A model generated the notes under the pieces. It did not search any database. It worked only from the letters and a program-made list of their open reading frames with translations, and was not told the origin of the DNA. The translations under genes and the position numbers were made by a program. From contig CAVYWK010000022.1 of NCBI GenBank assembly GCA_963772255.1, positions 149,797-213,796 on the forward strand: a DNA stretch of 64,000 nucleotides. The letters are read 5' to 3'. Positions 1 through 64,000 of the stretch are shown one piece after another. How positions within the stretch are numbered: position 1 is the first letter of the stretch; the number at the start of each line of letters is the position of its first letter. The stretch comes from an uncultured Acidobacteriota bacterium (lineage in GTDB: Bacteria; Acidobacteriota; UBA4820; DSQY01).

Positions 1-2
1 GC

Positions 3-362
3 ACCATATCGGAAAAACCGATAGAGGGAAGGCTTGGCGAAGTCCTGCTAAAAGACGACGCATATACCATCTTCAAAGAGGCTTCCACAAAGACTGAGTT
101 TAGCTTTGCGTTCGCGATTGTCGCTAAGGACAAAACAAGGGTTGAGGTCTATTGTCAGAGAGAGTTCGTCCAACACAGTAGGCTAGAAAAGGGCGATAAA
201 GGTGTCTATTACATTAGAACAATTAGCGACGCAACTAGGCAGCAGCTGAGGTATTATGGCACTAACGCTGCCGTGAAATTTGGAGAGTGCATCATTAGGG
301 TGTTTGAAGGGGACTGTCTGTACCGCTTCCATGCCTCTCTACCGTGGCCTGATTTGGCTTTT
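3..362 (+). CDS. Hypothetical protein, 5'-truncated by the window edge (low-GC gene)
   Basis: Frame 3 is open from the window start to TAG at 360-362 (120 codons). It is absent from the ORF track only because no start codon lies inside the window. Its low GC and codon usage differ from all other genes here. Confidence 0.4.
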
Positions 363-496
363 TAGCTAGCGGAAGACCGGGGTCTTGGGAGAGGCCGGGC
401 TGAGAGTCAAGACCGGGCTGATTATCACATCTAGCACCTCAGCAATTGAGCGCGCGTCGGGGTCGCGGAGGTTACGGACTACGCGCGCGTAACCAG

Positions 497-520
497 AAAG
501 CCCGCGTGGTGCGGGCTTTT
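497..520 (+). terminator. Rho-independent terminator hairpin (AAAGCCCGC-gtggt-GCGGGCTTT, then T run)
   Basis: Perfect 9 bp stem, 5 nt loop and T tract, read directly from the sequence. It lies between the low-GC ORF stop and the tRNA-Leu 3' end. Confidence 0.45.
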
Positions 521-524
521 GAGG

Positions 525-611
525 TGGTGCCGGAGCCGGGGGTCGAACCCGGACAGCCTTTCGGCCGAGGGATTTTAAGTCCCTTGCGTCTGCCAGTTCC
601 GCCACTCCGGC
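525..611 (-). tRNA. tRNA-Leu (anticodon TAA), type II with long variable arm, CCA encoded
   Basis: Manual fold: 7 bp acceptor stem GCCGGAG/CTCCGGC, anticodon stem-loop GGGAC-CTTAAAA-TCCC, T arm GGTTCGACCCC, 3' ACCA. Confidence 0.85.
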
Positions 612-673
612 TGGGGCCAGTATATCGCAGGCCCTGGCGGGGCGTGAGCCGGTGAGGCCCCCTGCGTCCCCCA

Positions 674-1760
674 TCAGCCCTGGGGAATCTTCGCGATGTC
701 CTCGGGCTTGAGGCCGAAGAGCTGCAGTTCGAATTTGGACTCCAGGTGGCCTTGCTTGGCGGCCTTGATGGTGAGCGCCTTGGCCGCCTCCTTGTCGAGG
801 GGAACACCCATTCCCGTGGCGTAGCACTTGGCGAGCTGGCGCTGGGCCGGGGCGTACCCCGCGTCCGCGGCCTTCTTCAGGAGGCGCGCTCCCTCCTCGG
901 GGGACTTCTCCACGCCGTCTCCCTCGAGGAAGACCATGGCGACGAGGACGAGGGAGGCCAGGTCCCCGCGGGCCGCCCCGGCCTGGAGGTCCTTCACGGT
1001 CGGCGCCGGCGCAGAGGGGTCACGGTATTCGGGGTAGAGCTGTCGGCAGCGGGCGAAGATCCGGGAGGCGACGGGAATGTCGGCGGAGGTGATGCGCCCG
1101 TCGGCGTAGCGCCGGGCGAAGAAGTACATGGCGTCGCCATGGCCTTGAGAGGCGGCCCGCGCGAGCCAGTAGAGGGCCTTGGTGGGATCCTTCGCGACGC
1201 CCCGCCCCTGCTCGAAGAGGTTGTAGAGGGCGAACTGCGCGTCGGCGTGGTTCCCCTTCGCCGCCAGGTCCAGGTAATAGGCCACCTTCGCGAAGTCGGG
1301 GGGCTCGAAATCCCCGCGGGCGTAGCGCATGGCCAGATCGTACTGGGCATTGGGGTCGCCCGCGTCGGCCGCGGCCCGGACGGGCTGGGAGTCGGCGAGC
1401 GCCTGACGGATGGTCCCGTCGATGGCGGCGAGGATCTGGCGGGACTTCTCGTGGCCCTGCCGGGCGGCCCGGGCGGCAAGGTCTCGCGCCTTGTACTGGT
1501 CCGCGGTCACGCCCTCTCCCTTGAGGTAGCACCCGCAGAGGAGGTACTGCGCCTCGGGCGCGCCCGCATCGGCGGCCCTGATCAGCCACGATGCCGCACC
1601 CTGGAGGTTTCCCTCCTTCTTCAACTCCGCGGCCAGCTCGATCTGGGCCGCGGTCTCGCCCCCCTCGGCCCGAGCGGTCAATCGCTCCCGCGGCGTGGGC
1701 TCGGGCTTCGGGGGCGGCGGGGGCGCCGCGGGGCGTCGCGGGCCATCTCCCGCCCCTCCC
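674..1760 (-). CDS. Sel1-like repeat protein, C-terminal frame. Probably continuous with 1678-2388 across a frame break; the start is undefined.
   Basis: Repeated Sel1 signatures (AQYLLCGCYLKGEGV, AQYDLAMRYARGDF, AQFALYNLFEQGRGVAKD). No ATG sits near the first repeat. The upstream Sel1 ORF ends at 1678, inside this frame. Confidence 0.55.
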
Positions 1761-2388
1761 GCATGATCGACTCCACCTGCTGGTTCATGAGGCCGCGCAT
1801 GAGGTCGGCGGCCTCCCTGCTCGTGAGGTTGACCGTGATCTTCTCCGGCTCGCCCAGCTCGCGACGGATGCCCGCCGCCAGGGGTTCGCCCCTCGGGTCG
1901 CCCGAGGCCCCGCACCGTTCGGCCCAGGGGAGGGCCGCGGCGAGATCGCGCGTCGTCCCGAGACCCTTCCCGTAGCACAGGGCGAGGTTGTACATGGAGT
2001 TGGGGTCTCCCAGCTCGGCTCCGCGCTTGAAGCAGCCGAACGCCTTGACGGGATCGGGGGGCACGCCCGAACCCTGCAGGTACATGACCCCCAGGTTGTA
2101 GATGCAGGCGGCGTGGTCCAGCTTCGCGCCGAGGGTCAAGAGGGCGTGAGCCTTGGTGAAGTCCTGCGGGATGATCTCCCCTTCGAGGCATATGAAGGCG
2201 AGTTCCCAGCAGGCGTCACCCGAGCCGTTCTGGGCGGCCATGCCGAGCCAGCGGGCGAACTCGCCGGTCTCGCCAAGATCGGGGTGGGCGCGGTAGAAGA
2301 CCCCCAGTTTGTACTGGAGCTCCACGTTCCCCGCCGAGGCCATCTGCCGCAGCGCGGCCAACTCTTCGGGGGTCATCTGCTCTGGCAT
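1678..2388 (-). CDS. Sel1-like repeat protein, N-terminal frame
   Basis: ATG at 2388 with GGAGG 5 nt upstream (MPEQMTPEELAALRQMASAGNVELQYKLGVFY...). Sel1 repeats throughout. Confidence 0.6.
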   Translation of the reverse strand: MPEQMTPEELAALRQMASAGNVELQYKLGVFYRAHPDLGETGEFARWLGMAAQNGSGDACWELAFICLEGEIIPQDFTKAHALLTLGAKLDHAACIYNLGVMYLQGSGVPPDPVKAFGCFKRGAELGDPNSMYNLALCYGKGLGTTRDLAAALPWAERCGASGDPRGEPLAAGIRRELGEPEKITVNLTSREAADLMRGLMNQQVESIMREGREMARDAPRRPRRPRSPSPRRGSD

Positions 2389-2736
2389 GAAGCCTCCACG
2401 TACCGGCCAATGTCCGATTCCCGTTCCGTCGCCTGGGAAAAGTAGAACACACGTCGAGAGCCTCATCCAGCGGATAGGGGTTCGGAGGTGGCGCCGCCGC
2501 GACGGGAAGAGATGAGATGCTGACCATGGCCACGGCCGGATGATGGCCCATGCGAAGAACCGGGTCAGGGGCCGTGCGAGCAGAAATTCGCCCGGCTCCG
2601 CCCGCGACCTCGCAGGCGGATTGCAAGCTCGCCCGAAAGTGTTACCTTGATGGCAGGATCGGACGGACCGGTGAGCCCATAGCCCGATGGCCGTCCAACT
2701 TTTCCGCCGGAGTTTGCGGCATCCCGGGGGGGTAAC

Positions 2737-4504
2737 ATGCCAAAGGATCCTTTCGACGAATCCCAGCTTGGAGATGTCGACATCGGCCGCCGGAAGTTTC
2801 TGCAAGAAGGGCGGCGCCGCGCTGGCCGCGGGAGTCACGCTGGCCTCCCTCCCAGCAGTTGCGGTCTCGGGCGGAGACCTCCCGTCGGATGCGGGACAGG
2901 AACCGGAGTCGGCGGAGGCCGCGGACCGGCCGTGGCGGCGCCCGAACCTCCTCTTCCTCATCACGGACCAGGAGCGCTATCCGCAGCACTGGCCGGAACA
3001 CTGGGCCGATGTGAATCTGCCCAACCGCAGGCGGCTCGCCGATCACGGACTGACCTTCACGCGCAACTTCTGCAACGCCGCCATGTGCTCGCCCAGCCGG
3101 GCCACGCTCTTCACGGGCCTCTACGCTTCGCAGCACCGCGTGACCCAGGTCCTGCAGTACGGCGGCCCCGATGACTGCGACGGGGACAACACCGGGCAGA
3201 CGACGCTCCAGCCCGGGCTCCAGACCATCGGCCGAATGCTCCTGGACGCGGGCTACGACGTGCAGTACCGCGGCAAGTGGCACATCAACAAGGACCCCAC
3301 CGGCACCATGCCCATCCAGAGCCCGGCGGACCTGGAACGGCACGGCTTCCCCGGCTGGATCCCGCCGGAGGCCGGAACCGATCAGAGCCCGACCGTGTTC
3401 GGCGGAGGGGACACCAACTACGACGCCCAGTACGCCTCCCAGGCGGCGGACTTTCTGAAGAGCGTCAACCCGGGGTCCTCCAAGCCCTTCGCGCTCTTCG
3501 TCTGTTTGGCCAACCCGCACGACCTCATGGGCTACCCGAGCACCTGGGACCAGCAGAGCTACAGCGACATCCCCCCGTTCGAGGGATCCCACAACTACCT
3601 CAAGGACGTGCCCCGCTGCTTCGAGCAGAACATCGATCTCCCGCCCACCGCCGGCGAGCCCCCCTTCGGGAACTTCAAGCCCCCGGCGCAGGGCGAATCC
3701 ACGATCATGTGGGCCTCCGGGCTGGGGACCCTCCTGAGAGAACAGGAGAAGCTGAACTACGTGAACTTCTACGCCTACCTGCACAAGCTGTCGGACGAAC
3801 ACTTCGGCACCGTTCTGGACGCGCTGGAGTCCAGGCATGCGTTGAGGAAACAGACCCTCGTCTTCGCCCTCTCCGATCACGGGGAGATGGGGCTGGCCCA
3901 CGGCGGCATGCGCGAGAAGGCCTACAACGCCTACGAGGAGACCATCCACGTGCCCCTCGTGGTCTCCAACCCCAAGCTCTTCCCCGGCCCCGTGCGGACC
4001 CAGGCTCTGGCGTCGCTCATCGATCTGATGCCCACCGTGGCCAACCTCGCGGGCGTGCAGAATCATGGGCGGTACACGTTCATGGGGCAAGACCTGACCC
4101 CCATCATCCAGGACGCCGTGGACCATCCGGCCAATCCCACCAAGACCGTGCAGGATTCCATCTACTTCACCACGGACGAGGTCCTCGGCGCGGAGATCGT
4201 GAGGTCGCCCAGCCACATCCGCTGCCTGCGCGAGGCGGGCTGGAAGGTCGCCGAGTATTTCGACCTGACGGCCGGAAATCCATCCCAGTTCGAGCTGTAC
4301 GACCTGGTCAACGACCCCCTCGAATCGCACAACATGGGCGACCCCGCCAACACCGCCTACTTCAACCCCGCCAAGCTGGCCGAGATGGTGGAGAAACTGC
4401 ATCGCAAGATGGAGGAGATCGATAACCACCCGTTCAGCGCGGTTGCGAAGCAGCGTGCGCCCCAGGCCAGGAAGCGGGGTTCCGTGCCGACCGGTACGGA
4501 ATGA
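2737..4504 (+). CDS. Cys-type sulfatase (arylsulfatase family) with Tat signal peptide. Frame break near 2800-2812 between the RR motif and the hydrophobic region.
   Basis: The sulfatase signature C-S-P-S-R (MCSPSRATLFTGLY) is present. The Tat motif GRRKFLQ is in the frame starting at ATG 2737 (GGGGGG SD), while the hydrophobic region GGAALAAGVTLASLPAVA and the rest of the protein are in the 2687 frame. Confidence 0.8.
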
Positions 4505-4538
4505 CCGCGGCGGCCAAGCGCCATAGGGTGGCCACGCC

Positions 4539-5792
4539 ATGATGGACACGCCAGGCAGTCCACCCGCCGGCTGCACGCGAGTCCCGACGCCTCCCCCCGC
4601 ATTCCACGTGATGGCCAAGCCGCGCGGGGCGGTGTGCAACTTGGACTGCGCCTATTGCTTCTACCTCCCCAAGGAGAAGCTTTACCCTGGCAGTGGTTTC
4701 CGGATGTCTGACGCGCTGCTGGAGGAGTACGTCCGCCAGCACATCGAGTCGCACCAAACGCCCGAAGTCACCTTCACCTGGCAGGGTGGCGAGCCCACGC
4801 TCATGGGGCTCGACTTCTTCCGGCGGGCTCTGGAGCTGCAACGGAAATACCGCAAGCCGGAAACGCAGATCCACAACGCGCTCCAGACGAACGCCACCAC
4901 GCTGGACGACGAATGGTGCCGGTTCTTCAGGGAAAATGGTTTCCTCGTCGGCGTCAGCCTCGACGGCCCGCGCCCGGTCCACGACGCCTACCGCGTGGAC
5001 CGGGGCGGCGCGCCGACCTTCGACAGGGTGATGGCCGGCCTCGCTCTCCTGCAGGTGCACGGGGTGGAGTTCAACGTCCTCGCCTGCGTCCATGCCGCGA
5101 GCGCCGGCCGCGGCCTGCAGGTCTACCGCTTCCTGCGCGACGACGTCGGGGCACCGATGATCCAGTTCATCCCCATCGTAGAGCGCGACAACACCACCGG
5201 ATTCCAAGAAGGCGACACGGTGGCGGCCCGCTCGGTCACCGGCAAGCAATACGGTGAGTTCCTGATCGCGGTCTTCGACGAGTGGGTGCGCCGCGATGTG
5301 GGCCGCGTGTTCGTACAGATCTTCGATGTGGCGCTGGGCGTCTGGTTCGGCCAGCCCTCCACGCTGTGCGTTCACGCCGAAACCTGCGGGGACGCACTGG
5401 CGCTGGAGCACAACGGCGATCTGTTCTCCTGCGACCACTTCGTGGAGCCCCGCCACAGGCTGGGGAACATCACGGAAACGCCCCTCGCCGACCTGGTCGC
5501 CTCGCCGCAGCAGCGCAAATTCGGGCTGGACAAGCGAAACTCGTTGCCACGGACCTGCCGTCAGTGTGAAGTTCGCTTCGTGTGCAACGGGGGCTGCCCG
5601 AAGGACCGCATCCTCACCGCCCCCGACGGCGAGCCGGGGCTCAACATTTTGTGCGAGGGGCTCAAGGCGTTCTTCACCCACATCGACCGCCCCATGAGCA
5701 TCATGGCGGACCTCCTCCGCCAGCGGCGCTCGCCGGCAGCCGTCATGCACCTCGCCGGTATGCCCGACCATTCGCGTCCGCCCGCGCCCTGA
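4539..5792 (+). CDS. Anaerobic sulfatase-maturating enzyme (radical SAM/SPASM, AslB/ChuR family)
   Basis: KPRGAVCNLDCAYCFY CxxxCxxC radical-SAM motif plus C-terminal Cys-rich SPASM region (CRQCEVRFVCNGGCP). Alternative start at ATG 4611. Confidence 0.85.
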   Translation: MMDTPGSPPAGCTRVPTPPPAFHVMAKPRGAVCNLDCAYCFYLPKEKLYPGSGFRMSDALLEEYVRQHIESHQTPEVTFTWQGGEPTLMGLDFFRRALELQRKYRKPETQIHNALQTNATTLDDEWCRFFRENGFLVGVSLDGPRPVHDAYRVDRGGAPTFDRVMAGLALLQVHGVEFNVLACVHAASAGRGLQVYRFLRDDVGAPMIQFIPIVERDNTTGFQEGDTVAARSVTGKQYGEFLIAVFDEWVRRDVGRVFVQIFDVALGVWFGQPSTLCVHAETCGDALALEHNGDLFSCDHFVEPRHRLGNITETPLADLVASPQQRKFGLDKRNSLPRTCRQCEVRFVCNGGCPKDRILTAPDGEPGLNILCEGLKAFFTHIDRPMSIMADLLRQRRSPAAVMHLAGMPDHSRPPAP

Positions 5793-5856
5793 AAACCTCG
5801 GCGCATCACCCGCCGGCCCGTCGGCCTCGGGGAGGGTTCCGCGGTATGATCGCCCC

Positions 5857-7504
5857 ATGAGTGAAGTCCTGCCCGGCATTCTCGCGCGGTCCCGACGGGG
5901 GCTCTGCCCGACCTGTGGCGCCGCGCTCCAACTCAAGGACTCCGAACGCCTCGTGACGTGCGGCTTCTGCGGAGCCCGGTCGAGCCTCGAGCGTCGCCTG
6001 CGGAAGCAGGACGCCGATGTGGACCTTCCCGAACTGGGCCCGGGCGAAGGCGGGGAACAGGACACGCGATGGCTCGCGGCCGCCATGGGCGAGAGTCGCC
6101 CCGAGAAGGTCACCTGCCCCGGTTGCGGCGATAAACTCGAGGGCGATCTCGCCCACGAGATCCTCACCTGCGCATCCTGCGGCACGCAGTGCAAGGTGGA
6201 GCGGCGCATGGTGCGCCCCCGGGCCGAGGCGCCCGTGGCGCCGGAGCGCCGCACCCGCGCGGACTTCGAGCTCCAGCGACGGGGTGGATCGACGCTCAAA
6301 TGGGATGTGGAGACCGAGCAGCTCATCTGGCGGATCCTCAACGAGCCCGACCTGGCGCGCCAGGTCGCCTACGCCCTCAAGTTCGAGGACTGGGCGTATC
6401 ATCAACGCCACGACGGTCTACTTCCTGCCGTTCCTGCTGGCCCTCGCGAAGCGGAGCGACCTGCGCCTGAGTGGCCCCCTCTGCGAGTGCGTCGGCAAGC
6501 TGCTGTGCCAGGAGGACGCCCGGCTCTTTGCGCCTACGCTCGAGGCCTGCGAGCCCTTCGCCCGGGACCCGCAGGGCTGCACCGAGCTCCTTCACCAGAT
6601 CGGGCTCGGCAACGCGCGGGGCATGAAGCTCCTGCTCGACGCGGCCGACGCGGCGGCCCGGGCGGGCGCCATGGACTATGCGGCCAACGCGCTCTGGGCG
6701 GCGCACTACATCGTGGAGCGGAACTACGACGAGCACCCGGTCATCTCCGAGATCATGCTCTACCGGCTCTTCTATCTCTCTCCCACGGTGATGGGATGGG
6801 TGTTGTACGTCATTCAGAGCGGCGAGGGCGGATACGTCTTCAGCGATCCCTATGCCCTGCTCGAGTTCATGGACGACTGCGCCTTCGAGCGGCCGGAACT
6901 GGTGAGCTTCCTGGCCACGCGCCCCTACGCGCCCGACGTCACCACCCTCACGGAATTGGCGGAACGCCTGGCGTTCATCGACGCGCGGCTCAGCAAACCG
7001 GCCAAGGCTGCCGCCCTGACGGCGCTGGCGAATATCGCCGACCAGGCGCCCGCCGACGTGCTCGCCTCGGCCGTGGCGTTCATGGATCCCTGGCTCGACG
7101 ACCCCGAATTATGCCCGGCGGCCACGACCCAGCTGCGGCGCTACATTAAGGCGGGAGACGACATTGCGCCGCCGCTGGTGGAGCTCATTCACCGACGAGG
7201 CCACTCCCTGCCCGAGATCGTGCAGCGTGAGGTGCACTGGAAGGCGCCTGAAAACACCCTCCTGGACCGCGGGAGGATTCCGCCCTACTACGACGGCGAG
7301 CCCGCGGCCACGATGGAGCCCGAGGTCGCGCAGGCGCTCGAGGCTTACGACACCGCCATCCGGCAGGCCGTGGACAGACGGGACGAGGAGAGGGAGGCGG
7401 CCAGGGCTTTCTGGCAAGAAGCGCGCGACCTGGAGGTCGATCTGTTCGGCGAAAACGGCCAAGAAGCCAGGGCTTCGACGGGAGCGGGGCATGAACCCCT
7501 CTAA
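5857..7504 (+). CDS. Hypothetical protein with two N-terminal zinc-ribbon modules and a roughly 400 aa uncharacterised C-terminal domain. Frame break near 6395-6415.
   Basis: CPTCG...CGFCG and CPGCG...CASCG motifs. The N-terminal part is in frame 5857 and continues in frame 6017 (IINATTVYFLPFLLALAKRS...). Confidence 0.5.
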
Positions 7505-7531
7505 CTACCTGTCTTTGGTGGGGAAAGAGTG

Positions 7532-7605
7532 TGGAGGCGCCGACCAGATTCGAACTGGTGATGGGGGCTTTGCAGGCCCCTGCCTTACCACTTGGCGACG
7601 GCGCC
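7532..7605 (-). tRNA. tRNA-Cys (anticodon GCA)
   Basis: Manual fold: acceptor GGCGCCG, anticodon stem-loop GGGGC-CTGCAAA-GCCCC, T arm GGTTCGAATCTGG, 3' CCA encoded. Confidence 0.8.
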
Positions 7606-7666
7606 CCACAGGCCTGACAGTATGGCTGGACGAGGATTTTCTGTCAACTTCCCGAGGAGCGCCCTG

Positions 7667-8977
7667 TCAGCAAAGCGCTGCCGCGCAGGCCAGGGCCTGG
7701 GTGTGCTCCCGGACATCGTGGACGCGCAGGACGGAGGCGCCCTTGAGCAGTGCCGCCGCGTGGAGGGCCAGGGTGCCGGGGAGCCTGTCGTCCACGGGCG
7801 CGCCGGTGAGCACGCCGATGGTGGCCTTGCGCGAAGCGCCCACCAGGATGGGGTAGCCCAGACAGGACAGGGCCTCCAGGTGGGCGACGAGGGCCAGATT
7901 GTCCTCGGCGCGCTTGGCGAAGCCGAATCCCGGGTCCACTAGGAGCAGGCCCGGCCCGAGACCCGCCGCTTCGGCGGCCTCCACTCGGCTGCGCAGCTCG
8001 CCCACGACCTCCGCCACGCAATCCTCGTAGTGCGGGGCGTCCTGCATGGTCTTGGGTTCGCCCCTCGAATGCATGAGGACGAGTGGCACTTGCCGCCGGG
8101 CGCAGAGCGGAATGAGCCCGGGGTCGGAGGCGCCCGCGGAAATATCGTTGATGAGGTCCGCCCCGGCGTCCAGGGCAGCGGAGGCCACGGCGGCTTTGGT
8201 GGTATCCACGGAGAGGGGCATGCGGGGCAGGGCCGCCCGGAGTCCTTCCACCACGGGCAACAGACGCCGCCTTTCCTCGTCTTCTGCCAGGGGTTCGGAC
8301 CCTGGGCGGCTCGACTCGGCACCCAGGTCGAGGAGGTGGGCTCCCTCCTCCGCTAGTTTCAGGCCGTGGGCGATGGCGGCAGCGGGATCGAGAAAGCGGC
8401 CGCCGTCACTGAAGGAGTCGGGCGTCACGTTGACCACGCCCATGACCAGGAAGCGGTGCCCTTCAAGCAGGTTCCGCCCGCGGGCCACGAGCGTTCTCGG
8501 CCGGTCCATTCTCTGGAGGCATGCCTCGATCTCGGCGGAAAGACCCTTCAGCCCGTAAGGCTGGGCTTTCAGCCCCTTGATGAGATAGCCGTACTGACGC
8601 CGCGTGCCCATGAGGAGGGCCTTCACCGGCCCGTGGACGAAGCGGCTCACGGTGTCGGGGAGCGCCACCTCGCCCCCCACGGAGAGCATGTCCTGCTTGA
8701 GGATGGAGGCGGCCCGCGCATCCAGCCCCTCGGCCCGTAGAAGGAGCGCGTCCATGCGGCGCATCAGGTGGGGAACGCCCTCCTGGCTCACCCCGAGGGC
8801 CAGCAGGTGGCGGCCGCGCTCCTCCCGCCGGAGGTCCAGCGGGAAGACGTTGAATCCGGATCTCCGGATGACCGTGGTTGCGGAAGGCGCTTTGTCCTTC
8901 ACGGCGACAGCATCAGCACCGTAGACAGTGCCGGTATGGGAGAAAGCCCATTTAAGAAGGAGAACCCACGGATCCAC
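7667..8977 (-). CDS. folP: Dihydropteroate synthase with a roughly 110-170 aa N-terminal extension; the start is uncertain
   Basis: The DHPS core is present (GVVNVTPDSFSDGG, pterin-binding domain). It lies downstream of ftsH, the conserved ftsH-folP arrangement. Confidence 0.8.
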   Translation of the reverse strand: MDPWVLLLKWAFSHTGTVYGADAVAVKDKAPSATTVIRRSGFNVFPLDLRREERGRHLLALGVSQEGVPHLMRRMDALLLRAEGLDARAASILKQDMLSVGGEVALPDTVSRFVHGPVKALLMGTRRQYGYLIKGLKAQPYGLKGLSAEIEACLQRMDRPRTLVARGRNLLEGHRFLVMGVVNVTPDSFSDGGRFLDPAAAIAHGLKLAEEGAHLLDLGAESSRPGSEPLAEDEERRRLLPVVEGLRAALPRMPLSVDTTKAAVASAALDAGADLINDISAGASDPGLIPLCARRQVPLVLMHSRGEPKTMQDAPHYEDCVAEVVGELRSRVEAAEAAGLGPGLLLVDPGFGFAKRAEDNLALVAHLEALSCLGYPILVGASRKATIGVLTGAPVDDRLPGTLALHAAALLKGASVLRVHDVREHTQALACAAALC

Positions 8978-9085
8978 GAATCGACGAGTCCACGCAACCC
9001 GAAGCCACCATAGGGTCCGCGATTATTGCCTATATTTTTCATGGGTTCACGGGCGCTTGGGCTCGTGGGCGCATGGGCTCTATCC

Positions 9086-10999
9086 TCACGCCGGTTCTGG
9101 CCTCGGAGTGGGCAGGGGACCTATCTTTTCCACGCGTTCCGTCATCGCCACGGGTTCGGGTGTGGGGCCCGTAGGCGGATCCAGGGGTTTCTGGGGCAGG
9201 TCCTCCCCGCGCAACAGCGCCTCGAATTCCTCTTTGTCGAGAACCTCCCGATCAAGCAGGGCCTGGATGACCCGGCCCATCTGCTCCTTGTGCTCGGTGA
9301 TGATCTCCCGGGCCTGCTTCTGGGCCGTCAGAACGATGCTTTTGACCTCCTGGTCGATCTCGCGGGCGGTCTCCTCGCTGTACTGGCCGCGGGCGCCGCT
9401 TTCCCAGAAGGCCGCGAAGGGGTTGCTCTCGGCGCGGTAGCTCAGGGGGCCCATTTTTTCGCTCATGCCCCAGGCCACCACCATGTTCCTGGCCATCTCC
9501 GTGGCTTTCTCGAAGTCGTTGCCCGCACCCGTGGTGACGGAGCCGATGAGGGCTTCCTCGGCCGTCCGCCCGCCCAGCATGACGGCGATTTCCGCTTCGA
9601 GGTACTCCTTGGAGTAGTTGTACTTGTCGTCCATGGGGAGCTGCTGGGTCAGGCCCAGCGCCATGCCCCTGGGAACGATGGTGATCTTATGGATGGGGTC
9701 CGCGTTGGGGATGAAGCTTGCCACCACCGCGTGGCCCGCCTCGTGTGTGGCCACGACCTTCTTGTCCTGCTCGGAGAGGATGAGGGAGCGCCGCTCGCTG
9801 CCCATCATGACCTTGTCCTTGGCGAACTCGAAATCCTCCATGGCCACGCCCTTGCGCCCCAGGCGCGCCGCGCGCAGGGCCGCCTCGTTGGCCAGGTTGG
9901 CCAGGTCCGCACCCGAGAACCCCGGCGTGCCGCGGGCCACCACGCCCAGGTCCACGCCCTCCAGGAGCTTGAGGGTGCGCACATGGACGCCCAGGATCTC
10001 CGTCCGGCCCTTCAGGTCGGGGCGGGGCACGACGATGCGTCGGTCGAAACGGCCCGGCCGCAACAGGGCCTGGTCGAGGACATCGGGGCGGTTGGTGGCG
10101 GCGATGAGGATGACCCCCTCGTTGGCCTCGAACCCGTCCATCTCCACCAGGAGCTGGTTGAGGGTCTGCTCGCGCTCCTCGTGGCCGCCCATGTTCCCCA
10201 CGCCGCGGTTGCGGCCCACGGCGTCGATCTCGTCGATGAAGACGATGCACGGCGCGTTCTTCTTGGCCTGTTCGAACATGTCGCGCACGCGGCTCGCGCC
10301 CACGCCCACGAAGAGCTCCACGAACTCGGAGCCGGAGATGGAGAAGAAGGGCACGCCCGCTTCGCCGGCGATGGCCTTGGCCAGGAGGGTCTTGCCCGTA
10401 CCCGGCGCGCCCATGAGCAAAACGCCCTTGGGAATCTTCCCGCCCAGCTTTTGGAACTTCTGGGGGTCCTTGAGGAAGTCGATGATCTCGTAGAGCTCCT
10501 CCTTGACCTCCTCGATGCCCGCCACGTCTTTGAACGTGATCTTGTTCTTGCTCTCGTTCACGAGCTTGGCCTTGGACTTCCCGAAGGAGAAGGCTTTGTT
10601 CCCGCCCTGCTGCATCTGGCGCATGAAGAAGAACCAGAAGGCGATGAGGGCCACCACGGGAGCGATGTAGAAAAAGGCGAAGATGTACTGGGACGAGCTG
10701 GACTCGGAGGAGCGTACGTCGATCCCCTTGCCCACCAGTTTGGGCGTGTAGTTCTGCAGGTCGGGCGGCAGGCTCGTGCTGTAGTTGGTGGCCCCTTCGA
10801 TGGGATCCTTCAACTCGCCTTTGACGGTGGTGCCCTTGATCACGGCGGTCTTGACCTGGCCCTGTTCCACGAGCTGGTCGAACTTGCTGAAGGGGAGCTC
10901 GGTCTCCTTAAGGCTGGCCTTGCGAAGAAGTCCTATGGAGACGGCGACGACCACGAAAATGAGCGCCCAAAGCAAGAGGTTGCGGAGTTGCTGGTTCAC
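9086..10999 (-). CDS. ftsH: ATP-dependent zinc metalloprotease FtsH
   Basis: N-terminal TM segment, AAA+ Walker A GAPGTGKT, zinc-protease HEAGHA motif, 637 aa. Confidence 0.95.
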
Positions 11000-11129
11000 A
11001 AGAATCTCCTAAGAATGCGAGTGACACAGAGCCGGGGGCACGGAAAACGGGGTTTCCCGCGCCTCGCCGTCTCGTGGCAAGAATCCACCTTCCCGGCGGA
11101 CATGTGGAGAAACGCCCGCCGCCCCTCCC

Positions 11130-11645
11130 TCATTCCGATTCGACCCAGGTGATGTAGGGGAGGTTCCGGTAGCGCTCCTGCCAATCCAGCCCGTAGCCTA
11201 CCACGAACTTGTCGGGGACGGTGAAGCCCCGGTAGTGAACCGGCACATCGAGCTTGCGCGCCTCGGGTTTGTCGAGGAAGGCGGCCACGCGAATGGAGGC
11301 GGGGGTCCGTTCCACCTCCAGGTGCTTGATGAGGTAGTCCAGGGTGATGCCCGTGTCCACGATGTCCTCCACGATGAGCACGTGCTGGCCCGAGAGATCC
11401 ATGGTCGATGTGAAAAGGATGTTCGCGTGGACCCCGTCCACCTGGCTCTTCATCTCGAGCAGGGCCAGCCGGACGTCTCCGGTGAGGCGCCGCATGAGAT
11501 CCGCCAGAAACGGGATGGACCCCTTGAGAATGGCCAAGAGGATTATCGTTTGGCCCCGATAGTCCGCGTTGATCTGCTGGGCGAGTTCTTCCACCCGCTG
11601 CCTGATCTGCTTTTCCGTGAACAGGATGCCCGTGGCGAGCTTCAT
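11130..11645 (-). CDS. hpt: Hypoxanthine-guanine phosphoribosyltransferase
   Basis: PRTase motif VLIVEDIVDTGITL and typical Hpt length. The conserved tilS-hpt-ftsH order is present. Confidence 0.85.
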   Translation of the reverse strand: MKLATGILFTEKQIRQRVEELAQQINADYRGQTIILLAILKGSIPFLADLMRRLTGDVRLALLEMKSQVDGVHANILFTSTMDLSGQHVLIVEDIVDTGITLDYLIKHLEVERTPASIRVAAFLDKPEARKLDVPVHYRGFTVPDKFVVGYGLDWQERYRNLPYITWVESE

Positions 11646-12671
11646 GAGGTTCTCCCTTCTTCCGGCGTCGCGGCCCTCAGCCTAATTCCCGCCCTCTCGC
11701 GGGCGCCGACCCATCCGCCGGGCAGGGCCACCAGCCCTCCCGGGCGAGCCTCGCGCAGTGCCCAGAGGGCCCGCAGGTGGCGTTCGGTGATCCGGCGCAG
11801 GTCGCCCCGAACCCCTCTCAGCCCTTGCCGGAGAGCCTCCAGGCCCCGCCCTTCTCCCAGTGCGGACAGCGCAGCGCACTCATAATATACGGTCCCGTTC
11901 TCCGTGCTGGCAATGGAGACACCCTCCCGGGAGGGTGTCTGGCCCGCCAGCCGCGCCAGCGCCGCAAGGCGGCGGGAAAATCCGGGAAGGGCGCCATCGA
12001 GGGCGGGCAGGATCTCGCGCCGGATCCGGTTTCTTAGAAATCGCCCGTCGGCGTTGGTGGAGTCCTCTAAATAGGACAGCCCGCAGAGCTCGGCCGCCTG
12101 CCGCAGTTGAGGGCCGGTGAACGAGAGAACGGGGCGGATCACCCGTTCGGCCCGAGCGCGAATCCCCGCCAATCCCTGGAGCCCGGTCCCCCGGGCGATG
12201 CGCATGAGGACCGTCTCCGCCTGGTCGTCCAGCGAGTGGGCCGTGACGACCCAGTCCCAGCCTCCCTTCTCGCGCAACCGTTCCATGGCGGCATAGCGGC
12301 CTAGCCTCGCCCATTCCTCGACGCTCTGTCCCTTCGCGGGCTTGCCCCGAAGCCTGGCCCTGTGCGAAGGGCAGGTCGAGCGACCTGGCCAGCATTTTCA
12401 CCGCCGCCTCGTCCCGGTCCGCCTCCTCACCCCTCAGGTTATGGTGGACATGGATCACGCCCAGCACGAGGTCCGGACGGGGTCGGGCGGAAAGCAACAG
12501 GGCGAGGAGCCCCACGGAGTCGCCTCCACCCGAGACGGCCACGAGAACCCGGCAACCGTCCCGCAGGGGCAGATCCTTCAGGCCGGCCCGGAACATCTTG
12601 AGAAGGGGGTGGTGGCGGTGCAGGGAGTCGAACCCCGGACACAACGGATATGAGCCGTTTGCTCTAACCAC
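11642..12671 (-). CDS. tilS: tRNA(Ile)-lysidine synthetase TilS, split by a frame break near 12290-12330
   Basis: The N-terminal frame carries the PP-loop SGGGDS. The downstream frame carries HSLDDQAETVLMRIARG and the C-terminal domain. Its stop overlaps the hpt start (ATGA). Confidence 0.8.
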
Positions 12672-12687
12672 CTGAGCTACACCGCCA
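12611..12687 (-). tRNA. tRNA with CAT anticodon (elongator Met or lysidine-modified Ile2), CCA encoded
   Basis: Manual fold: acceptor GGCGGTG/CACCGCC, anticodon stem-loop AACGG-CTCATAT-CCGTT, T arm GGTTCGACTCC. The anticodon stem is not initiator-like (no three G-C pairs). Confidence 0.75.
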
Positions 12688-12905
12688 CAGTCGCTGAATA
12701 TACGCCAGTGACCCTCTGTATGTCAATGCTGGCAAGGGACTTGGTGCCTTCGTGGAGATCGAGCCAGAGAGCCGGTGACCCAGTGAGCCAAAGAGGGAAA
12801 GGAGCGGAGGCGAGGACCCTGCAAGACTCGGGTGCACTGGCGCGGATATGACTGCATGGAGTCATTTTTCTCTGGCTCGCTGATTCGTTCGACTCTTTGA
12901 CTCGA

Positions 12906-13517
12906 TCATTTCCCGTCCAACATCTGCCACAAATACCAGCAGGCGTAGCTGCGGTATGGGCGCCACGGGTCGCCCAAGCCTTCCGCCTCCTTGATGGAGG
13001 GCAGGGCGGGGAGGCCGAGCACCACCTGGAGGGCTTTCCGGACGCCCAGGTCGGCGGCGGGCCAGACGTCGGGGCGGCGCAGGGTGAAGATGAGGGCCAT
13101 GTGCGCCGTCCAGGGGCCGATGCCCTTGACCCGGACCAGGGCCTCTTCCACCTCTGCGTCGGAGAGGTGGTCCAACGCGTCCAGATCGAGGCGTCCGGTG
13201 AGGACCGCATCGGCAAGATCCCTGATGGAGGCCATTTTGGCGCGCGAGAGACCCACGATCTTGAACTCCTCGTCGGTGTGCTTGACCAGGCGTCTGGGAT
13301 CGGGGAACCGTTTGCCGCCCAGTTTTTCGAGGCGCTTGTAGATGACTTCGGCCACCCTCCCGGAGAGCTGCTGGCTCACGATGGCGCCCAGCAGGTTCGC
13401 CAGGAGGTTCTCCCGGGTGTACTCGTGGAACTTGGGCGGCCCCACCTTCTGGATGATGGGCCTGAGCCGAGGATCCCGCTTGAGCTTCGCCAGCGCCTTC
13501 CTCGAAACCTCGTCCAT
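12906..13517 (-). CDS. DNA-3-methyladenine glycosylase II / HhH-GPD base-excision repair protein (AlkA-like)
   Basis: HhH-GPD motif region GIGPWTAHMALIF...D and the typical 200 aa size. Confidence 0.75.
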   Translation of the reverse strand: MDEVSRKALAKLKRDPRLRPIIQKVGPPKFHEYTRENLLANLLGAIVSQQLSGRVAEVIYKRLEKLGGKRFPDPRRLVKHTDEEFKIVGLSRAKMASIRDLADAVLTGRLDLDALDHLSDAEVEEALVRVKGIGPWTAHMALIFTLRRPDVWPAADLGVRKALQVVLGLPALPSIKEAEGLGDPWRPYRSYACWYLWQMLDGK

Positions 13518-13720
13518 GTGTTCCTCCGGCTTTTAAGGATGAAGGGAACGAGTCAACGAGTCAACGAGTCCACCTCCGCTTGGGCAGGCCAACCCCTCAG
13601 GCCGATGTCTTTCCTCATCCCTCATCTCTCATCCCATCTTGAGGGAAGGATGCGCCGCCTCAAGGCCCCTCCTGCGGGAGAGGCCAGGGATGGTATCCTG
13701 AGTTCTCAATAGGAGGCCCC

Positions 13721-14191
13721 ATGTCGAAAGTCACCCTGCACACGAACCACGGCGACATCGCACTGAAGCTCTACGACGATAAAGCACCTAAGGCCTGCGA
13801 GAATTTCTCCACGCACGCCAAGAACGGTTATTACGACACGGTCATCTTCCACCGCGTCATCAGCAACTTCATGATCCAGGGGGGAGACCCCTCGGGAACG
13901 GGGCGCGGCGGCAAATCCATCTGGGGCGCGACCTTCGAGGACGAGGTCCGCAACGGCCTGAGCTTCGACCGGAAGGGCCTGCTCGCCATGGCCAACGCTG
14001 GGCCGTCCACCAACGGCAGCCAGTTCTTCATCACGCTCGCGCCCACGGCCTGGCTCACCGATAAGCACACGATCTTCGGCGAGGTGGTGGCGGGGATGGA
14101 CGTGGTGGAGAAGATCGGCAAGTGCGACAAGGGCCCCGGCGACCGTCCCGTGAAGGACGTGGTCATCGAGCGCTGCACCGTGGAGGTGTAA
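13721..14191 (+). CDS. Peptidyl-prolyl cis-trans isomerase, cyclophilin type
   Basis: Cyclophilin signature FHRVISNFMIQGGDP. AGGAGG SD 6 nt upstream of the ATG. Confidence 0.9.
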   Translation: MSKVTLHTNHGDIALKLYDDKAPKACENFSTHAKNGYYDTVIFHRVISNFMIQGGDPSGTGRGGKSIWGATFEDEVRNGLSFDRKGLLAMANAGPSTNGSQFFITLAPTAWLTDKHTIFGEVVAGMDVVEKIGKCDKGPGDRPVKDVVIERCTVEV

Positions 14192-14196
14192 ATCCC

Positions 14197-14679
14197 GTGG
14201 AGGACACGCGCACTACTGCGTGGGACGACCCTCACGATTTGGGACGAAAGGCCCGAGAGCTCTCGGGCCTCGAGTTCCTCCGCCACCTCATCGCCGAGAA
14301 ACGGCGCGTCCCCATCGGCGTCACCCTCGGATTCGAGCTCGTGGAAGTGGAGGCGGGGCTGGCCGTCTTCGAAGCCGAGGCCGGGCCCTGGGCATACAAC
14401 CCCATCGGGTCGGTCCACGGCGGATGGTACGCGGCGGTGTTGGACGCACCCCTGGGCGTGGCCCTGCACACCCTCCTGCCCCGGGGCGTGGGGTACACAA
14501 CTCTCGAGATGAAGGTGAACCTGGTGAGGGCGGTGAAGCCCGACACGGGCAAGTTGCGTGCCGTGGGGAAGGTGGTCCACCGCGGTGCGAGAACGGCCGT
14601 CACCGAGGCCCGCATGGAGGATGCCGAAGGCCGCCTCTATGCCTCCGCCACCTCCACCTGCCTCATCCTGGAAGGTTAG
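14197..14679 (+). CDS. PaaI-family hot-dog thioesterase
   Basis: Hot-dog fold motifs (NPIGSVHGGWYAAVLDAPLGVA). GTG start at 14197 with GGAGG upstream (the ORF track ATG at 14122 overlaps the preceding gene). Confidence 0.65.
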   Translation: MEDTRTTAWDDPHDLGRKARELSGLEFLRHLIAEKRRVPIGVTLGFELVEVEAGLAVFEAEAGPWAYNPIGSVHGGWYAAVLDAPLGVALHTLLPRGVGYTTLEMKVNLVRAVKPDTGKLRAVGKVVHRGARTAVTEARMEDAEGRLYASATSTCLILEG

Positions 14680-14992
14680 GATGGCCCTTGGCCGCAATGG
14701 CCCATTCGAGGATTTTATTCAATGTCAATCCCCTTCAGCGATTCTGACTTTCTCGCTGGGGCACGGGGAATAAGTCTTGGCGGAGGCGGGCCCGAGGGCC
14801 GGTGGGCCGCTGTTCCACGCACCATGGGCTCGTGGCGGCCATTGGAGGCACTGTGCCATATGCCCCACGGTCTACTGGGTCGGGTCGTGGATCTTTGCAA
14901 CAAATCGCTACTTACTTAATTATAATGGGTGCGTCTGCGAACGCCCGGTTCGGTAGTTGGCGAGGGTGGGGATCCAGAAGGAGTGGAAGGTG

Positions 14993-16864
14993 ATGCGAAG
15001 AAGCTTAATCGGAGCCGCTCTGGGGCTTTGCATCGGGGCGGCGGCCCTTTCGGTCCCCGTCCTGGCACAGTGGACAGGGGAGATCGGGGGCGGCTATGTC
15101 TGGCAGACCTATGCGGGCAACCAGAACGCCTTCATCAGCCAGTACGGGCTTCGCCCGGGCTGGGTGCTGGACAACTTCGAGCTGGCTTACGCTCCCAAGG
15201 CGGGGGCGGCACAGACTTTCGGAGTCCAGGCAAGCGGGTTCGGCGGAGCAGAGCCCGATCAGCATGGGTCGATCTTTTTTAACGCCAGCGGTGGTTGGCG
15301 GTTCGCCCTCAACTACGACCGCCAGCTCTCCTTCTTCTCTGTACCCGGTGGAAGCTTCACCTACCAGAACGACCAGTGGGCGATCGAGCGCTGGAAGGGG
15401 TCGGTCATCTGGGACGGGTGGTCCGCCGCCAAGCTCACCCTGAACCTCCGCTACACCGCGCGGAGCGGGTACTCCTACCGGCCCTTCTTCGGCATGGCGC
15501 AGCAGTACGCCATGAAGGACAATTACGACCAGACCATGAAGGAAGCGGCCTTCCGCATCGAAACGAAGACGCTCCCGGTCTACCTGTCCTTCGAACAGTC
15601 TTACGCCCGCTACGAGCGCGAAGACCGCTGGTCGCCGGCAAGTCCGTATCCACTGTACGGGTCCCCCCCAAACTGGCTCGTGGGCCTGGACACGCCGAGG
15701 CAGGACAAGACCAACGTTCCGACCAGCCGCCTCATCGCGAGCTACCGGAACGACAGGGTGGACGTGTCGGGCTCCTTCCTCTACGCCAAAGCCGACATGA
15801 CCAGCAGCGGCACGCGGACGGCGGCCTTTGACTTGCAACAGGGTGCCGTGGGACAGGCCCAGTACATCGACAGCCTCATCGGCTCCGCGTCCCAGGACAC
15901 GCGCGCCGCCAACGTGGACGTGGCGGTGAAACTGGGTGCGGGGTGGTCCCTCTCCCTCGCTGGCGATTACCGCGACGCGACGCAGGACGCCAACCTCTTC
16001 GGGGCCAACACGATCAAGTTCGGCCAGCCCGGCGGCGCCTGGAACGTCATCTCCCAGCAGATCACGGACCAGGGGTTCTTCGATGTGAAGGACACCTCGG
16101 GTCGCCTGGAGATCACGAAAAAGGGTAACGGCTGGTCCGCCTGGGGCGGCTATCAGGCCCTCTCCCGGGATGTCTCTTACGGTAACCTCGCCGTCGATCC
16201 GAGCGTCAAGCGCACGGGCGACGGGTGGTTCGTGGGCGGCTCCTGGTCCAGGACCCCGGTTCTGCAGGTGGACGCGGAGTACCAGCACGGGACCTTCGAA
16301 CAGTTCGTCTTCCGGACCGATCCCGACTTGGCCCAGCGCTTCACGTTCCGCCTCAATTCCCGTCTGGGCGGCGGCTGGCAGATCGGCGCGCGGGCCCGGT
16401 GGGAGCAAGCCACAAACCCGGCGGACATCTCCAACCTCCGGCGCCAGACCCAGGGTGCCGGCGTGACCGCAGCCTGGGCCAACAAGCCCGGCACTGCGGG
16501 CTTCGGATTCACGGCGGACACCCTTTCGGTCAAGGCGCGGACCAACACGTTCTTGCCCGCCGGTGACGGTAGGGTGCCCTGGGTCTCGGTATACGACATC
16601 GATGTTCTGGCCATCGGCGCCAACGGCCACCTCCAAGTGGGCAAGGTCTACCTGGATGCCGACCTCGCGTACCTGCGCAATTCCAGCGACAACCAGCCCG
16701 TCACGGGCTGGACCGGGGGCGTCAAGGCCTCGGTGGATGTCTTCAAGAACGGCCAGGTCATCCTCTTCGGCCAGTACCGATCCTACGTCGAGGGTTGGGA
16801 TGTTCTATCGCTGAACAATTACTACGTGAGACGGTACGGCGTGAGTCTCCGGTGGAGGTTCTAA
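14993..16864 (+). CDS. Outer-membrane beta-barrel protein, MtrB/PioB-like decaheme-associated porin family (putative)
   Basis: Signal peptide MRRSLIGAALGLCIGAAALSVPVLA. About 600 aa, rich in alternating aromatic/Gly beta-strand patterns, with a C-terminal aromatic residue (..LRWRF). Its stop overlaps the start of the decaheme cytochrome gene (TAATG). Confidence 0.65.
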   Translation: MRRSLIGAALGLCIGAAALSVPVLAQWTGEIGGGYVWQTYAGNQNAFISQYGLRPGWVLDNFELAYAPKAGAAQTFGVQASGFGGAEPDQHGSIFFNASGGWRFALNYDRQLSFFSVPGGSFTYQNDQWAIERWKGSVIWDGWSAAKLTLNLRYTARSGYSYRPFFGMAQQYAMKDNYDQTMKEAAFRIETKTLPVYLSFEQSYARYEREDRWSPASPYPLYGSPPNWLVGLDTPRQDKTNVPTSRLIASYRNDRVDVSGSFLYAKADMTSSGTRTAAFDLQQGAVGQAQYIDSLIGSASQDTRAANVDVAVKLGAGWSLSLAGDYRDATQDANLFGANTIKFGQPGGAWNVISQQITDQGFFDVKDTSGRLEITKKGNGWSAWGGYQALSRDVSYGNLAVDPSVKRTGDGWFVGGSWSRTPVLQVDAEYQHGTFEQFVFRTDPDLAQRFTFRLNSRLGGGWQIGARARWEQATNPADISNLRRQTQGAGVTAAWANKPGTAGFGFTADTLSVKARTNTFLPAGDGRVPWVSVYDIDVLAIGANGHLQVGKVYLDADLAYLRNSSDNQPVTGWTGGVKASVDVFKNGQVILFGQYRSYVEGWDVLSLNNYYVRRYGVSLRWRF

Positions 16865-17771
16865 TGGTGCGCGGACGCTTTTGCATCGCAGCGGTTACCC
16901 TCGGGCTTGCGCTGGGAGGGCTTTCCCTGGGCCTGCTCGGCGCGGATCCCGTTCCGGCCCCGGTGACGGCGTGACGGCCCCGGAGACAGCAAAAACCCCG
17001 GGGCTCGTGGGTGGAGAGACCTGCGCCACGTGCCACGAGGACATGGCGAAGGCCTTCCTGGCGGGCCCCCACGGGCAGGCCATGGCGGCCCGGTCCAAGA
17101 CCATGCCGGACGAGGCTTGCGAGCGCTGCCACGGACCGGGTGGAACCCACGTGGATGATCCTCAGAAGACCAACATCGTCAGGAACCCCAAAGACGAGGC
17201 CTGCCTGAGTTGCCATTCCCAGGCCGGGGGCCTGATGGCCCTGAGTCTCCCAGGGCACGACCGCACGGGCGTCCCCAAGTGCCTGGACTGCCATGTTCCG
17301 GGTCACGGGCCTGCGCCCGCCAAGCCCCTGCTGGCCGGCCCGCCCTCGGTGGTCTGCGCCAAGTGCCACGGTCAGGTGGCGGTGTCCTTCAAGATGCCCT
17401 ACAGCCATCGCAAGGGCGACAGCCCCTTCGAGTGCACCGCCTGCCACGCGGCCCACGGCAACAACCGCACGGGGCGCCTGCAGCAGACGGGCCCCGGCGC
17501 AGTCTGCCTCACGTGCCACACGGAAATGTCGGGACCCTACATCTACCCGCACCCGCCGCGCTCCGTGAGCGGCTGCATCGAGTGCCACACCCCGCACGGT
17601 TCCATGAACCCCATGATGCTCACCCGCCCGCAGGTGGCGGAAGTGTGCATCGAATGCCACACGGCGCTGACCCCACGGCACAACATCAGCAAGCCGATAT
17701 ACCGCAACTGCCAGAACTGCCACATCGGAATCCACGGCTCGAATCACAGCCGTCAACTGCTCGACGAATAA
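16864..17771 (+). CDS. Decaheme c-type cytochrome, MtrA/PioA/MtoA-like periplasmic component. Frame break near 16955-16975 between the signal peptide and the mature part.
   Basis: Ten CXXCH motifs (CATCH, CERCH, CLSCH, CLDCH, CAKCH, CTACH, CLTCH, CIECH, CIECH, CQNCH) in about 300 aa. The signal peptide MVRGRFCIAAVTLGLALGGLSLGLLGA is in the frame beginning at ATG 16864. Confidence 0.8.
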
Positions 17772-17797
17772 GTTCTTGGCTTGAGGATCAGACCCCC

Positions 17798-17822
17798 AAG
17801 GGGACCCGACGAGGGTCCCCTT
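17798..17822 (+). terminator. Stable hairpin (AAGGGGACCC-gacga-GGGTCCCCTT) after the decaheme gene; possible attenuator or partial terminator
   Basis: Perfect 10 bp inverted repeat read from the sequence. It lacks a clear T tract, so termination efficiency is uncertain. Confidence 0.35.
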
Positions 17823-18147
17823 GAGCTTATTCGGGGCAATGCTCTCACTGCTTTCACCTCTCTGATCCCGCATGAATGAGCATAATTTATACAAAGTCCC
17901 CCAATTGAGCCCGTTTGATGGCAATTTTGAGACCCATTTACCGGCCGATTCCAAAGTGGCAAATGGGGCATATACCCCACCACGACAAGGCATTTCTCTT
18001 TTTTTACCCATTTCTCTTGCAATCTGTTTTAAATTGACCCTCGGAGGTTGGCGGTTTAGGAAGAGGCGCAAGAATTCTCCTGGCTCTCGGGGATTTCTTG
18101 GAGGCGTTTTGAGGGCCGGTCAATTGTCAGATAGGAGGAGTTTCAGC

Positions 18148-20000
18148 ATGAAGAAGGCTATTTTCGCGGGATTAACACTGGCAGTGGCCGGCACCATGGT
18201 TTGGGCCGCTTCAAACAAAGCCCCGGTGATGGGCGGCGGCAGCGTCGTCGTGCCCGTGGCCAAAGAGCAGAGCTTGCAGAAGCTGCTCAACAGCCGCTAC
18301 TCCAAGGCTGAGCTTGCGGCTGGGACCTACGTGGGTTCCGAGTTCTGCCTTTCGTGCCATACCGGTTCCATCGCGCCCAACCAGACCTCTTGGCGCGACA
18401 CCTACCACGCTCACGCGCTCCGCCAGCCCATGGGCATGTACAGCCTGCAGCCGGGCCTGGGCGTTTTGGCGGATTACGATCATAACGGAGTGGACGACTT
18501 CAAGCAGGGCCTGGACTTCAACGCCGATCAGCTCCAACTTCGACTGCCACCAAGCCCAACGCCCCCATCCTCTCCTACAACGCCGCCGACGACACCTACT
18601 GGATCCAGCTCGGACCCGACGGGCCTCAAGGTTCAGGTCGTGGCCACCTGGGCCGGCCAGAGCGCGACCAACGGCCAGCGCTTCATGGTCCGCGTTCCCG
18701 TGAGCGACACGCCCTCCGGCTGGAGCGCGGCCATCTACTTCGCCCCCTTCGCCTGGGGTGGAACGGCCTACTCGCGACAACTCCAAGTACTGGTACACGG
18801 GCAGCACGCCCAAGTACGCCCCGGGCGTGACCACGGCCCAGCTCGGCACTCGACCACCGGGCTCCAGGGCCAGAACTACCTGCCAGAACTGCTCGGGCTG
18901 CCACATCACCGGCGTCCGCAAGGCCTTCGTGACGACGCAGCGGCGAGTACGTCGTGAACCCCTACCCGGCGTCCCTCGTCCCCGAGAACAGCCCCAACTA
19001 CCCCGACCTGGACGGCGACGGCCTCCCGGACATGGCCAACATCGGCTGCGAGAGCTGCCACGGCCCCGGCTCCGCCCACATCCTTGCCGGCGGCGACCCC
19101 TCCAAGATCGTGAACCCCGCCGACCTGCCCGCGAGCACCGGCTACGCCCAGGCCAACCAGGCCCGGTCCGGCGTGTGCCTCCAGTGCCACGTCCAGACCG
19201 GCTCCTGCGCCCACCAAGAAGTGGGGCTTCACCTTCGACGAGACCACGAATACGCCCTTCCGGGTGGCCAACCCCCTGCCGGACCTCACCCAGTACCAGG
19301 TCTCCAAGGCCGTGAAGTGGCCCGACGGCGTCGCCTACAGCACGGAGCGCATCGACAGCTACCGCAGCAGCGCCCACTACGAGGGCAGCCACGGCATCGC
19401 CTGCAACGACTGCCACGACGCCCACGCCATCACCGAGAACGGGACCAACCAGGTTCGCGACACCATCACCCGCAGCGGCGTCACCGTACACCAACACCAG
19501 CGTCGAGGACGACAGCTTCTGCCTCGCGTGCCACGCACGCGCCCGCGCGTTCCCGACCATCACGCAAGCAGAACGTGATCGACTGGAAGACCGCCGGCTT
19601 CGAGGCCCCCATTCCGGACAGCATCCGCGACGGCATCGAGGCCCACACCCACCACCCCTACGGCGCGAACCGCTCCCTCGGCCTGAGCCGCTGCACAGGC
19701 TGCCACATGGCCTCCAACCACACCTTCTGGGTGGCGGAGCCCGAGAGCACCATCGCCTACAAGGATGTGGTCACCTCCGACACCGTCAAGGGCAACATCA
19801 ACGGGTGCTCCGCCGGCTGCCACCGCGGCCAGGTCATCATCTGGAGCGACGTGCCCGCCAACCTGACCTACACGGACAAGCTCTACAACGGCGCCAACGA
19901 GATCAGCCTCGCCAACCACCTGGTGCAGTACTTCGGCCCCGGCGGCGAGTGGTTTGACACCACGCCCGCCTCGGCGCCCGTGGCCCAGGACTGGAAGTAG
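18148..20000 (+). CDS. Multiheme c-type cytochrome (eight or more haem sites, about 617 aa), secreted. The reading frame is disrupted at least eight times.
   Basis: ATG at 18148 with AGGAGG 7 nt upstream. Signal peptide MKKAIFAGLTLAVAGTMVWAAS without a lipobox Cys. Haem motifs CLSCH, CSGCH, CESCH, CLQCH, CNDCH, CLACH, CTGCH plus CSAGCH (CX3CH) are spread over four frames, with protein-like sequence continuing across frame switches. Terminator follows. Confidence 0.65.
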
Positions 20001-20026
20001 TCCCAACACTCGGTACTCGTACCCGC

Positions 20027-20056
20027 GAGGGGGGCTTCGGCCCCCCTCTTTTTTTA
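20027..20056 (+). terminator. Rho-independent terminator (GAGGGGGGC-ttcg-GCCCCCCTC followed by TTTTTTT)
   Basis: Perfect GC-rich stem and a 7-T tract immediately after the cytochrome stop at 20000. Confidence 0.7.
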
Positions 20057-20113
20057 TTGGATTTCATGGGGTTAGGGTAGGATTGGTTCGGGAGCCGGGG
20101 TGTTCCCGGATTG

Positions 20114-20665
20114 CTAGTGGTCTTCTGCCCAGACCTCGGCCTCGAACCACTCCACGAGGGTTCCGGACTCCCGCCAAGCCTCCGCGGGGAGACCCGCCTT
20201 GCGGCAGGTTTGGCCCAAGAACTGGACCCGATCCCAACCCCATTCGGGGGCAACCTGGGGCAGGAGCAATCCTTTGCGAGGACCGCGAGTCACGATGAGC
20301 CCGTGGCGGCCCACCTCGATCCGCTCCAGGTCCGCAGGCGCCGGAACCGTGAGCGCGGAGATCTCCACCCGGAGTCCGGAGAGCTCATCCAGGGTGACGG
20401 GAGGGAAGCGGGGGTCCTCCACGGCGGCGGCCACGGCCATGCGGGCCACCGTGGCGTCCAGGGGTCCCGCGGGCAGGATGGTCCCGATGCACCCTCTGAG
20501 GTCCCCCGAAAGGGTACTGAGGGTCACGAAGGCACCTCGCGGCTCCGGCGCGATGGAGTCAAAATCCGCCCCGCGCCTGAGCCGGCGGTGCTCGGCCAGG
20601 TAGACCTCGATGGAGCGCCTGGCCAGGCCCAAAAGAGCCCGGCGAGTCTCTTCGGAAAGAGGCAC
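20114..20665 (-). CDS. AMMECR1 domain protein
   Basis: Characteristic GAFVTLSTLSGDLRGCIG motif. Confidence 0.8.
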   Translation of the reverse strand: MPLSEETRRALLGLARRSIEVYLAEHRRLRRGADFDSIAPEPRGAFVTLSTLSGDLRGCIGTILPAGPLDATVARMAVAAAVEDPRFPPVTLDELSGLRVEISALTVPAPADLERIEVGRHGLIVTRGPRKGLLLPQVAPEWGWDRVQFLGQTCRKAGLPAEAWRESGTLVEWFEAEVWAEDH

Positions 20666-20666
20666 C

Positions 20667-20897
20667 CTAAACGGCCTGGAGTTCGCCGAACCCGGGGATG
20701 GCGCGCTTCAGTTCCCCGTAGACGCCCTGGTAAAGGGTATAGGCGGCACTTGGGCATCCGTGGCAGGCACCCACGAGCTTGACGGTGATGTTGGGCTCTT
20801 GGATGGAGACGATCTCGATGTCGCCGCCGTCCATCTGCAGGGCCGGGCGAATCCGTTCGATGACTTCGCGCACCTGGGTTTCGAACGCTTCGGGCAT
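20667..20897 (-). CDS. NifU-like (Nfu-type) Fe-S cluster scaffold domain protein
   Basis: GGDIEIV...VKLVGACHGCPSAAYTL motif of the NifU C-terminal domain. Confidence 0.8.
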   Translation of the reverse strand: MPEAFETQVREVIERIRPALQMDGGDIEIVSIQEPNITVKLVGACHGCPSAAYTLYQGVYGELKRAIPGFGELQAV

Positions 20898-20943
20898 GGG
20901 GTCCTCCCTCTCGTAAGATGATAAGGATAACGCCGCGCGGGCC

Positions 20944-21600
20944 CTACGGCGACGGGTCAGTGCCCAGAGCGATCCGGCCGGGGCTTTTCAACCAGCGACC
21001 GTAGGCGCTCTCCCCCGCATGGATGGCTGCCCGATATCCGGCGAGCGGCAGGACGGAACCCTCCGCGGCGAGCAGGACTTCTGGGCCTCCGTTGTACACC
21101 GTCAGTGCCGTGTCCCTGGATCCGTAGTGCTGCTCCAGTTTCCCCAGAAGCGCGAATCCCAGCCTGATGTTGGTGGCCGGATCGAAGAGGTCCGCGCGGG
21201 TGGGAGGGGGCATTCCTTCGGAGCGCGCGACGAAGGCGGCCGTGGACGGAAGGAGCTGCGTCAATCCGAGGGCACCCGCCGAGGAGACCGCTTGGAGATC
21301 GAAGCGGCTTTCGTGGTGAATCAGGCTCAAGACCAGGGCCGGATGAAAATGATGCCGTTGGACGACATGGGTGATGGCGTCCACGGCACTTTCGTAGGCC
21401 GGGCGGGGCCACTGCTGGCCGTCCTGGGCCAGGGCGTGCTTGAGCAGGTCGGCCACCTGAAACTGGAGGGGGTCCACCTCCTCCGGCAACCCCCTGGCGA
21501 TTCCGAAATCCTGGATGGAGGAGAACGGCTTATACCAGACGTTGACGAGGAGCACCGAAACGGCAAGAGCGCAGACGAGGCAAAGGGTGGTCAATTTCAA
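20944..21600 (-). CDS. Lytic transglycosylase (SLT domain), secreted
   Basis: SLT motifs HHESRF, ALGLTQLLPSTA, YNGG. N-terminal signal or anchor. Confidence 0.75.
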   Translation of the reverse strand: MKLTTLCLVCALAVSVLLVNVWYKPFSSIQDFGIARGLPEEVDPLQFQVADLLKHALAQDGQQWPRPAYESAVDAITHVVQRHHFHPALVLSLIHHESRFDLQAVSSAGALGLTQLLPSTAAFVARSEGMPPPTRADLFDPATNIRLGFALLGKLEQHYGSRDTALTVYNGGPEVLLAAEGSVLPLAGYRAAIHAGESAYGRWLKSPGRIALGTDPSP

Positions 21601-21720
21601 GGGGTAGGCTCTCCTGTATCCCAGGATAGGGCATGCCCTCCCGACGCGTCAACGCGGGTGTATTCGCGGCCCAGGAAGGGCGGCCTGCGGGAGTCTTGCG
21701 GAAGACTGCCAGGCGACCGC

Positions 21721-23517
21721 CTACATACGGATCCGCATCGTGGCATAGAGGGCGAAGGGCTCGGCGGCCAGCGGCCTCATGGCCTCGTAATCACGGTACG
21801 CCTGAAGGAGCTCGGGCGGGAGCACGGCAATGGTCCGGGCCGCACTCAGTTCGTCCGGGCTGGCCTGCAGGAAGGACTCAAAGAGGCTCTTGGGGCGCGG
21901 GTAGAGCTTGATCCGGACCGGCTCGTCCTTGGCCAGCTTGGCCTTTTCTTTGGCGAGGGCGATGGCCGTGTCTATGCCGCCCAACCGGTCCACCAGACCG
22001 ATCTTCAGGGCGTCCTCACCGGACCAGATGCGCCCCTGTCCCACCTTGTCGATGTCCTCGTAAGATTTTTTTCTGCCATCCGCGGCCTTGCTCACGAAGA
22101 CCTTGTAGAACCCCGCCATCTGGTCCTGGATGAGCGTTTCCTGCTGGGGGGTGAAGGGTGTGTAGCCGCTGAAGATATCGGAGTTCGTCCCCCGCATCAT
22201 GGTTTCTTGCCGGTAATCGATGAAATCCAGGAGGCCCTTGATGACGAACTTGCCGGAGACCACCCCGATGGAACCGGTAATGGTGCTCGGCTGCGCCACG
22301 ATGGCGTCTGCGCCCATGGCGATATAGTAGCCTCCCGAGCCCGCCACATCGGACATGGAAACCACCACGGGCTTGGTCTTGCGCAAGATCTCGATCTGCC
22401 GCCAGATCACGTCCGAGGCCAGGCCCGAACCCCCGGGGCTGTCCACGCGCAGGACCACCGCGGCGACGTCCTTGTCCTCACCCACCTTGCGGAGCATCCT
22501 CACCATGGTGTCCGAACCGATGTTCTCCTCGCTCCCCATGCCGCCTTGGGACGAACCCTCGCCCGACACGATCCCGCCGCTGGCCAGAACGAGGGCGATG
22601 CTCTTGCGGGCGCCGGCCGCCGTATCGGAGCGCTGGTCCCTGATGTAGTCCTCCAGGTACACCCTGCGCCACTTGTCCGGTGTGCCGTTGATCTTCTTCA
22701 GCCCGTCCTCCACCTGGTCGCGGTAGAGAAGATCGTCCACCAGCCCGAGGTCTTTCAACTGTTTGCCCCAGTAGAAGGCCTGATCGATGGCCGACCGGAC
22801 CTGGTCCGGGGAGAGTCTTCGGCTTTTGCTGATGCCCTCCACGATCTGCCGGTAGAAGCTGTCGAGGATGGCATCGGTGGCTTCCCGTTGGGCGTCCGAC
22901 ATTTCCTTCCTCATAAAGGTATCCGAGTAGGACTTGTAGTCGCCGATGTGGTAGAGCTGGGGCTGGATGTGGACCTTGTCGAGGACCCCGCGCAGGAAGG
23001 GCATCTCCGCCACGGGTCCTGCCAGGAGCAGGTCCGCCGACGGGGGCGCGTAAATTTTATCGGCCTCGGTAGCCAGGTAGTAGCCGCCGGTGTGGGCCGA
23101 CTCGAAGTAGGCCCAGACGGGCTTCTTGCTGGCCCTGAAACGCTCCACCGCCTCCCTGATCTCCTGGATCTTTCCCAGGCCGGACGGGAAGGCGGACACG
23201 TCGAGGAGGACGCTCTTGATGCGGTCATCCTTGGCCGCCCGGTCCAGGGCGGAAACCACATCGTAGACACAGTAGAGTTTGGCGTGGAAGAACTCCGTCA
23301 TGAAGGGGTCGGGCTGGGGCTCCTGGAGGGGGCGGTCCAGGACCAAGACGAGCGTGGAGTCCGCCTTCACGCTGACGGTCTTGCCTTTCATGAGAGCGCC
23401 CAGTCCCGCCAGGACCAACACGCCGCCCAGGATGAGGATGCCCACCAGGGCGAGAAACACCAGGAGCCCCCAACGGATTCGTTTCTGGGGCGGGAGGTTG
23501 GGATCACTCTGTGACAT
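21721..23517 (-). CDS. sppA: Signal peptide peptidase SppA (67K type, protease IV)
   Basis: 598 aa, N-terminal TM segment, tandem S49 peptidase domains. Confidence 0.8.
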   Translation of the reverse strand: MSQSDPNLPPQKRIRWGLLVFLALVGILILGGVLVLAGLGALMKGKTVSVKADSTLVLVLDRPLQEPQPDPFMTEFFHAKLYCVYDVVSALDRAAKDDRIKSVLLDVSAFPSGLGKIQEIREAVERFRASKKPVWAYFESAHTGGYYLATEADKIYAPPSADLLLAGPVAEMPFLRGVLDKVHIQPQLYHIGDYKSYSDTFMRKEMSDAQREATDAILDSFYRQIVEGISKSRRLSPDQVRSAIDQAFYWGKQLKDLGLVDDLLYRDQVEDGLKKINGTPDKWRRVYLEDYIRDQRSDTAAGARKSIALVLASGGIVSGEGSSQGGMGSEENIGSDTMVRMLRKVGEDKDVAAVVLRVDSPGGSGLASDVIWRQIEILRKTKPVVVSMSDVAGSGGYYIAMGADAIVAQPSTITGSIGVVSGKFVIKGLLDFIDYRQETMMRGTNSDIFSGYTPFTPQQETLIQDQMAGFYKVFVSKAADGRKKSYEDIDKVGQGRIWSGEDALKIGLVDRLGGIDTAIALAKEKAKLAKDEPVRIKLYPRPKSLFESFLQASPDELSAARTIAVLPPELLQAYRDYEAMRPLAAEPFALYATMRIRM

Positions 23518-23612
23518 CTCTTTCTCCTAAGGCGCGCGAGGCCGATTTCTGCGTCCCGTGGGACCACGACGTTGATTATAGAGGTACGAAGCGTGGGCTC
23601 CAAAGTTCTTGG

Positions 23613-24974
23613 CTAGGACCGTGGTTCTTCCAGAAGCTCCGAGAGTCGGGGCCCGGTCACACCGAGCAGGCGGGCGGCTCGCCGGCGGTCCCCCCCCGTC
23701 AACCTCAGAATCTGCTCTGCCCTCCAGCGACCCTCTGCCATGAGCCAGCGTTCTGGGTCGGTCTCGCCGGCGAAGGCGAGGGATCCCGGAGGCTCGGATC
23801 GGGAGGCGGCCGATCCCTGAAACAGGTCCAGGTCCATGAGCCCGGTCCGGCCGCATAGGATGGCGGCCCTCTCGATGCGGTTCATGAGTTCCCGAACATT
23901 GCCCGGCCACGTTTGATCCGACAGGTAGGCGACCGCCTTCGGGGAGAGCGTGAGATCCGGCCTTCCCAACTCTCGGCGGAAGTGCTCGACGAACCTGGCC
24001 GCCAAAAGCGGAATGTCCTCGCGGCGCTCTCTCAGGGGCGGCACCCGGATGGGAAACGCGCTCAGGCGGTAGTAGAGGTCCTGTCGGAAGGTCTTCAAGG
24101 ACATCATTTCTTGGAGATCCTTGTTGGTGGCGCAGAGGATGCGCACGTCCACCGAGACGGGCTTGGTGCCCCCCACCCGGTTGAAGGTCTTTTCCTCGAT
24201 CACCCGCAGAAGCTTGGCCTGGAGCTCGGGACTCATCTCCCCGATTTCGTCCAGGAAAATGGTGCCCCGATGGGCGCACTCGAAGCGGCCGATGCGCGCC
24301 TCGTGGGCGCCCGTATAGGCACCCTTTTCATGGCCGAATAGCTCGTTCTCCAGAAGGGTCCCCGGGATGGCGGCGCAGTTCACGGCCACGAAGGGCTCCC
24401 GGGCCCTCGGACTGGCCGCGTGAATGGCTCTGGCGAAGAGTTCCTTGCCGACGCCCGTCTCTCCGAACAGCAGGCAGGTGGTATCCGTGGGCGCGATGCG
24501 CGATGCCGCTTCACGGGTCAATTCAAGGGCTTTGCTCTGCCCGACGATGGCCTGAAATGCCGGTGACCGGGCCAAATCCGCCGACAGGGCCTCCCGCACC
24601 CTGTCCTGCCTTCCCGCGTCCAGGGTCTTCTGGACCAGGAAGAGAAGGTGGTCCGGATCCACGGGCTTGGCCATGAAATCTGATGCCCCCGATTTCATGG
24701 CGTCCACGGCGACCTCCACGGAGCCGTAGGCCGTGAGGAGGATCACAGGCGCCAGGGGCCACCGCGCCCGGCTCGCCCTCAGCAGGTCCAGCCCGTTGTG
24801 CACGGGCATCTTCAGGTCAAACAGGGCCAGGTCGTATCCGCCCGACTCGATGAGTTCCATGGCCAGGCGCCCATCGGCTGCCTCGGCCACGTCGAATCCC
24901 GCGCGCCTCAGCGTTTCGGCCAGAGCCTGCCGGAGGGTGGCCCGGTCCTCGGCCAGCAGCAGGCGCACCGTCAT
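23613..24974 (-). CDS. Sigma-54-dependent response regulator (NtrC family), orphan
   Basis: Receiver domain (DLKMP), AAA+ sigma-54 activator (GETGVGKE, GAYTGA, ESELFGHEKGAFTGA-like) and C-terminal HTH. No histidine kinase is adjacent. Confidence 0.85.
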   Translation of the reverse strand: MTVRLLLAEDRATLRQALAETLRRAGFDVAEAADGRLAMELIESGGYDLALFDLKMPVHNGLDLLRASRARWPLAPVILLTAYGSVEVAVDAMKSGASDFMAKPVDPDHLLFLVQKTLDAGRQDRVREALSADLARSPAFQAIVGQSKALELTREAASRIAPTDTTCLLFGETGVGKELFARAIHAASPRAREPFVAVNCAAIPGTLLENELFGHEKGAYTGAHEARIGRFECAHRGTIFLDEIGEMSPELQAKLLRVIEEKTFNRVGGTKPVSVDVRILCATNKDLQEMMSLKTFRQDLYYRLSAFPIRVPPLRERREDIPLLAARFVEHFRRELGRPDLTLSPKAVAYLSDQTWPGNVRELMNRIERAAILCGRTGLMDLDLFQGSAASRSEPPGSLAFAGETDPERWLMAEGRWRAEQILRLTGGDRRRAARLLGVTGPRLSELLEEPRS

Positions 24975-25432
24975 GGGTTCGGCTCCGCGGCGAGCTTCTG
25001 GAGTCCTGCTTCGATCTCCTTGACCCGGTCCTCGTCCCGGCGAATCCAGGTTCGGAGGTTCTCCCGGGCCGTCTGCATGTCGGCAACCCCCTGCCGGAGC
25101 ATCTCGTTGAGGATGGCCTCGGTGGTATAGGTACCCTCCACTGCAGCAAGCCGCGCCCGAAGCCCGTCAATCCTGTCAGTGAGATCCCTGCGCTCCTTCA
25201 CGAGGCCGTCCCGCCGGGTGTCCATCTCCCGCTGGGCCCGGGTGGGCTCGTTCTTCATCTCCAAAAGCAGGTCGAAATCTCGGTCCCACGCCAGGGCTTC
25301 ATCCCCTGCGGAAGTGGCGGTGCCAGAGGAAGGCTGAGACTTGGGAGACGTCTCGCCGGCGGGCATCTGTGCCGTCGCGGAAGAAGCCGCCATCAGAAGC
25401 AACGCCGCCAGGCGTAAGAGAGGGTCCCTCAT
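24971..25432 (-). CDS. Small secreted coiled-coil protein of unknown function, translationally coupled to the downstream sigma-54 activator
   Basis: Signal peptide MRDPLLRLAALLLMAASSATAQ. Its stop overlaps the regulator start (ATGA). Confidence 0.5.
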   Translation of the reverse strand: MRDPLLRLAALLLMAASSATAQMPAGETSPKSQPSSGTATSAGDEALAWDRDFDLLLEMKNEPTRAQREMDTRRDGLVKERRDLTDRIDGLRARLAAVEGTYTTEAILNEMLRQGVADMQTARENLRTWIRRDEDRVKEIEAGLQKLAAEPNP

Positions 25433-25631
25433 GGGTTAAGTATAACCCTGAAGGACCCCGCATGGCTGCGCCGACACGGAGTCCCTCTTCGCGCTCGAGA
25501 GCCCGACGGCGTGCCAACTCTCTGCGGGGAACGAACTTCTATCGCGGTGTCCTCCGTGTCTCAAGGAAGAGAGCGCATGTTACGAGGAATTTAGGAAGCC
25601 TGCTGCGGTATACTTTGTATCTGGAGACGCC

Positions 25632-25964
25632 ATGGAAACGCGCCTGGATCCGACCGCCATCTTCAAGGGCCTGCTCGTCACCGACGAAGACTTGGTGGTG
25701 GATGGCGCCCTGGAGGGGTCCATCCATTCCTCGGCACTCGTGACGGTGGCCCCGGGAGGGCGAGTGACGGGGAAGATCCGGGCCCGGGATGTGGAGGTGG
25801 CGGGTACCGTCGAGGGCGACATCTGGGCGAGCAACCACGTGCACCTGGCTCCCACGGGGCATATTCAGGGCGATGTGAGCGCCATCCATCTCAGGGTGGA
25901 CGACGGCGGGGTGATGCAGGGCCGGATCCTCACCGAGCCCGATCTCCCGAAACGCCCCGGATGA
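25632..25964 (+). CDS. Bactofilin (cytoskeletal polymer, DUF583)
   Basis: Repetitive beta-helix pattern typical of bactofilins (VTGKIRARDVEVAGTVEGDIWAS..HLAPTGHIQGDVSA). Confidence 0.75.
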   Translation: METRLDPTAIFKGLLVTDEDLVVDGALEGSIHSSALVTVAPGGRVTGKIRARDVEVAGTVEGDIWASNHVHLAPTGHIQGDVSAIHLRVDDGGVMQGRILTEPDLPKRPG

Positions 25965-26103
25965 AGTCCGCCCTCCGTCCCAGGCACCGAGGTTGACGGC
26001 AGGGGTGGAGCATCCTCACCCTGTTACCGAGATGGTGGCGGGCGGCCGAGGCTCCTGTTGGAGGGAATCCTTCGCAGAGTGGTGGAGGCGGGTCGGCCCG
26101 GAC

Positions 26104-26688
26104 ATGGCTGAGAAATCGATTTTCACGACTTGGGAGGCGGGGCGATACTGCGGGGTGAGCCCCTACACGGTTCGCTATTGGGTCCGCGCGGGCAAGCTTC
26201 AGGCCTACGTCACCCCGGGAGGACACCGCAGAATCCGGCGCCAGGACTTGGACGCGTTTCTTCTCGCCCACGGCATGCCCCTCCCTTCGGATTTCAAATC
26301 GGGCAGCAAGCGGGTCCTGCTTCTCATGTCCGAATCGGAGAGCCTGATTCGTAGCCTGGAAGGCCATTCCGGAGCATTCGAGTTCAGGGCCGCGCCCTCC
26401 CCCTTCGATGCGGGGATGTTGCTGACCACTTATGACCCTCACCTCTTTATCGTGGAGTTGGACGCGGAGGGCTGGGACGGCCTGGCGCTCTGCAGGCGAA
26501 TTCACGAGACGCCTCAGACCGCTCACATTCAGCTCGCGGCCCTGGCCCGGGAGATCACCGTCGAACTCCTCGAAGCGGCTCAGGCCGCCGGGGTTCTGAG
26601 GTGCTTCACCAGGCCGCTGGACCCCAAGGAGGTCCGCCGCCTGCTCAGCGTGCTTTTCCCCCACGCCTCGTGGGTCCCGTCTCCGTAG
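26104..26688 (+). CDS. Excisionase/MerR-type HTH DNA-binding domain fused to an atypical receiver-like domain
   Basis: HTH_17-like segment TTWEAGRYCGVSPYTVRYWVRAGKLQAYVTPGGHRRIRRQDLDAFL. A REC-like fold follows, with IVELD and TRPLD elements but without the N-terminal acidic pair. Confidence 0.55.
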   Translation: MAEKSIFTTWEAGRYCGVSPYTVRYWVRAGKLQAYVTPGGHRRIRRQDLDAFLLAHGMPLPSDFKSGSKRVLLLMSESESLIRSLEGHSGAFEFRAAPSPFDAGMLLTTYDPHLFIVELDAEGWDGLALCRRIHETPQTAHIQLAALAREITVELLEAAQAAGVLRCFTRPLDPKEVRRLLSVLFPHASWVPSP

Positions 26689-26703
26689 GTCGGACTCCCC
26701 GGC

Positions 26704-27843
26704 TTAAGGGACCGTGAGAAGGTGCCGGTACAGTTCGTGGTGGGCCTGAGCCATCCGGTCCATGCTGAACTCCTCGATTCGCGCGCGGGCGGCCCCTGAA
26801 AGCCTTCGCGCCTCGACGGGGTCGCCCAGCAACCGCGCCAGAGCGGCGGCGAGGGCCTCCGGGGCTCCCGGAGGAACGATGAGGGCCTCCTGTCCGTGCC
26901 TCAAGATCTCCGAGGTCCCGCTCACATCCGTGGCCACCACCGGGACTCCCGCGGCGGCGGCTTCCTTGATGACCCCCGGTGATCCCTCTCCCGATAGTGA
27001 TGCCAAGGCGAGGACATCGAGGGCGGGGAACAGTTCGGCGGGCTCCTCAACATACCCGAGAAGCTTGAGGTTCACGCCGAGATCTTGAGCCTCCGCCGCC
27101 AATGACCCCCTCAGCGGGCCCTCTCCCGCCAAGACGAGCGTGGGGTCCTGGCCCTGATCCCGAAGCCTGGCGACGGCCTCCAGGAGAACCCGATGGCCCT
27201 TGTGCTCGACCAGTGCCCCCAAAGCGCCCACGGCCAGGATATCCGCAGGAATGCCGAATCGCTCTCGCGCCCAAGACCGGGTGGGCAACCGTTGGAACCG
27301 GGCGAGTTCCACGCCGCTGTGGATGGTCCGGACCCGATTTTCGTCAAGTCCCTGCGCGACCAGGCCTTCCCGAATCTCACCGCTAACCGCCACCACGGCA
27401 TCGGCCCGCCGGTACTTCCTGAGGGAGAGGGCGGACCGCAGGGCGAAGGAGACTCGCCGGCTCGCCACCACCTTGGGCCGGGACCTCATTCCCACCAATG
27501 CGAGGAGTGCCAGCCCCAGCGCATGTGCGGTATGGGCGTGGACCACTTGGGCACCGGAGGCTGCCACCCACCGGCGTAGCCCATACGCGGCGACCACATC
27601 CATCTCCCCCCGAGCCCGCCAGGGAATGACCGGGACCTGCTCCGCCCGAGCGCGCGCCAACAGCGGACCCCCGTCCCTAGCCGCCAGCAGACAGCGGGTC
27701 CCTCGGGAACGGAGCCCCCGGATGAGTCCCAGGGTCTGAATCTCGCCCCCGCGCATGGAGCGTTCGGTGTTCAGATGGAGGACATCGCATCGGAAGTCTT
27801 CGCGATCGGGTCCTGCCACGCTCCAGCCCTCCGCTTGATTCAT
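26704..27843 (-). CDS. Glycosyltransferase family 1 (GT4)
   Basis: GT-B C-terminal motif EGSPGVIKEAAAAGVPVVATDVSG...EA. Confidence 0.8.
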   Translation of the reverse strand: MNQAEGWSVAGPDREDFRCDVLHLNTERSMRGGEIQTLGLIRGLRSRGTRCLLAARDGGPLLARARAEQVPVIPWRARGEMDVVAAYGLRRWVAASGAQVVHAHTAHALGLALLALVGMRSRPKVVASRRVSFALRSALSLRKYRRADAVVAVSGEIREGLVAQGLDENRVRTIHSGVELARFQRLPTRSWARERFGIPADILAVGALGALVEHKGHRVLLEAVARLRDQGQDPTLVLAGEGPLRGSLAAEAQDLGVNLKLLGYVEEPAELFPALDVLALASLSGEGSPGVIKEAAAAGVPVVATDVSGTSEILRHGQEALIVPPGAPEALAAALARLLGDPVEARRLSGAARARIEEFSMDRMAQAHHELYRHLLTVP

Positions 27844-27961
27844 TTTTCGCGCACCCTGGTCCGAAAACCGTGGAAAGCCCCCGGCGCCGAGCCTCGAAAG
27901 CAGGGGATGGCTTCAGCCCATGAGCGCACCTGCGCCCTGGTCCCAGAGGGGGCCCAGGGCG

Positions 27962-28603
27962 CTACAGGGTCGGGTAGAGGGTAAGGATTTTGGCGACATA
28001 CAGACGGGTTTCGGGGAAATTGGGCACCGCGTTGAGGGCTTGGACCCGGCCGATGCCTGCGTTGTAGGCCGCGAGGGTCAACTCCAGATCGCCCTGGAAC
28101 GCATCCAGCATCTTCTTGAGGTAGTGGACGCCGCCCCGGATGTTCTCTTCGGGAGCGAAGGGGTTGACCACGCCCTCCTCCCGCTGCGTCTGGGGCATGA
28201 GCTGCATGAGCCCTTGAGCGCCTTTGGGAGAGATCGCGTTGGGATTAAAGTTGCTCTCCACCTTGATGACCGCCGCCACGAGCTTCCAGTCCATCTGGTA
28301 CTGCTGGCAGTATTTGGCGATGAGGTCCCTGTAGGGCAAGTCCTTGGGCAGCTTCTCCTCGGGCTGGCTCAGGCCTGGGGGGGGCACGTATCCCGGGTAG
28401 TGGTTCTGGATGAGGGTCGCAGGGATGCCCATGGCACCCCCTCCCGGAAGGGTCAGGAGGACCTGGCCGTCGCTCTCCTCGTAACGTTCCACGACCAGAG
28501 AGCGCTCCGACTGGAAGACCACCAACTCCATGGCAAAGGCCCCCGCGCTGGCGCCCATGAGGATTGCCGAGAGGGCCATCCCGAACAGACGGCGGGGCCT
28601 CAT
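27962..28603 (-). CDS. Lytic transglycosylase (SLT domain, MltE-like), signal peptide
   Basis: IKVESNFNPNAISPKGAQGLMQLMPQT and AAYNAGIGRV motifs. N-terminal signal peptide. Confidence 0.8.
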   Translation of the reverse strand: MRPRRLFGMALSAILMGASAGAFAMELVVFQSERSLVVERYEESDGQVLLTLPGGGAMGIPATLIQNHYPGYVPPPGLSQPEEKLPKDLPYRDLIAKYCQQYQMDWKLVAAVIKVESNFNPNAISPKGAQGLMQLMPQTQREEGVVNPFAPEENIRGGVHYLKKMLDAFQGDLELTLAAYNAGIGRVQALNAVPNFPETRLYVAKILTLYPTL

Positions 28604-29418
28604 GTGAGTTCTCCCAGGGAGGCCACGAAGCGATCCTGTCCGCTGGGGTGGAAGGCCCCGAATTTGGGATCCAGAAGGACCCGTTTCCCGTCCTCCGGTG
28701 ACAAGTCCTTGTATATCAACGAAATCGTCGGGGTCTTGGCGTGCGCTTCGCGCAAGAACGCCGCCAGACTCTTCAGGAGCTTGTAGGTCAGCCGCCTGGG
28801 CGGCTCGATGTTGCGAGAGCCTCCCATGAGCTTCTTGAAGGTGCTTTTGAACAGCCCCGCCGTGGCGGGCGGAATTTGGTTATAGCGGTGAAAGAGTTCT
28901 TGGAATCGCTTTTTTTGGTCCCCGGGAACATAATCGGCGACCGCAAGGGAGGGGCTGGCGGGATCCTCCGTGAGATACAGGGCGATGTAGGTTCCCGGCC
29001 GGTCCCACCGTATGGCCGGGTCAACCGGCTCCGCGGCGCTCCCCGCCAGCAATCCGTAATGCGGGTCGATCCGGAAAAGGGAGGGCTGGCCATTCTTCCG
29101 TAGGAATTGCCTGAGCCGAAGGGCCAAATCCCTCAGCGCCGATGCCGCGCTGCTCGGGGCGTGCACGAGCAGAAAGGATTCCGCCTGCAGCGAAAGAGCG
29201 TCGGTTTCCTGCAGGAGATAGAGCGTCAACGGGAGATTCGCACCCTCCGGCCCTGCGTTCCAATCGGACTGGAAGCGGGCTTCCTTCAAATTGCGAGCTG
29301 GCGGCAAGAATCCCGTGCGCACATCCGTCTCGTACTGCATCAGACAGATGAGAAAGTCCTCGAGGGGAACCTGGTCGTAGCGAAGGGTCGTCCCAACGGG
29401 CAAAAAGCGCCTCCTCAC
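28600..29418 (-). CDS. Hypothetical protein, translationally coupled to the downstream lytic transglycosylase
   Basis: 272 aa ORF with a 4 nt overlap with the SLT gene. No recognisable motifs. Confidence 0.45.
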   Translation of the reverse strand: MRRRFLPVGTTLRYDQVPLEDFLICLMQYETDVRTGFLPPARNLKEARFQSDWNAGPEGANLPLTLYLLQETDALSLQAESFLLVHAPSSAASALRDLALRLRQFLRKNGQPSLFRIDPHYGLLAGSAAEPVDPAIRWDRPGTYIALYLTEDPASPSLAVADYVPGDQKKRFQELFHRYNQIPPATAGLFKSTFKKLMGGSRNIEPPRRLTYKLLKSLAAFLREAHAKTPTISLIYKDLSPEDGKRVLLDPKFGAFHPSGQDRFVASLGELT

Positions 29419-29449
29419 CAGTAATCATGGGCTTGGGCGGCTTGCCCTG

Positions 29450-30004
29450 TCAAACGCGTGGGGGGCCTAGGCGCCGGAGGGCATCCACCAATCCGATGCC
29501 CAAGCGCATGAGTTTCCTGGCCATTTCTGGGTCTAAGAGTTGTCCGTCCTGATCCCAGGCCTTCGCCGAAGACGCCAGCGATACCTCCTCGGGAAGGGTC
29601 CAAAGATGGAGGGAGCGAGCCACCATCCGAAGCGTGATGAGCGTGCCCGCCGCGCCTTGGCGACCGCCCGAGGTGGCCATGAAGGCCACCCACTTGCCTT
29701 CGGTATGTTCTCTGGAGAGATAGTCCAGGGCGTTTTTGAGCATTCCGGAACAGGTTCCGTGGTACTCGGGTGTTCCCCAGAGAAACCCCCGGGCCCGATG
29801 GGCCGCGCCGAGGTATTCCGCCACTGCCGGAGGATTGTCCCCCCCGGTTCCCAGGACGGGTAGCTTGCCCATCCAGGGGTCGGCCCACACGGGGACCCCT
29901 CCAGCCCTCACGATCCCCTCAGCCGCCACTTCCAGAGCGCGGTGGGTGGAGGAATCGGGCCGCGGGCTCCCACAGAGAATCAGGACTTCCAAAGGTCCAT
30001 CCAC
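29450..30004 (-). CDS. NAD(P)H-dependent FMN reductase (flavodoxin-like fold)
   Basis: LILCGSPRPDSSTHRALEVA and TPEYHGTCSGMLKNALDYLS motifs. Confidence 0.75.
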   Translation of the reverse strand: MDGPLEVLILCGSPRPDSSTHRALEVAAEGIVRAGGVPVWADPWMGKLPVLGTGGDNPPAVAEYLGAAHRARGFLWGTPEYHGTCSGMLKNALDYLSREHTEGKWVAFMATSGGRQGAAGTLITLRMVARSLHLWTLPEEVSLASSAKAWDQDGQLLDPEMARKLMRLGIGLVDALRRLGPPRV

Positions 30005-30167
30005 GGGCGATCTCCAGGTCAGCCGGTGGGCGCGAGGCCCGTCAGAACCACAACATCTAGAGCCAAACCCTCTGAAAATACCACCGCCTGAGGTTTTTCA
30101 AAGGGCCCCCTCATTCAAAGCATGACTGGCCTTGACTTCCTCGGCCTGGTTCCTTACGCTCTCTTAC

Positions 30168-30887
30168 ATGGCGAGCGTTTGCGCGACGATTCCCGCTCAG
30201 GTCGACGAGGTGAGGCGCCTCCTGGCGGAGGCCGCCGGGCGCGCGGGACGTCCCGTACAGGATATCACGCTCATGGCCGCGGTAAAGTCGCGCTCGCCGG
30301 AGGAGATCCACGAGGTTCTGGCCGCCGGCCTCACGGTCCTGGGAGAAAACCGCATTCAGGAGGGGCTGGGACACCTGGAGGCGCTCGGCTCACTCCGGCG
30401 ATCCACCTTTCGCGCTCACTTCATTGGGCGACTCCAGAGCAACAAGGCCCGCCGGGCCGTGCAGGCTTTCGATTCCATCGACTCCGTCGACAGCCTTCGG
30501 CTGGCCCAGATCCTCTCCCGCCTGGCCCTGGAGTGCAAGATCACGCTCGACATTCTGCTCGAAGTAAACCTCGGCGAGGAAAGCCAGAAGGGGGGTGTTC
30601 CTCCCGAAGAAACCCGGGGGCTGGCCGAGTCGGTTCACCACCTGCCTGGATTGACCCTCACGGGGCTCATGGGGGTCTGCCCCTACGATGAGGACCCCAG
30701 AGCCTCAAGGCCCTACTATCGCAGCATGGCCCAGCTATTCGACCGCGTCCGCGGGGACCATCCCCGGCCCGAAGCGTGTCGGTGGCTTTCCATGGGAATG
30801 AGTCACGACTTTGAAGTCGCCGTTGAGGAGGGGGCCACCCTGGTGCGCGTGGGGCAGGCTCTCTTCGGCCCGAGGAGGCCCGCATGA
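30168..30887 (+). CDS. yggS: YggS-family pyridoxal-phosphate homeostasis protein
   Basis: MAAVKSRSPEEIHEVLAAGLTVLGENRIQE and HFIGRLQSNK motifs. Followed by a DivIVA-domain gene, as in ylmE-divIVA clusters. Confidence 0.85.
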   Translation: MASVCATIPAQVDEVRRLLAEAAGRAGRPVQDITLMAAVKSRSPEEIHEVLAAGLTVLGENRIQEGLGHLEALGSLRRSTFRAHFIGRLQSNKARRAVQAFDSIDSVDSLRLAQILSRLALECKITLDILLEVNLGEESQKGGVPPEETRGLAESVHHLPGLTLTGLMGVCPYDEDPRASRPYYRSMAQLFDRVRGDHPRPEACRWLSMGMSHDFEVAVEEGATLVRVGQALFGPRRPA

Positions 30888-31384
30888 CCATTCGTAAGCC
30901 GCTGTCCCCTATCGAGATCCAGTCCAATGAGTTCCGACGCGTGTTCCGGGGCTTCGACCCCGAAGAGGTGCGGCTCTTCCTCCAGGCCGTGGCCGAATCC
31001 CATCAGGCGCTGATCCTTGAAAAGACCCAGCTCGCCCAGAGTTCGGAACACCTCCAGGCGGCCCTGGACGAGTTCCGCCGCCGGGAAAATGTCCTCAAGG
31101 ATGCCCTTTACACGGCTCAGCGTACGGCGGACGAGGTCAAGACTCAGGCCATGCGCGAGGCCCAGAGCATCGTACAGGAGGCCCAGGTTCGCGGCGAAGC
31201 CTATGTCCAGCAGGCCCAGCTTCGGGCCCACCAGATGGAGCGAGGGATATTGGACCTCAAACTCGAACGGGAAAACGCCCTCAGCTCCCTGCGAGAGCTC
31301 CTGCGCCGGACCCAGAACCTTCTGGAGGTTTTGGAGCATCCCATGGGCGGCGAGGTGGCCACCCTCTACAAGGACAACGCTTGA
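30884..31384 (+). CDS. DivIVA-domain protein
   Basis: N-terminal DivIVA motif LSPIEIQSNEFRRVFRGFDPEEVRLFL. Overlaps the yggS stop (ATGA). Confidence 0.75.
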   Translation: MTIRKPLSPIEIQSNEFRRVFRGFDPEEVRLFLQAVAESHQALILEKTQLAQSSEHLQAALDEFRRRENVLKDALYTAQRTADEVKTQAMREAQSIVQEAQVRGEAYVQQAQLRAHQMERGILDLKLERENALSSLRELLRRTQNLLEVLEHPMGGEVATLYKDNA

Positions 31385-32632
31385 GCCACACCTTCGACCT
31401 CCTGGTTGGCCCCATCGGCTGCCTGGTCCCCTGCCATGCGCCGGCCCCCAGGCTGGGGTCGGATCTGCGTGATCTGCCGACAATCTCCGGCGGGGCCGTG
31501 GGCATCCAGGGCGGACGGATCACCTTCGTGGGCACCTACGCGGAGGTTTACGGTGCCTCGACCCTTCAGCGTCTGGATGCCTCGGACTGCACGGTCCTCC
31601 CCGGGCTGGTAGACCCCCACACCCATGTGCCCTTCCTGGGAGACCGCGCCAAGGAACTGGTCCAGCGCCTGGGGGGGAAGACCTACATGGAGATCGGCCG
31701 GGAGGGCGGGGGGATCGTGAGCACCATGAGATCGGTCCGGCAAGCCGCTCCGGAGGAATTGCTGGCCTCGGCTCGCAACCTGGCTTCCCGGTTCCTTGCC
31801 CATGGCGTCACGACCTTCGAAGCCAAGAGCGGATATGGATTGGACATCCCTAACGAAATCAAGCAGTTGAACGTGCTGAGGACCCTGGCCGAGGAGGGAC
31901 CTCAGACCATCGTCCCCACCTGCCTGGGCGCCCACTTCGTCCCCCCGGAATTCAAGGCCGACCCCGGAGGCCTATGTGGACCTGCTCTGCGACCAGCTCC
32001 TCCCGGAGGTGGCCCGGAGGGGTCTCGCCCGGTTCTGCGATGTCTTTTGTGAGGAGGGGGCGTTTACCCTCGATCAGTCCAGGCGTATCCTTATCACAGG
32101 GAAAGGGTTAGGTCTCATGCCGCGACTTCATGCGGACGAGATCGAAGATACGGGCGGCGCCGCGCTTGCCGCGGAAGTGGGCGCCGTGAGCGCGGATCAC
32201 CTCATGGCAGTTTCCGACTCGGGCATCGAAGCCATGTCGAGGGCCGGCGTCTGCGCCACGCTCTTGCCGGGAACCTCGTTTTACCTTCGAAAGGCCTACG
32301 CGCCGGCCCGAAAGTTCGTGGAGGCGGGGTGTCCCGTGGCGCTCTCTACGGACTGCAACCCGGGATCCTCCTACACCACCAACCTCCTCCAAATCGCCAC
32401 CCTCGGCGTCTTCGCCCTGGGGCTCATGCCGGAGGAAGCTCTCTGGGCCGTCACGCTCAATGCGGCCTACGCGCTTCGCGAACACGACCGGGTCGGATCC
32501 CTCGCCCCCGGGAAGCGCGCGGACCTCAGCATCTGGAGCGTCCCCTCCTACCTGCACCTGTTTTATCCCTACGCCGAGAACCCGCTGAGAGCCGTCGTCT
32601 GTGGCGGGCGCGCCTCGGACTTCACGGCCTGA
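31381..32632 (+). CDS. Imidazolonepropionase-like amidohydrolase (HutI family), with a frame break near 31960-31985
   Basis: DPHTHVPF, SGYGL, GAHFVPPE in the 31381 frame. LHADEI...STDCNPGSS...SLAPGKRADL continues in the 31976 frame. No other hut genes are adjacent. Confidence 0.65.
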
Positions 32633-32691
32633 CTTCTCTCACCCCTCGCTTCACTCTATACTGCTTTGGGCTATTTCGCGGGGGGATTGGC

Positions 32692-33675
32692 ATGATGAGA
32701 CAGGTACGGGTGGTGGCGCTGGGAGGAGGCACGGGACTCCCCGTGCTCTTGGCGGCGCTCAAGCCCGAACCGGCCACGCCCCCAGGAGAGATCTTCGACC
32801 TGACCGCCATCGTCACCGTGGCGGACGACGGGGGATCCTCGGGACGAATTCGCCGCGAGCTTGGCCTGGTGGCGCCCGGGGACATCCGGAACTGCCTGGT
32901 GGCCCTCTCCGACGCCCCGGAAATCCTGCGCACGCTTTTCCAGTATCGCTTCACCCAGGGCGAACTCGAAGGGCACTCCTTCGGCAACCTCTTCATCGCA
33001 GCTCTGGCAGAGGTCTCGGGGGACTTTGCCGGGGCCATAAGCCACCTTCACGACATCCTGGCCATCCGGGGGCGAATCTTCCCCTCCACCCCCGATGACA
33101 TCCACCTCGTGGCCGACCTTGAGGACGGCTCCGTGGTCCACGGTGAGGCCGCCATCACCCGATCTGCACCGCCCGTCCGTCGTGTGCGCCTGGAACCTCA
33201 GGAGTGCCGCGCCCTTCCCGCGGCCAGCGAGGCCCTCCGCAACGCCGATCTTGTCCTCCTCGGCCCGGGTTCCCTCTTCACCTCCGTCTTGCCCAATTTG
33301 CTGGTGACCGAGCTGGCCGAGGCCCTGCACTCTTGCCGGGGCAGGAAGGTTTACCTGTGTAACCTTGCCACGCAGCCCGGCGAAACGGACGGCTACACCG
33401 CCTCCGAACACTTGACCGCGCTTATGGACCACGTGGGGCCGTGGGTGTGTGACACGGTCCTGTGCAACTGCGCACCCCTGCCGCCCGACCTTCAAGAGCG
33501 ATACTCCAAGGAGAAGGCCCGTCCCGTCGAGGTGGACATCCCGAAACTTCACGCGCTGGGGGTCCGCGTGGTCTGTGCCGACCTCCTGTCGGCGGGTGCC
33601 TACGCCCGCCACGACCCCATCAAACTCAGGGCCCAGCTGTTGAGTCTCGCCCGAAGCACCGTGGAGGCTGCATGA
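32692..33675 (+). CDS. YvcK/CofD-family gluconeogenesis factor (UPF0052)
   Basis: VALGGGTGL...VTVADDGGSSGRIRRELG motif. Confidence 0.8.
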   Translation: MMRQVRVVALGGGTGLPVLLAALKPEPATPPGEIFDLTAIVTVADDGGSSGRIRRELGLVAPGDIRNCLVALSDAPEILRTLFQYRFTQGELEGHSFGNLFIAALAEVSGDFAGAISHLHDILAIRGRIFPSTPDDIHLVADLEDGSVVHGEAAITRSAPPVRRVRLEPQECRALPAASEALRNADLVLLGPGSLFTSVLPNLLVTELAEALHSCRGRKVYLCNLATQPGETDGYTASEHLTALMDHVGPWVCDTVLCNCAPLPPDLQERYSKEKARPVEVDIPKLHALGVRVVCADLLSAGAYARHDPIKLRAQLLSLARSTVEAA

Positions 33676-35120
33676 GCCGAACCATCGTCGTCCTGGCCGC
33701 AGGGCAGGGCACTCGCATGAAATCGCCCCGGGCCAAAGTCCTGCACCCCATCATGGGGAGGCCTCTCCTGGCGCACCTCCTTGAGACCCTCAGGCCCCTG
33801 GGCGCGCAGAGGACGGTGGTGGTCGTGGGCCACCAGGCCGAGGCCGTCGCCGAAGTCGCGCGGCGCTTTGGGGCGGAGACGGTAGTCCAGGAGCCCCAGA
33901 AGGGGACGGGACACGCCCTCATGTGCTGCCGGGAAACCCTCGGGAGCGACCCGCCGGGCGAGGTTCTCCTGGTGGCGGGTGATGTCCCGCTCCTCCCTTT
34001 GGATGAGATCGCCGCCTTCTGGGACGAGTTCTCCTCCGGGGAAGCGGAAGCGGCCGTCGTGAGCCTCACCCTCGACCGCCCCCACGGGTACGGCCGGATC
34101 CTGAGGGACGATGGCGGGCACCTCCACCGCATCGTCGAGGAAAAAGACGCCCGCCCCTCGGAGAGAACGATCACCGAGGTGAACTCGGGAGTCTATTTTC
34201 TTAGGACGCCCGATGTCTTTGCCCACCTTGAGACCCTCGGGACGGACAACGCTCAGGGAGAGTTCTACCTCACCGATGTGTTCGCCCGCCTCGCCGAACT
34301 CGGTTCCCCGGCGCGGCTGTGCCGGGCGTCGGATCCGGAGCGATGGCTGGGGGTCAACTCGCAGTCAGAACTCGCGCATTCTACCCAGCGCCTCCGCCGC
34401 CATATCGTGGAGGATTGGATGGCCCGCGGTGTCACCGTCCTCGATCCCGATTCGGTCTGGGTCGAGCCATCGGTCCGGCTCGAGCCCGGGGTGATGCTCC
34501 ATCCCCATGTCCGCCTCTGCGGTGAGACCGTCCTCACGGCGTGCTCCGAAGTGAGGTCATTCTCGGTTCTGCACTCCACGTACCTCGGCCCCGGAACTCT
34601 CGTCAAGGAACACTGCGTGCTCGAGGAGACCAAGGTTGGCGCCGAGTGCCTCCTCGGACCCTTCTGCCACACGAGGGAGGGCACGATCCTGGGTGACCGT
34701 GTGCACTTGGGCAATTTCGTGGAGACGAAGAAGGCCGTCCTGCACGACGGCGTCAAGGCCAACCATCTTTCCTACCTCGGAGATGCCGCCGTAGGCGCGG
34801 GTTCCAATATCGGGGCGGGGACCATCACCTGCAACTACGACGGCGTCCACAAGCACCGGACGGTGTTGGGCGAGAAGGTTTTCATCGGGAGCGATACCCA
34901 GCTGGTGGCTCCCGTGACCATTGGAGATGGGGCCTACATCGGGGCGGGAACCACGGTGACCAAAAATATCCCCGCCGGTGCTCTGGCAATCTCGAGGGTG
35001 CCCCAGCGTAACATCGAAGGGTGGGCGACCAGAAAGAAAGAGCGGGAGAGCGGCAGAGTCGGGGAGGCGGGGAAACAGGGGTCAACGAGGCAGCGAGCCA
35101 GCGAGCCAACGAAACCTTGA
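33672..35120 (+). CDS. glmU: Bifunctional UDP-N-acetylglucosamine pyrophosphorylase / GlcN-1-P acetyltransferase
   Basis: N-terminal LAAGQGTRMKS nucleotidyltransferase motif and C-terminal left-handed beta-helix hexapeptide repeats. Overlaps the yvcK stop. Confidence 0.9.
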   Translation: MSRTIVVLAAGQGTRMKSPRAKVLHPIMGRPLLAHLLETLRPLGAQRTVVVVGHQAEAVAEVARRFGAETVVQEPQKGTGHALMCCRETLGSDPPGEVLLVAGDVPLLPLDEIAAFWDEFSSGEAEAAVVSLTLDRPHGYGRILRDDGGHLHRIVEEKDARPSERTITEVNSGVYFLRTPDVFAHLETLGTDNAQGEFYLTDVFARLAELGSPARLCRASDPERWLGVNSQSELAHSTQRLRRHIVEDWMARGVTVLDPDSVWVEPSVRLEPGVMLHPHVRLCGETVLTACSEVRSFSVLHSTYLGPGTLVKEHCVLEETKVGAECLLGPFCHTREGTILGDRVHLGNFVETKKAVLHDGVKANHLSYLGDAAVGAGSNIGAGTITCNYDGVHKHRTVLGEKVFIGSDTQLVAPVTIGDGAYIGAGTTVTKNIPAGALAISRVPQRNIEGWATRKKERESGRVGEAGKQGSTRQRASEPTKP

Positions 35121-35203
35121 GCGGATGGCTTTGGGCTGACCGCCGACGCTGATAGCTGATAGCTGGTTTTCCAAGCCTTCTCTATCCATCGGAGAACAAT
35201 GAG

Positions 35204-37030
<1,827 letters not shown>

Positions 37031-37182
37031 GGGTTCATCGCGCCGAATGGGGAGCGGGTTCGCCCAACATGAGGCGAGACCCCGGGAGGCGCCAACGACA
37101 AGCCTGGCTTTGCTTCTTCCTTCAAAGTGGAGTAAATTAGTAACCTTATGCGATCGTGTGCCCGCCGCACTGGAGGTTTATT

Positions 37183-38019
37183 TTGAAGCGAGAGATGGTC
37201 CTCATCGACGAGGAGAAGTGCGACGGGTGCGGGGCATGCATCCCCGGGTGTCCCGAGGGCGCGCTCCAGGTCATCGACGGCAAGGCTCGCCTCGTGAGCG
37301 ATCTGCTCTGCGATGGCCTGGGTGCGTGCGTGGGAGAGTGCCCCCAGGGGGCCCTCACGGTGGAATCGAGGGAGGCCGAAGCCTACGACGAGCGCAGGGT
37401 GATGGTCCACATGGCCGAGGCGGGAGCCAACACGGTGAAGGCGCACCTTTCGCACCTTCTGAACCACGGTCAGGTGGAATACCACGCTCAGGCTTTGGCG
37501 TGGCTCAAGGAGAACGGCATGGAGATTCTCAAGGACGGCGCCGGAGCCCCCGGCCAGGGCGGCGGATGCCCCGGATCAAGAGCCGTGGCCTTCGCACGGG
37601 AGGATGCGGCGGCCGCGAGCCTCCAGGGCACGCGCCCTTCCCAACTCACCCATTGGCCGGTGCAAATGCACCTTCTGAACCCGGGGTCACCTCATTTTCG
37701 GCATTCCGATTTCCTGCTGGCCGCGGACTGCGTGGCCTTCGCTCTGGGCGATTTCCACAAGGACTACCTGAAGGGGAAGACCCTCGGAATCGCTTGCCCC
37801 AAGCTGGACGAGGGACAGAATTCCTACGCCGAAAAATTGAAGGCCTTGGTCGAGCAGGCGGAGATCAACACGCTCACGGTCATGATCATGCAGGTGCCCT
37901 GCTGCCGGGGACTCCTGGCCATGGTCCAACAGGTCGTGTCGGCGGCCTCCCGCAAGGTCCCGGTCAAGGCCATCGTCGTGGGCCTGCAGGGGGAAATCCT
38001 GCAGGAGGGTTGGGTTTAG
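37183..38019 (+). CDS. 4Fe-4S dicluster ferredoxin-domain protein with an uncharacterised roughly 200 aa C-terminal domain
   Basis: CDGCGACIPGCP and CDGLGACVGECP cluster motifs. TTG at 37183 is 6 nt after GGAGG (alternative ATG at 37195). Confidence 0.6.
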   Translation: MKREMVLIDEEKCDGCGACIPGCPEGALQVIDGKARLVSDLLCDGLGACVGECPQGALTVESREAEAYDERRVMVHMAEAGANTVKAHLSHLLNHGQVEYHAQALAWLKENGMEILKDGAGAPGQGGGCPGSRAVAFAREDAAAASLQGTRPSQLTHWPVQMHLLNPGSPHFRHSDFLLAADCVAFALGDFHKDYLKGKTLGIACPKLDEGQNSYAEKLKALVEQAEINTLTVMIMQVPCCRGLLAMVQQVVSAASRKVPVKAIVVGLQGEILQEGWV

Positions 38020-38061
38020 GCCCGAGGCGGTCGTCCCCCCCAAAGACCACCCCGCATACTC

Positions 38062-39354
38062 CTAAAGGATGATCGTGCGTCTCGGTTTTCCGAGGGCTTT
38101 CTCGATCTCGCCTGGATCGCGGGGAGCGTGCGTCATGCACTCGGCACCCCGGGGCGTGATGAGGATGTCGTCCTCGATGCGGACGCCCAATTCCTCCTCT
38201 GCGATGTAGATTCCCGGCTCGATGGTGATGACCACGCCGGGCTCCAAGGGCTTGTCATAGGAACCCGCGTCATGGGGATCCAAGCCCAAATAGTGGCTCG
38301 TTCCGTGGAAAAAATAGGGGCCAAGTCCCGCCTTGGCGATGACCTCCGCGGCGGCCTGGTGGACATCCTTGACCATGGCGCCCGGCTTGGCCGCGGATAG
38401 GGCTTCGTCCTGGGCCTTGAGTACCGTGTCGTAGACCCTGCGTTGGCGCTTGGTGAACTTGCCCGACACGGGGTAGGTGCGCGTGATGTCGGCGCAGTAG
38501 AAGCCCTTCCGTGCACCGATGTCGCATACGACCAGATCGCCCTTCCTGGTCCTTCGCCGGTTCTTGTCGTAGTGAAGCGTGCAGGAGAAGGGACCCGAGC
38601 CGATGATGCTGGGAAATGCGGAGGACTCCGCGCCCATGACCTTGAAGACATACTCCACCAGGGCCTGGATCTCGAATTCGCTCATGCCGGGAGCGAGGTG
38701 GCCCAGCACGGCCCCGTGGGCCTCGTCGGTGATGGCCATGGCGGCACGCATGGCCCCGATCTCCGTCTCGTCCTTGACGAGGCGCATGTCACCCACCAGG
38801 CGTCCCGCGTGCCGCATCTGCAGGTGCGGGTGGCTCGCCCGGAGGCGGGCCGCGAAATGACCGGTCCAGTCCACCTGGCCCGGGACGGTGTCCTCGGCGA
38901 AATTGAGGTAAACCGCCTCCACCTCGCGCAGAGGTCGGACCAAGACGTCTTCCAGCTGTTGAAAAATGCCCACATTGGCCTGCCCGGAGACCTTCATGGC
39001 TTCCTTCCTCAGGGCGTCGGGTTCGCAGCCGGCGGTCAAGTTCCCCGCCGAAAGGACCTTCCCGGTCCAGCGCTCCTTAGCCGGATCCGTGGCCGGCAGG
39101 AGGAGTGCCTCCGAATCGAGTCGGGGGGTAACGGCCATGAACAGGAGCGCGCCCGGGCTCTGGACGCCCGTCAGATAGTAGAAGGTCGAATCGGGGGTGA
39201 AGGGCGTGAGGTTCTTCTCTTCGCCCGAAAAAACGAGCGCCATGGCGGGTCGCCCGCCGCAATCTTCTTTCAATAGCGCCTTGAAGCGCTCCCGGCGGGC
39301 GGCGAAAACCTCTTCAGCCTTGGCCGGAACGCGTTTGTGGGGACGGGCGGTCAC
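38062..39354 (-). CDS. Xaa-Pro aminopeptidase (M24 family)
   Basis: Pita-bread fold metal-binding residues (CDIGARKGFYCADITRT, HGLGL, EPG). Confidence 0.8.
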   Translation of the reverse strand: MTARPHKRVPAKAEEVFAARRERFKALLKEDCGGRPAMALVFSGEEKNLTPFTPDSTFYYLTGVQSPGALLFMAVTPRLDSEALLLPATDPAKERWTGKVLSAGNLTAGCEPDALRKEAMKVSGQANVGIFQQLEDVLVRPLREVEAVYLNFAEDTVPGQVDWTGHFAARLRASHPHLQMRHAGRLVGDMRLVKDETEIGAMRAAMAITDEAHGAVLGHLAPGMSEFEIQALVEYVFKVMGAESSAFPSIIGSGPFSCTLHYDKNRRRTRKGDLVVCDIGARKGFYCADITRTYPVSGKFTKRQRRVYDTVLKAQDEALSAAKPGAMVKDVHQAAAEVIAKAGLGPYFFHGTSHYLGLDPHDAGSYDKPLEPGVVITIEPGIYIAEEELGVRIEDDILITPRGAECMTHAPRDPGEIEKALGKPRRTIIL

Positions 39355-39758
39355 GGTTTGGCCGCCGGTTTCTGTGCGGGCCCCGCTGCCGGCGCAGGTT
39401 CGGCCTTCGCGCTGAGCTTCACGGTCCCTTCCACGAAGCCCCCCTCCATGACGGAGAGCGCCGGCGTGAGCATCTCCAGATCGCCCACGATCCGTCCCTT
39501 GGGGTGCACCTCTACCGGGCCCTTGGACTTGATGGTGCCTTCCAGGCGGCCATAGACCACGAGGGCGTTGACCTCGATCTCTCCCGAGACCTTTCCCTTC
39601 TCACCGACCACCAGACGATCCGACCGGGTGATCTTGCCCTTGAATTCGCCGTCCACGCGGAAGGTCTGGCTGAAAATGAGGGTCCCCTCCACCGAAACGC
39701 CCTCGCCCAGCATGCCGCCGACCTGAGCGCTCTCCGCCGGCTTTCTGGTGATCATCAT
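39351..39758 (-). CDS. Bactofilin, immediately downstream of parB
   Basis: Bactofilin beta-helix repeats (VDGEFKGKITRSDRLVVGEKGKVSGEIEVNALVVYGRLEG) and a Pro/Ala-rich C-terminal tail. Overlaps the parB stop. Confidence 0.75.
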   Translation of the reverse strand: MMITRKPAESAQVGGMLGEGVSVEGTLIFSQTFRVDGEFKGKITRSDRLVVGEKGKVSGEIEVNALVVYGRLEGTIKSKGPVEVHPKGRIVGDLEMLTPALSVMEGGFVEGTVKLSAKAEPAPAAGPAQKPAAKP

Positions 39759-40600
39759 GCCCTCCCTCCCTCTCCCAGGAGCCGCTCGAAAAGACTCTGC
39801 AGCTCCTCCTCGTTTCGGAATCTCACCGCCAGCTCACCGCCTCGGCCTCGCCGGCGAATCTCCACGGGCAACCCGAGTTCCCGGCTCACCTGTTCCGCGG
39901 CGGCCATCGTATCCGGATCGGTATGGCGGCGATTCGGAGCGCGTCCCCCACCCCGCCGGCGATAGGCTTCCGCCTCCCGAACCGAAAGCCCCCGCTTGAG
40001 GATCGCGTCCAGAAGATCCTCCTGGTCCTCGCGCTTCTTGTGCGAGAGGATGGCCTTGGCGTGACCGGTGGTAATTTGGCCGGCCTCCAGCGCCTTCAGT
40101 GCGAGCTGGGAAAGATGCAGCAGGCGAAGCGTATTGGCCACGGTGGCGCGCTCTTTGCCGACGCGGCGTGCCACCTCCTCTTGACTGAGGTCCAGATCCT
40201 CCACCAACATCTGGTAGGCCCGCGCCTCGTCCACGGGGTTCAGGTCCTCCCGTTGAATGTTCTCCACCAGGGCGAGTTCGAGCACCTGGGCGTCGGCCGC
40301 TTCCCGGATGAGGACGGGCACGCGCTGCAATCCGGCCTTCTGTGCGGCGCGCCACCGGCGCTCGCCGGCGATGATCTCGTATTTTCCATCGTTGGGGCGC
40401 ACGAGAATGGGTTGGAGGATGCCGTTGGAACGGATGGACTGGGCCAGGTCGGTGAGGGTCTCTTCATCGAATCGGGCCCTGGGCTGTCGGGGGTTGGGCT
40501 GGATCCGATGAACCTCCACCTCGAGGACCCGGCGAGGCTCCGGTCCGGGGGCGCTGAGAAGGGCGTCCAAGCCGCGCCCTAGGGCATTCTTAGCATTCAT
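39755..40600 (-). CDS. parB: Chromosome partitioning protein ParB
   Basis: ParB box ILQPILVRP...YEIIAGERRWRAAQKAGL plus HTH. ATG at 40600 with AGGAG upstream. Confidence 0.9.
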   Translation of the reverse strand: MNAKNALGRGLDALLSAPGPEPRRVLEVEVHRIQPNPRQPRARFDEETLTDLAQSIRSNGILQPILVRPNDGKYEIIAGERRWRAAQKAGLQRVPVLIREAADAQVLELALVENIQREDLNPVDEARAYQMLVEDLDLSQEEVARRVGKERATVANTLRLLHLSQLALKALEAGQITTGHAKAILSHKKREDQEDLLDAILKRGLSVREAEAYRRRGGGRAPNRRHTDPDTMAAAEQVSRELGLPVEIRRRGRGGELAVRFRNEEELQSLFERLLGEGGRA

Positions 40601-41354
40601 TGGCCATAAACTCCTGTGCCACCTGAAGATAGCTCTGGGCGCCCCGGGAGGCGATGTCGTAGAGGATGATGGGCTTCCCAAAGGAGGGTGCCTCGGCCAG
40701 TTTCACATTCCTGGGAACCGCTTGGTGGTACACCTTGTCGCCGAAAAAGCGCTGGACCTCTCCGGCCACCTGGCGGCCCAAATTGGTTCGCTCGTCCACC
40801 ATGGTCAACAGGACCCCCCTCACGGCGAGATTCGGGTTCATGGCCTCGCGTACACGCTCCAGCGTTCGCAGAAGTTCACTCACGCCTTCAATGGCGTAAT
40901 ACTCGGCCTGAATGGGGATGAGCACCTCATCCGCCGCCGTCAGCGCGTTGAGGGTGAGCAGGCCGAGAGAAGGCGGACAGTCAATTAAAATATAGTCATA
41001 ACTGTCTTTGATGGGTTCCAAGGCCCGCTTGAGGACGAACTCCCTCTCCTCCATGCCGGCCAATTCCACCTCTGCCCCGGCGAGCGAGATGGAACCGGGC
41101 AAGATGGAGAGGCCGGGAAGTTCCGTGAGACGGGCAGCCTCCTGGGCCGAGGCGACGCCAGAGAGCACGGCGTAAGTGCTCAAGCCTTCGCCGGCCTTGG
41201 GCAAACCCATACCGGACGTGCAGTTGGCCTGAGGATCGAAATCCACGAGGAGGACCCGCTTCTCGGCGGCCGCCAGGCAGGCGCCGAGATTGATGACGGT
41301 GGTGGTCTTGCCGACCCCACCCTTCTGATTGGCAACGGCGATGACTAGGCCCAC
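40590..41354 (-). CDS. parA: Chromosome partitioning ATPase ParA (Soj)
   Basis: Deviant Walker A NQKGGVGKTTT. GTG start at 41354 with AGGAGG 5 nt upstream. Confidence 0.85.
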   Translation of the reverse strand: MGLVIAVANQKGGVGKTTTVINLGACLAAAEKRVLLVDFDPQANCTSGMGLPKAGEGLSTYAVLSGVASAQEAARLTELPGLSILPGSISLAGAEVELAGMEEREFVLKRALEPIKDSYDYILIDCPPSLGLLTLNALTAADEVLIPIQAEYYAIEGVSELLRTLERVREAMNPNLAVRGVLLTMVDERTNLGRQVAGEVQRFFGDKVYHQAVPRNVKLAEAPSFGKPIILYDIASRGAQSYLQVAQEFMANEC

Positions 41355-41490
41355 GAATTCCTCCCATGCAGTCCTTGACTGTACCACGGCAGGCGCTCGC
41401 GGAGGAAGGGGCAAAAGGGTAGGTCTTAGGTCGAAGATGCCGCGCGAAGGAGGCCGGGCGTCTTGGCAAAGAACCCCTGCGGGATGGGCC

Positions 41491-42102
41491 TTACGGCGAT
41501 TCTTCGCGGGGGCCTTCCCTGCCAGGAGTCCCGGATGTTCCACGTGGAACACGGCAGAGCAAGAGCGGCACGGGGGGGGTCGTGGGAAGGCTGCGCTCCT
41601 CGACGGCAAGCCCCGCCTCGGACGCCCATCGGGCGTAATGCTCTTCTCGCTCCCCCCCGGTCCAGATGGCCAGGAGGCCTCCGGGGGCCAGGGTCCCCGC
41701 GAGGTTCTTGACGATACCGTGCCTCAGTCGGACCCCCCTCACGGTGATGACTTCCCAGCGTCTCGGGGACTCGCGCAGAATCACCTCGACCGTCCGGGCC
41801 TCCACGCGAAGGGACAGATCCAGAAGCATGGCCACTTCGCGCAAGAAGGCGGCCTTCTGCAAGCTTGGCTCGGTGAGGGTCCACCGCAGATCCGGCCGGG
41901 TGATGGCCAGCGGCACGGCCGGAAAGCCCCCCCCGCTACCCACATCCAGCACCTGAGCGTCCCTGGGGAGGTCCACAGCCACGGCCAGGGAAGGCACGAC
42001 CCCGAGGGCTATGGCCTCCTTCCTCGATTCGAAGGCGGTGAGCCTGTAGGCTTTGTTCCACTTGAAGAGTAGGTCGAGGTAGGCCTCAATCTTGGCGTTC
42101 AC
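41491..42102 (-). CDS. rsmG: 16S rRNA (guanine527-N7)-methyltransferase RsmG (GidB)
   Basis: SAM-binding [17 protein letters not shown] motif. Confidence 0.85.
41536..41551. promoter_or_regulatory. Candidate parS centromere site, TGTTCCACGTGGAACA
   Basis: Perfect 16 bp palindrome matching the parS consensus TGTTTCACGTGAAACA at 14 of 16 positions, with the two changes symmetric. It lies in the 3' end of rsmG just upstream of parAB and is the only copy in the window. Confidence 0.55.
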
Positions 42103-43930
42103 GGCGTGCCCTCCTCTGCGCTTCCACGGCCAACCGGAGCACGGTCAACGCGGCCGGGGTGACACCAGGAATCCGTGAAGCTTGATCCAGCGTCACCGGC
42201 CTGACGGCCGCCAGCCGCTCCACCATTTCACCGCTGAGGTTGGGTAGTGCGGTATAGTCGAGCCCCTCGGGGATGCGCCGCCCGCGAGCATCCATCGTCC
42301 GTTGCACCTGAACCCTCTCCCGCTCCCGGTACCCACGCGTCTTGACCTCTGCCTCCAGATGCATGGCCAACCAGCGGTCCCATGATCGCCCGCCCAGGTG
42401 AGGGGCGAGGTCGTCCAAAGTAACTCCCTGCCGGCTGAGCGCTTGCGCCAGGGGCACGCTCTGTCCCTCTTCGAGCACGAGGGTCTGGTCAAGCTTTTCC
42501 AGCAGGGCTTCGAATTGTCCCTTTCGCCCGGCAATGCTCTTCGCGTGCTCCTCCGATTGAAGCCCGTCGCGTTCCACCAGGGGTGTGAGCCTGAGATAAG
42601 CGCTCTGACGGTCCAGGAGAAGGCGGTATTCGGCCCGGGCGGTGAACATCCTGTAGGGTTCGGTCACGCCCCGCGTCACCAGGTCGTCCACGAGGACGGC
42701 GAGGTAGGTCTCCTCCCGGCCGGGCAGAAACGGGGGTTCGCTCCGAAGTGCCCTGGCGGCGTTGAGGCCGGCCCAGAAGCCCAGCGCCGCAGCCTCCTCG
42801 TATCCCGTCGTTCCGTTCACCTGCCCAGCCAGATAAAGGCCCGGGAGGCTCTTGCATTCCAGAGTTTGCCCAAGCGCCCTGGGATCCACGAAATCGTACT
42901 CGACGGCATAGCCATACTTGAGGATGATGGCCTCCTCGAGCCCGGGGATGCTGTGGACGACCGACTCCTGTACGTCCCTGGGCAGGGACGTGGAAATGCC
43001 GTTGGGATAAATCTCCTGAGAATCGACGCCATCGGGTTCGAGAAACACCTGATGGGTCTCGTTGTGCGGGAAGCGAACCACCTTGTCTTCGATGGAGGGG
43101 CAGTAGCGCGGACCCCGGCCCCGGATTGCACCGGCAAATAGCGGCGACCTTTCCAGGTTGGCCTCGATGATCCGCCGGGTGTCACCCGTCGTTCGGGTCA
43201 GGTGGCAGGGCATCTGGGGCATAGCCGGGAACGGACGGCTTTGCAGTGAGAAGGGTTCGGGATCCGCATCCCCGGCCTGAGGCCTCAGCCGGCCCCAAGC
43301 GATGGATGCCTTGGCCAGCCTCGGCGGCGTACCCGTTTTGAATCGCCCCACCGGCAGGCCAAGGTCCCTGAGGCTCTGCGCCAGCCGCCCGGCGCTGAAC
43401 TCCCCCAGACGTCCACCGCGCGTTTGCTCCGGCCCCACGTGCATGAGGGCATCTAGAAAGGTGCCTGCGGTGAGGATGACCACTCGGGCGTTGATTTGCC
43501 CGCCGCCCTCCAGGCTCACGCCCGCGGCGCGCCCATTTCGAAGCAGGACCTCTGCCGCGCGTCCCTCCAAGAGTTCCAACCCGGAGGTCCCCTCCAGGGC
43601 GCGCCTCACGAATCGGTGGTACTCCCATCGATCGCTCTGACAGCGGAGGCCTTGGACGGCGGGCCCCTTGCTGGCGTTGAGGAGACGAAAGTGGATCCCC
43701 GTAGCATCGGCGGCCTTCGCCATGAGTCCGCCCAGGGCGTCGAGCTCCCGGACGAGGTGCCCCTTCCCGATGCCGCCGATGGAGGGATTGCACGACTGGC
43801 GCGCCAGGGCTCCGAGATCGTCCGTGACCAACACCGTGGACAGGCCCTTCAACGCGAGGACCCGCGCGGCCTCAACCCCGGCGTGCCCGCCGCCGACCAC
43901 CACCGCATCGCAGGAGAGCAGGTCAGGCAT
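42086..43930 (-). CDS. mnmG: tRNA uridine 5-carboxymethylaminomethyl modification enzyme MnmG (GidA)
   Basis: FAD-binding [13 protein letters not shown] motif and conserved GidA family sequence throughout. Confidence 0.9.
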
Positions 43931-43969
43931 GGCGGGTGGCCCCGGCACCGAGAAATCGCGCTTCACCGC

Positions 43970-45319
43970 TCATTTCCCGATGCAAAAACGCGCGAACACG
44001 CGATCGTAGAGGTCTTCCGCCGCCCCGCCACCGAGCAGGTCGTCCAGGGCCTCCTGGACCCGAATCAGGCCAGGTGTCGCAAGGTCCTCGGAGCCTCCGC
44101 CGTCCAAGACCCGCAGGGCCTCATGGCAGCCCGCCAGGGCCCTTCCCACGGCCTCCAACTGGCGCTCCGAGTTGATCTGGTCCAGCTCTACGGGCAAGGT
44201 GGATTCCATCCAGGACTGCAACGCCGACGACAGGGCGCCGATCCCCTCTCCCGTTAGGGCACTCACCGCCAGGCTACGGGGGCCCTGCGGGGGGCCGGGC
44301 GGCGCCAAGTCCGATTTGTTGGCCACCAGTGCAAGCGGGGCATGCTTCAACTCTCTCAGCACGGCCTCCGCCTCATCATCCCACCCCCGGGACCCGTCAA
44401 AGACCAGCAGGACGCCGTCGGCCCGGCCGGCCATGTGAAGCCCGCGCGCCACACCAAGAGCCTCTACGGGATCCAAGGCATCCCGCACGCCCGCCGTGTC
44501 CATGAGAATCAGCGGATAGCCGCCGATTTGGACGGATTCTTCCAACACGTCCCGAGTGGTCCCTGGATGTGGGGAAACCAGCGCCCGCTCCCGTCGCAGG
44601 AGCGCGTTGAACAGTGAAGACTTGCCCGAATTGGCCGGTCCGACGAGAGCCACGCGCCAACCCTCCCTGAGGAATCGAAGCGCCGGGGCGGTGCTCATGA
44701 GGCTGGACAGGCGCCGCTCCATCTCCCGAAGCGTTTCTCTCGATCCTGCCGAGGCCTGGTCTTCCACATCTTCGGGAAAGTCGATGGCCGCTTCCCACTG
44801 GGCCCGAATGTCCATGACGCTTTCGAGGTGGATCCGAAGATCGCGCTCCAGGCCGCCCAGCAGCCCCCGCCCCATTCGCATGGCCTGTCCATCGGTCTGG
44901 GCCTCCACCAAGGCATTGATGGCCTCCGCTTCCAACACCGACATCTTGTCATTCAGGTAGGCCCGGTAGGAGAACTCCCCCGGCAACGCCATGCGGGCGC
45001 CGAGTCCCAGGGCCAGGTCGAGGATTCCCCTGACGATTCCCGGAGCGCCATGCGCCTGGATCTCCACCACATCCTCGCCGGTGAAGGAGTCCGGCGAAGG
45101 AAAGCACACCGCCAGCGCTTGATCGAGGGGCTCGCGGCCCGCAAGCCCTATGAATCCGAGGCACAACGATCGCGGCTTGTCCCAGGGGAGGGGTCCCGCG
45201 GATGCGAAAAGATCTTTCAAAATCCCTATCGCTCGCGGGCCGCTGAACCTCACCACCCGAAGGGCGCCCCTGCCTGGCGGGGTCGCCTCTGCAGCGACGG
45301 TGTCCAACGAGGTGGTCAT
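43970..45319 (-). CDS. mnmE: tRNA modification GTPase MnmE (TrmE)
   Basis: G domain GPANSGKSSLFNALL and DTAGVRD. C-terminal CIGK tetrapeptide. ATG at 45319 overlaps the yidC stop. Confidence 0.9.
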   Translation of the reverse strand: MTTSLDTVAAEATPPGRGALRVVRFSGPRAIGILKDLFASAGPLPWDKPRSLCLGFIGLAGREPLDQALAVCFPSPDSFTGEDVVEIQAHGAPGIVRGILDLALGLGARMALPGEFSYRAYLNDKMSVLEAEAINALVEAQTDGQAMRMGRGLLGGLERDLRIHLESVMDIRAQWEAAIDFPEDVEDQASAGSRETLREMERRLSSLMSTAPALRFLREGWRVALVGPANSGKSSLFNALLRRERALVSPHPGTTRDVLEESVQIGGYPLILMDTAGVRDALDPVEALGVARGLHMAGRADGVLLVFDGSRGWDDEAEAVLRELKHAPLALVANKSDLAPPGPPQGPRSLAVSALTGEGIGALSSALQSWMESTLPVELDQINSERQLEAVGRALAGCHEALRVLDGGGSEDLATPGLIRVQEALDDLLGGGAAEDLYDRVFARFCIGK

Positions 45320-47086
45320 GACGGGCGTGACGGTCCCTTGGGGGTGGATTTCCTTCCCTTGGCGGCGGCCTCCTGGCGCTGCGCCACCTGGCGGTTGATG
45401 AGGGCCTGCTGCCCCATGGTCAGGATGTTGTTGGCGAGCCAGTAGAGCGTCAACCCCGCGGGCGCCCACAGGCAGATCCACGTGAACATGACGGGCATGA
45501 AGTAGAGGATCATCTTCTGGCTGCCCTCCATGCCCGTCGTGGCCGTCATCTTCGTGGAGATGAACATGGAGATCCCCATCAGGATGGGGGTCACATAGTA
45601 GGGATCCTGAACCGATAGGTCCTGAATCCAGCCGAAGAAGGGCGCACCGCGCAATTCGATGGTCAGCGGCAGGAGCGTGAAGAGGGCGAAAAAGATGGGC
45701 ATCTGGAGGAGCAGGGGCAGGCATCCGGTCATGCCACCGAGAGGGTTGATGCCCTCCCGCTGGTAGAGGGCCATCATCTCCTCGTTCATTTTGGACCGCG
45801 TGGTCATGTCCTTGCCCAGCTTCTTGTACTTGGCTTTGATACGGTCGACCTGGGGCTTGAGCTTCTTCATCCCCTCCCCCATCTCCTTCATCTTGACCAT
45901 GGAGCGCTGGGTGAGCGGATAGAAGGCCACTTTGATGAAGAGTGTAAGAAGGAGGATCGCCACGCCATAGTTGGCCACCAGGGCGTAGATCTTATTGAGG
46001 GACCACAACAGGAAGGCGCAGATCGGGCTGAGCCAGCCCCAGTCCTGGAGTTTGAACAGATTTCCCCCCATCGTGCTCCAGCGCTTCCATTCCTTGGGAC
46101 CGATGAAGACCTTTCCCCGTTCCGGAAACGCCACCACCAGCTCCACGGCGGTCTCCGCCGGGTGGACTTTCTGCTCGTCCAGCGTCAAGGCCCGGGTGAC
46201 GACCGTTGCGCTGGTCATGGGAGTGTCTGGGAGGAAAATGGCCGCGAAGTAGTTGTTCGTCAGGGCGGCCCACTCCAGGGGACCCTTGTCGCCCCAGGCC
46301 TCTCGCACGGGCGGACTCCCCAGCTTGACCTTGGAGCGCTGGACCTTCTTGTAGGCTCCGGCCTGGGACAGGCCGACATACTCCTGCTTGAAGTAGCGGT
46401 CCTTGACCTGGGACTGCAACAAGTGTCCCAGTCCTGGGCCCCAGGAGAGGGGAACCGGGGCCAGGGGCTTGTTCCCCTTGAGGGCGACCACTTGGAGGCC
46501 GAGCTCATATCCCGAAGAAGGGAGCGTGAACGTCTTGGTGACGGCGTTGCCCTGACCATCGGCCCAGGACATCTTCAGGCCCTTCGCCCCCGAGGCGTCG
46601 GCTAACTGTTCCACGTGGAACAATGCACCGGCCACCGCCTTGTCATAGTCCTTGTCCCCGGTGGACAAACTCAGGGGGTAGTCGCCCGTAACTTCGGCCA
46701 GTGGAGAAACCAGGTCGTCGTTGGGCCCTCCCTTTTCTCGATACTTCTTGAGCACGGCCTTGGTGAGCACCGCGCCTTTGCTCGTAAACTCCAGCCTCAG
46801 GTCATCGTTTTCCAGGGAGAAGGCACTCTCCTTCTCCCCCTGCACCGCCTGGGGGGGTTCGACGGCGGGCGATTGCAGGGTCTGCCCCTCGCCGCCCTGG
46901 GCGGGCCTAGCCTCTTGCGCGGGCGGCTTCGTGGCCGATTCGCACGGCCTGGCCGCCCTTGACCGGCGCCGGATTGTTCTTCGGACGCATGAAGTACGAC
47001 ATGCCCACGAAGATCACTCCCATGAGGGCCATGGCCCAGATGAGGCGTTTAAAGCTCTGCGGGTCGTCCTGTCCCAGTTGTTCCAT
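45316..47086 (-). CDS. yidC: Membrane protein insertase YidC, with a frame break near 46850-46910 separating the N-terminal TM segment from the body
   Basis: The body is in the 45316-46845 frame (large periplasmic domain plus C-terminal 5-TM core). The N-terminal TM segment MEQLGQDDPQSFKRLIWAMALMGVIFVGMSYF is in the 46907-47092 frame. Confidence 0.8.
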
Positions 47087-47088
47087 GG

Positions 47089-47321
47089 TCAATCGCTCCC
47101 TTTGCCCGGGGTGGGGACGGGGTCGTACCCGCCCTCACACCAGGGATTGCACCGCAGGACCCTTTTGAGTCCCATCCAGCCGCCCCGTAAAGCGCCAAAC
47201 CGATCAACCGCCGAATAGGTGTAACACGAGCAGGACGGATAGAACCGGCAGGCGTTACCCAGCAACGGGCTCAGTGTCCACTGATAAAGCCGAATGACCA
47301 GGAGTATCAGGGTGCGCACGG
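47089..47321 (-). CDS. yidD: Membrane protein insertion efficiency factor YidD
   Basis: LIRLYQWTLSPLLGNACRFYPSCSCY motif. Confidence 0.8.
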
Positions 47322-47699
47322 CCGAAAACCCTCTCGCTCCAGGCGACCCACCACATCCAGAAAGTGCCTCAACACATCCTCGATGGTCATCCCCGCGGCC
47401 GATCGCTTCGCGTTGACGACCAGGACGCAACCCTCCGGTAGCCGGTCCCGGGTTTGGCGAAATCCCACCCGGATCAAACGCTTGAGCCGATTGCGCTCTA
47501 CGGCGTCGCCCACGACCTTGGGAACCGTACATCCCAGCCGGCGCAGCGGTCCCTCTCCCGGGCAAGCATAGAACACGAGCCGCGCGGTGTACATGGGCGC
47601 GGCCCGGTGGTAGACCGACTTGTACTCCGGGCGTTTCCGAACCTTGTCGTCTTTGCGAAAAGGGCCGGGCGGGGAGATTACGCGGGGGTGAGGCGCCAT
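47307..47699 (-). CDS. rnpA: RNase P protein component; the start is uncertain
   Basis: RNR-like basic motif [14 protein letters not shown]. Positioned between rpmH and yidD as usual. Confidence 0.7.
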
Positions 47700-47816
47700 C
47701 GCCCCTTGGCGCGCCTGCGTGCCAATACCTCGCGGCCGCCTTTGGTGGACATGCGGGCGCGGAACCCGTGGGTCTTGGCCCGTCGGTGCCTGTTCGGCTG
47801 ATACGTTCTCTTCATG
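47679..47816 (-). CDS. rpmH: 50S ribosomal protein L34 (not in the ORF track)
   Basis: Translation [45 protein letters not shown] matches the L34 family almost residue for residue. Confidence 0.85.
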
Positions 47817-47854
47817 GCATCGTCTCTCTAAAGAAAGGGTGACTCAGGTCCAAC

Positions 47855-48283
47855 TTACTTGGGAAGAGGCGCCGATTTGGCCGCCACTTGCATTCTACTC
47901 AGGGCCTGCTCCAGTGCGACCTGCGAGGCCAGGAAGTCGGCATCTGGGCGTTTCAGCTTACGCTCCGCCTGGTCCCGCGCCTCCGTGGCGGCCACCATAT
48001 CGATTTCCTCAGGGACCTCGGCCACGTCGGCCAGTACGGTGACGCGGTCCGGAAGGATCTCCACGAAACCCCAGGACACGAAGAGGTACTTCACGACGCT
48101 ACCCGTCCTGTACTTGATTTCCCCGATTTTGAGCGAAGTCAAAAGCGGGGTGTGCCCGGGAAGCACGCCCAAGTAACCCTCTTCGCCCGGAAGTGTGACC
48201 TCGTCCACGATCGTGCTCACGAGGCTGCGCTCCGGGGTTACGATGCTGAGCTGGATCTTGGTGGGCAGATCGAAGGTCGCCAT
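47855..48283 (-). CDS. atpC: F1Fo ATP synthase epsilon subunit
   Basis: Typical N-terminal beta-sandwich sequence and position after atpD. Confidence 0.85.
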   Translation of the reverse strand: MATFDLPTKIQLSIVTPERSLVSTIVDEVTLPGEEGYLGVLPGHTPLLTSLKIGEIKYRTGSVVKYLFVSWGFVEILPDRVTVLADVAEVPEEIDMVAATEARDQAERKLKRPDADFLASQVALEQALSRMQVAAKSAPLPK

Positions 48284-48292
48284 CGCTATCCC

Positions 48293-50610
<2,318 letters not shown>

Positions 50611-50613
50611 GGC

Positions 50614-52134
50614 CTAGGTCGCTTCCTGCTCCTTGAGGAACTGGTGCTTGTACTCTTTGAGGAACTGGTCGAGCTGGCCGGCGAGGGCGTCGTCCATGAC
50701 CTTCTTATCCCGGAGGGCGTCCATCCAAACCTGGCCGTTCAGGTCCAGATAGTTGTAAAGACCCTTCTCGAAAGGCCGGCATTTGGCCACTTCGATGTCG
50801 TCCAGGTAGCCATGTGTGGCCCCGTAGATAATGGCAATCTGCTGCACCACATCCAGGGGCTGGTACTGGTTCTGCTTGAGGATCTCCACCAGCCTGACGC
50901 CTCGGTTGAGCTGGGATTGCGTGGCTTTGTCCAGGTCCGAACCGAACTGGGCGAAGGCCGCGAGCTCGCGGTACTGGGCCAGCTCGAGGCGCAGGGTGCC
51001 GGCCACGCTTTTCATGGCCTTGATCTGGGCGTTGCCGCCCACGCGGCTCACGGAGATGCCCACGTTGAGCGCCGGGCGGACGCCCTGGTAAAAGAGGTCC
51101 GATTCCAGGTAGATCTGGCCGTCCGTGATGGAGATGACGTTGGTGGGGATGTACGCGGAGACATCGCCGGCCTGAGTCTCGATGATGGGCAGGGCCGTCA
51201 GCGATCCTCCGCCCTCCTTGGGGCTCAGGTTGGCCGAGCGCTCCAGGAGCCGGGAGTGCAGGTAGAACACGTCGCCCGGGTAGGCCTCGCGGCCCGGGGG
51301 GCGGCGCAGGAGCAGCGAGATCTCGCGGTAGGCCGCGGCGTGCTTGGACAGGTCGTCGAAGACCACCAGCACATGTTTTCCCTGATGCATGAAGTATTCG
51401 CCGATGGCGCACCCGGAATAGGGCGCGATGTACTGCAGCGAGGCGGGCTCCGAGGCCGAAGCGGAGAGGACGATGGTGTGGTCCATGGCGCCGTAGTCAC
51501 CCAGGGTCTTCACCACCTGGGCGATGGTCGAGCGCTTCTGGCCGATGGCCACGTAGATGCAGATGACGTCTTTGCCCTTCTGGTTGATGATCGTATCGAT
51601 GGCCACTGCCGTTTTTCCGGTCTGGCGGTCGCCGATGATGAGCTCGCGCTGGCCTCGCCCGATGGGGATCATGGCATCGATGGGCTTGAGCCCCGTCTGG
51701 AGCGGGATCCTGACGGGCTGGCGCTGGACGATGCCCGGCGCGATGCGCTCGATGGGGAACCTCACGGAGGACTCGATGGGGCCGCGGCCGTCCTCGGGTG
51801 CCCCCAGGGGGTTGATGACTCTGCCGATCATGGCCTCCCCTGCCGGCACGGACATGATCTGCCCCGTGCGGCGGACCTCGTCGCCCTCTTTGACCAGGGA
51901 GGTCTCGCCCATGAGCACGGCGCCCACGCTGTCCTCTTCCAGGTTGAGGGCCATGCCGTACATGTCCTCGCCTAGGGAGAGGAGTTCCCCGGCCATGACC
52001 TTCTCCAGGCCGTATATGCGCGCGATGCCGTCGCCGACGGACGTCACATACCCCACCTCGGCCACGTCCAACCGGCTTTCGAAGCCCTCCAGCTGGCTCT
52101 TGAGAATTTTGCTGATCTCGTCCGTCTTGATCAT
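50614..52134 (-). CDS. atpA: F1Fo ATP synthase alpha subunit
   Basis: Walker A GDRQTGKT. 506 aa. Confidence 0.95.
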
Positions 52135-52140
52135 CTCTGC

Positions 52141-52674
52141 CTACCCCTTCACGAGGTCTTGATGGAGGGCCTTGAGCGCCCCGGCCACTGTGCCGTCGTA
52201 GACGGTGGATCCCATGCGCAACTCCACACCCCCCAGGAGCGCCGGAGACACGCCCGATTCGATCTCGACGCGATGTCCCAGAAGCTTGCTCAGGCGCATC
52301 GCTAAATCTTTTGTAGCCGCCGGATCCAAGGGCCTCGCCGTTCGGACCCTCGCCCGGACCACGCCGCGCTTTTCGTCGCACAGCCCGCGAAAGGCGTCCA
52401 CCAGCTCGGCCCACTGCCTCACCCGGTGGTTCGCGATAGCCACCAGCAGGAACCGGGAGGCCATGGGTTCAAAGCCCGCCTTGGCCGCCAGATCACCCAG
52501 GAGCTTGCTCTTGGCCAAGGCCGGAATCCCCGGATTTTCCAAAGCGCCCTGGAGGCCAGGGACCTGCGCCAACCAGGTGCCCACCGTTTCGAGATCGCCT
52601 AAGACCTTCTCGGGATCGGCGCCGCCGAGTCCGGCCATGAGGGCCTGCGCGTAGCGCCTACCTACCGCGCTCAT
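52141..52674 (-). CDS. atpH: F1Fo ATP synthase delta (OSCP) subunit
   Basis: ATG at 52674 with GGAGGAGG upstream. OSCP-like sequence. Confidence 0.8.
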   Translation of the reverse strand: MSAVGRRYAQALMAGLGGADPEKVLGDLETVGTWLAQVPGLQGALENPGIPALAKSKLLGDLAAKAGFEPMASRFLLVAIANHRVRQWAELVDAFRGLCDEKRGVVRARVRTARPLDPAATKDLAMRLSKLLGHRVEIESGVSPALLGGVELRMGSTVYDGTVAGALKALHQDLVKG

Positions 52675-53281
52675 GAGCGGCCTCCTCCCCAACGCCCACC
52701 AAGAACTTTTCCTTAAGGCGGGATTCATCCGATTCCGTAATCCCCCGCGAGAGCGCTTCCCGGGCCATGGCCACGGCCGTGTCCGCCGCGTACCGCTTGA
52801 GTTCGCGCCGGGCGTCGATCATGCGCCTGTCGATCTCGTCCTTGGCCTCCTGGCGGATCCTCTGCCTGGCCTGCTCCGCGTCCGCCTGCACCTTCAACCT
52901 GTCGGCCTCGGCCTGCTGCTGTGCCGAAGCTTCAATGCCGGCCACCTCATCCTTGAGGCGCTCCATCTTGGCCTCGACTTCCTTGAGGCGCGCGGTGGCG
53001 TCTTCCTTGTCGTGAATGGCCTTTTCCAGGAGGTCTTGAATCTCCTGGGCACGGCCTTCGAAGAATTTAGGCGCCGGCCGGCGGAGCAAATACCAGAACA
53101 GCCCTGCCACCAGCAGGATATTGGCGACCTGCCAGGCGATCATGGGCACGCCCCAGATGGGGGCCGTCCAGGCCGACAACCCCTCGGCGCCACCCTCGTG
53201 GGCCTCTGCGGCTTCCTCGGCGAGAGCGGGAAGCCCGGCCAGGAGGACCGGCGCAACGAGCAGCCAGAGGCGCCGCCGCAT
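52658..53281 (-). CDS. atpF: F1Fo ATP synthase subunit b (with N-terminal extension)
   Basis: Single TM segment followed by a long charged coiled-coil helix. Confidence 0.75.
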   Translation of the reverse strand: MRRRLWLLVAPVLLAGLPALAEEAAEAHEGGAEGLSAWTAPIWGVPMIAWQVANILLVAGLFWYLLRRPAPKFFEGRAQEIQDLLEKAIHDKEDATARLKEVEAKMERLKDEVAGIEASAQQQAEADRLKVQADAEQARQRIRQEAKDEIDRRMIDARRELKRYAADTAVAMAREALSRGITESDESRLKEKFLVGVGEEAAHERGR

Positions 53282-53751
53282 CAGAGCGCCACCTCGCGGC
53301 CAAGGATCTTGGTCGCCATGAGTTTCACCAGGTCCGGAGTGGTTGCATCCAGCTCGCGCTTGATGACCGCCATGCTGGCGCTGAGCTCGGCCTCCGTCTT
53401 CTTAATCTCTCCGTCCATCTCTGCCTTCACTTCCGCCAAAACCTTGGAACGGTAGTCGTAAGCCTGGCCGCGAGCGGCCTCTTTGATGTGGGTTCCGCGG
53501 CGGTGCGCCTCGAGCACGGCCTGCTCGTACTCCTCGAAGCGCTGCTTGAGGGACGCCCTGGACTGCTCGGACAGCGTCCCGGCCTCGCGAATCCGCCCCC
53601 TGCGCTCGTCCAGCACCCTTTGAACGGGACGGAAGAGCACGAGGTTCAATAGAAATCCGTAGACCAGGATCAGGGCCATCAGGATGGGAATGTGCCAGGC
53701 GTTCTTCGCGATCTCTTCGAGCACGACACGGCCTCCCCAACGGGTTCCCAC
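53281..53751 (-). CDS. F1Fo ATP synthase subunit b' (second b-type subunit)
   Basis: A second TM plus coiled-coil b-type ORF directly upstream of b. The b/b' pair is typical of several phyla. Confidence 0.7.
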   Translation of the reverse strand: MGTRWGGRVVLEEIAKNAWHIPILMALILVYGFLLNLVLFRPVQRVLDERRGRIREAGTLSEQSRASLKQRFEEYEQAVLEAHRRGTHIKEAARGQAYDYRSKVLAEVKAEMDGEIKKTEAELSASMAVIKRELDATTPDLVKLMATKILGREVAL

Positions 53752-53807
53752 TCTTATGGGAAATGTCAGATTACCAGATTTCCCCTATGCGGTCAAGGGT
53801 TTGGAGG

Positions 53808-53882
53808 TGGTGGGCGGCACCGGATTCGAACCAGTGACATCCTGCTTGTAAGGCAGGCGCTCTCCCGCTGAGCTAGCCGCCC
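53808..53882 (-). tRNA. tRNA-Val (anticodon TAC), CCA encoded
   Basis: Manual fold: acceptor GGGCGGC/GCCGCCC, anticodon stem-loop CCTGC-CTTACAA-GCAGG, T arm GGTTCGAATCC. Confidence 0.8.
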
Positions 53883-53941
53883 GGTAAACCCACTCTAGCC
53901 CAGAGCCCGGAGACCGTCAAAGGGGTCCCCCGGGACGCCCC

Positions 53942-54145
53942 TCACCCTCCCCCCACGAACTGCACGATCTCGATGCGGTCCCCGTGGGCCAGCGCCGTTG
54001 CCGAGTACAGCTCCCTCGGAACGATTTCACCGTTTCGCTCCACGGCCACGCGAGGTGCCTGCAATCCCAGTGAATCGACCAGATCGAGCAGCGTCTGCCC
54101 TTCCGGGACTTCGCGGGCCGACCCGTTCACCACCAGGCGCATCAT
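53942..54145 (-). CDS. thiS: ThiS/MoaD-like sulfur carrier protein (C-terminal GG)
   Basis: 67 aa, MMRLVVNG...IEIVQFVGGG. Its start overlaps the upstream ORF stop (ATGA). The ORF track merges it into a wrong 287 aa frame. Confidence 0.75.
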   Translation of the reverse strand: MMRLVVNGSAREVPEGQTLLDLVDSLGLQAPRVAVERNGEIVPRELYSATALAHGDRIEIVQFVGGG

Positions 54146-54786
54146 GGGCCCTTCTTGGCGACGAGCGCCTTGTGCTGGAAGGCGCCCTTGGCGTGCAGCA
54201 CCTCCGTGAGGATCACGGCGTTCTCGCTCAAATCGGGCACCACGAAGGCGGCCGCGCACAGGCCCTGGCCGTTCGTCTGGCCGGTGAAGAGTTCCTGCGT
54301 CTGCCCGCTCGTGGAGGCCAACCGAACCGTCACCGAGGCCTCGGGAAGCGGGGTCTTGCTGATGTCCGTCGTGGCCTTGACCTGGAGCCATGCCTTCTCG
54401 CCCGCGTGAAGGGGGGTCTGATCGAGGATCTGGACGGAGAGTTTCTCCCCCTCCGTCTCGCTGGTCAGGTAGTCGAGGATGACCTCGTCCAGGCTCCTGG
54501 AGGAGACCAATCCGGCCCCGAAAGCCTCCTCGGGCTCCTTGGCGAACTTTCCGATCTTGATGTCGACCACCACACGCCGGTGCTGCTGTTCGAGCCGGGC
54601 CACGAGCTTGGCCTCGTCGTACCCCTCCTGGAGTAGATCCTCGTAGGAGACCTTCTTGGAGGACAGGATCTCCCCGCCGACGTAGATCAGGGTCTCGATA
54701 ACCGGGTTGGACTTGCCCCGGTCCTCGGTCTGAACATGGTAAATTTTTCCCTTGTAGGCGACATCTTGGTTGAATCCGGTGATCAT
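54142..54786 (-). CDS. Hypothetical protein, translationally coupled to thiS
   Basis: Likely start MITGFNQDVAYKGKIYHVQTEDRG. No recognisable family. Confidence 0.45.
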   Translation of the reverse strand: MITGFNQDVAYKGKIYHVQTEDRGKSNPVIETLIYVGGEILSSKKVSYEDLLQEGYDEAKLVARLEQQHRRVVVDIKIGKFAKEPEEAFGAGLVSSRSLDEVILDYLTSETEGEKLSVQILDQTPLHAGEKAWLQVKATTDISKTPLPEASVTVRLASTSGQTQELFTGQTNGQGLCAAAFVVPDLSENAVILTEVLHAKGAFQHKALVAKKGP

Positions 54787-54838
54787 CGGCCTTTTCCCGT
54801 CCCACAGAAGAACAGCATATTCAATGCGAGGCGCCCGC

Positions 54839-56215
54839 TCAAGGGGTGAGGGGGGCCAGCTTCGCCGTGAAGTGCCGGAGAAAGGGCGGCTCCTCCACGA
54901 CTCGGTAGCCGGCGTAGCGGTCTCGGTGTCGAACGATTTCGCCCGCCACCTCCGCCACGTACCCGAGATGGTTGTCCGTGTAAACCCTCCGGGGAATGGC
55001 CAGGCGAACAAGCTCGAGGGCCGCGGGCACTAAAGCCCCCGAGGCGTCGGACTTGCCAAACATGAAGGATCCGATTTCCACACCGCGAACCCCACCTTCG
55101 GCGTACAAGGCGACGGTCAGGCTCTGGGCCGGGTATTCGTGCGCAGGAATGTGCGGAAACGCACCCTTGGCATCGAGGTACACCGCGTGGCCCCCCGTGG
55201 GTTCGAGGATCGGCACGCCCGCTCCCAGGAGTGCCTCGCCCAAGCGCTCCACCTGTCCGATGCGGGCCGCCAGGTAGGCCTCGTCGGTGACCTCTTCGAA
55301 TCCCGCCGCCAGCGCCTCCAGGTCCCGTCCCGCCAGCCCGCCGTAGGTAGGGAAGCCCTCCCTGAGGATGAGGGCGTTCTTCAGGGTTCCCGCCAGGTCT
55401 CCGTCTCTCAGGGCCAGGAATCCCCCGATGTTGCCCAGGCCGTCCTTCTTGGCGCTCATGGTGGCCCCGTCCGCACAGTCGAACATGGCCCGGGCAATCT
55501 CCGGGATGGACATGCCCGCGCACGCCGGCTCGCGCTTCCGGATGAAGAAGGCGTTCTCGGCGAAACGGCATGCGTCCAGGAAGAACGGGACGGAGTGCTT
55601 TCGGCAGAGCTCGGAGGCCGCCCGGATGTTTTCCAGGGAAACGGGTTGCCCTCCGCCCGTGTTGTTGGTCACCGTCATCATGCAGATGGGCACCCGCTCC
55701 CGGCCCTCGGTCTTGAGCAGGTCCTCGAGGCGCTGGAGATCCATGTTGCCCTTGAAAGGGTGATGGGACCGGAGGTCGTGGCCCTCGGGGATCACCAGGT
55801 CCACGGCCCGGGCCCCGTAAAACTCGATGTTGGCCCGGGTGGTGTCGAAGTGGCTGTTGCTCGGGATCGTGAGGCCCGGCCGCGAGAGGGCCGAGAAAAG
55901 GATGTTCTCCGCCGCCCGTCCCTGGTGCGTGGGAAGAACGTGCTCCATCCCCGTGATGCCCTTGACGACCTCGTAGAAGCGGAACCACGAGCGCGCCTGG
56001 GCGTAAGACTCGTCCCCCCGCATGAGGCCGGCCCATTGCCGGTCGCTCATGGCGCCCGTCCCCGAGTCCGTCAGAAGGTCCACGAACACCGCCTCGGCGG
56101 GAATCATGAACAGGTTGTATCCGGCTTTGTCCAGGAGACGCAGGCGCTCCTCGCGCGGCGTGAGGCGGATCGCCTCGACCATCTTGATGCGGTACGGTTC
56201 GGGAAAGTGCACCAT
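54839..56215 (-). CDS. Tryptophanase / tyrosine phenol-lyase family beta-eliminating lyase (PLP-dependent)
   Basis: Family-typical length and sequence (459 aa, FVDLLTDSGTGAMS, ...SAKKDGLGNIGGFLA PLP-lysine region). GGGGGG SD before the ATG at 56215. Confidence 0.75.
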   Translation of the reverse strand: MVHFPEPYRIKMVEAIRLTPREERLRLLDKAGYNLFMIPAEAVFVDLLTDSGTGAMSDRQWAGLMRGDESYAQARSWFRFYEVVKGITGMEHVLPTHQGRAAENILFSALSRPGLTIPSNSHFDTTRANIEFYGARAVDLVIPEGHDLRSHHPFKGNMDLQRLEDLLKTEGRERVPICMMTVTNNTGGGQPVSLENIRAASELCRKHSVPFFLDACRFAENAFFIRKREPACAGMSIPEIARAMFDCADGATMSAKKDGLGNIGGFLALRDGDLAGTLKNALILREGFPTYGGLAGRDLEALAAGFEEVTDEAYLAARIGQVERLGEALLGAGVPILEPTGGHAVYLDAKGAFPHIPAHEYPAQSLTVALYAEGGVRGVEIGSFMFGKSDASGALVPAALELVRLAIPRRVYTDNHLGYVAEVAGEIVRHRDRYAGYRVVEEPPFLRHFTAKLAPLTP

Positions 56216-56265
56216 GATCCCCCCTTGTCTGGACTTTGGCACCGAGCGTGGGTCCCGCTGTCTCC

Positions 56266-59127
56266 TCACCCCGCGAGCAACCTTTTCAAGTACACTCCCG
56301 TGGGGGAAGTCACGACGCGAGCCACCTCCTCCGGCGTGCCCCGGGCGACTATCCGCCCCCCCGCATCCCCTCCGTCGGGCCCGAGCTCCAAGATCTGGTC
56401 AGCGCACTTGATCACATCCAGGTTGTGCTCGATGACCACCACCGTATTTCCGGCGTCTACCAGGCGTTGCAACACGGCGAGCAGGTATCGGACATCCTCG
56501 AAGTGGAGCCCCGTGGTGGGCTCGTCCAAGACATACAGAGTACTGCCTGTGGCCCTGCGGGACAACTCCCTCGCCAGCTTGATACGCTGGGCCTCACCCC
56601 CCGAGAGCGTGGTGGCCTGCTGGCCCAGGTGCAGATATCCCAGCCCCACATCCTGCAGCGTCTGGAGCTTTTTCGCCACGAGGGGCACCTTCTCGAAAAA
56701 CTCCAGCGCCTCGCTCACGGTCATGTCCAGGACCTCTGCCACCGTTCTCCCTTTAAATCGCACTTCCAGCGTCTCCCGGTTGTATCGCTTGCCCTTGCAG
56801 GTCTCGCAGGTCACATACACATCCGGGAGAAAATGCATGGCGATCTGGAGGACGCCATCCCCCTGGCACGCCTCGCAGCGTCCTCCCTTCACGTTGAAGG
56901 AGAACCGGCCGGGCTTGTAGCCCCGCGCCCGGGATTCGGGTACTTGAGCGTAGAGATCCCGGATGGGCGTGAAGAGCCCCGTGTAGGTTGCCGGATTGCT
57001 CCGGGGGGTCCGGCCGATGGGCGCTTGGTCGATTTCGATGACCTTGTCCACGAGGGCCCAGTTTTCGATGTTCCGGTGCGCGCCTGGCTTTTCTACGCCG
57101 TGATAGATCTTCTGAACCATGCCCTTGTAGAGGACCTCGTGGATGAGCGTGGATTTCCCCGAGCCCGAAACGCCCGCGACGACGGTGAAGGTCCCCAGCG
57201 CGATGGGCGCATCGATATCCTTGAGGTTGTTTTCCCGGGCGCCCCGGATCCAGAGCGTGCCGCGGGCGGGGCGCCGCCTCTTCGGCACGGGGACGCTGCG
57301 TCTCCCGGAGAGGTAGGCCCCCGTCAGGGATCGTTCGGCGGCGCACAGATCCTCAACGGTCCCCTCGGCCACCACCTCGCCGCCGTGAATTCCCGCGCCG
57401 GGACCCAGGTCGACCACGTGATCGGCGGCCCGAATGGTCTCCTCGTCGTGCTCCACCACCACCACGGTGTTCCCCAGGTCGCGCATGGCCATGAGCGTGT
57501 CGAGCAGGCGCCGGTTGTCCCTGGGGTGAAGGCCGATGGACGGCTCGTCCAAAACATACAGGACGCCGGTGAGTTGGCTTCCCACCTGGGTGGCCAGGCG
57601 GATGCGCTGGCTCTCTCCTCCCGACAGCGTCGCCGCCGAACGGCTCAGCGTGAGGTAGCCCAGGCCCACGTTCTCAAGGAACGCCAGACGGCTTCGGATC
57701 TCTTTGAGAACCATCCGTGCGATCTCTCGGTCCCGGCTGCTGAGATCCAGGGCTTCCATACCCGCGATGGCCCGGCTCACGGGCAGGGCCGTGAGGGAGG
57801 CGATGGTGTGCTTGCCCACGGTCACGGAGAGCGCCTCGCGTTTGAGGCGCAGACCCCCGCAGGCGGGGCAAGAACTGCTCGACATGAAGGACTCGATCTC
57901 CTGCCGTGCCATGTCCGACTTGGTTTCCTTGTAACGGCGCAGGAGGTTGGACATGACGCCTTCGAAGGCGTGTTCGAATTGGTACCTGCTGGATTCCCGC
58001 TTCACATCGTAGGCAATTTTCTTCCCCTCCGAGCCGTAGAGAACGGCCCGTCGGGCGACCTCCGGAAGCTTGTTCCAGGGAACCTTAAGGGAAAAGTCCA
58101 ACTCTTTGGCCAGGCCTTCCAGCATCTCTCGGTACCAGAATCCACCCTCCACGGGCCAAGGCGCCAGCGCGCCTTGAGCGATGGACAGGGAGGGGTTGGG
58201 CACGATCTTGGCCGGGTCCAGTTCCATTTTCACGCCGAGCCCGGAGCAGTCCGGGCAGGCGCCGTGGGGGCTGTTGAACGAGAACAGGCGGGGCTCGAGC
58301 TCGGGCAGCGCGGTCATGCACTTGGGACAGGAAAGGCGTTCGGAAAATAGCTGGTCCTCGCTCCCCGGTGCGGCGGCCTCCAGGCCCCGACCCGGCCCTC
58401 CGCCCGCACCGCCCCCCAGCCTGTGAATGATCATCAGGCCCTCGCCTTTCTGGAGGGCTAACTCGACGGATTCGGTGAGGCGCCCCTGGACATCGGGCTT
58501 GACCACGAGCCGATCCACCACCACTTCGATGGTGTGGGCCCGGTACCGCGCCAAGTCCCCCGTGCCTTCCAGTTCCACCACCTCACCGTCGATGCGCGCC
58601 CGCACGAAGCCCTCCCTGAGGAGGTCCAGAAAGAGCTTCTTGTACTCGCCCTTGCGGCCCCGCACCACGGGCGCGAGGACGTAGATCCTCTCGCCCTCGG
58701 GGTAGGCCAGGATGGCGTCCACCATCTGCTGCACCGTCTGGCTCTCGATGGGGCGGCCGCACTTGGGACAGTGGGGCTTTCCGATACGGGCGAAAAGCAC
58801 GCGCAGGTAGTCGTAGATTTCGGTCACCGTTCCCACGGTGGAGCGCGGGTTGTGGGAGGTGCTCTTCTGCTCGATGGAAATGGCCGGCGAGAGGCCTTCG
58901 ATGGCATCCACGTCGGGCTTTTCCATGAGGTCGAGAAACTGCCGGGCATAGGCCGAGAGGCTCTCCACGTAGCGGCGCTGTCCTTCGGCGTAGAGCGTGT
59001 CAAAGGCCAGGGACGACTTGCCCGACCCGGAGAGCCCCGTGAGCACCACCAGCTTGTTTTTAGGAAGGGTGATGTCCAGATTCTTGAGGTTGTGCTCCCG
59101 GGCGCCTTTGATGCGGATATGGTCCAT
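56266..59127 (-). CDS. uvrA: Excinuclease ABC subunit A
   Basis: Two ABC ATPase modules ([20 protein letters not shown]) and zinc-finger Cys clusters. 953 aa. Confidence 0.95.
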
Positions 59128-59312
59128 CAGTCCTCCAAAACTTCCTATTTATCATACTCTTGGAGATTTTTCCAGAGCCTGAGGGGTAGGCAGTGGAATG
59201 CACCGCTCCGGGTCCTCAAGCGGTCCCTGCGTGGAGCGCCCCAGCCACAACGCAACCGGGGAGGCGATGAGCTTCCGCCTCCCCGGGAGTCGTGCGTCGT
59301 TGCCACCAGTTT

Positions 59313-60140
59313 TTACAAGGCGGCCTTGATCTCGATACCACCGTTGACCGTCTCGATGGAGAGCGTGCCCCCTCCGCCGTTCAGGTCCCCGGACAGGCTG
59401 TGTTTTTCCACGCTGAGACCCGCAAGTTCGTTATGGATGGAGCCGTTCACGTTCTCGGCTTCGAGTCGGACCGCAGCGCCCTTCGGAAGGCTCAGCGTGA
59501 CCGTACCGTTCACCGTCTCCAGCTTTCCCCCCGCAGGCTTCAGGGCCCTCAGGGTTCCTTCCACAGAACCATTGGTCGAGCTCACTTCGCGGACGTTCTC
59601 GACATCGAAGCGGATCCGGCCGTTGACCGTCGTGGCGCTCAGGAGCTTGGCCCCCTCGGCCCGGATGGAGCCGTTGGTCGTTTCGCAGGACGCCTCTGCG
59701 CCCGGGACGGCGATGGTGATGGTCCCGTTGACACCCGAGAGGTCGAGGTTCGTTCCCTCGGGGACGGTGACCGTGTATTCCACCGACATGGAGTAACCCA
59801 GGTTGACCAGCCCCTCCTTCGCGCTGGGGTAGATCGTTTTCACCACGATCTCACGAGGAGAGCTCTCGATGGCCACCTTGAGCTTCGAGAGCGCCTCCTT
59901 GGCCTTCTCCTGGTCCATGGCCTTGACCTTCTTCACCGCGACGACCTGGACCCGATTGCCCTCGGAGGCACGAACCGTGATGTCGCCGTTGACGTTTTCG
60001 AGCGAGAACCTGCCGCCCGCCTCGAGCGTGAAGGCGTGCTCTTCGCGGTCGTCCGCCGAAGCCGCCAGGAGAACGCTCGTGCAGGCGACGCCCAGCGCCA
60101 TGAGCATGAGCAACAGGATGGGAGCGATCGCGCGTTTCAT
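59313..60140 (-). CDS. DUF4097-like repeat protein (putative adhesin-like beta-helix), membrane-anchored or secreted
   Basis: Repeated VNGxI/VNGSI segments. N-terminal hydrophobic segment. GGAGG 8 nt upstream of the ATG at 60140. Confidence 0.55.
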   Translation of the reverse strand: MKRAIAPILLLMLMALGVACTSVLLAASADDREEHAFTLEAGGRFSLENVNGDITVRASEGNRVQVVAVKKVKAMDQEKAKEALSKLKVAIESSPREIVVKTIYPSAKEGLVNLGYSMSVEYTVTVPEGTNLDLSGVNGTITIAVPGAEASCETTNGSIRAEGAKLLSATTVNGRIRFDVENVREVSSTNGSVEGTLRALKPAGGKLETVNGTVTLSLPKGAAVRLEAENVNGSIHNELAGLSVEKHSLSGDLNGGGGTLSIETVNGGIEIKAAL

Positions 60141-60315
60141 GGTCCACCTCCTCGACCTCAATGTCTTGAACGCAAAGGGGAGGGGTTAAGTTTCCCCGGT
60201 AGGCTGCCTGGGGGTGGCACGTTGGTTCCAAGTGCGATAGACTCTCGCCCCGTCCCGGCGCGCCGATGCGCGGGGCGCCGTTCCGAGAGCGCCGCTCTCG
60301 AAGGAGAATCCGTCC

Positions 60316-60892
60316 ATGAATCTGAAGCCCCTCGTCTTTTCCGCCGCGGTTCTGCTCGCCTGCCTGACCCTGGCCTGCCAGAAGCCCGCCACTCCGAACG
60401 CCCCGTCCAAGGCGGTGCCGGCCGCCGCCGTGGCCTCCCCCTCTGATCCCGCTTCATCCGACCCCCTGCAGGCGGCCGTCGTCACCTATCTCACCAAGGT
60501 TCGCGGGCTTGACCTGAACAAGATGTCGCTGGAACTCAAGAATCAGCAGATTCATGGGGACAAAGCCACTTGCGAGGCGGCGTTCACCGTCAAAGGGGTG
60601 GCGGATATGCCCCCCATGGAATACACCTACGAACTGACCCAGGAAAACGGCGCCTGGAAGGTCACCGCGTCCAACCCCAAGGGCGGCGGTCATGCCGGTG
60701 CTCCTCCCTCCGGTGAGATGTCCCCGGGGCATCCCGGCGCCGCCCCAGAACGTCGGAGGTCTCGACATGCCGCCTGGCCACCCGCCGGTTGGCGGCGCTT
60801 CCACGGGCATGCCCGCGCACGGGAGTGACACGGCTGCTCCCGCCGGCCATCCCGCCACGAATCCCTCCCCCGCGCCGACCCCAGCGAAGTAG
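60316..60892 (+). CDS. Lipoprotein with a C-terminal Pro/Gly/His-rich repeat tail; frame break near 60730-60760
   Basis: Signal peptide plus lipobox (LLACLTLAC). The MSPGHPG and MPPGHPP repeats continue in the 60692 frame to a stop at 60892. Confidence 0.5.
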
Positions 60893-60979
60893 CGGCGGCC
60901 CGGCAGCGTTCGAAATGACAAGGCCCGGCGGAAAGCGCCGGGCCTTGTCATTATCCTTTCAAGAGGGTGGACGGCTCTT

Positions 60980-62335
60980 TCAGGGCAGAAGCAGCTCCAG
61001 GGCGTCTTCCAGGCGAGAGACGGGCTCCAGCCGGATGCCCTTCGGTGCCTTGTCCAGGCGCTTATAGTCGGAGACGGGCAGGACGCACCGGGTAAACCCG
61101 AGGGCCGCCGCCTCCGCGGCGCGCGCCTGCGCCGAGCCCACGCCTCGAACTTCTCCCGCCAGCCCCACCTCGCCGAAGGCTGCGAGGTCCGAGGGCATGG
61201 CCTTACCCCGATAGGCCGATGCCACGGCCAGGCACAGCGGCAAGTCCAAGGCGGGCTCGTCCAACTCCACGCCTCCCACCACGTTCACGAAAAGGTCCCG
61301 GTCTCCCAAGGTGATCCGTGCGGAACGCTCCAGAACCGCCGTGAGGAGCTGGACGCGGTTGCGGTCCAGGCCCAGGCTCATTCGCTTGGCCAGGCCGAAG
61401 GCCGAGGGGCTCGTGAGCGCTTGGATTTCGAAGAGCAGGGGCCGCGTGCCCTGGATGACCACCCCGATGAGCGATCCGGGAACGTTGAGCGGCCTGTCCG
61501 CCAGGAGCGCCGCCGAGGGATTCTCCACCTCCCTCAGCCCCCCTCCGGTCATCTCCAGGAGCGCCAGCTCCGAAGTGGCCCCGAAGCGGTTCTTCTGCGC
61601 TCTCAGAACTTTGAGATGGCGGTATTTTTCACCCTCCAGGTAGAGGACCGTGTCCACCATGTGCTCCAGGGCCTTGGGTCCGGCGATCATGCCGTCCTTG
61701 GTGATGTGGCCCACCAAGACCACGGGCATCCCCCGCCGCTTGGCGAGCTCGATCAGGCGCGCCGAGCATTCCCGCACCTGGGAGAGGGATCCGGGGGCGG
61801 AGCCGATGGCGGAGGTGCCGGCAGTCTGGATCGAATCCACCGCCAGCGCCGCGGGGTCCAGGCGCTCGACCTCCTGGAGGATGGCCTCCAGGGCCGTTTC
61901 CGCGTAGAGGTGCAGGGTCGGCGAATCCACGCCCAGCCTGCTCGCCCGGGAGGCCACCTGAGCCAGGGACTCCTCCCCGCTGGCGTAAAGGAGTGTCCTG
62001 CCCCGGGAAAGGTGACCGAAGAGCTGGAGGAGGAGGGTCGACTTGCCCACGCCGGGATCGCCGCCCAAGAGCGTGACGCCACCGGGGAAGAGGCCACCCC
62101 CCAGGACGCGATCCACTTCGGGCATCCCCGTGGAGAGGCGCTCGCCGTCGTCGGCCCCCACTTCGGGCAGGGGCGTCGCCCGGCCCGCCTTGGGCGGCAA
62201 CCCGGGGCGGGCCTCCTCGCCCCCGACGGTCTCCTCCAGGAGCGTGTTCCATTCCCCGCACCCGGGACACCGTCCCAACCACTTGGGGCTTTGCGTTCCA
62301 CAGCTCTGGCAGACGAACACCGTGCTCTGCTTCAC
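60980..62335 (-). CDS. radA: DNA repair protein RadA (Sms)
   Basis: N-terminal zinc ribbon CQSCGTQSPKWLGRCPGCGEW, Walker A GDPGVGKST, KNRFG motif, Lon-like C-terminal domain. Confidence 0.95.
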   Translation of the reverse strand: MKQSTVFVCQSCGTQSPKWLGRCPGCGEWNTLLEETVGGEEARPGLPPKAGRATPLPEVGADDGERLSTGMPEVDRVLGGGLFPGGVTLLGGDPGVGKSTLLLQLFGHLSRGRTLLYASGEESLAQVASRASRLGVDSPTLHLYAETALEAILQEVERLDPAALAVDSIQTAGTSAIGSAPGSLSQVRECSARLIELAKRRGMPVVLVGHITKDGMIAGPKALEHMVDTVLYLEGEKYRHLKVLRAQKNRFGATSELALLEMTGGGLREVENPSAALLADRPLNVPGSLIGVVIQGTRPLLFEIQALTSPSAFGLAKRMSLGLDRNRVQLLTAVLERSARITLGDRDLFVNVVGGVELDEPALDLPLCLAVASAYRGKAMPSDLAAFGEVGLAGEVRGVGSAQARAAEAAALGFTRCVLPVSDYKRLDKAPKGIRLEPVSRLEDALELLLP

Positions 62336-62440
62336 CTGAAGGACCTTTCACCACGAAGGCAGCTAGAGCACAAGGAGACTCTACCACTGCGCCCTTGGAC
62401 GGACTTTTTGCCGACCGTGGTGTACACCCTTCCCCCCGGG

Positions 62441-63718
62441 CTAACCCGCCGGGTACACCTCGCCGGCGATGACGGCGGCGACCACGGCGCCCTTGAACTT
62501 TATCCCCAGGAAGGGGCTGTTCTTGCTCAGGGATTTGATGTCGGCGGCGGTGAGGCACGTTTCCTTGCGAAGGGAGAAGAGGGTCAGATCCGCGTCTGCC
62601 CCCGCCCGGATGGTTCCCTTGCCCTCCAGGCCCAGGATCCGGGCCGGGGCACACGAAAAGGCGTCCACCATACGCTTGAGGGAGATGCGGTCGGTCCGCA
62701 CCAGGCGGTCCAGGGCCAGGGGCACGGCGGTCTGGAGCCCGATGATCCCGTTGGGTGCCCGATCGAACTCCACGGTCTTCTCCTCGTAAGCGTGGGGGGC
62801 GTGATCCGTGGCGATGCAGTCCAGCGTTCCATCGGCCAGACCGCCGATGACCGCGTCCACATCCTCCTGGCTCCTGAGCGGCGGGGCCATCTTGGCATTG
62901 GAGTCGAATCCGGCAACAGCTTCGTCCGTGAGGCTGAAGTGGTGCGGTGTGGCTTCGGCGGTGACCTGGATTCGCTTCTTCTTGGCCGCGCGGATGGCAT
63001 CCACGGCCAGCTTGGTGGAGACGTGGGCGATGTGGACGCGCTGCCCCGTCAACCTCGCCAGGGCGATGTCCCGACGGATCGGGATGGCTTCGGCCTCCGC
63101 GGGGATACCGCGCAGCCCGAGCCGCACCGACACCTTCCCCTCATGCATGACCCCATCTCCCACAAGCTCGGGATCTTCCGCGTGATCGATGACGAGCATG
63201 CCCAGGGATCCCCCGTACTCCAAGGCGCGGCGCATGACGGAGGACTTCACCACCGGCCTACCGTCGTCGCTCAGCGCCCGGACTCCCGCCTCCCTCAGTT
63301 CGGCGTAGGGCGCCAGCTCCTCGCCCTTGGACTCCTTGGTAATGGCGGCGATGGGGTAGACGCTCACCGGGCTCTGCGCCCTGGCGCGGTCCAGGATGTA
63401 GCGCGTCACCGAAGCGCAGTCGTTCACGGGATCGGTATTGGGCATGCAACACACTCCCGTGAACCCGCCGGCGAGGGCGGCGGCGAGGCCCGAGGCAATG
63501 GTCTCCTTGCGCTCGAACCCGGGCTCCCGGAGGTGCACGTGCATGTCGATGAACCCCGGGGCCACCACCAGCCCCGTGGCGTCGAAGACCTCCGCACCCT
63601 TGTGCGAAAGTTTCTTCTCCACCGCCTCGATGCGGCCGTCTTTGATGAGGATGTCGAGCGTCTCGTCGGTGCCCGTGGACGGGTCCACCACGCGGCCGTT
63701 CTTAATGAGCCGATACAT
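62441..63718 (-). CDS. pyrC: Dihydroorotase
   Basis: Metal-binding [10 protein letters not shown] and the amidohydrolase fold. Adjacent to pyrB. Confidence 0.9.
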
Positions 63719-64000
63719 CTTCGCCTCCGCCGAGCAGGAGATACAGCACCGCCATGCGCACCGACACGCCGTTCTCCACCTGGTCCAAGATCACCGAATA
63801 GGGCCCGTCCGCTACCTCCGAGGCGATTTCCACGCCGCGGTTCATGGGGCCCGGATGCATGACGATCACGTCCTTCTCCGCCAGCTTCAGCCTCTCTTCG
63901 GTGAGGCCGTAGCGCTGGTAGTACTCCATGAGCGAGGGGAACATGCCGCGCTTCTGGCGCTCCAGCTGGATGCGAAGCATCATCACCACATCCTTGCCGC
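63702..64000 (-). CDS. pyrB: Aspartate carbamoyltransferase catalytic subunit, C-terminal part (5' end beyond the window)
   Basis: C-terminal ATCase motifs [11 protein letters not shown]...[18 protein letters not shown]. The ORF is open to the window edge. Confidence 0.8.

What the first reader, a model, noticed from the sequence alone, without database searches (positions are those of the whole stretch)
1..611. Low-GC foreign DNA abutting the 3' end of tRNA-Leu(TAA): a likely island boundary at the window edge
The first 360 bp have about 46% GC versus about 68% for the remaining 63.6 kb. They encode the C terminus of a protein with no family recognisable by eye, ending at TAG 360-362 and followed by a hairpin terminator. 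The minus-strand tRNA-Leu 3' end at 525 points toward this segment. tRNA 3' ends are classic integration sites for prophages and ICEs, so the window probably clips the end of an integrated element whose integrase lies further left.
Basis: partly seen in the sequence, partly recalled or inferred. Interest (0 to 1): 0.55.

Follow-up and report, generated by a model that had tools for sequence, protein, structure and literature searches.

The report
Small foreign gene islet beside tRNA-Leu
The low-GC DNA at the window edge is real and looks foreign, but in the closest relatives it is only a 1.1-kb patch carrying one orphan gene wedged between tRNA-Leu and its usual neighbour gene, so it is an ordinary small islet and not the edge of a prophage or ICE.

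Summary
Window 1-362 is 47.2% GC against 65.1% for the rest (z = -5.3). It encodes the last 120 codons of a gene (stop at 363-365, not 360-362). An intact tRNA-Leu(UAA) lies at 525-611 on the minus strand, with its 3' end facing the patch.

The gene is a 201-aa orphan with a signal-peptide-like N-terminus. It has no relative among about 15 billion proteins other than its own 2-member cluster. Its GC3 is 52-56% against 84-91% in neighbouring genes. Strain comparison shows an excess of synonymous changes.

The source contig could not be retrieved. Two metagenome contigs from the same species level (about 98% identical) show the same junction. In the longer one, the low-GC stretch is only 1,107 bp. 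Left of it, GC returns to 68% and a ferritin-like/VIT iron-transporter gene begins.

An Acidobacteriota MAG with an identical tRNA-Leu has that same VIT gene 138 nt downstream of the tRNA, so it acts as an empty site.

No integrase, no repeat of the tRNA 3' end and no phage hit was found. The only mobile-element trace is a 22-residue match to a transposase HTH.

Verdict: an ordinary genomic islet carrying an orphan gene. The prophage/ICE reading is not supported. Low interest.

The parts
1..452 (.). Right-hand part of a low-GC islet. The islet is about 1.1 kb in the close relative L001 (L001 295-1401), so it should begin about 655 nt left of window position 1. The right compositional boundary falls between 368 and 452.
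   Evidence: GC of 1-362 is 47.2% against 65.1% elsewhere, z = -5.3. The change point is at window 368 and at L001 1401, which corresponds to window 452. L001 GC is 68.0% / 50.1% / 67.4% for 1-294 / 295-1401 / 1402-1542.
3..365 (+). Last 120 codons plus the TAG stop of a 201-aa orphan gene (P0001). The start codon lies about 240 nt left of the window. The N-terminus MTRRLPYLLIVFAILALPLS looks like a signal peptide.
   Evidence: Frame-3 translation. 100% match to P0001, 201 aa, on a 414,272-bp contig. Only two cluster members exist, and there is no true homologue among 1.84 billion representatives. No family hit. GC3 is 0.525 against 0.84-0.91 in neighbours, and there are 6 synonymous against 3 non-synonymous changes plus one in-frame codon indel versus L001.
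450..488 (.). GC-rich inverted repeat GCGCGCGT-N23-ACGCGCGC, at the right edge of the low-GC patch. It occurs once in the window.
   Evidence: It is part of the strongly folding minus-strand segment 440-530 (z = -4.2).
497..519 (.). 9-bp G+C-rich hairpin (AAAGCCCGC / GCGGGCTTT, 5-nt loop) flanked by A/T runs on both strands. It is probably a two-way terminator shared by the convergent tRNA-Leu and orphan gene.
   Evidence: It was not called by the stricter consensus scan. It is identical in L001 and L002.
525..611 (-). Intact tRNA-Leu(UAA), 87 nt with encoded CCA. Its 3' end at 525 faces the islet.
   Evidence: ARAGORN. Rfam RF00005 at 53.6 bits. 87/87 identical to the tRNA-Leu of Acidobacteriota MAG L003.
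674..2370 (-). Native-composition right flank: two tandem Sel1-repeat genes. This is context, not part of the islet.
   Evidence: Pfam Sel1 at 3.8e-32 and 1.2e-22. GC3 is 0.906.

Best explanation
The window clips a genomic islet of about 1.1 kb, not a large element.

Shown:
- A compositionally foreign stretch sits in the spacer between tRNA-Leu(UAA) and the ferritin-like/VIT iron-transporter gene. In a related Acidobacteriota genome that gene directly follows the same tRNA.
- The stretch carries a single gene for a 201-aa lineage-restricted protein. The gene has a Shine-Dalgarno-like GAGGTG 6 nt before its ATG and a signal-peptide-like N-terminus.
- The gene is transcribed towards the tRNA and ends before two hairpins that lie next to the tRNA 3' end.
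- Between strains, the coding sequence changes mostly at synonymous sites, while the 400 nt upstream of it accumulates changes.

Inferred:
- The DNA came in by horizontal transfer from a lower-GC source.
- Whatever carried it has decayed. What remains is debris: a 22-residue relic resembling the C-terminal HTH of Y1-transposase-like proteins, and a 165-nt self-complementary element.
- The one gene has been kept because it is useful, most likely as an exported or envelope protein.
- The insertion lies about 70-150 nt beyond the tRNA, past its terminator hairpin. This fits insertion into a permissive gap between convergent or tandem genes better than integrase crossover inside the tRNA gene.
For: - Composition: 47.2% against 65.1% GC, z = -5.3. 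GC3 is 0.525-0.559 against 0.84-0.91 in neighbours.
- Orphan status: one 2-member cluster in 5.8 billion clusters. The exhaustive HMMER search found only repeat-inflated chance hits. No Pfam, PADLOC, PHROG, NCBIfam or PDB match.
- Size and borders in the same-species proxy L001: the low-GC segment is 295-1401 (1,107 nt, 50.1% GC), flanked by 68.0% and 67.4%. L001 and L002 are about 97.8% identical to the window. This matches the 97.5% seen for the native genes of L014, so they are the same species level.
- Empty site: L003 has the identical tRNA-Leu, then 138 nt, then a 379-aa Rubrerythrin+VIT1 gene. Its N-terminus is 78% identical (E = 6e-13) to the gene that starts at L001 135, in the same orientation. 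In L001 the tRNA-to-VIT distance is 1,338 nt.
- Coding constraint: 6 synonymous against 3 non-synonymous changes in 119 aligned codons (a fourth non-synonymous change, T82A, is in the first codon, outside the alignment) plus an in-frame indel, pN/pS = 0.14, binomial p = 0.005. L001 against L002 shows 7 differences in 428 upstream nt against 0 in 822 nt of CDS plus downstream, Fisher p = 5e-4.
- No island hallmarks: no tRNA-derived repeat (score 9 against a null of 9.2 +/- 1.2). No Pfam domain in any frame of L001 136-720. No hits in viral contigs or phage genomes.
- Debris: the HTH relic matches residues 258-279 of a Legionella Y1_Tnp + DnaA_C-like 'transposase'. The structured element at L001 354-518 folds with z = -6.8.
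Against: - The window's own upstream sequence was never seen, because the 414-kb contig is not in the retrievable index. The size of the islet is extrapolated from a 98%-identical relative.
- The empty-site comparator L003 is distant. The spacers do not align, so the insertion point cannot be fixed to the nucleotide.
- The substitution counts are small.
- The HTH relic is a 22-residue match (E = 0.8 against all plasmids) and could be chance.
- The protein's function is unknown, and the AlphaFold model is unusable (pLDDT 47).
- Both metagenome contigs end inside the tRNA. This could hint at strain heterogeneity there, or it could simply reflect tRNA-induced assembly breaks.
Confidence: 0.65

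Rival explanations
1. The window clips the right end of a large integrated element (prophage, ICE or genomic island) that used the 3' end of tRNA-Leu as attB. Its integrase and the far att repeat lie further left.
For: - Low-GC DNA lies on the 3' side of an intact tRNA.
- The window's own left flank was not seen.
- L001 and L002 both break inside the tRNA.
- A neighbouring tRNA (tRNA-Cys) has a 3.5-kb strain-level indel at its 3' side, so tRNA-adjacent variability exists in this species.
Against: - In the 98%-identical L001, GC is back at 68% within 1.1 kb, and the gene there is the native neighbour of this tRNA in L003.
- There is no tRNA 3' repeat.
- There is no integrase relic.
- There are no viral or phage matches to the gene or to the tRNA 3' 30-mer.
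- A native-GC segment of at least 72 nt, containing the terminator hairpin, separates the tRNA from the low-GC DNA.
Confidence: 0.1
2. The islet is the last remnant of an island that once integrated by integrase-mediated recombination at tRNA-Leu. Deletions have since removed the integrase, the far att site and nearly all cargo.
For: - tRNA 3' sides are the usual targets of tyrosine integrases (Islander paper PMC4383910, abstract seen).
- The patch contains decayed non-coding debris next to one intact gene.
- Integrative elements are reported as a major source of ORFans (PMC2718499, title and abstract seen).
Against: - No trace of an integrase or of a displaced tRNA fragment.
- The only recognisable relic resembles a Y1-type transposase HTH, not an integrase.
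- The compositional boundary lies beyond the tRNA's terminator hairpin and not inside the tRNA.
Confidence: 0.15
3. The gene is native, not imported. It is a very young (de novo) or very fast-evolving gene that arose in an AT-rich intergenic spacer, and its low GC simply reflects non-coding ancestry.
For: - No homologue anywhere.
- GC3 near 52-56% resembles non-coding DNA. This genome does contain a non-coding gap of the same GC (17750-18180, 47.5%).
- The reading frame is open from L001 511, well upstream of the ATG.
Against: - The spacer would have had to grow from about 140-230 nt to 1.3 kb.
- The patch contains an HTH relic and a structured repeat-like element, which point to imported mobile DNA.
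- The synonymous excess and a well-formed signal-peptide-like N-terminus suggest a mature gene.
Confidence: 0.08
4. The junction is an assembly or binning chimera that joins unrelated low-GC DNA to the contig at a tRNA.
For: The window comes from what appears to be a metagenome-derived contig, and tRNAs are frequent chimera points.
Against: The same ORF-hairpin-tRNA junction is present in three independent assemblies: the source contig, JGI L001 and ENA L002.
Confidence: 0.02

Closest known systems
Genomic islets carrying AT-rich ORFan genes in bacterial chromosomes
   Same: The gene is short (201 aa), much AT-richer than the host genome and restricted to one species-level lineage. It is absent from the syntenic site of a relative and sits next to mobile-element debris. 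ORFans are described as shorter and AT-richer than native genes (PMC3514957, abstract) and as often derived from integrative elements (PMC2718499).
   Different: Nothing essential differs. The host appears to be an uncultured Acidobacteriota-like bacterium, and the protein has no recognisable family.
tRNA-integrated genomic islands, prophages and ICEs (as defined for the Islander database, PMC4383910)
   Same: Foreign-composition DNA lies on the 3' side of an intact tRNA gene.
   Different: There is no integrase and no displaced tRNA fragment. The patch is about 1.1 kb instead of several kb to more than 100 kb. The foreign DNA starts beyond the tRNA's terminator hairpin and not inside the tRNA.
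Y1 (IS200-like) transposase proteins with a C-terminal DnaA_C-like HTH, e.g. Legionella adelaidensis WP_131739603.1
   Same: A 22-residue stretch upstream of the orphan gene in L001 (LKEIGDHFGLLYASTSRIIKER) is 54.5% identical to that protein's HTH, which lies at the protein's C-terminus.
   Different: No trace of the Y1 catalytic domain. The frame is interrupted. The match is short and statistically weak. It lies outside the window, in a relative.

Membership tests
tRNA-integrated genomic island / prophage / ICE | An intact (regenerated) tRNA or tmRNA gene at one end | tested here: met
   tRNA-Leu(UAA) at 525-611 on the minus strand, with its 3' end facing the low-GC DNA.
tRNA-integrated genomic island / prophage / ICE | An integrase (tyrosine or serine recombinase) gene inside the element | tested here: not met
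   No Pfam domain in any stop-free segment of L001 136-720, nor in the orphan protein. Only 1.47 kb of a same-species proxy could be read. The window's own upstream DNA was unobtainable.
tRNA-integrated genomic island / prophage / ICE | A displaced 3' fragment of the tRNA as a direct repeat at the far end | tested here: not met
   The best local match of the tRNA to L001 1-1470 scores 9, against a shuffled mean of 9.2 +/- 1.2. There is no second copy of the 3' 34-mer in the window with up to 3 mismatches. Distances beyond 1.47 kb to the left could not be tested.
tRNA-integrated genomic island / prophage / ICE | Foreign DNA begins within the tRNA gene (crossover inside the tDNA) | tested here: inconclusive
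   The compositional boundary falls at window 368-452, which is 72-157 nt beyond the tRNA end. The terminator hairpin lies in between. Composition alone cannot fix the boundary, and the L003 spacer does not align.
tRNA-integrated genomic island / prophage / ICE | Phage, conjugation or other element genes as cargo | tested here: not met
   No PHROG, PADLOC or Pfam hit. No tblastn hit in 50,697 phage records or in IMG/VR.
Genomic islet with an ORFan gene | Atypical base composition and codon usage relative to the host | tested here: met
   GC is 47% against 65%, and GC3 is 0.525-0.559 against 0.84-0.91.
Genomic islet with an ORFan gene | No homologues outside a narrow lineage | tested here: met
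Genomic islet with an ORFan gene | Absent from the syntenic position in a related genome | tested here: met
   L003 has tRNA-Leu, then 138 nt, then VIT. L001 has 1,338 nt between the same two genes. The comparator is distant.
Genomic islet with an ORFan gene | The ORF is a real gene (coding constraint) | tested here: met
   6 synonymous against 3 non-synonymous changes in 119 aligned codons plus an in-frame indel, p = 0.005. There are 0/609 CDS differences against 7/428 upstream differences between L001 and L002. The counts are small and expression was not tested.
IS200/IS605-type (Y1 transposase) element | Y1 (HUH) transposase catalytic domain | tested here: not met
   Only the HTH region of the Legionella protein matches L001 (residues 258-279). 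There is no match to residues 14-120, the Y1_Tnp domain.

The most novel reading that the evidence does not exclude
The orphan gene is a newly born gene, or a gene from an unsampled mobile gene pool, encoding a secreted protein of a new fold. It has been fixed under purifying selection in one Acidobacteriota-like species. It may have been delivered by a minimal hairpin-seeking (Y1-transposase-type) cassette that lands next to the terminator hairpin downstream of a tRNA. That would be a way of populating tRNA-adjacent spacers without any integrase.
Probability: 0.07. Interest if true: 0.5.

Novelty: new member of a known kind. Interest (0 to 1): 0.15.

Why it matters
It matters little beyond annotation. 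This window start should not be flagged as a prophage or ICE boundary.

The case is a useful caution: a low-GC stretch next to a tRNA 3' end does not by itself mark an integrase-borne island. Here, a distant genome with the identical tRNA and the same downstream gene, together with a same-species contig, bound the foreign DNA to about 1.1 kb.

The orphan protein (exported-looking, apparently constrained, no relatives among about 15 billion proteins) is one more uncharacterised lineage-specific gene.

Tried and rejected
Attempts to reach the window's own upstream DNA:
- Exact look-ups of P0001 and of two start variants of the sulfatase found nothing. The 414-kb contig is not in the retrievable index.
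- The genome-contig scan with P0001 found no relative.
- The metagenome scan with the tRNA/terminator junction returned only L001 again.

Synteny through the sulfatase:
- The 72-76% homologues (P0011, P0014) are not syntenic.
- The relatives with sulfatases at least 88% identical (L012-L015) all break in the Sel1 genes before reaching the tRNA.

Other dead ends:
- A protein search with the 45-aa N-terminus of L001's left gene found nothing. This turned out to be an index limitation: the L003 VIT protein is in the collection and shares 7 five-residue words with the query, yet was not retrieved. The negative result says nothing.
- The two weak hits of the exhaustive search (P0003, P0004) are repeat-inflated chance matches.
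- The weak family hits have no support: OTCace_N, MuDR DBD, AcrIIA2 (15 bits against a cut-off of 40) and a pilin.
- AlphaFold on the single sequence gave pLDDT 47, so no fold search was run.
- The imperfect 15-nt direct repeat flanking the patch (L001 161-175 and 1394-1408, 12 of 15) is within chance expectation (own estimate, about 10 such pairs per 1.5 kb).
- The hairpins at 450-488 and 497-519 are not a dispersed REP-like family.
- L001's upstream elements have no copies in the window.
- Rfam found nothing in L001 above chance.

Full report
**Observation**

Among all 362-nt windows this is 5.3 standard deviations below the mean. Only one other place reaches a similar value: 17819-18180 at 47.5%. 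That place is a non-coding gap between two cytochrome-type genes.

Frame 3 is open from base 3 to base 362 and ends with TAG at 363-365, not 360-362. ARAGORN and Rfam both find an intact 87-nt tRNA-Leu(UAA) at 525-611 on the minus strand, with its 3' end facing the low-GC DNA.

Two hairpins lie between the stop codon and the tRNA. One is GCGCGCGT-N23-ACGCGCGC at 450-488. The other is a 9-bp G+C-rich stem at 497-519, flanked by A/T runs on both strands. The second hairpin is 5 nt from the tRNA end and 133 nt from the ORF stop. It is best read as a shared two-way terminator for two convergent genes. The strict consensus scan did not call it.

**The gene**

The 120-residue fragment matches, at 100% identity, the C-terminus of one 201-aa protein, P0001. 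That protein is recorded on a 414,272-bp NCBI/ENA contig. Its 90% cluster has just two members.

An exhaustive HMMER search of 1.84 billion cluster representatives returned only P0001 itself and two weak hits. Both weak hits are tandem-repeat proteins whose scores are sums of chance matches. Pfam, PADLOC, PHROGs, NCBIfam and PDB sequences gave nothing above noise. A tblastn search of 50,697 phage records and a scan of IMG/VR were also empty. A single-sequence AlphaFold model was unusable (pLDDT 47).

The N-terminus (MTRRLPYLLIVFAILALPLS...) has the charge-then-hydrophobic layout of a signal peptide. This is my reading of the sequence.

Codon third positions are 52-56% G+C, against 84-91% in the sulfatase, the radical-SAM maturase, folP and the adjacent Sel1 gene. 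The gene is therefore compositionally foreign, not merely AT-rich in amino-acid content.

**Relatives and the left flank**

The source contig could not be retrieved. The second cluster member, P0002, is on two short metagenome contigs: L001 (JGI, 1,542 bp) and L002 (ENA, 1,261 bp).

Both contigs show the same order, orphan gene, hairpins, tRNA-Leu. They differ from the window by 13 substitutions and one 3-nt indel over about 580 nt, or roughly 97.8% identity. This equals the divergence of native genes between the window and contig L014 (97.5% over 4.26 kb). These contigs therefore represent the same species level, and the junction is not an assembly artefact.

In L001 the low-GC segment runs from 295 to 1401 (1,107 nt, 50.1% G+C). 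It is flanked by 68.0% on the left and 67.4% on the right. In window coordinates that is roughly -654 to 452.

Left of it, on the minus strand, a gene starts at L001 135.

**Empty-site comparison**

A scan of one genome per species with the tRNA's acceptor/T-arm and anticodon arm found two loci. One of them, L003, is from an Acidobacteriota MAG. Its tRNA-Leu(UAA) is identical to the window's at 87 of 87 positions.

A 379-aa gene with Rubrerythrin-like and VIT1 domains starts 138 nt downstream of that tRNA, on the same strand. Its N-terminus is 78% identical over 32 residues (E = 6e-13) to the gene starting at L001 135, and the orientation relative to the tRNA is the same.

The ancestral arrangement is therefore tRNA-Leu followed closely by the VIT gene. 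In the window's species the two are 1,338 nt apart, and the extra DNA corresponds to the low-GC patch. The two spacers are too diverged to align, so the insertion point is known only from composition.

**Tests of the island model**

As summarised for the Islander database, tRNA islands are defined by three features: an integrase, a regenerated tRNA gene and a displaced tRNA fragment at the far end (PMC4383910, abstract).

- No tRNA-derived repeat exists in the 1.47 kb left of the tRNA in L001 (best score 9 against a shuffled 9.2 +/- 1.2).
- No such repeat exists elsewhere in the window. The only similar sequence is tRNA-Met.
- No stop-free segment in any frame of L001 136-720 matches any Pfam family.
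- The tRNA's 3' 30-mer is absent from IMG/VR.
- At least 72 nt of native-composition DNA, including the terminator hairpin, lies between the tRNA and the patch.

That criterion is met in the nearest available genome.

**What else is in the patch (in L001, outside the window)**

Upstream of the orphan gene's ATG there is a GAGGTG 6 nt before the start.

Further upstream, in the same frame, is a stretch LKEIGDHFGLLYASTSRIIKER. Its only database match is the C-terminal HTH of a Legionella protein annotated as a transposase, which carries Y1_Tnp and DnaA_C-like domains. The match is 54.5% over 22 residues, with E = 0.8 against all plasmids and 2e-5 in the pairwise setting. No catalytic-domain relic is present.

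Further left again is a 165-nt strongly self-complementary element at L001 354-518 (z = -6.8). It has no copy in the window. I read these two features as mobile-element debris, with low confidence.

**Is the orphan a real gene?**

Between the window and L001 there are 6 synonymous and 3 non-synonymous changes in 119 aligned codons. A fourth non-synonymous change falls in the first codon, outside the alignment. There is also one in-frame codon indel. This gives pN/pS = 0.14 and binomial p = 0.005, ignoring transition bias.

Between L001 and L002 there are 7 differences in the 428 nt upstream of the ATG and none in the 609-nt CDS or the 213 nt after it (Fisher p = 5e-4). The numbers are small, but both comparisons point to constraint on the coding sequence and none on the debris.

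**Explanation**

The most likely reading (about 0.65) is an ordinary genomic islet. A piece of lower-GC DNA entered the tRNA-Leu/VIT spacer. Its vehicle has decayed. One gene for a small, probably exported protein has been retained and is transcribed towards the tRNA, ending at the shared hairpins.

ORFans are described as shorter and AT-richer than native genes (PMC3514957) and as often derived from integrative elements (PMC2718499) (abstracts).

The rivals are:
- an intact large element further left (about 0.1);
- a fully decayed integrase-type island (about 0.15);
- a native de novo gene (about 0.08);
- a chimera (about 0.02, contradicted by three independent assemblies).

**Limits**

- The window's own upstream DNA was not seen.
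- The empty-site genome is distant.
- The function of the protein is unknown.

**Verdict**

The DNA is foreign and lies next to a tRNA, but it is a 1.1-kb islet with no sign of an integrase-borne element. Novelty: a new member of a known kind. Interest is low.

Noticed in passing
window 17750-18180: This is the only other place in the window with GC as low as the finding (47.5%). It is a non-coding gap of about 380 nt between a multihaem cytochrome c gene (16881-17771, +) and the next plus-strand gene (start near 18148). This shows that non-coding DNA in this genome can be as AT-rich as the orphan gene.
   Followed up: partly
window 525-7605; L003 1-460: In the Acidobacteriota MAG L003, tRNA-Cys, tRNA-Leu and the VIT gene are adjacent, with gaps of about 188 and 138 nt. 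In the window, 6.9 kb of normal-GC genes lies between tRNA-Leu and tRNA-Cys: two Sel1-repeat genes, a sulfatase at 2774-4504, its radical-SAM maturase at 4539-5792 and a zinc-ribbon protein at 5857-7504. The block between the two tRNAs therefore looks like a larger variable region than the flagged patch.
   Followed up: partly
window 7458-7531; L014 4259-7803: Contig L014 is 97.5% identical to window 3199-7457. It carries an extra 3.5 kb (a GH81 glycoside hydrolase gene, normal GC) between the zinc-ribbon gene and the 3' end of tRNA-Cys, where the window has about 50 nt. This is a strain-level indel at the 3' side of a tRNA, with no integrase visible. L015 has a TonB_C gene at the same place.
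   Followed up: partly
window 5830-7504 (break near 6400): The zinc-ribbon protein gene changes frame near 6400 relative to its 566-aa orthologue in L015. It reads in frame 1 for 5830-6399 and in frame 2 for 6401-7498. This is either a pseudogene or a sequencing or assembly indel.
   Followed up: partly
L001 354-518 (about 430-600 nt left of window position 1): A 165-nt element with 18-nt terminal inverted repeats and a nested internal hairpin. It folds far better than shuffles (z = -6.8). It has no copy in the 64-kb window and no Rfam match. Five of the seven L001/L002 differences fall in or next to it.
   Followed up: partly
L001 541-606: A 22-residue in-frame relic resembling the C-terminal HTH of Y1_Tnp + DnaA_C-like 'transposase' proteins lies directly upstream of the orphan gene. 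No stop codon separates it from the gene's ATG.
   Followed up: yes
L001 1531-1542; L002 end: Both metagenome contigs that carry the orphan gene end inside tRNA-Leu. The last 12 nt of L001 diverge from the tRNA sequence. L002 begins at L001 281, close to the left compositional boundary of the patch at 295. This may reflect assembly-graph branching at a polymorphic site, or just tRNA-induced breaks.
   Followed up: no
window 674-2964: Two long minus-strand ORFs with Sel1 repeats overlap by about 500 nt (674-2191 and 1678-2964). The overlap is probably a spurious N-terminal extension of the downstream gene, meaning there are two tandem Sel1-repeat genes and not a frameshift.
   Followed up: no
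tool behaviour: The word-indexed protein search returned no candidates for a 45-aa query. The collection nevertheless holds a protein (P0133) that shares seven 5-residue words with it. Negative results for very short queries from that tool should not be taken as absence.
   Followed up: yes

Follow-up and report, generated by a model that had tools for sequence, protein, structure and literature searches.

Ten frame shifts in an acidobacterial octahaem cytochrome gene, very probably a consensus artefact of collapsed variants in an otherwise ordinary gene

Results

An octahaem cytochrome gene in a three-gene module

The window, by which we mean the whole 64-kb stretch of DNA that was analysed, carries a gene for an octahaem c-type cytochrome as the last member of a three-gene module. 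Direct reading of the sequence places the limits of this gene at an ATG at 18148 and a TAG at 19998-20000. The module and its signals comprise the following features (window coordinates).

14993..16864, + strand: outer-membrane-protein-like gene, 623 aa, uninterrupted, first of the three-gene module; C-terminal end ...RWRF
16864..17771, + strand: DmsE/MtrA-like periplasmic decahaem cytochrome gene, 299 aa after correction, frame-shifted by an exact 8-bp tandem duplication
16963..16978, + strand: tandem repeat, GTGACGGC twice, in a Pro-rich linker just after the decahaem signal peptide
18133..18139, + strand: Shine-Dalgarno-like AGGAGGA, 8 nt 5' of the ATG, by direct sequence reading
18148..20000, + strand: octahaem c-type cytochrome gene, about 614 aa, split over three frames in the deposited sequence
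18148..18207, + strand: predicted Sec signal peptide MKKAIFAGLTLAVAGTMVWA, from the sequence, cleavage site inferred
18346..18360, + strand: haem site 1, CLSCH, frame 1
18890..18904, + strand: haem site 2, CSGCH, frame 2
19047..19061, + strand: haem site 3, CESCH, frame 0
19176..19190, + strand: haem site 4, CLQCH, frame 0
19402..19416, + strand: haem site 5, CNDCH, frame 1
19446..19640, + strand: hypervariable segment, dS 0.54 and dN 0.17 against close orthologs
19520..19534, + strand: haem site 6, CLACH, frame 2
19692..19706, + strand: haem site 7, CTGCH, frame 0
19806..19823, + strand: haem site 8, CSAGCH (CX3CH), frame 0, invariant in 115 homologs
20027..20058, + strand: intrinsic terminator, a 9-bp GC-rich stem followed by a T run, just 3' of the stop codon

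Three-frame translation gives a total of seven CXXCH sites and one CX3CH site in the octahaem protein, distributed over three forward frames; the original prediction had rightly seen the motifs scattered over several frames, but had counted four of them, where only three exist. Eight haem motifs and an N-terminal signal peptide together mark the product as a c-type multihaem cytochrome. The signal peptide holds no Cys, and therefore the protein is not a lipoprotein. The expression signals are undamaged, with the ribosome-binding site AGGAGGA on the 5' side and a strong terminator on the 3' side. A Pro/Thr-rich stretch that had been suspected of being an out-of-frame artefact is indeed one, and the correct frame gives TKPNAPILSYNAADDTYWIQLGP, which holds invariant residues of the family.

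The first gene of the module is always adjacent, at 17 loci at least. Its 623-aa product gave no match in Pfam, NCBIfam or the PDB, and showed no similarity to MtrB or to any PDB chain. The second gene encodes a decahaem cytochrome with ten CXXCH motifs, which matches positions 1-257 of the 258 positions of TIGR03508 (E 1e-49) with 169 bits, below the curated cut-off of 192. Its 8-bp duplication splits the signal peptide from the mature protein, and the length of the Pro-rich linker in which it lies varies among orthologs. The order of outer-membrane protein, MtrA/DmsE-like decahaem cytochrome and octahaem cytochrome is kept in at least 19 acidobacterial loci. From the sequences, we regard the module as a candidate conduit of the porin-cytochrome type, of which the octahaem cytochrome is the predicted outer member.

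Intact relatives and the octahaem family

A hand-stitched translation of the octahaem gene matched 382 homologs. The best of these, P0001, is uninterrupted, 614 aa long and 90% identical to the hand-stitched translation. Its 90% cluster also holds P0121 and P0123, both uninterrupted and 614 aa long, and P0124, a 141-aa fragment (MIDWKTAGFEAPIPDS...AQDWK) identical to the last reading-frame piece of the window gene. After frame correction, the product is 90-96% identical to the three intact orthologs P0001, P0121 and P0123.

At the DNA level, we compared the gene with five independent orthologs, L001 (Logan) and L028, L029, L031 and L033 (JGI), which are 92-95% identical in nucleotide sequence to the window and mutually gap-free. 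The orthologs are 1845 nt long and the window gene 1853 nt. A scan of genome contigs yielded only relatives at 72% identity or below. In a set of 29 related loci, all copies whose contig names are of short-read style (NODE_, k141_, Logan, JGI) are single-frame. The only other multi-frame copy in the set, L027 (MFD02923.bin.1.102 contig_5990), bears a long-read-style name and has several frame-shifted genes.

The family comes, among the matches, almost entirely from Acidobacteriota MAGs (Thermoanaerobaculia, Holophagae and unclassified). All eight haem motifs are invariant or nearly so in 115 homologs down to 37% identity, and since this includes the CX3CH site (C551..C555-H556 in the numbering of P0001), that site is a genuine trait of the family and not an error; the original prediction had correctly placed it near the C terminus. 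Membership of the window gene in this family is shown by its eight motifs, which agree in kind and order, and by its conserved non-haem residues. A single frame of about 1845 nt, which also characterises the family, is lacking in the window sequence and is restored by ten frame corrections; we interpret this departure as sequence error. The underlying family is biologically sensible and is not new in kind.

Ten single-nucleotide indels within about 1 kb

Alignment to the intact orthologs placed all of the frame-disrupting events in one stretch.

18524..19564, + strand: putative error zone, with all ten window-private 1-nt indels

Relative to the five orthologs there are nine +1 insertions (18524, 18545, 18615, 18775, 18882, 18938, 19204, 19486 and 19564) and a single -1 deletion (18848), and the same ten 1-nt gaps are private to the window against each of the five. 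A scan of metagenome contigs for an exact pattern across two of the indel sites gave no match, a negative of no weight, since L028 fits the pattern and lies outside that collection. Two further indels suggested by the first pairwise alignments, at 19535 and 19546, proved to be alignment artefacts: frame 2 reads CLACHARARAFPTIT there, at the length of the orthologs, and MAFFT aligned this region without gaps. All eight switch positions of the original prediction lie about 16 nt or less from a real indel, although the -1/+1 pair at 18848 and 18882 had been missed.

The clustering amounts to about 100-fold in one 1-kb stretch, and the Poisson probability of at least ten such events in the octahaem gene is about 5e-13 to 2e-16. 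Over 15 kb syntenic with L001, 17 other genes have at most one frame-disrupting gap each. A codon-usage scan combined with Pfam and NCBIfam checks of the whole window found only four other frame breaks.

about 6394: break in an unnamed gene
12361: break in tilS
16963-16978: break in the decahaem gene
about 31966: break in hutI

The excess of breaks in the octahaem gene that had been noted earlier is thus real, but the accompanying rate of one break per gene elsewhere is not, the actual figure being about four per approximately 60 kb.

The zone holds 45 runs of at least 3 nt and 13 runs of at least 4 nt, and none of the ten indels falls inside any of the latter 13. Moreover, the added base differs from its neighbours in at least five of the nine insertions. 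Both findings speak against the earlier suggestion that a homopolymer-rich sequence caused the frame shifts.

The insertions read as pairs of synonymous alleles

Each of the nine insertions is compatible with a tandem arrangement of two alleles that are synonymous at a single codon position; for example, TCG and TCC give TCGC. Eight of them are third-position pairs (GCC/GCG, GGA/GGC, TCG/TCC, CTG/CTC, ACG/ACC, TCC/TCT, ACC/ACG and ACG/ACC). The ninth, at 18545, allows a GAC/GAT reading or, alternatively, a first-position Ala/Ser pair that is present among the relatives. An insertion made at random fits the synonymous-allele pattern with a probability of 0.365, so that nine fits out of nine correspond to p of about 1e-4 (8e-5 by simulation), and to p of 3.5e-6 when conditioned on the inserted bases observed.

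At two sites, the doubled bases (C+G at 18524 and T+G at 18545) are both of the alleles that split the five orthologs, with G in L001 and L028 and C or T in L029, L031 and L033. At the other seven insertion sites, none of the five orthologs shows the proposed second allele. The same signature occurs outside the octahaem gene. The essential gene tilS reads GCA C[A]GG GCC where its ortholog reads GCA CGG GCC, which corresponds to the Arg pair CGG/AGG. By eye and without a nucleotide reference, the breaks in hutI (GAC CC[C][G] GAG) and in the gene at about 6394 (GCG[T] ATC) show it as well.

These placements bear on an alternative in which residual long-read noise, random in its placement within a stretch of low coverage or bridged by a single read, caused the shifts without any collapse of haplotypes, an artefact that would likewise leave the gene intact in vivo. 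Such noise would account for shifts that are all of 1 nt and restricted to about 1 kb between undisturbed flanks, for the sporadic 1-nt shifts elsewhere in the window, including that in the essential tilS, and for the similar damage in L027 with its long-read-style name. However, it would reach synonymous-compatible positions in 36.5% of cases, against nine of nine observed (p about 1e-4 to 4e-6), and two of the sites reproduce natural allele pairs. Noise should bring substitutions with it as well, yet dS in the zone (0.14-0.16) is not above that of the neighbouring genes. We therefore consider random noise improbable.

Selection on the corrected gene

For a test of decay, the octahaem gene of the window was projected onto the ortholog frame. 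The corrected gene contains zero in-frame stops and has a dN/dS of 0.21 over its whole length and of 0.14 in codons 125-430, which hold most of the shifts; in the neighbouring genes, dN/dS is 0.02-0.22 and dS 0.14-0.48. At the protein level, none of the 99 invariant columns and none of the 77 columns that are at least 90% conserved among 49 homologs is lost after correction, and the same is true of the intact orthologs. Apart from the indels, the coding sequence is under purifying selection. Its dN/dS of 0.21 compares with 0.10-0.11 in the module partners, a difference that fits the faster evolution reported for extracellular cytochromes (PMC12977616). Raised "mutation rates" in Geobacter cytochromes, drawn from the same paper, were considered as a cause of the frame shifts and set aside, as the paper concerns dN/dS and not indels. 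A count of private substitutions hinted at an excess of non-synonymous change; this count is unpolarised, and the divergent segment keeps the ancestral DTITRSG of distant homologs, so it was not used as evidence of decay.

Indel mutations in bacteria, as seen in mutation-accumulation studies, are deletion-biased and varied in size, and mostly lie in runs or duplicate a neighbouring base. The spectrum in the octahaem gene, with nine +1 events, one -1 event and all ten of 1 nt, is unlike that expectation.

A decaying pseudogene was one of the options of the original prediction, and it can be put most strongly as a real and very recent pseudogene, the module having been inactivated by the 8-bp duplication in the decahaem gene together with the ten 1-nt indels in the octahaem gene. 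Two of the three module genes are disrupted, which would fit a real inactivation of the module, and extracellular multihaem cytochromes are reported to be quick to turn over and be lost (PMC12977616). The duplication itself could stem from a collapsed consensus and equally from a real slippage mutation; being an exact tandem copy, it is plausible as slippage in vivo, and it looks more like a real slipped-strand mutation. The octahaem gene, in contrast, gives no signal of decay: it has no stops, its dN/dS stays at 0.14-0.21, every conserved residue is kept, and its 1-nt indels run 9:1 in favour of insertions. Ten indels without extra substitutions are implausible under the bacterial spectra described above, no mutational reason exists for a preference for synonymous sites, and the essential tilS carries a lesion of the same kind. 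A real pseudogene is therefore very improbable.

Discussion

Origin of the frame shifts

Taking these lines of evidence together, we consider it very probable, from sequence comparison, that the ten frame shifts are a consensus artefact of collapsed strain or paralog polymorphism, and that the octahaem gene is an ordinary and probably functional one. That the cluster is an artefact of some kind, and not a real biological feature, is close to certain, and the organism itself probably has an intact gene. The collapsed consensus had been among the causes offered by the original prediction, and in this general form, covering strains or paralogs, it is borne out by the nine of nine insertions readable as tandem synonymous alleles and by the two that match alleles of relatives. 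The placement at synonymous sites points to a collapsed consensus because variants differ there, whereas mutation and random read noise have no such preference.

We propose that two very similar versions of the octahaem gene, belonging either to co-occurring strains or to a near-identical paralog, may have contributed reads that were collapsed into one consensus sequence. The two versions would differ mostly at synonymous third-codon positions, where the consensus would have kept both alleles in tandem and so produced a +1 shift; once, at the -1 deletion, it would have kept neither. Consensus procedures of the PBdagcon type split mismatches into insertion-deletion pairs and, given two alleles with roughly equal support, could retain them both. 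The assembly route is accordingly suspected to have been a long-read or graph-based consensus that turned mismatches into such pairs, and the octahaem gene may have been hit hardest as the locally most polymorphic one. A literature search for PBdagcon-type consensus turning SNPs into indels found only that Canu and HiCanu use an algorithm of this type (PMC7545148).

Two of the orthologs illustrate variation of this sort. L031 and L033, on short-read contigs of one JGI metagenome, both end inside the octahaem gene, at positions equivalent to 19501 and 19477 of the window, and these break points lie at the start of the hypervariable segment 19446-19640. As both break inside the gene, co-occurring variants therefore exist in nature and disturb assembly there.

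In a special case of the collapsed consensus, the second version would be a diverged paralog elsewhere in the genome, and not a strain variant. Related genomes do hold two or three paralogs, some of them in tandem; one MAG is the source of both L004 and L020, and L003, L008 and L017 have two copies each. However, no paralog lies within the 64-kb window. Known paralogs are 35-72% identical, which is too distant for collapse, and in distance from the orthologs the zone does not exceed its flanks. A chimera with a diverged paralog is extremely improbable.

The collapsed consensus resembles the indel errors of long-read or strain-mixed MAGs in that single-base indels split conserved genes, essential ones included, that they are absent from short-read-style orthologs, and that L027 is damaged in a like manner. 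Such indel and frame-shift errors are addressed by proovframe (10.1101/2021.08.23.457338), and those in Nanopore MAGs are discussed in PMC9262707. In contrast to the usual errors of this class, the indels of the octahaem gene are not linked to homopolymers, are insertions in a ratio of 9:1, sit at positions of synonymous SNPs and are clustered about 100-fold. These differences point to collapsed polymorphism rather than to base-calling error.

Taken at face value, the locus would be scored as a pseudogenised gene of extracellular electron transfer, and the potential for iron or humic respiration would be under-called. Were the indels and the 8-bp duplication truly in the DNA, a very recent, local and insertion-biased burst of mutation would have knocked out the whole electron-export module while sparing the remaining coding sequence, or the gene would be decoded despite its shifts; we give this only the slimmest of chances. 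The tandem placement of two synonymous alleles at third-codon positions, seen as +1 insertions, is a diagnostic that requires no reads. It could flag consensus errors from collapsed variants in MAGs and gives a hint of the sites of polymorphism in a population.

Comparison with known cytochrome systems

The original prediction had proposed a comparison with the OmcA/MtrC and OmcB families, and the octahaem cytochrome fits neither. It has eight haems and no lipobox, and models of the MtrC/OmcA type stay below threshold, PF22113 with 23 bits against a cut-off of 30 and TIGR03507 with no match for P0001; by its sequence, it is not a member of MtrC/OmcA or of OmcB. A profile of the family matched 6qvm ("Multiheme cytochrome cf"), which we take to be OmhA of Carboxydothermus ferrireducens, locally, in segments near haem sites 2-3 and 5-8 (E 2e-8). 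The same profile matched the pentahaem nitrite reductase NrfA (1fs7 and 3bng) with E 1e-5 over profile positions 289-470, which correspond to haem sites 3-6. Both matches are partial, and nothing else ties the octahaem cytochrome to a solved structure. An identity with NrfA was rejected, since the match is partial and the three-frame translation contains no CXXCK, the active-site motif of that enzyme. AlphaFold models reached a pLDDT of 91 with an alignment of 115 sequences, and an unusable 37 with one of 16 sequences. Foldseek with the model of pLDDT 91 gave no match of E<1 in the PDB, and therefore no structural family can be assigned to the octahaem cytochrome.

In gene content, the module resembles MtrCAB of Shewanella and OmbB-OmaB-OmcB of Geobacter, as an outer-membrane-protein-like gene, a DmsE/MtrA-like decahaem cytochrome and a secreted multihaem cytochrome adjoin one another. 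The Pcc clusters of Geobacter have the order porin, periplasmic cytochrome and outer cytochrome, which matches the order of the acidobacterial module. Unlike those conduits, the acidobacterial module has a predicted outer cytochrome with 8 haems instead of 10 or 12 and with no lipobox. Comparable clusters for extracellular electron transfer in Acidobacteriota have been described in MAGs from peat and are transcribed in peat (bioRxiv 10.64898/2026.05.27.727921). An octahaem gene with an invariant CX3CH site, set in a module of outer-membrane protein, decahaem and octahaem cytochromes in Acidobacteriota, is of a known kind.

The conserved module and a second damaged record

The octahaem cytochrome gene belongs to a three-gene module, whose genes lie side by side in the same order in no fewer than 19 loci of Acidobacteriota, with identities of 35-97% (window 14993-20000 and the related loci L001-L028).

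14993-20000, module: a 623-aa outer-membrane-protein-like gene, an MtrA/DmsE-like decahaem cytochrome gene and the octahaem cytochrome gene
16963-16978, within the decahaem gene: exact 8-bp tandem duplication, two copies of GTGACGGC
19446-19640, within the octahaem gene: hypervariable segment (dS 0.54, dN 0.17)

No family match was found for the 623-aa gene. In several genomes, the octahaem gene has two or three paralogous copies, and some of these stand in tandem. The related MAG contig L027 (CAVRTJ010000037.1, MFD02923.bin.1.102 contig_5990) has several frame-shifted genes (for example, at 3196-4953 and 10704-12399 of that contig), its outer-membrane-protein and octahaem genes among them. 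It is a second public record with the same kind of frame-shift damage as the window.

Frame breaks in other genes of the window

Three genes outside the module are also interrupted.

5857-7504, + strand: unnamed gene containing a zinc ribbon; frame switch of the coding signal at about 6394
11645-12671, - strand: tilS (tRNA lysidine synthetase); split by a 1-nt insertion at 12361
31381-32632, + strand: hutI (imidazolonepropionase); two ORFs, break at about 31963-31967

The tilS gene is essential as a rule. Its TIGR02432 profile is shared by two ORFs (1-74 and 92-189), and the insertion yields C[A]GG, a synonymous Arg pair CGG/AGG. The TIGR01224 profile of hutI is likewise divided (4-160 and 166-375); the junction, GAC CC[C][G] GAG, is compatible with a CCC/CCG allele pair and also with run expansion. 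In the zinc-ribbon gene, the coding signal changes frame midway through two long overlapping ORFs, and the junction GCG[T]ATC, judged by eye, would fit a doubling of alleles of the same kind.

The decahaem gene is frame-shifted by the GTGACGGC duplication directly past the signal peptide, in a Pro-rich linker of variable length between orthologs. The duplication may be real or an artefact.

The hypervariable segment of the octahaem

The window segment carries DTITRSG, which is also kept by distant homologs; among the close orthologs, those spanning the segment (L001, L028 and L029) have DVVVRSGK in common. The ortholog loci L031 and L033, short-read contigs from a single JGI metagenome, both stop within it. 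This distribution of motifs, together with the contig ends, suggests recombination or strain mosaicism.

Structure model of the octahaem

The AlphaFold model of the intact ortholog P0001 (mb32fd7c04c3d) is confident (pLDDT 91, pTM 0.86), and a Foldseek search of this model against the PDB returned nothing with E below 1, although sequence profiles of the octahaem do pick up NrfA and 6qvm. Fold search appears to be blind to haem-scaffolded folds.
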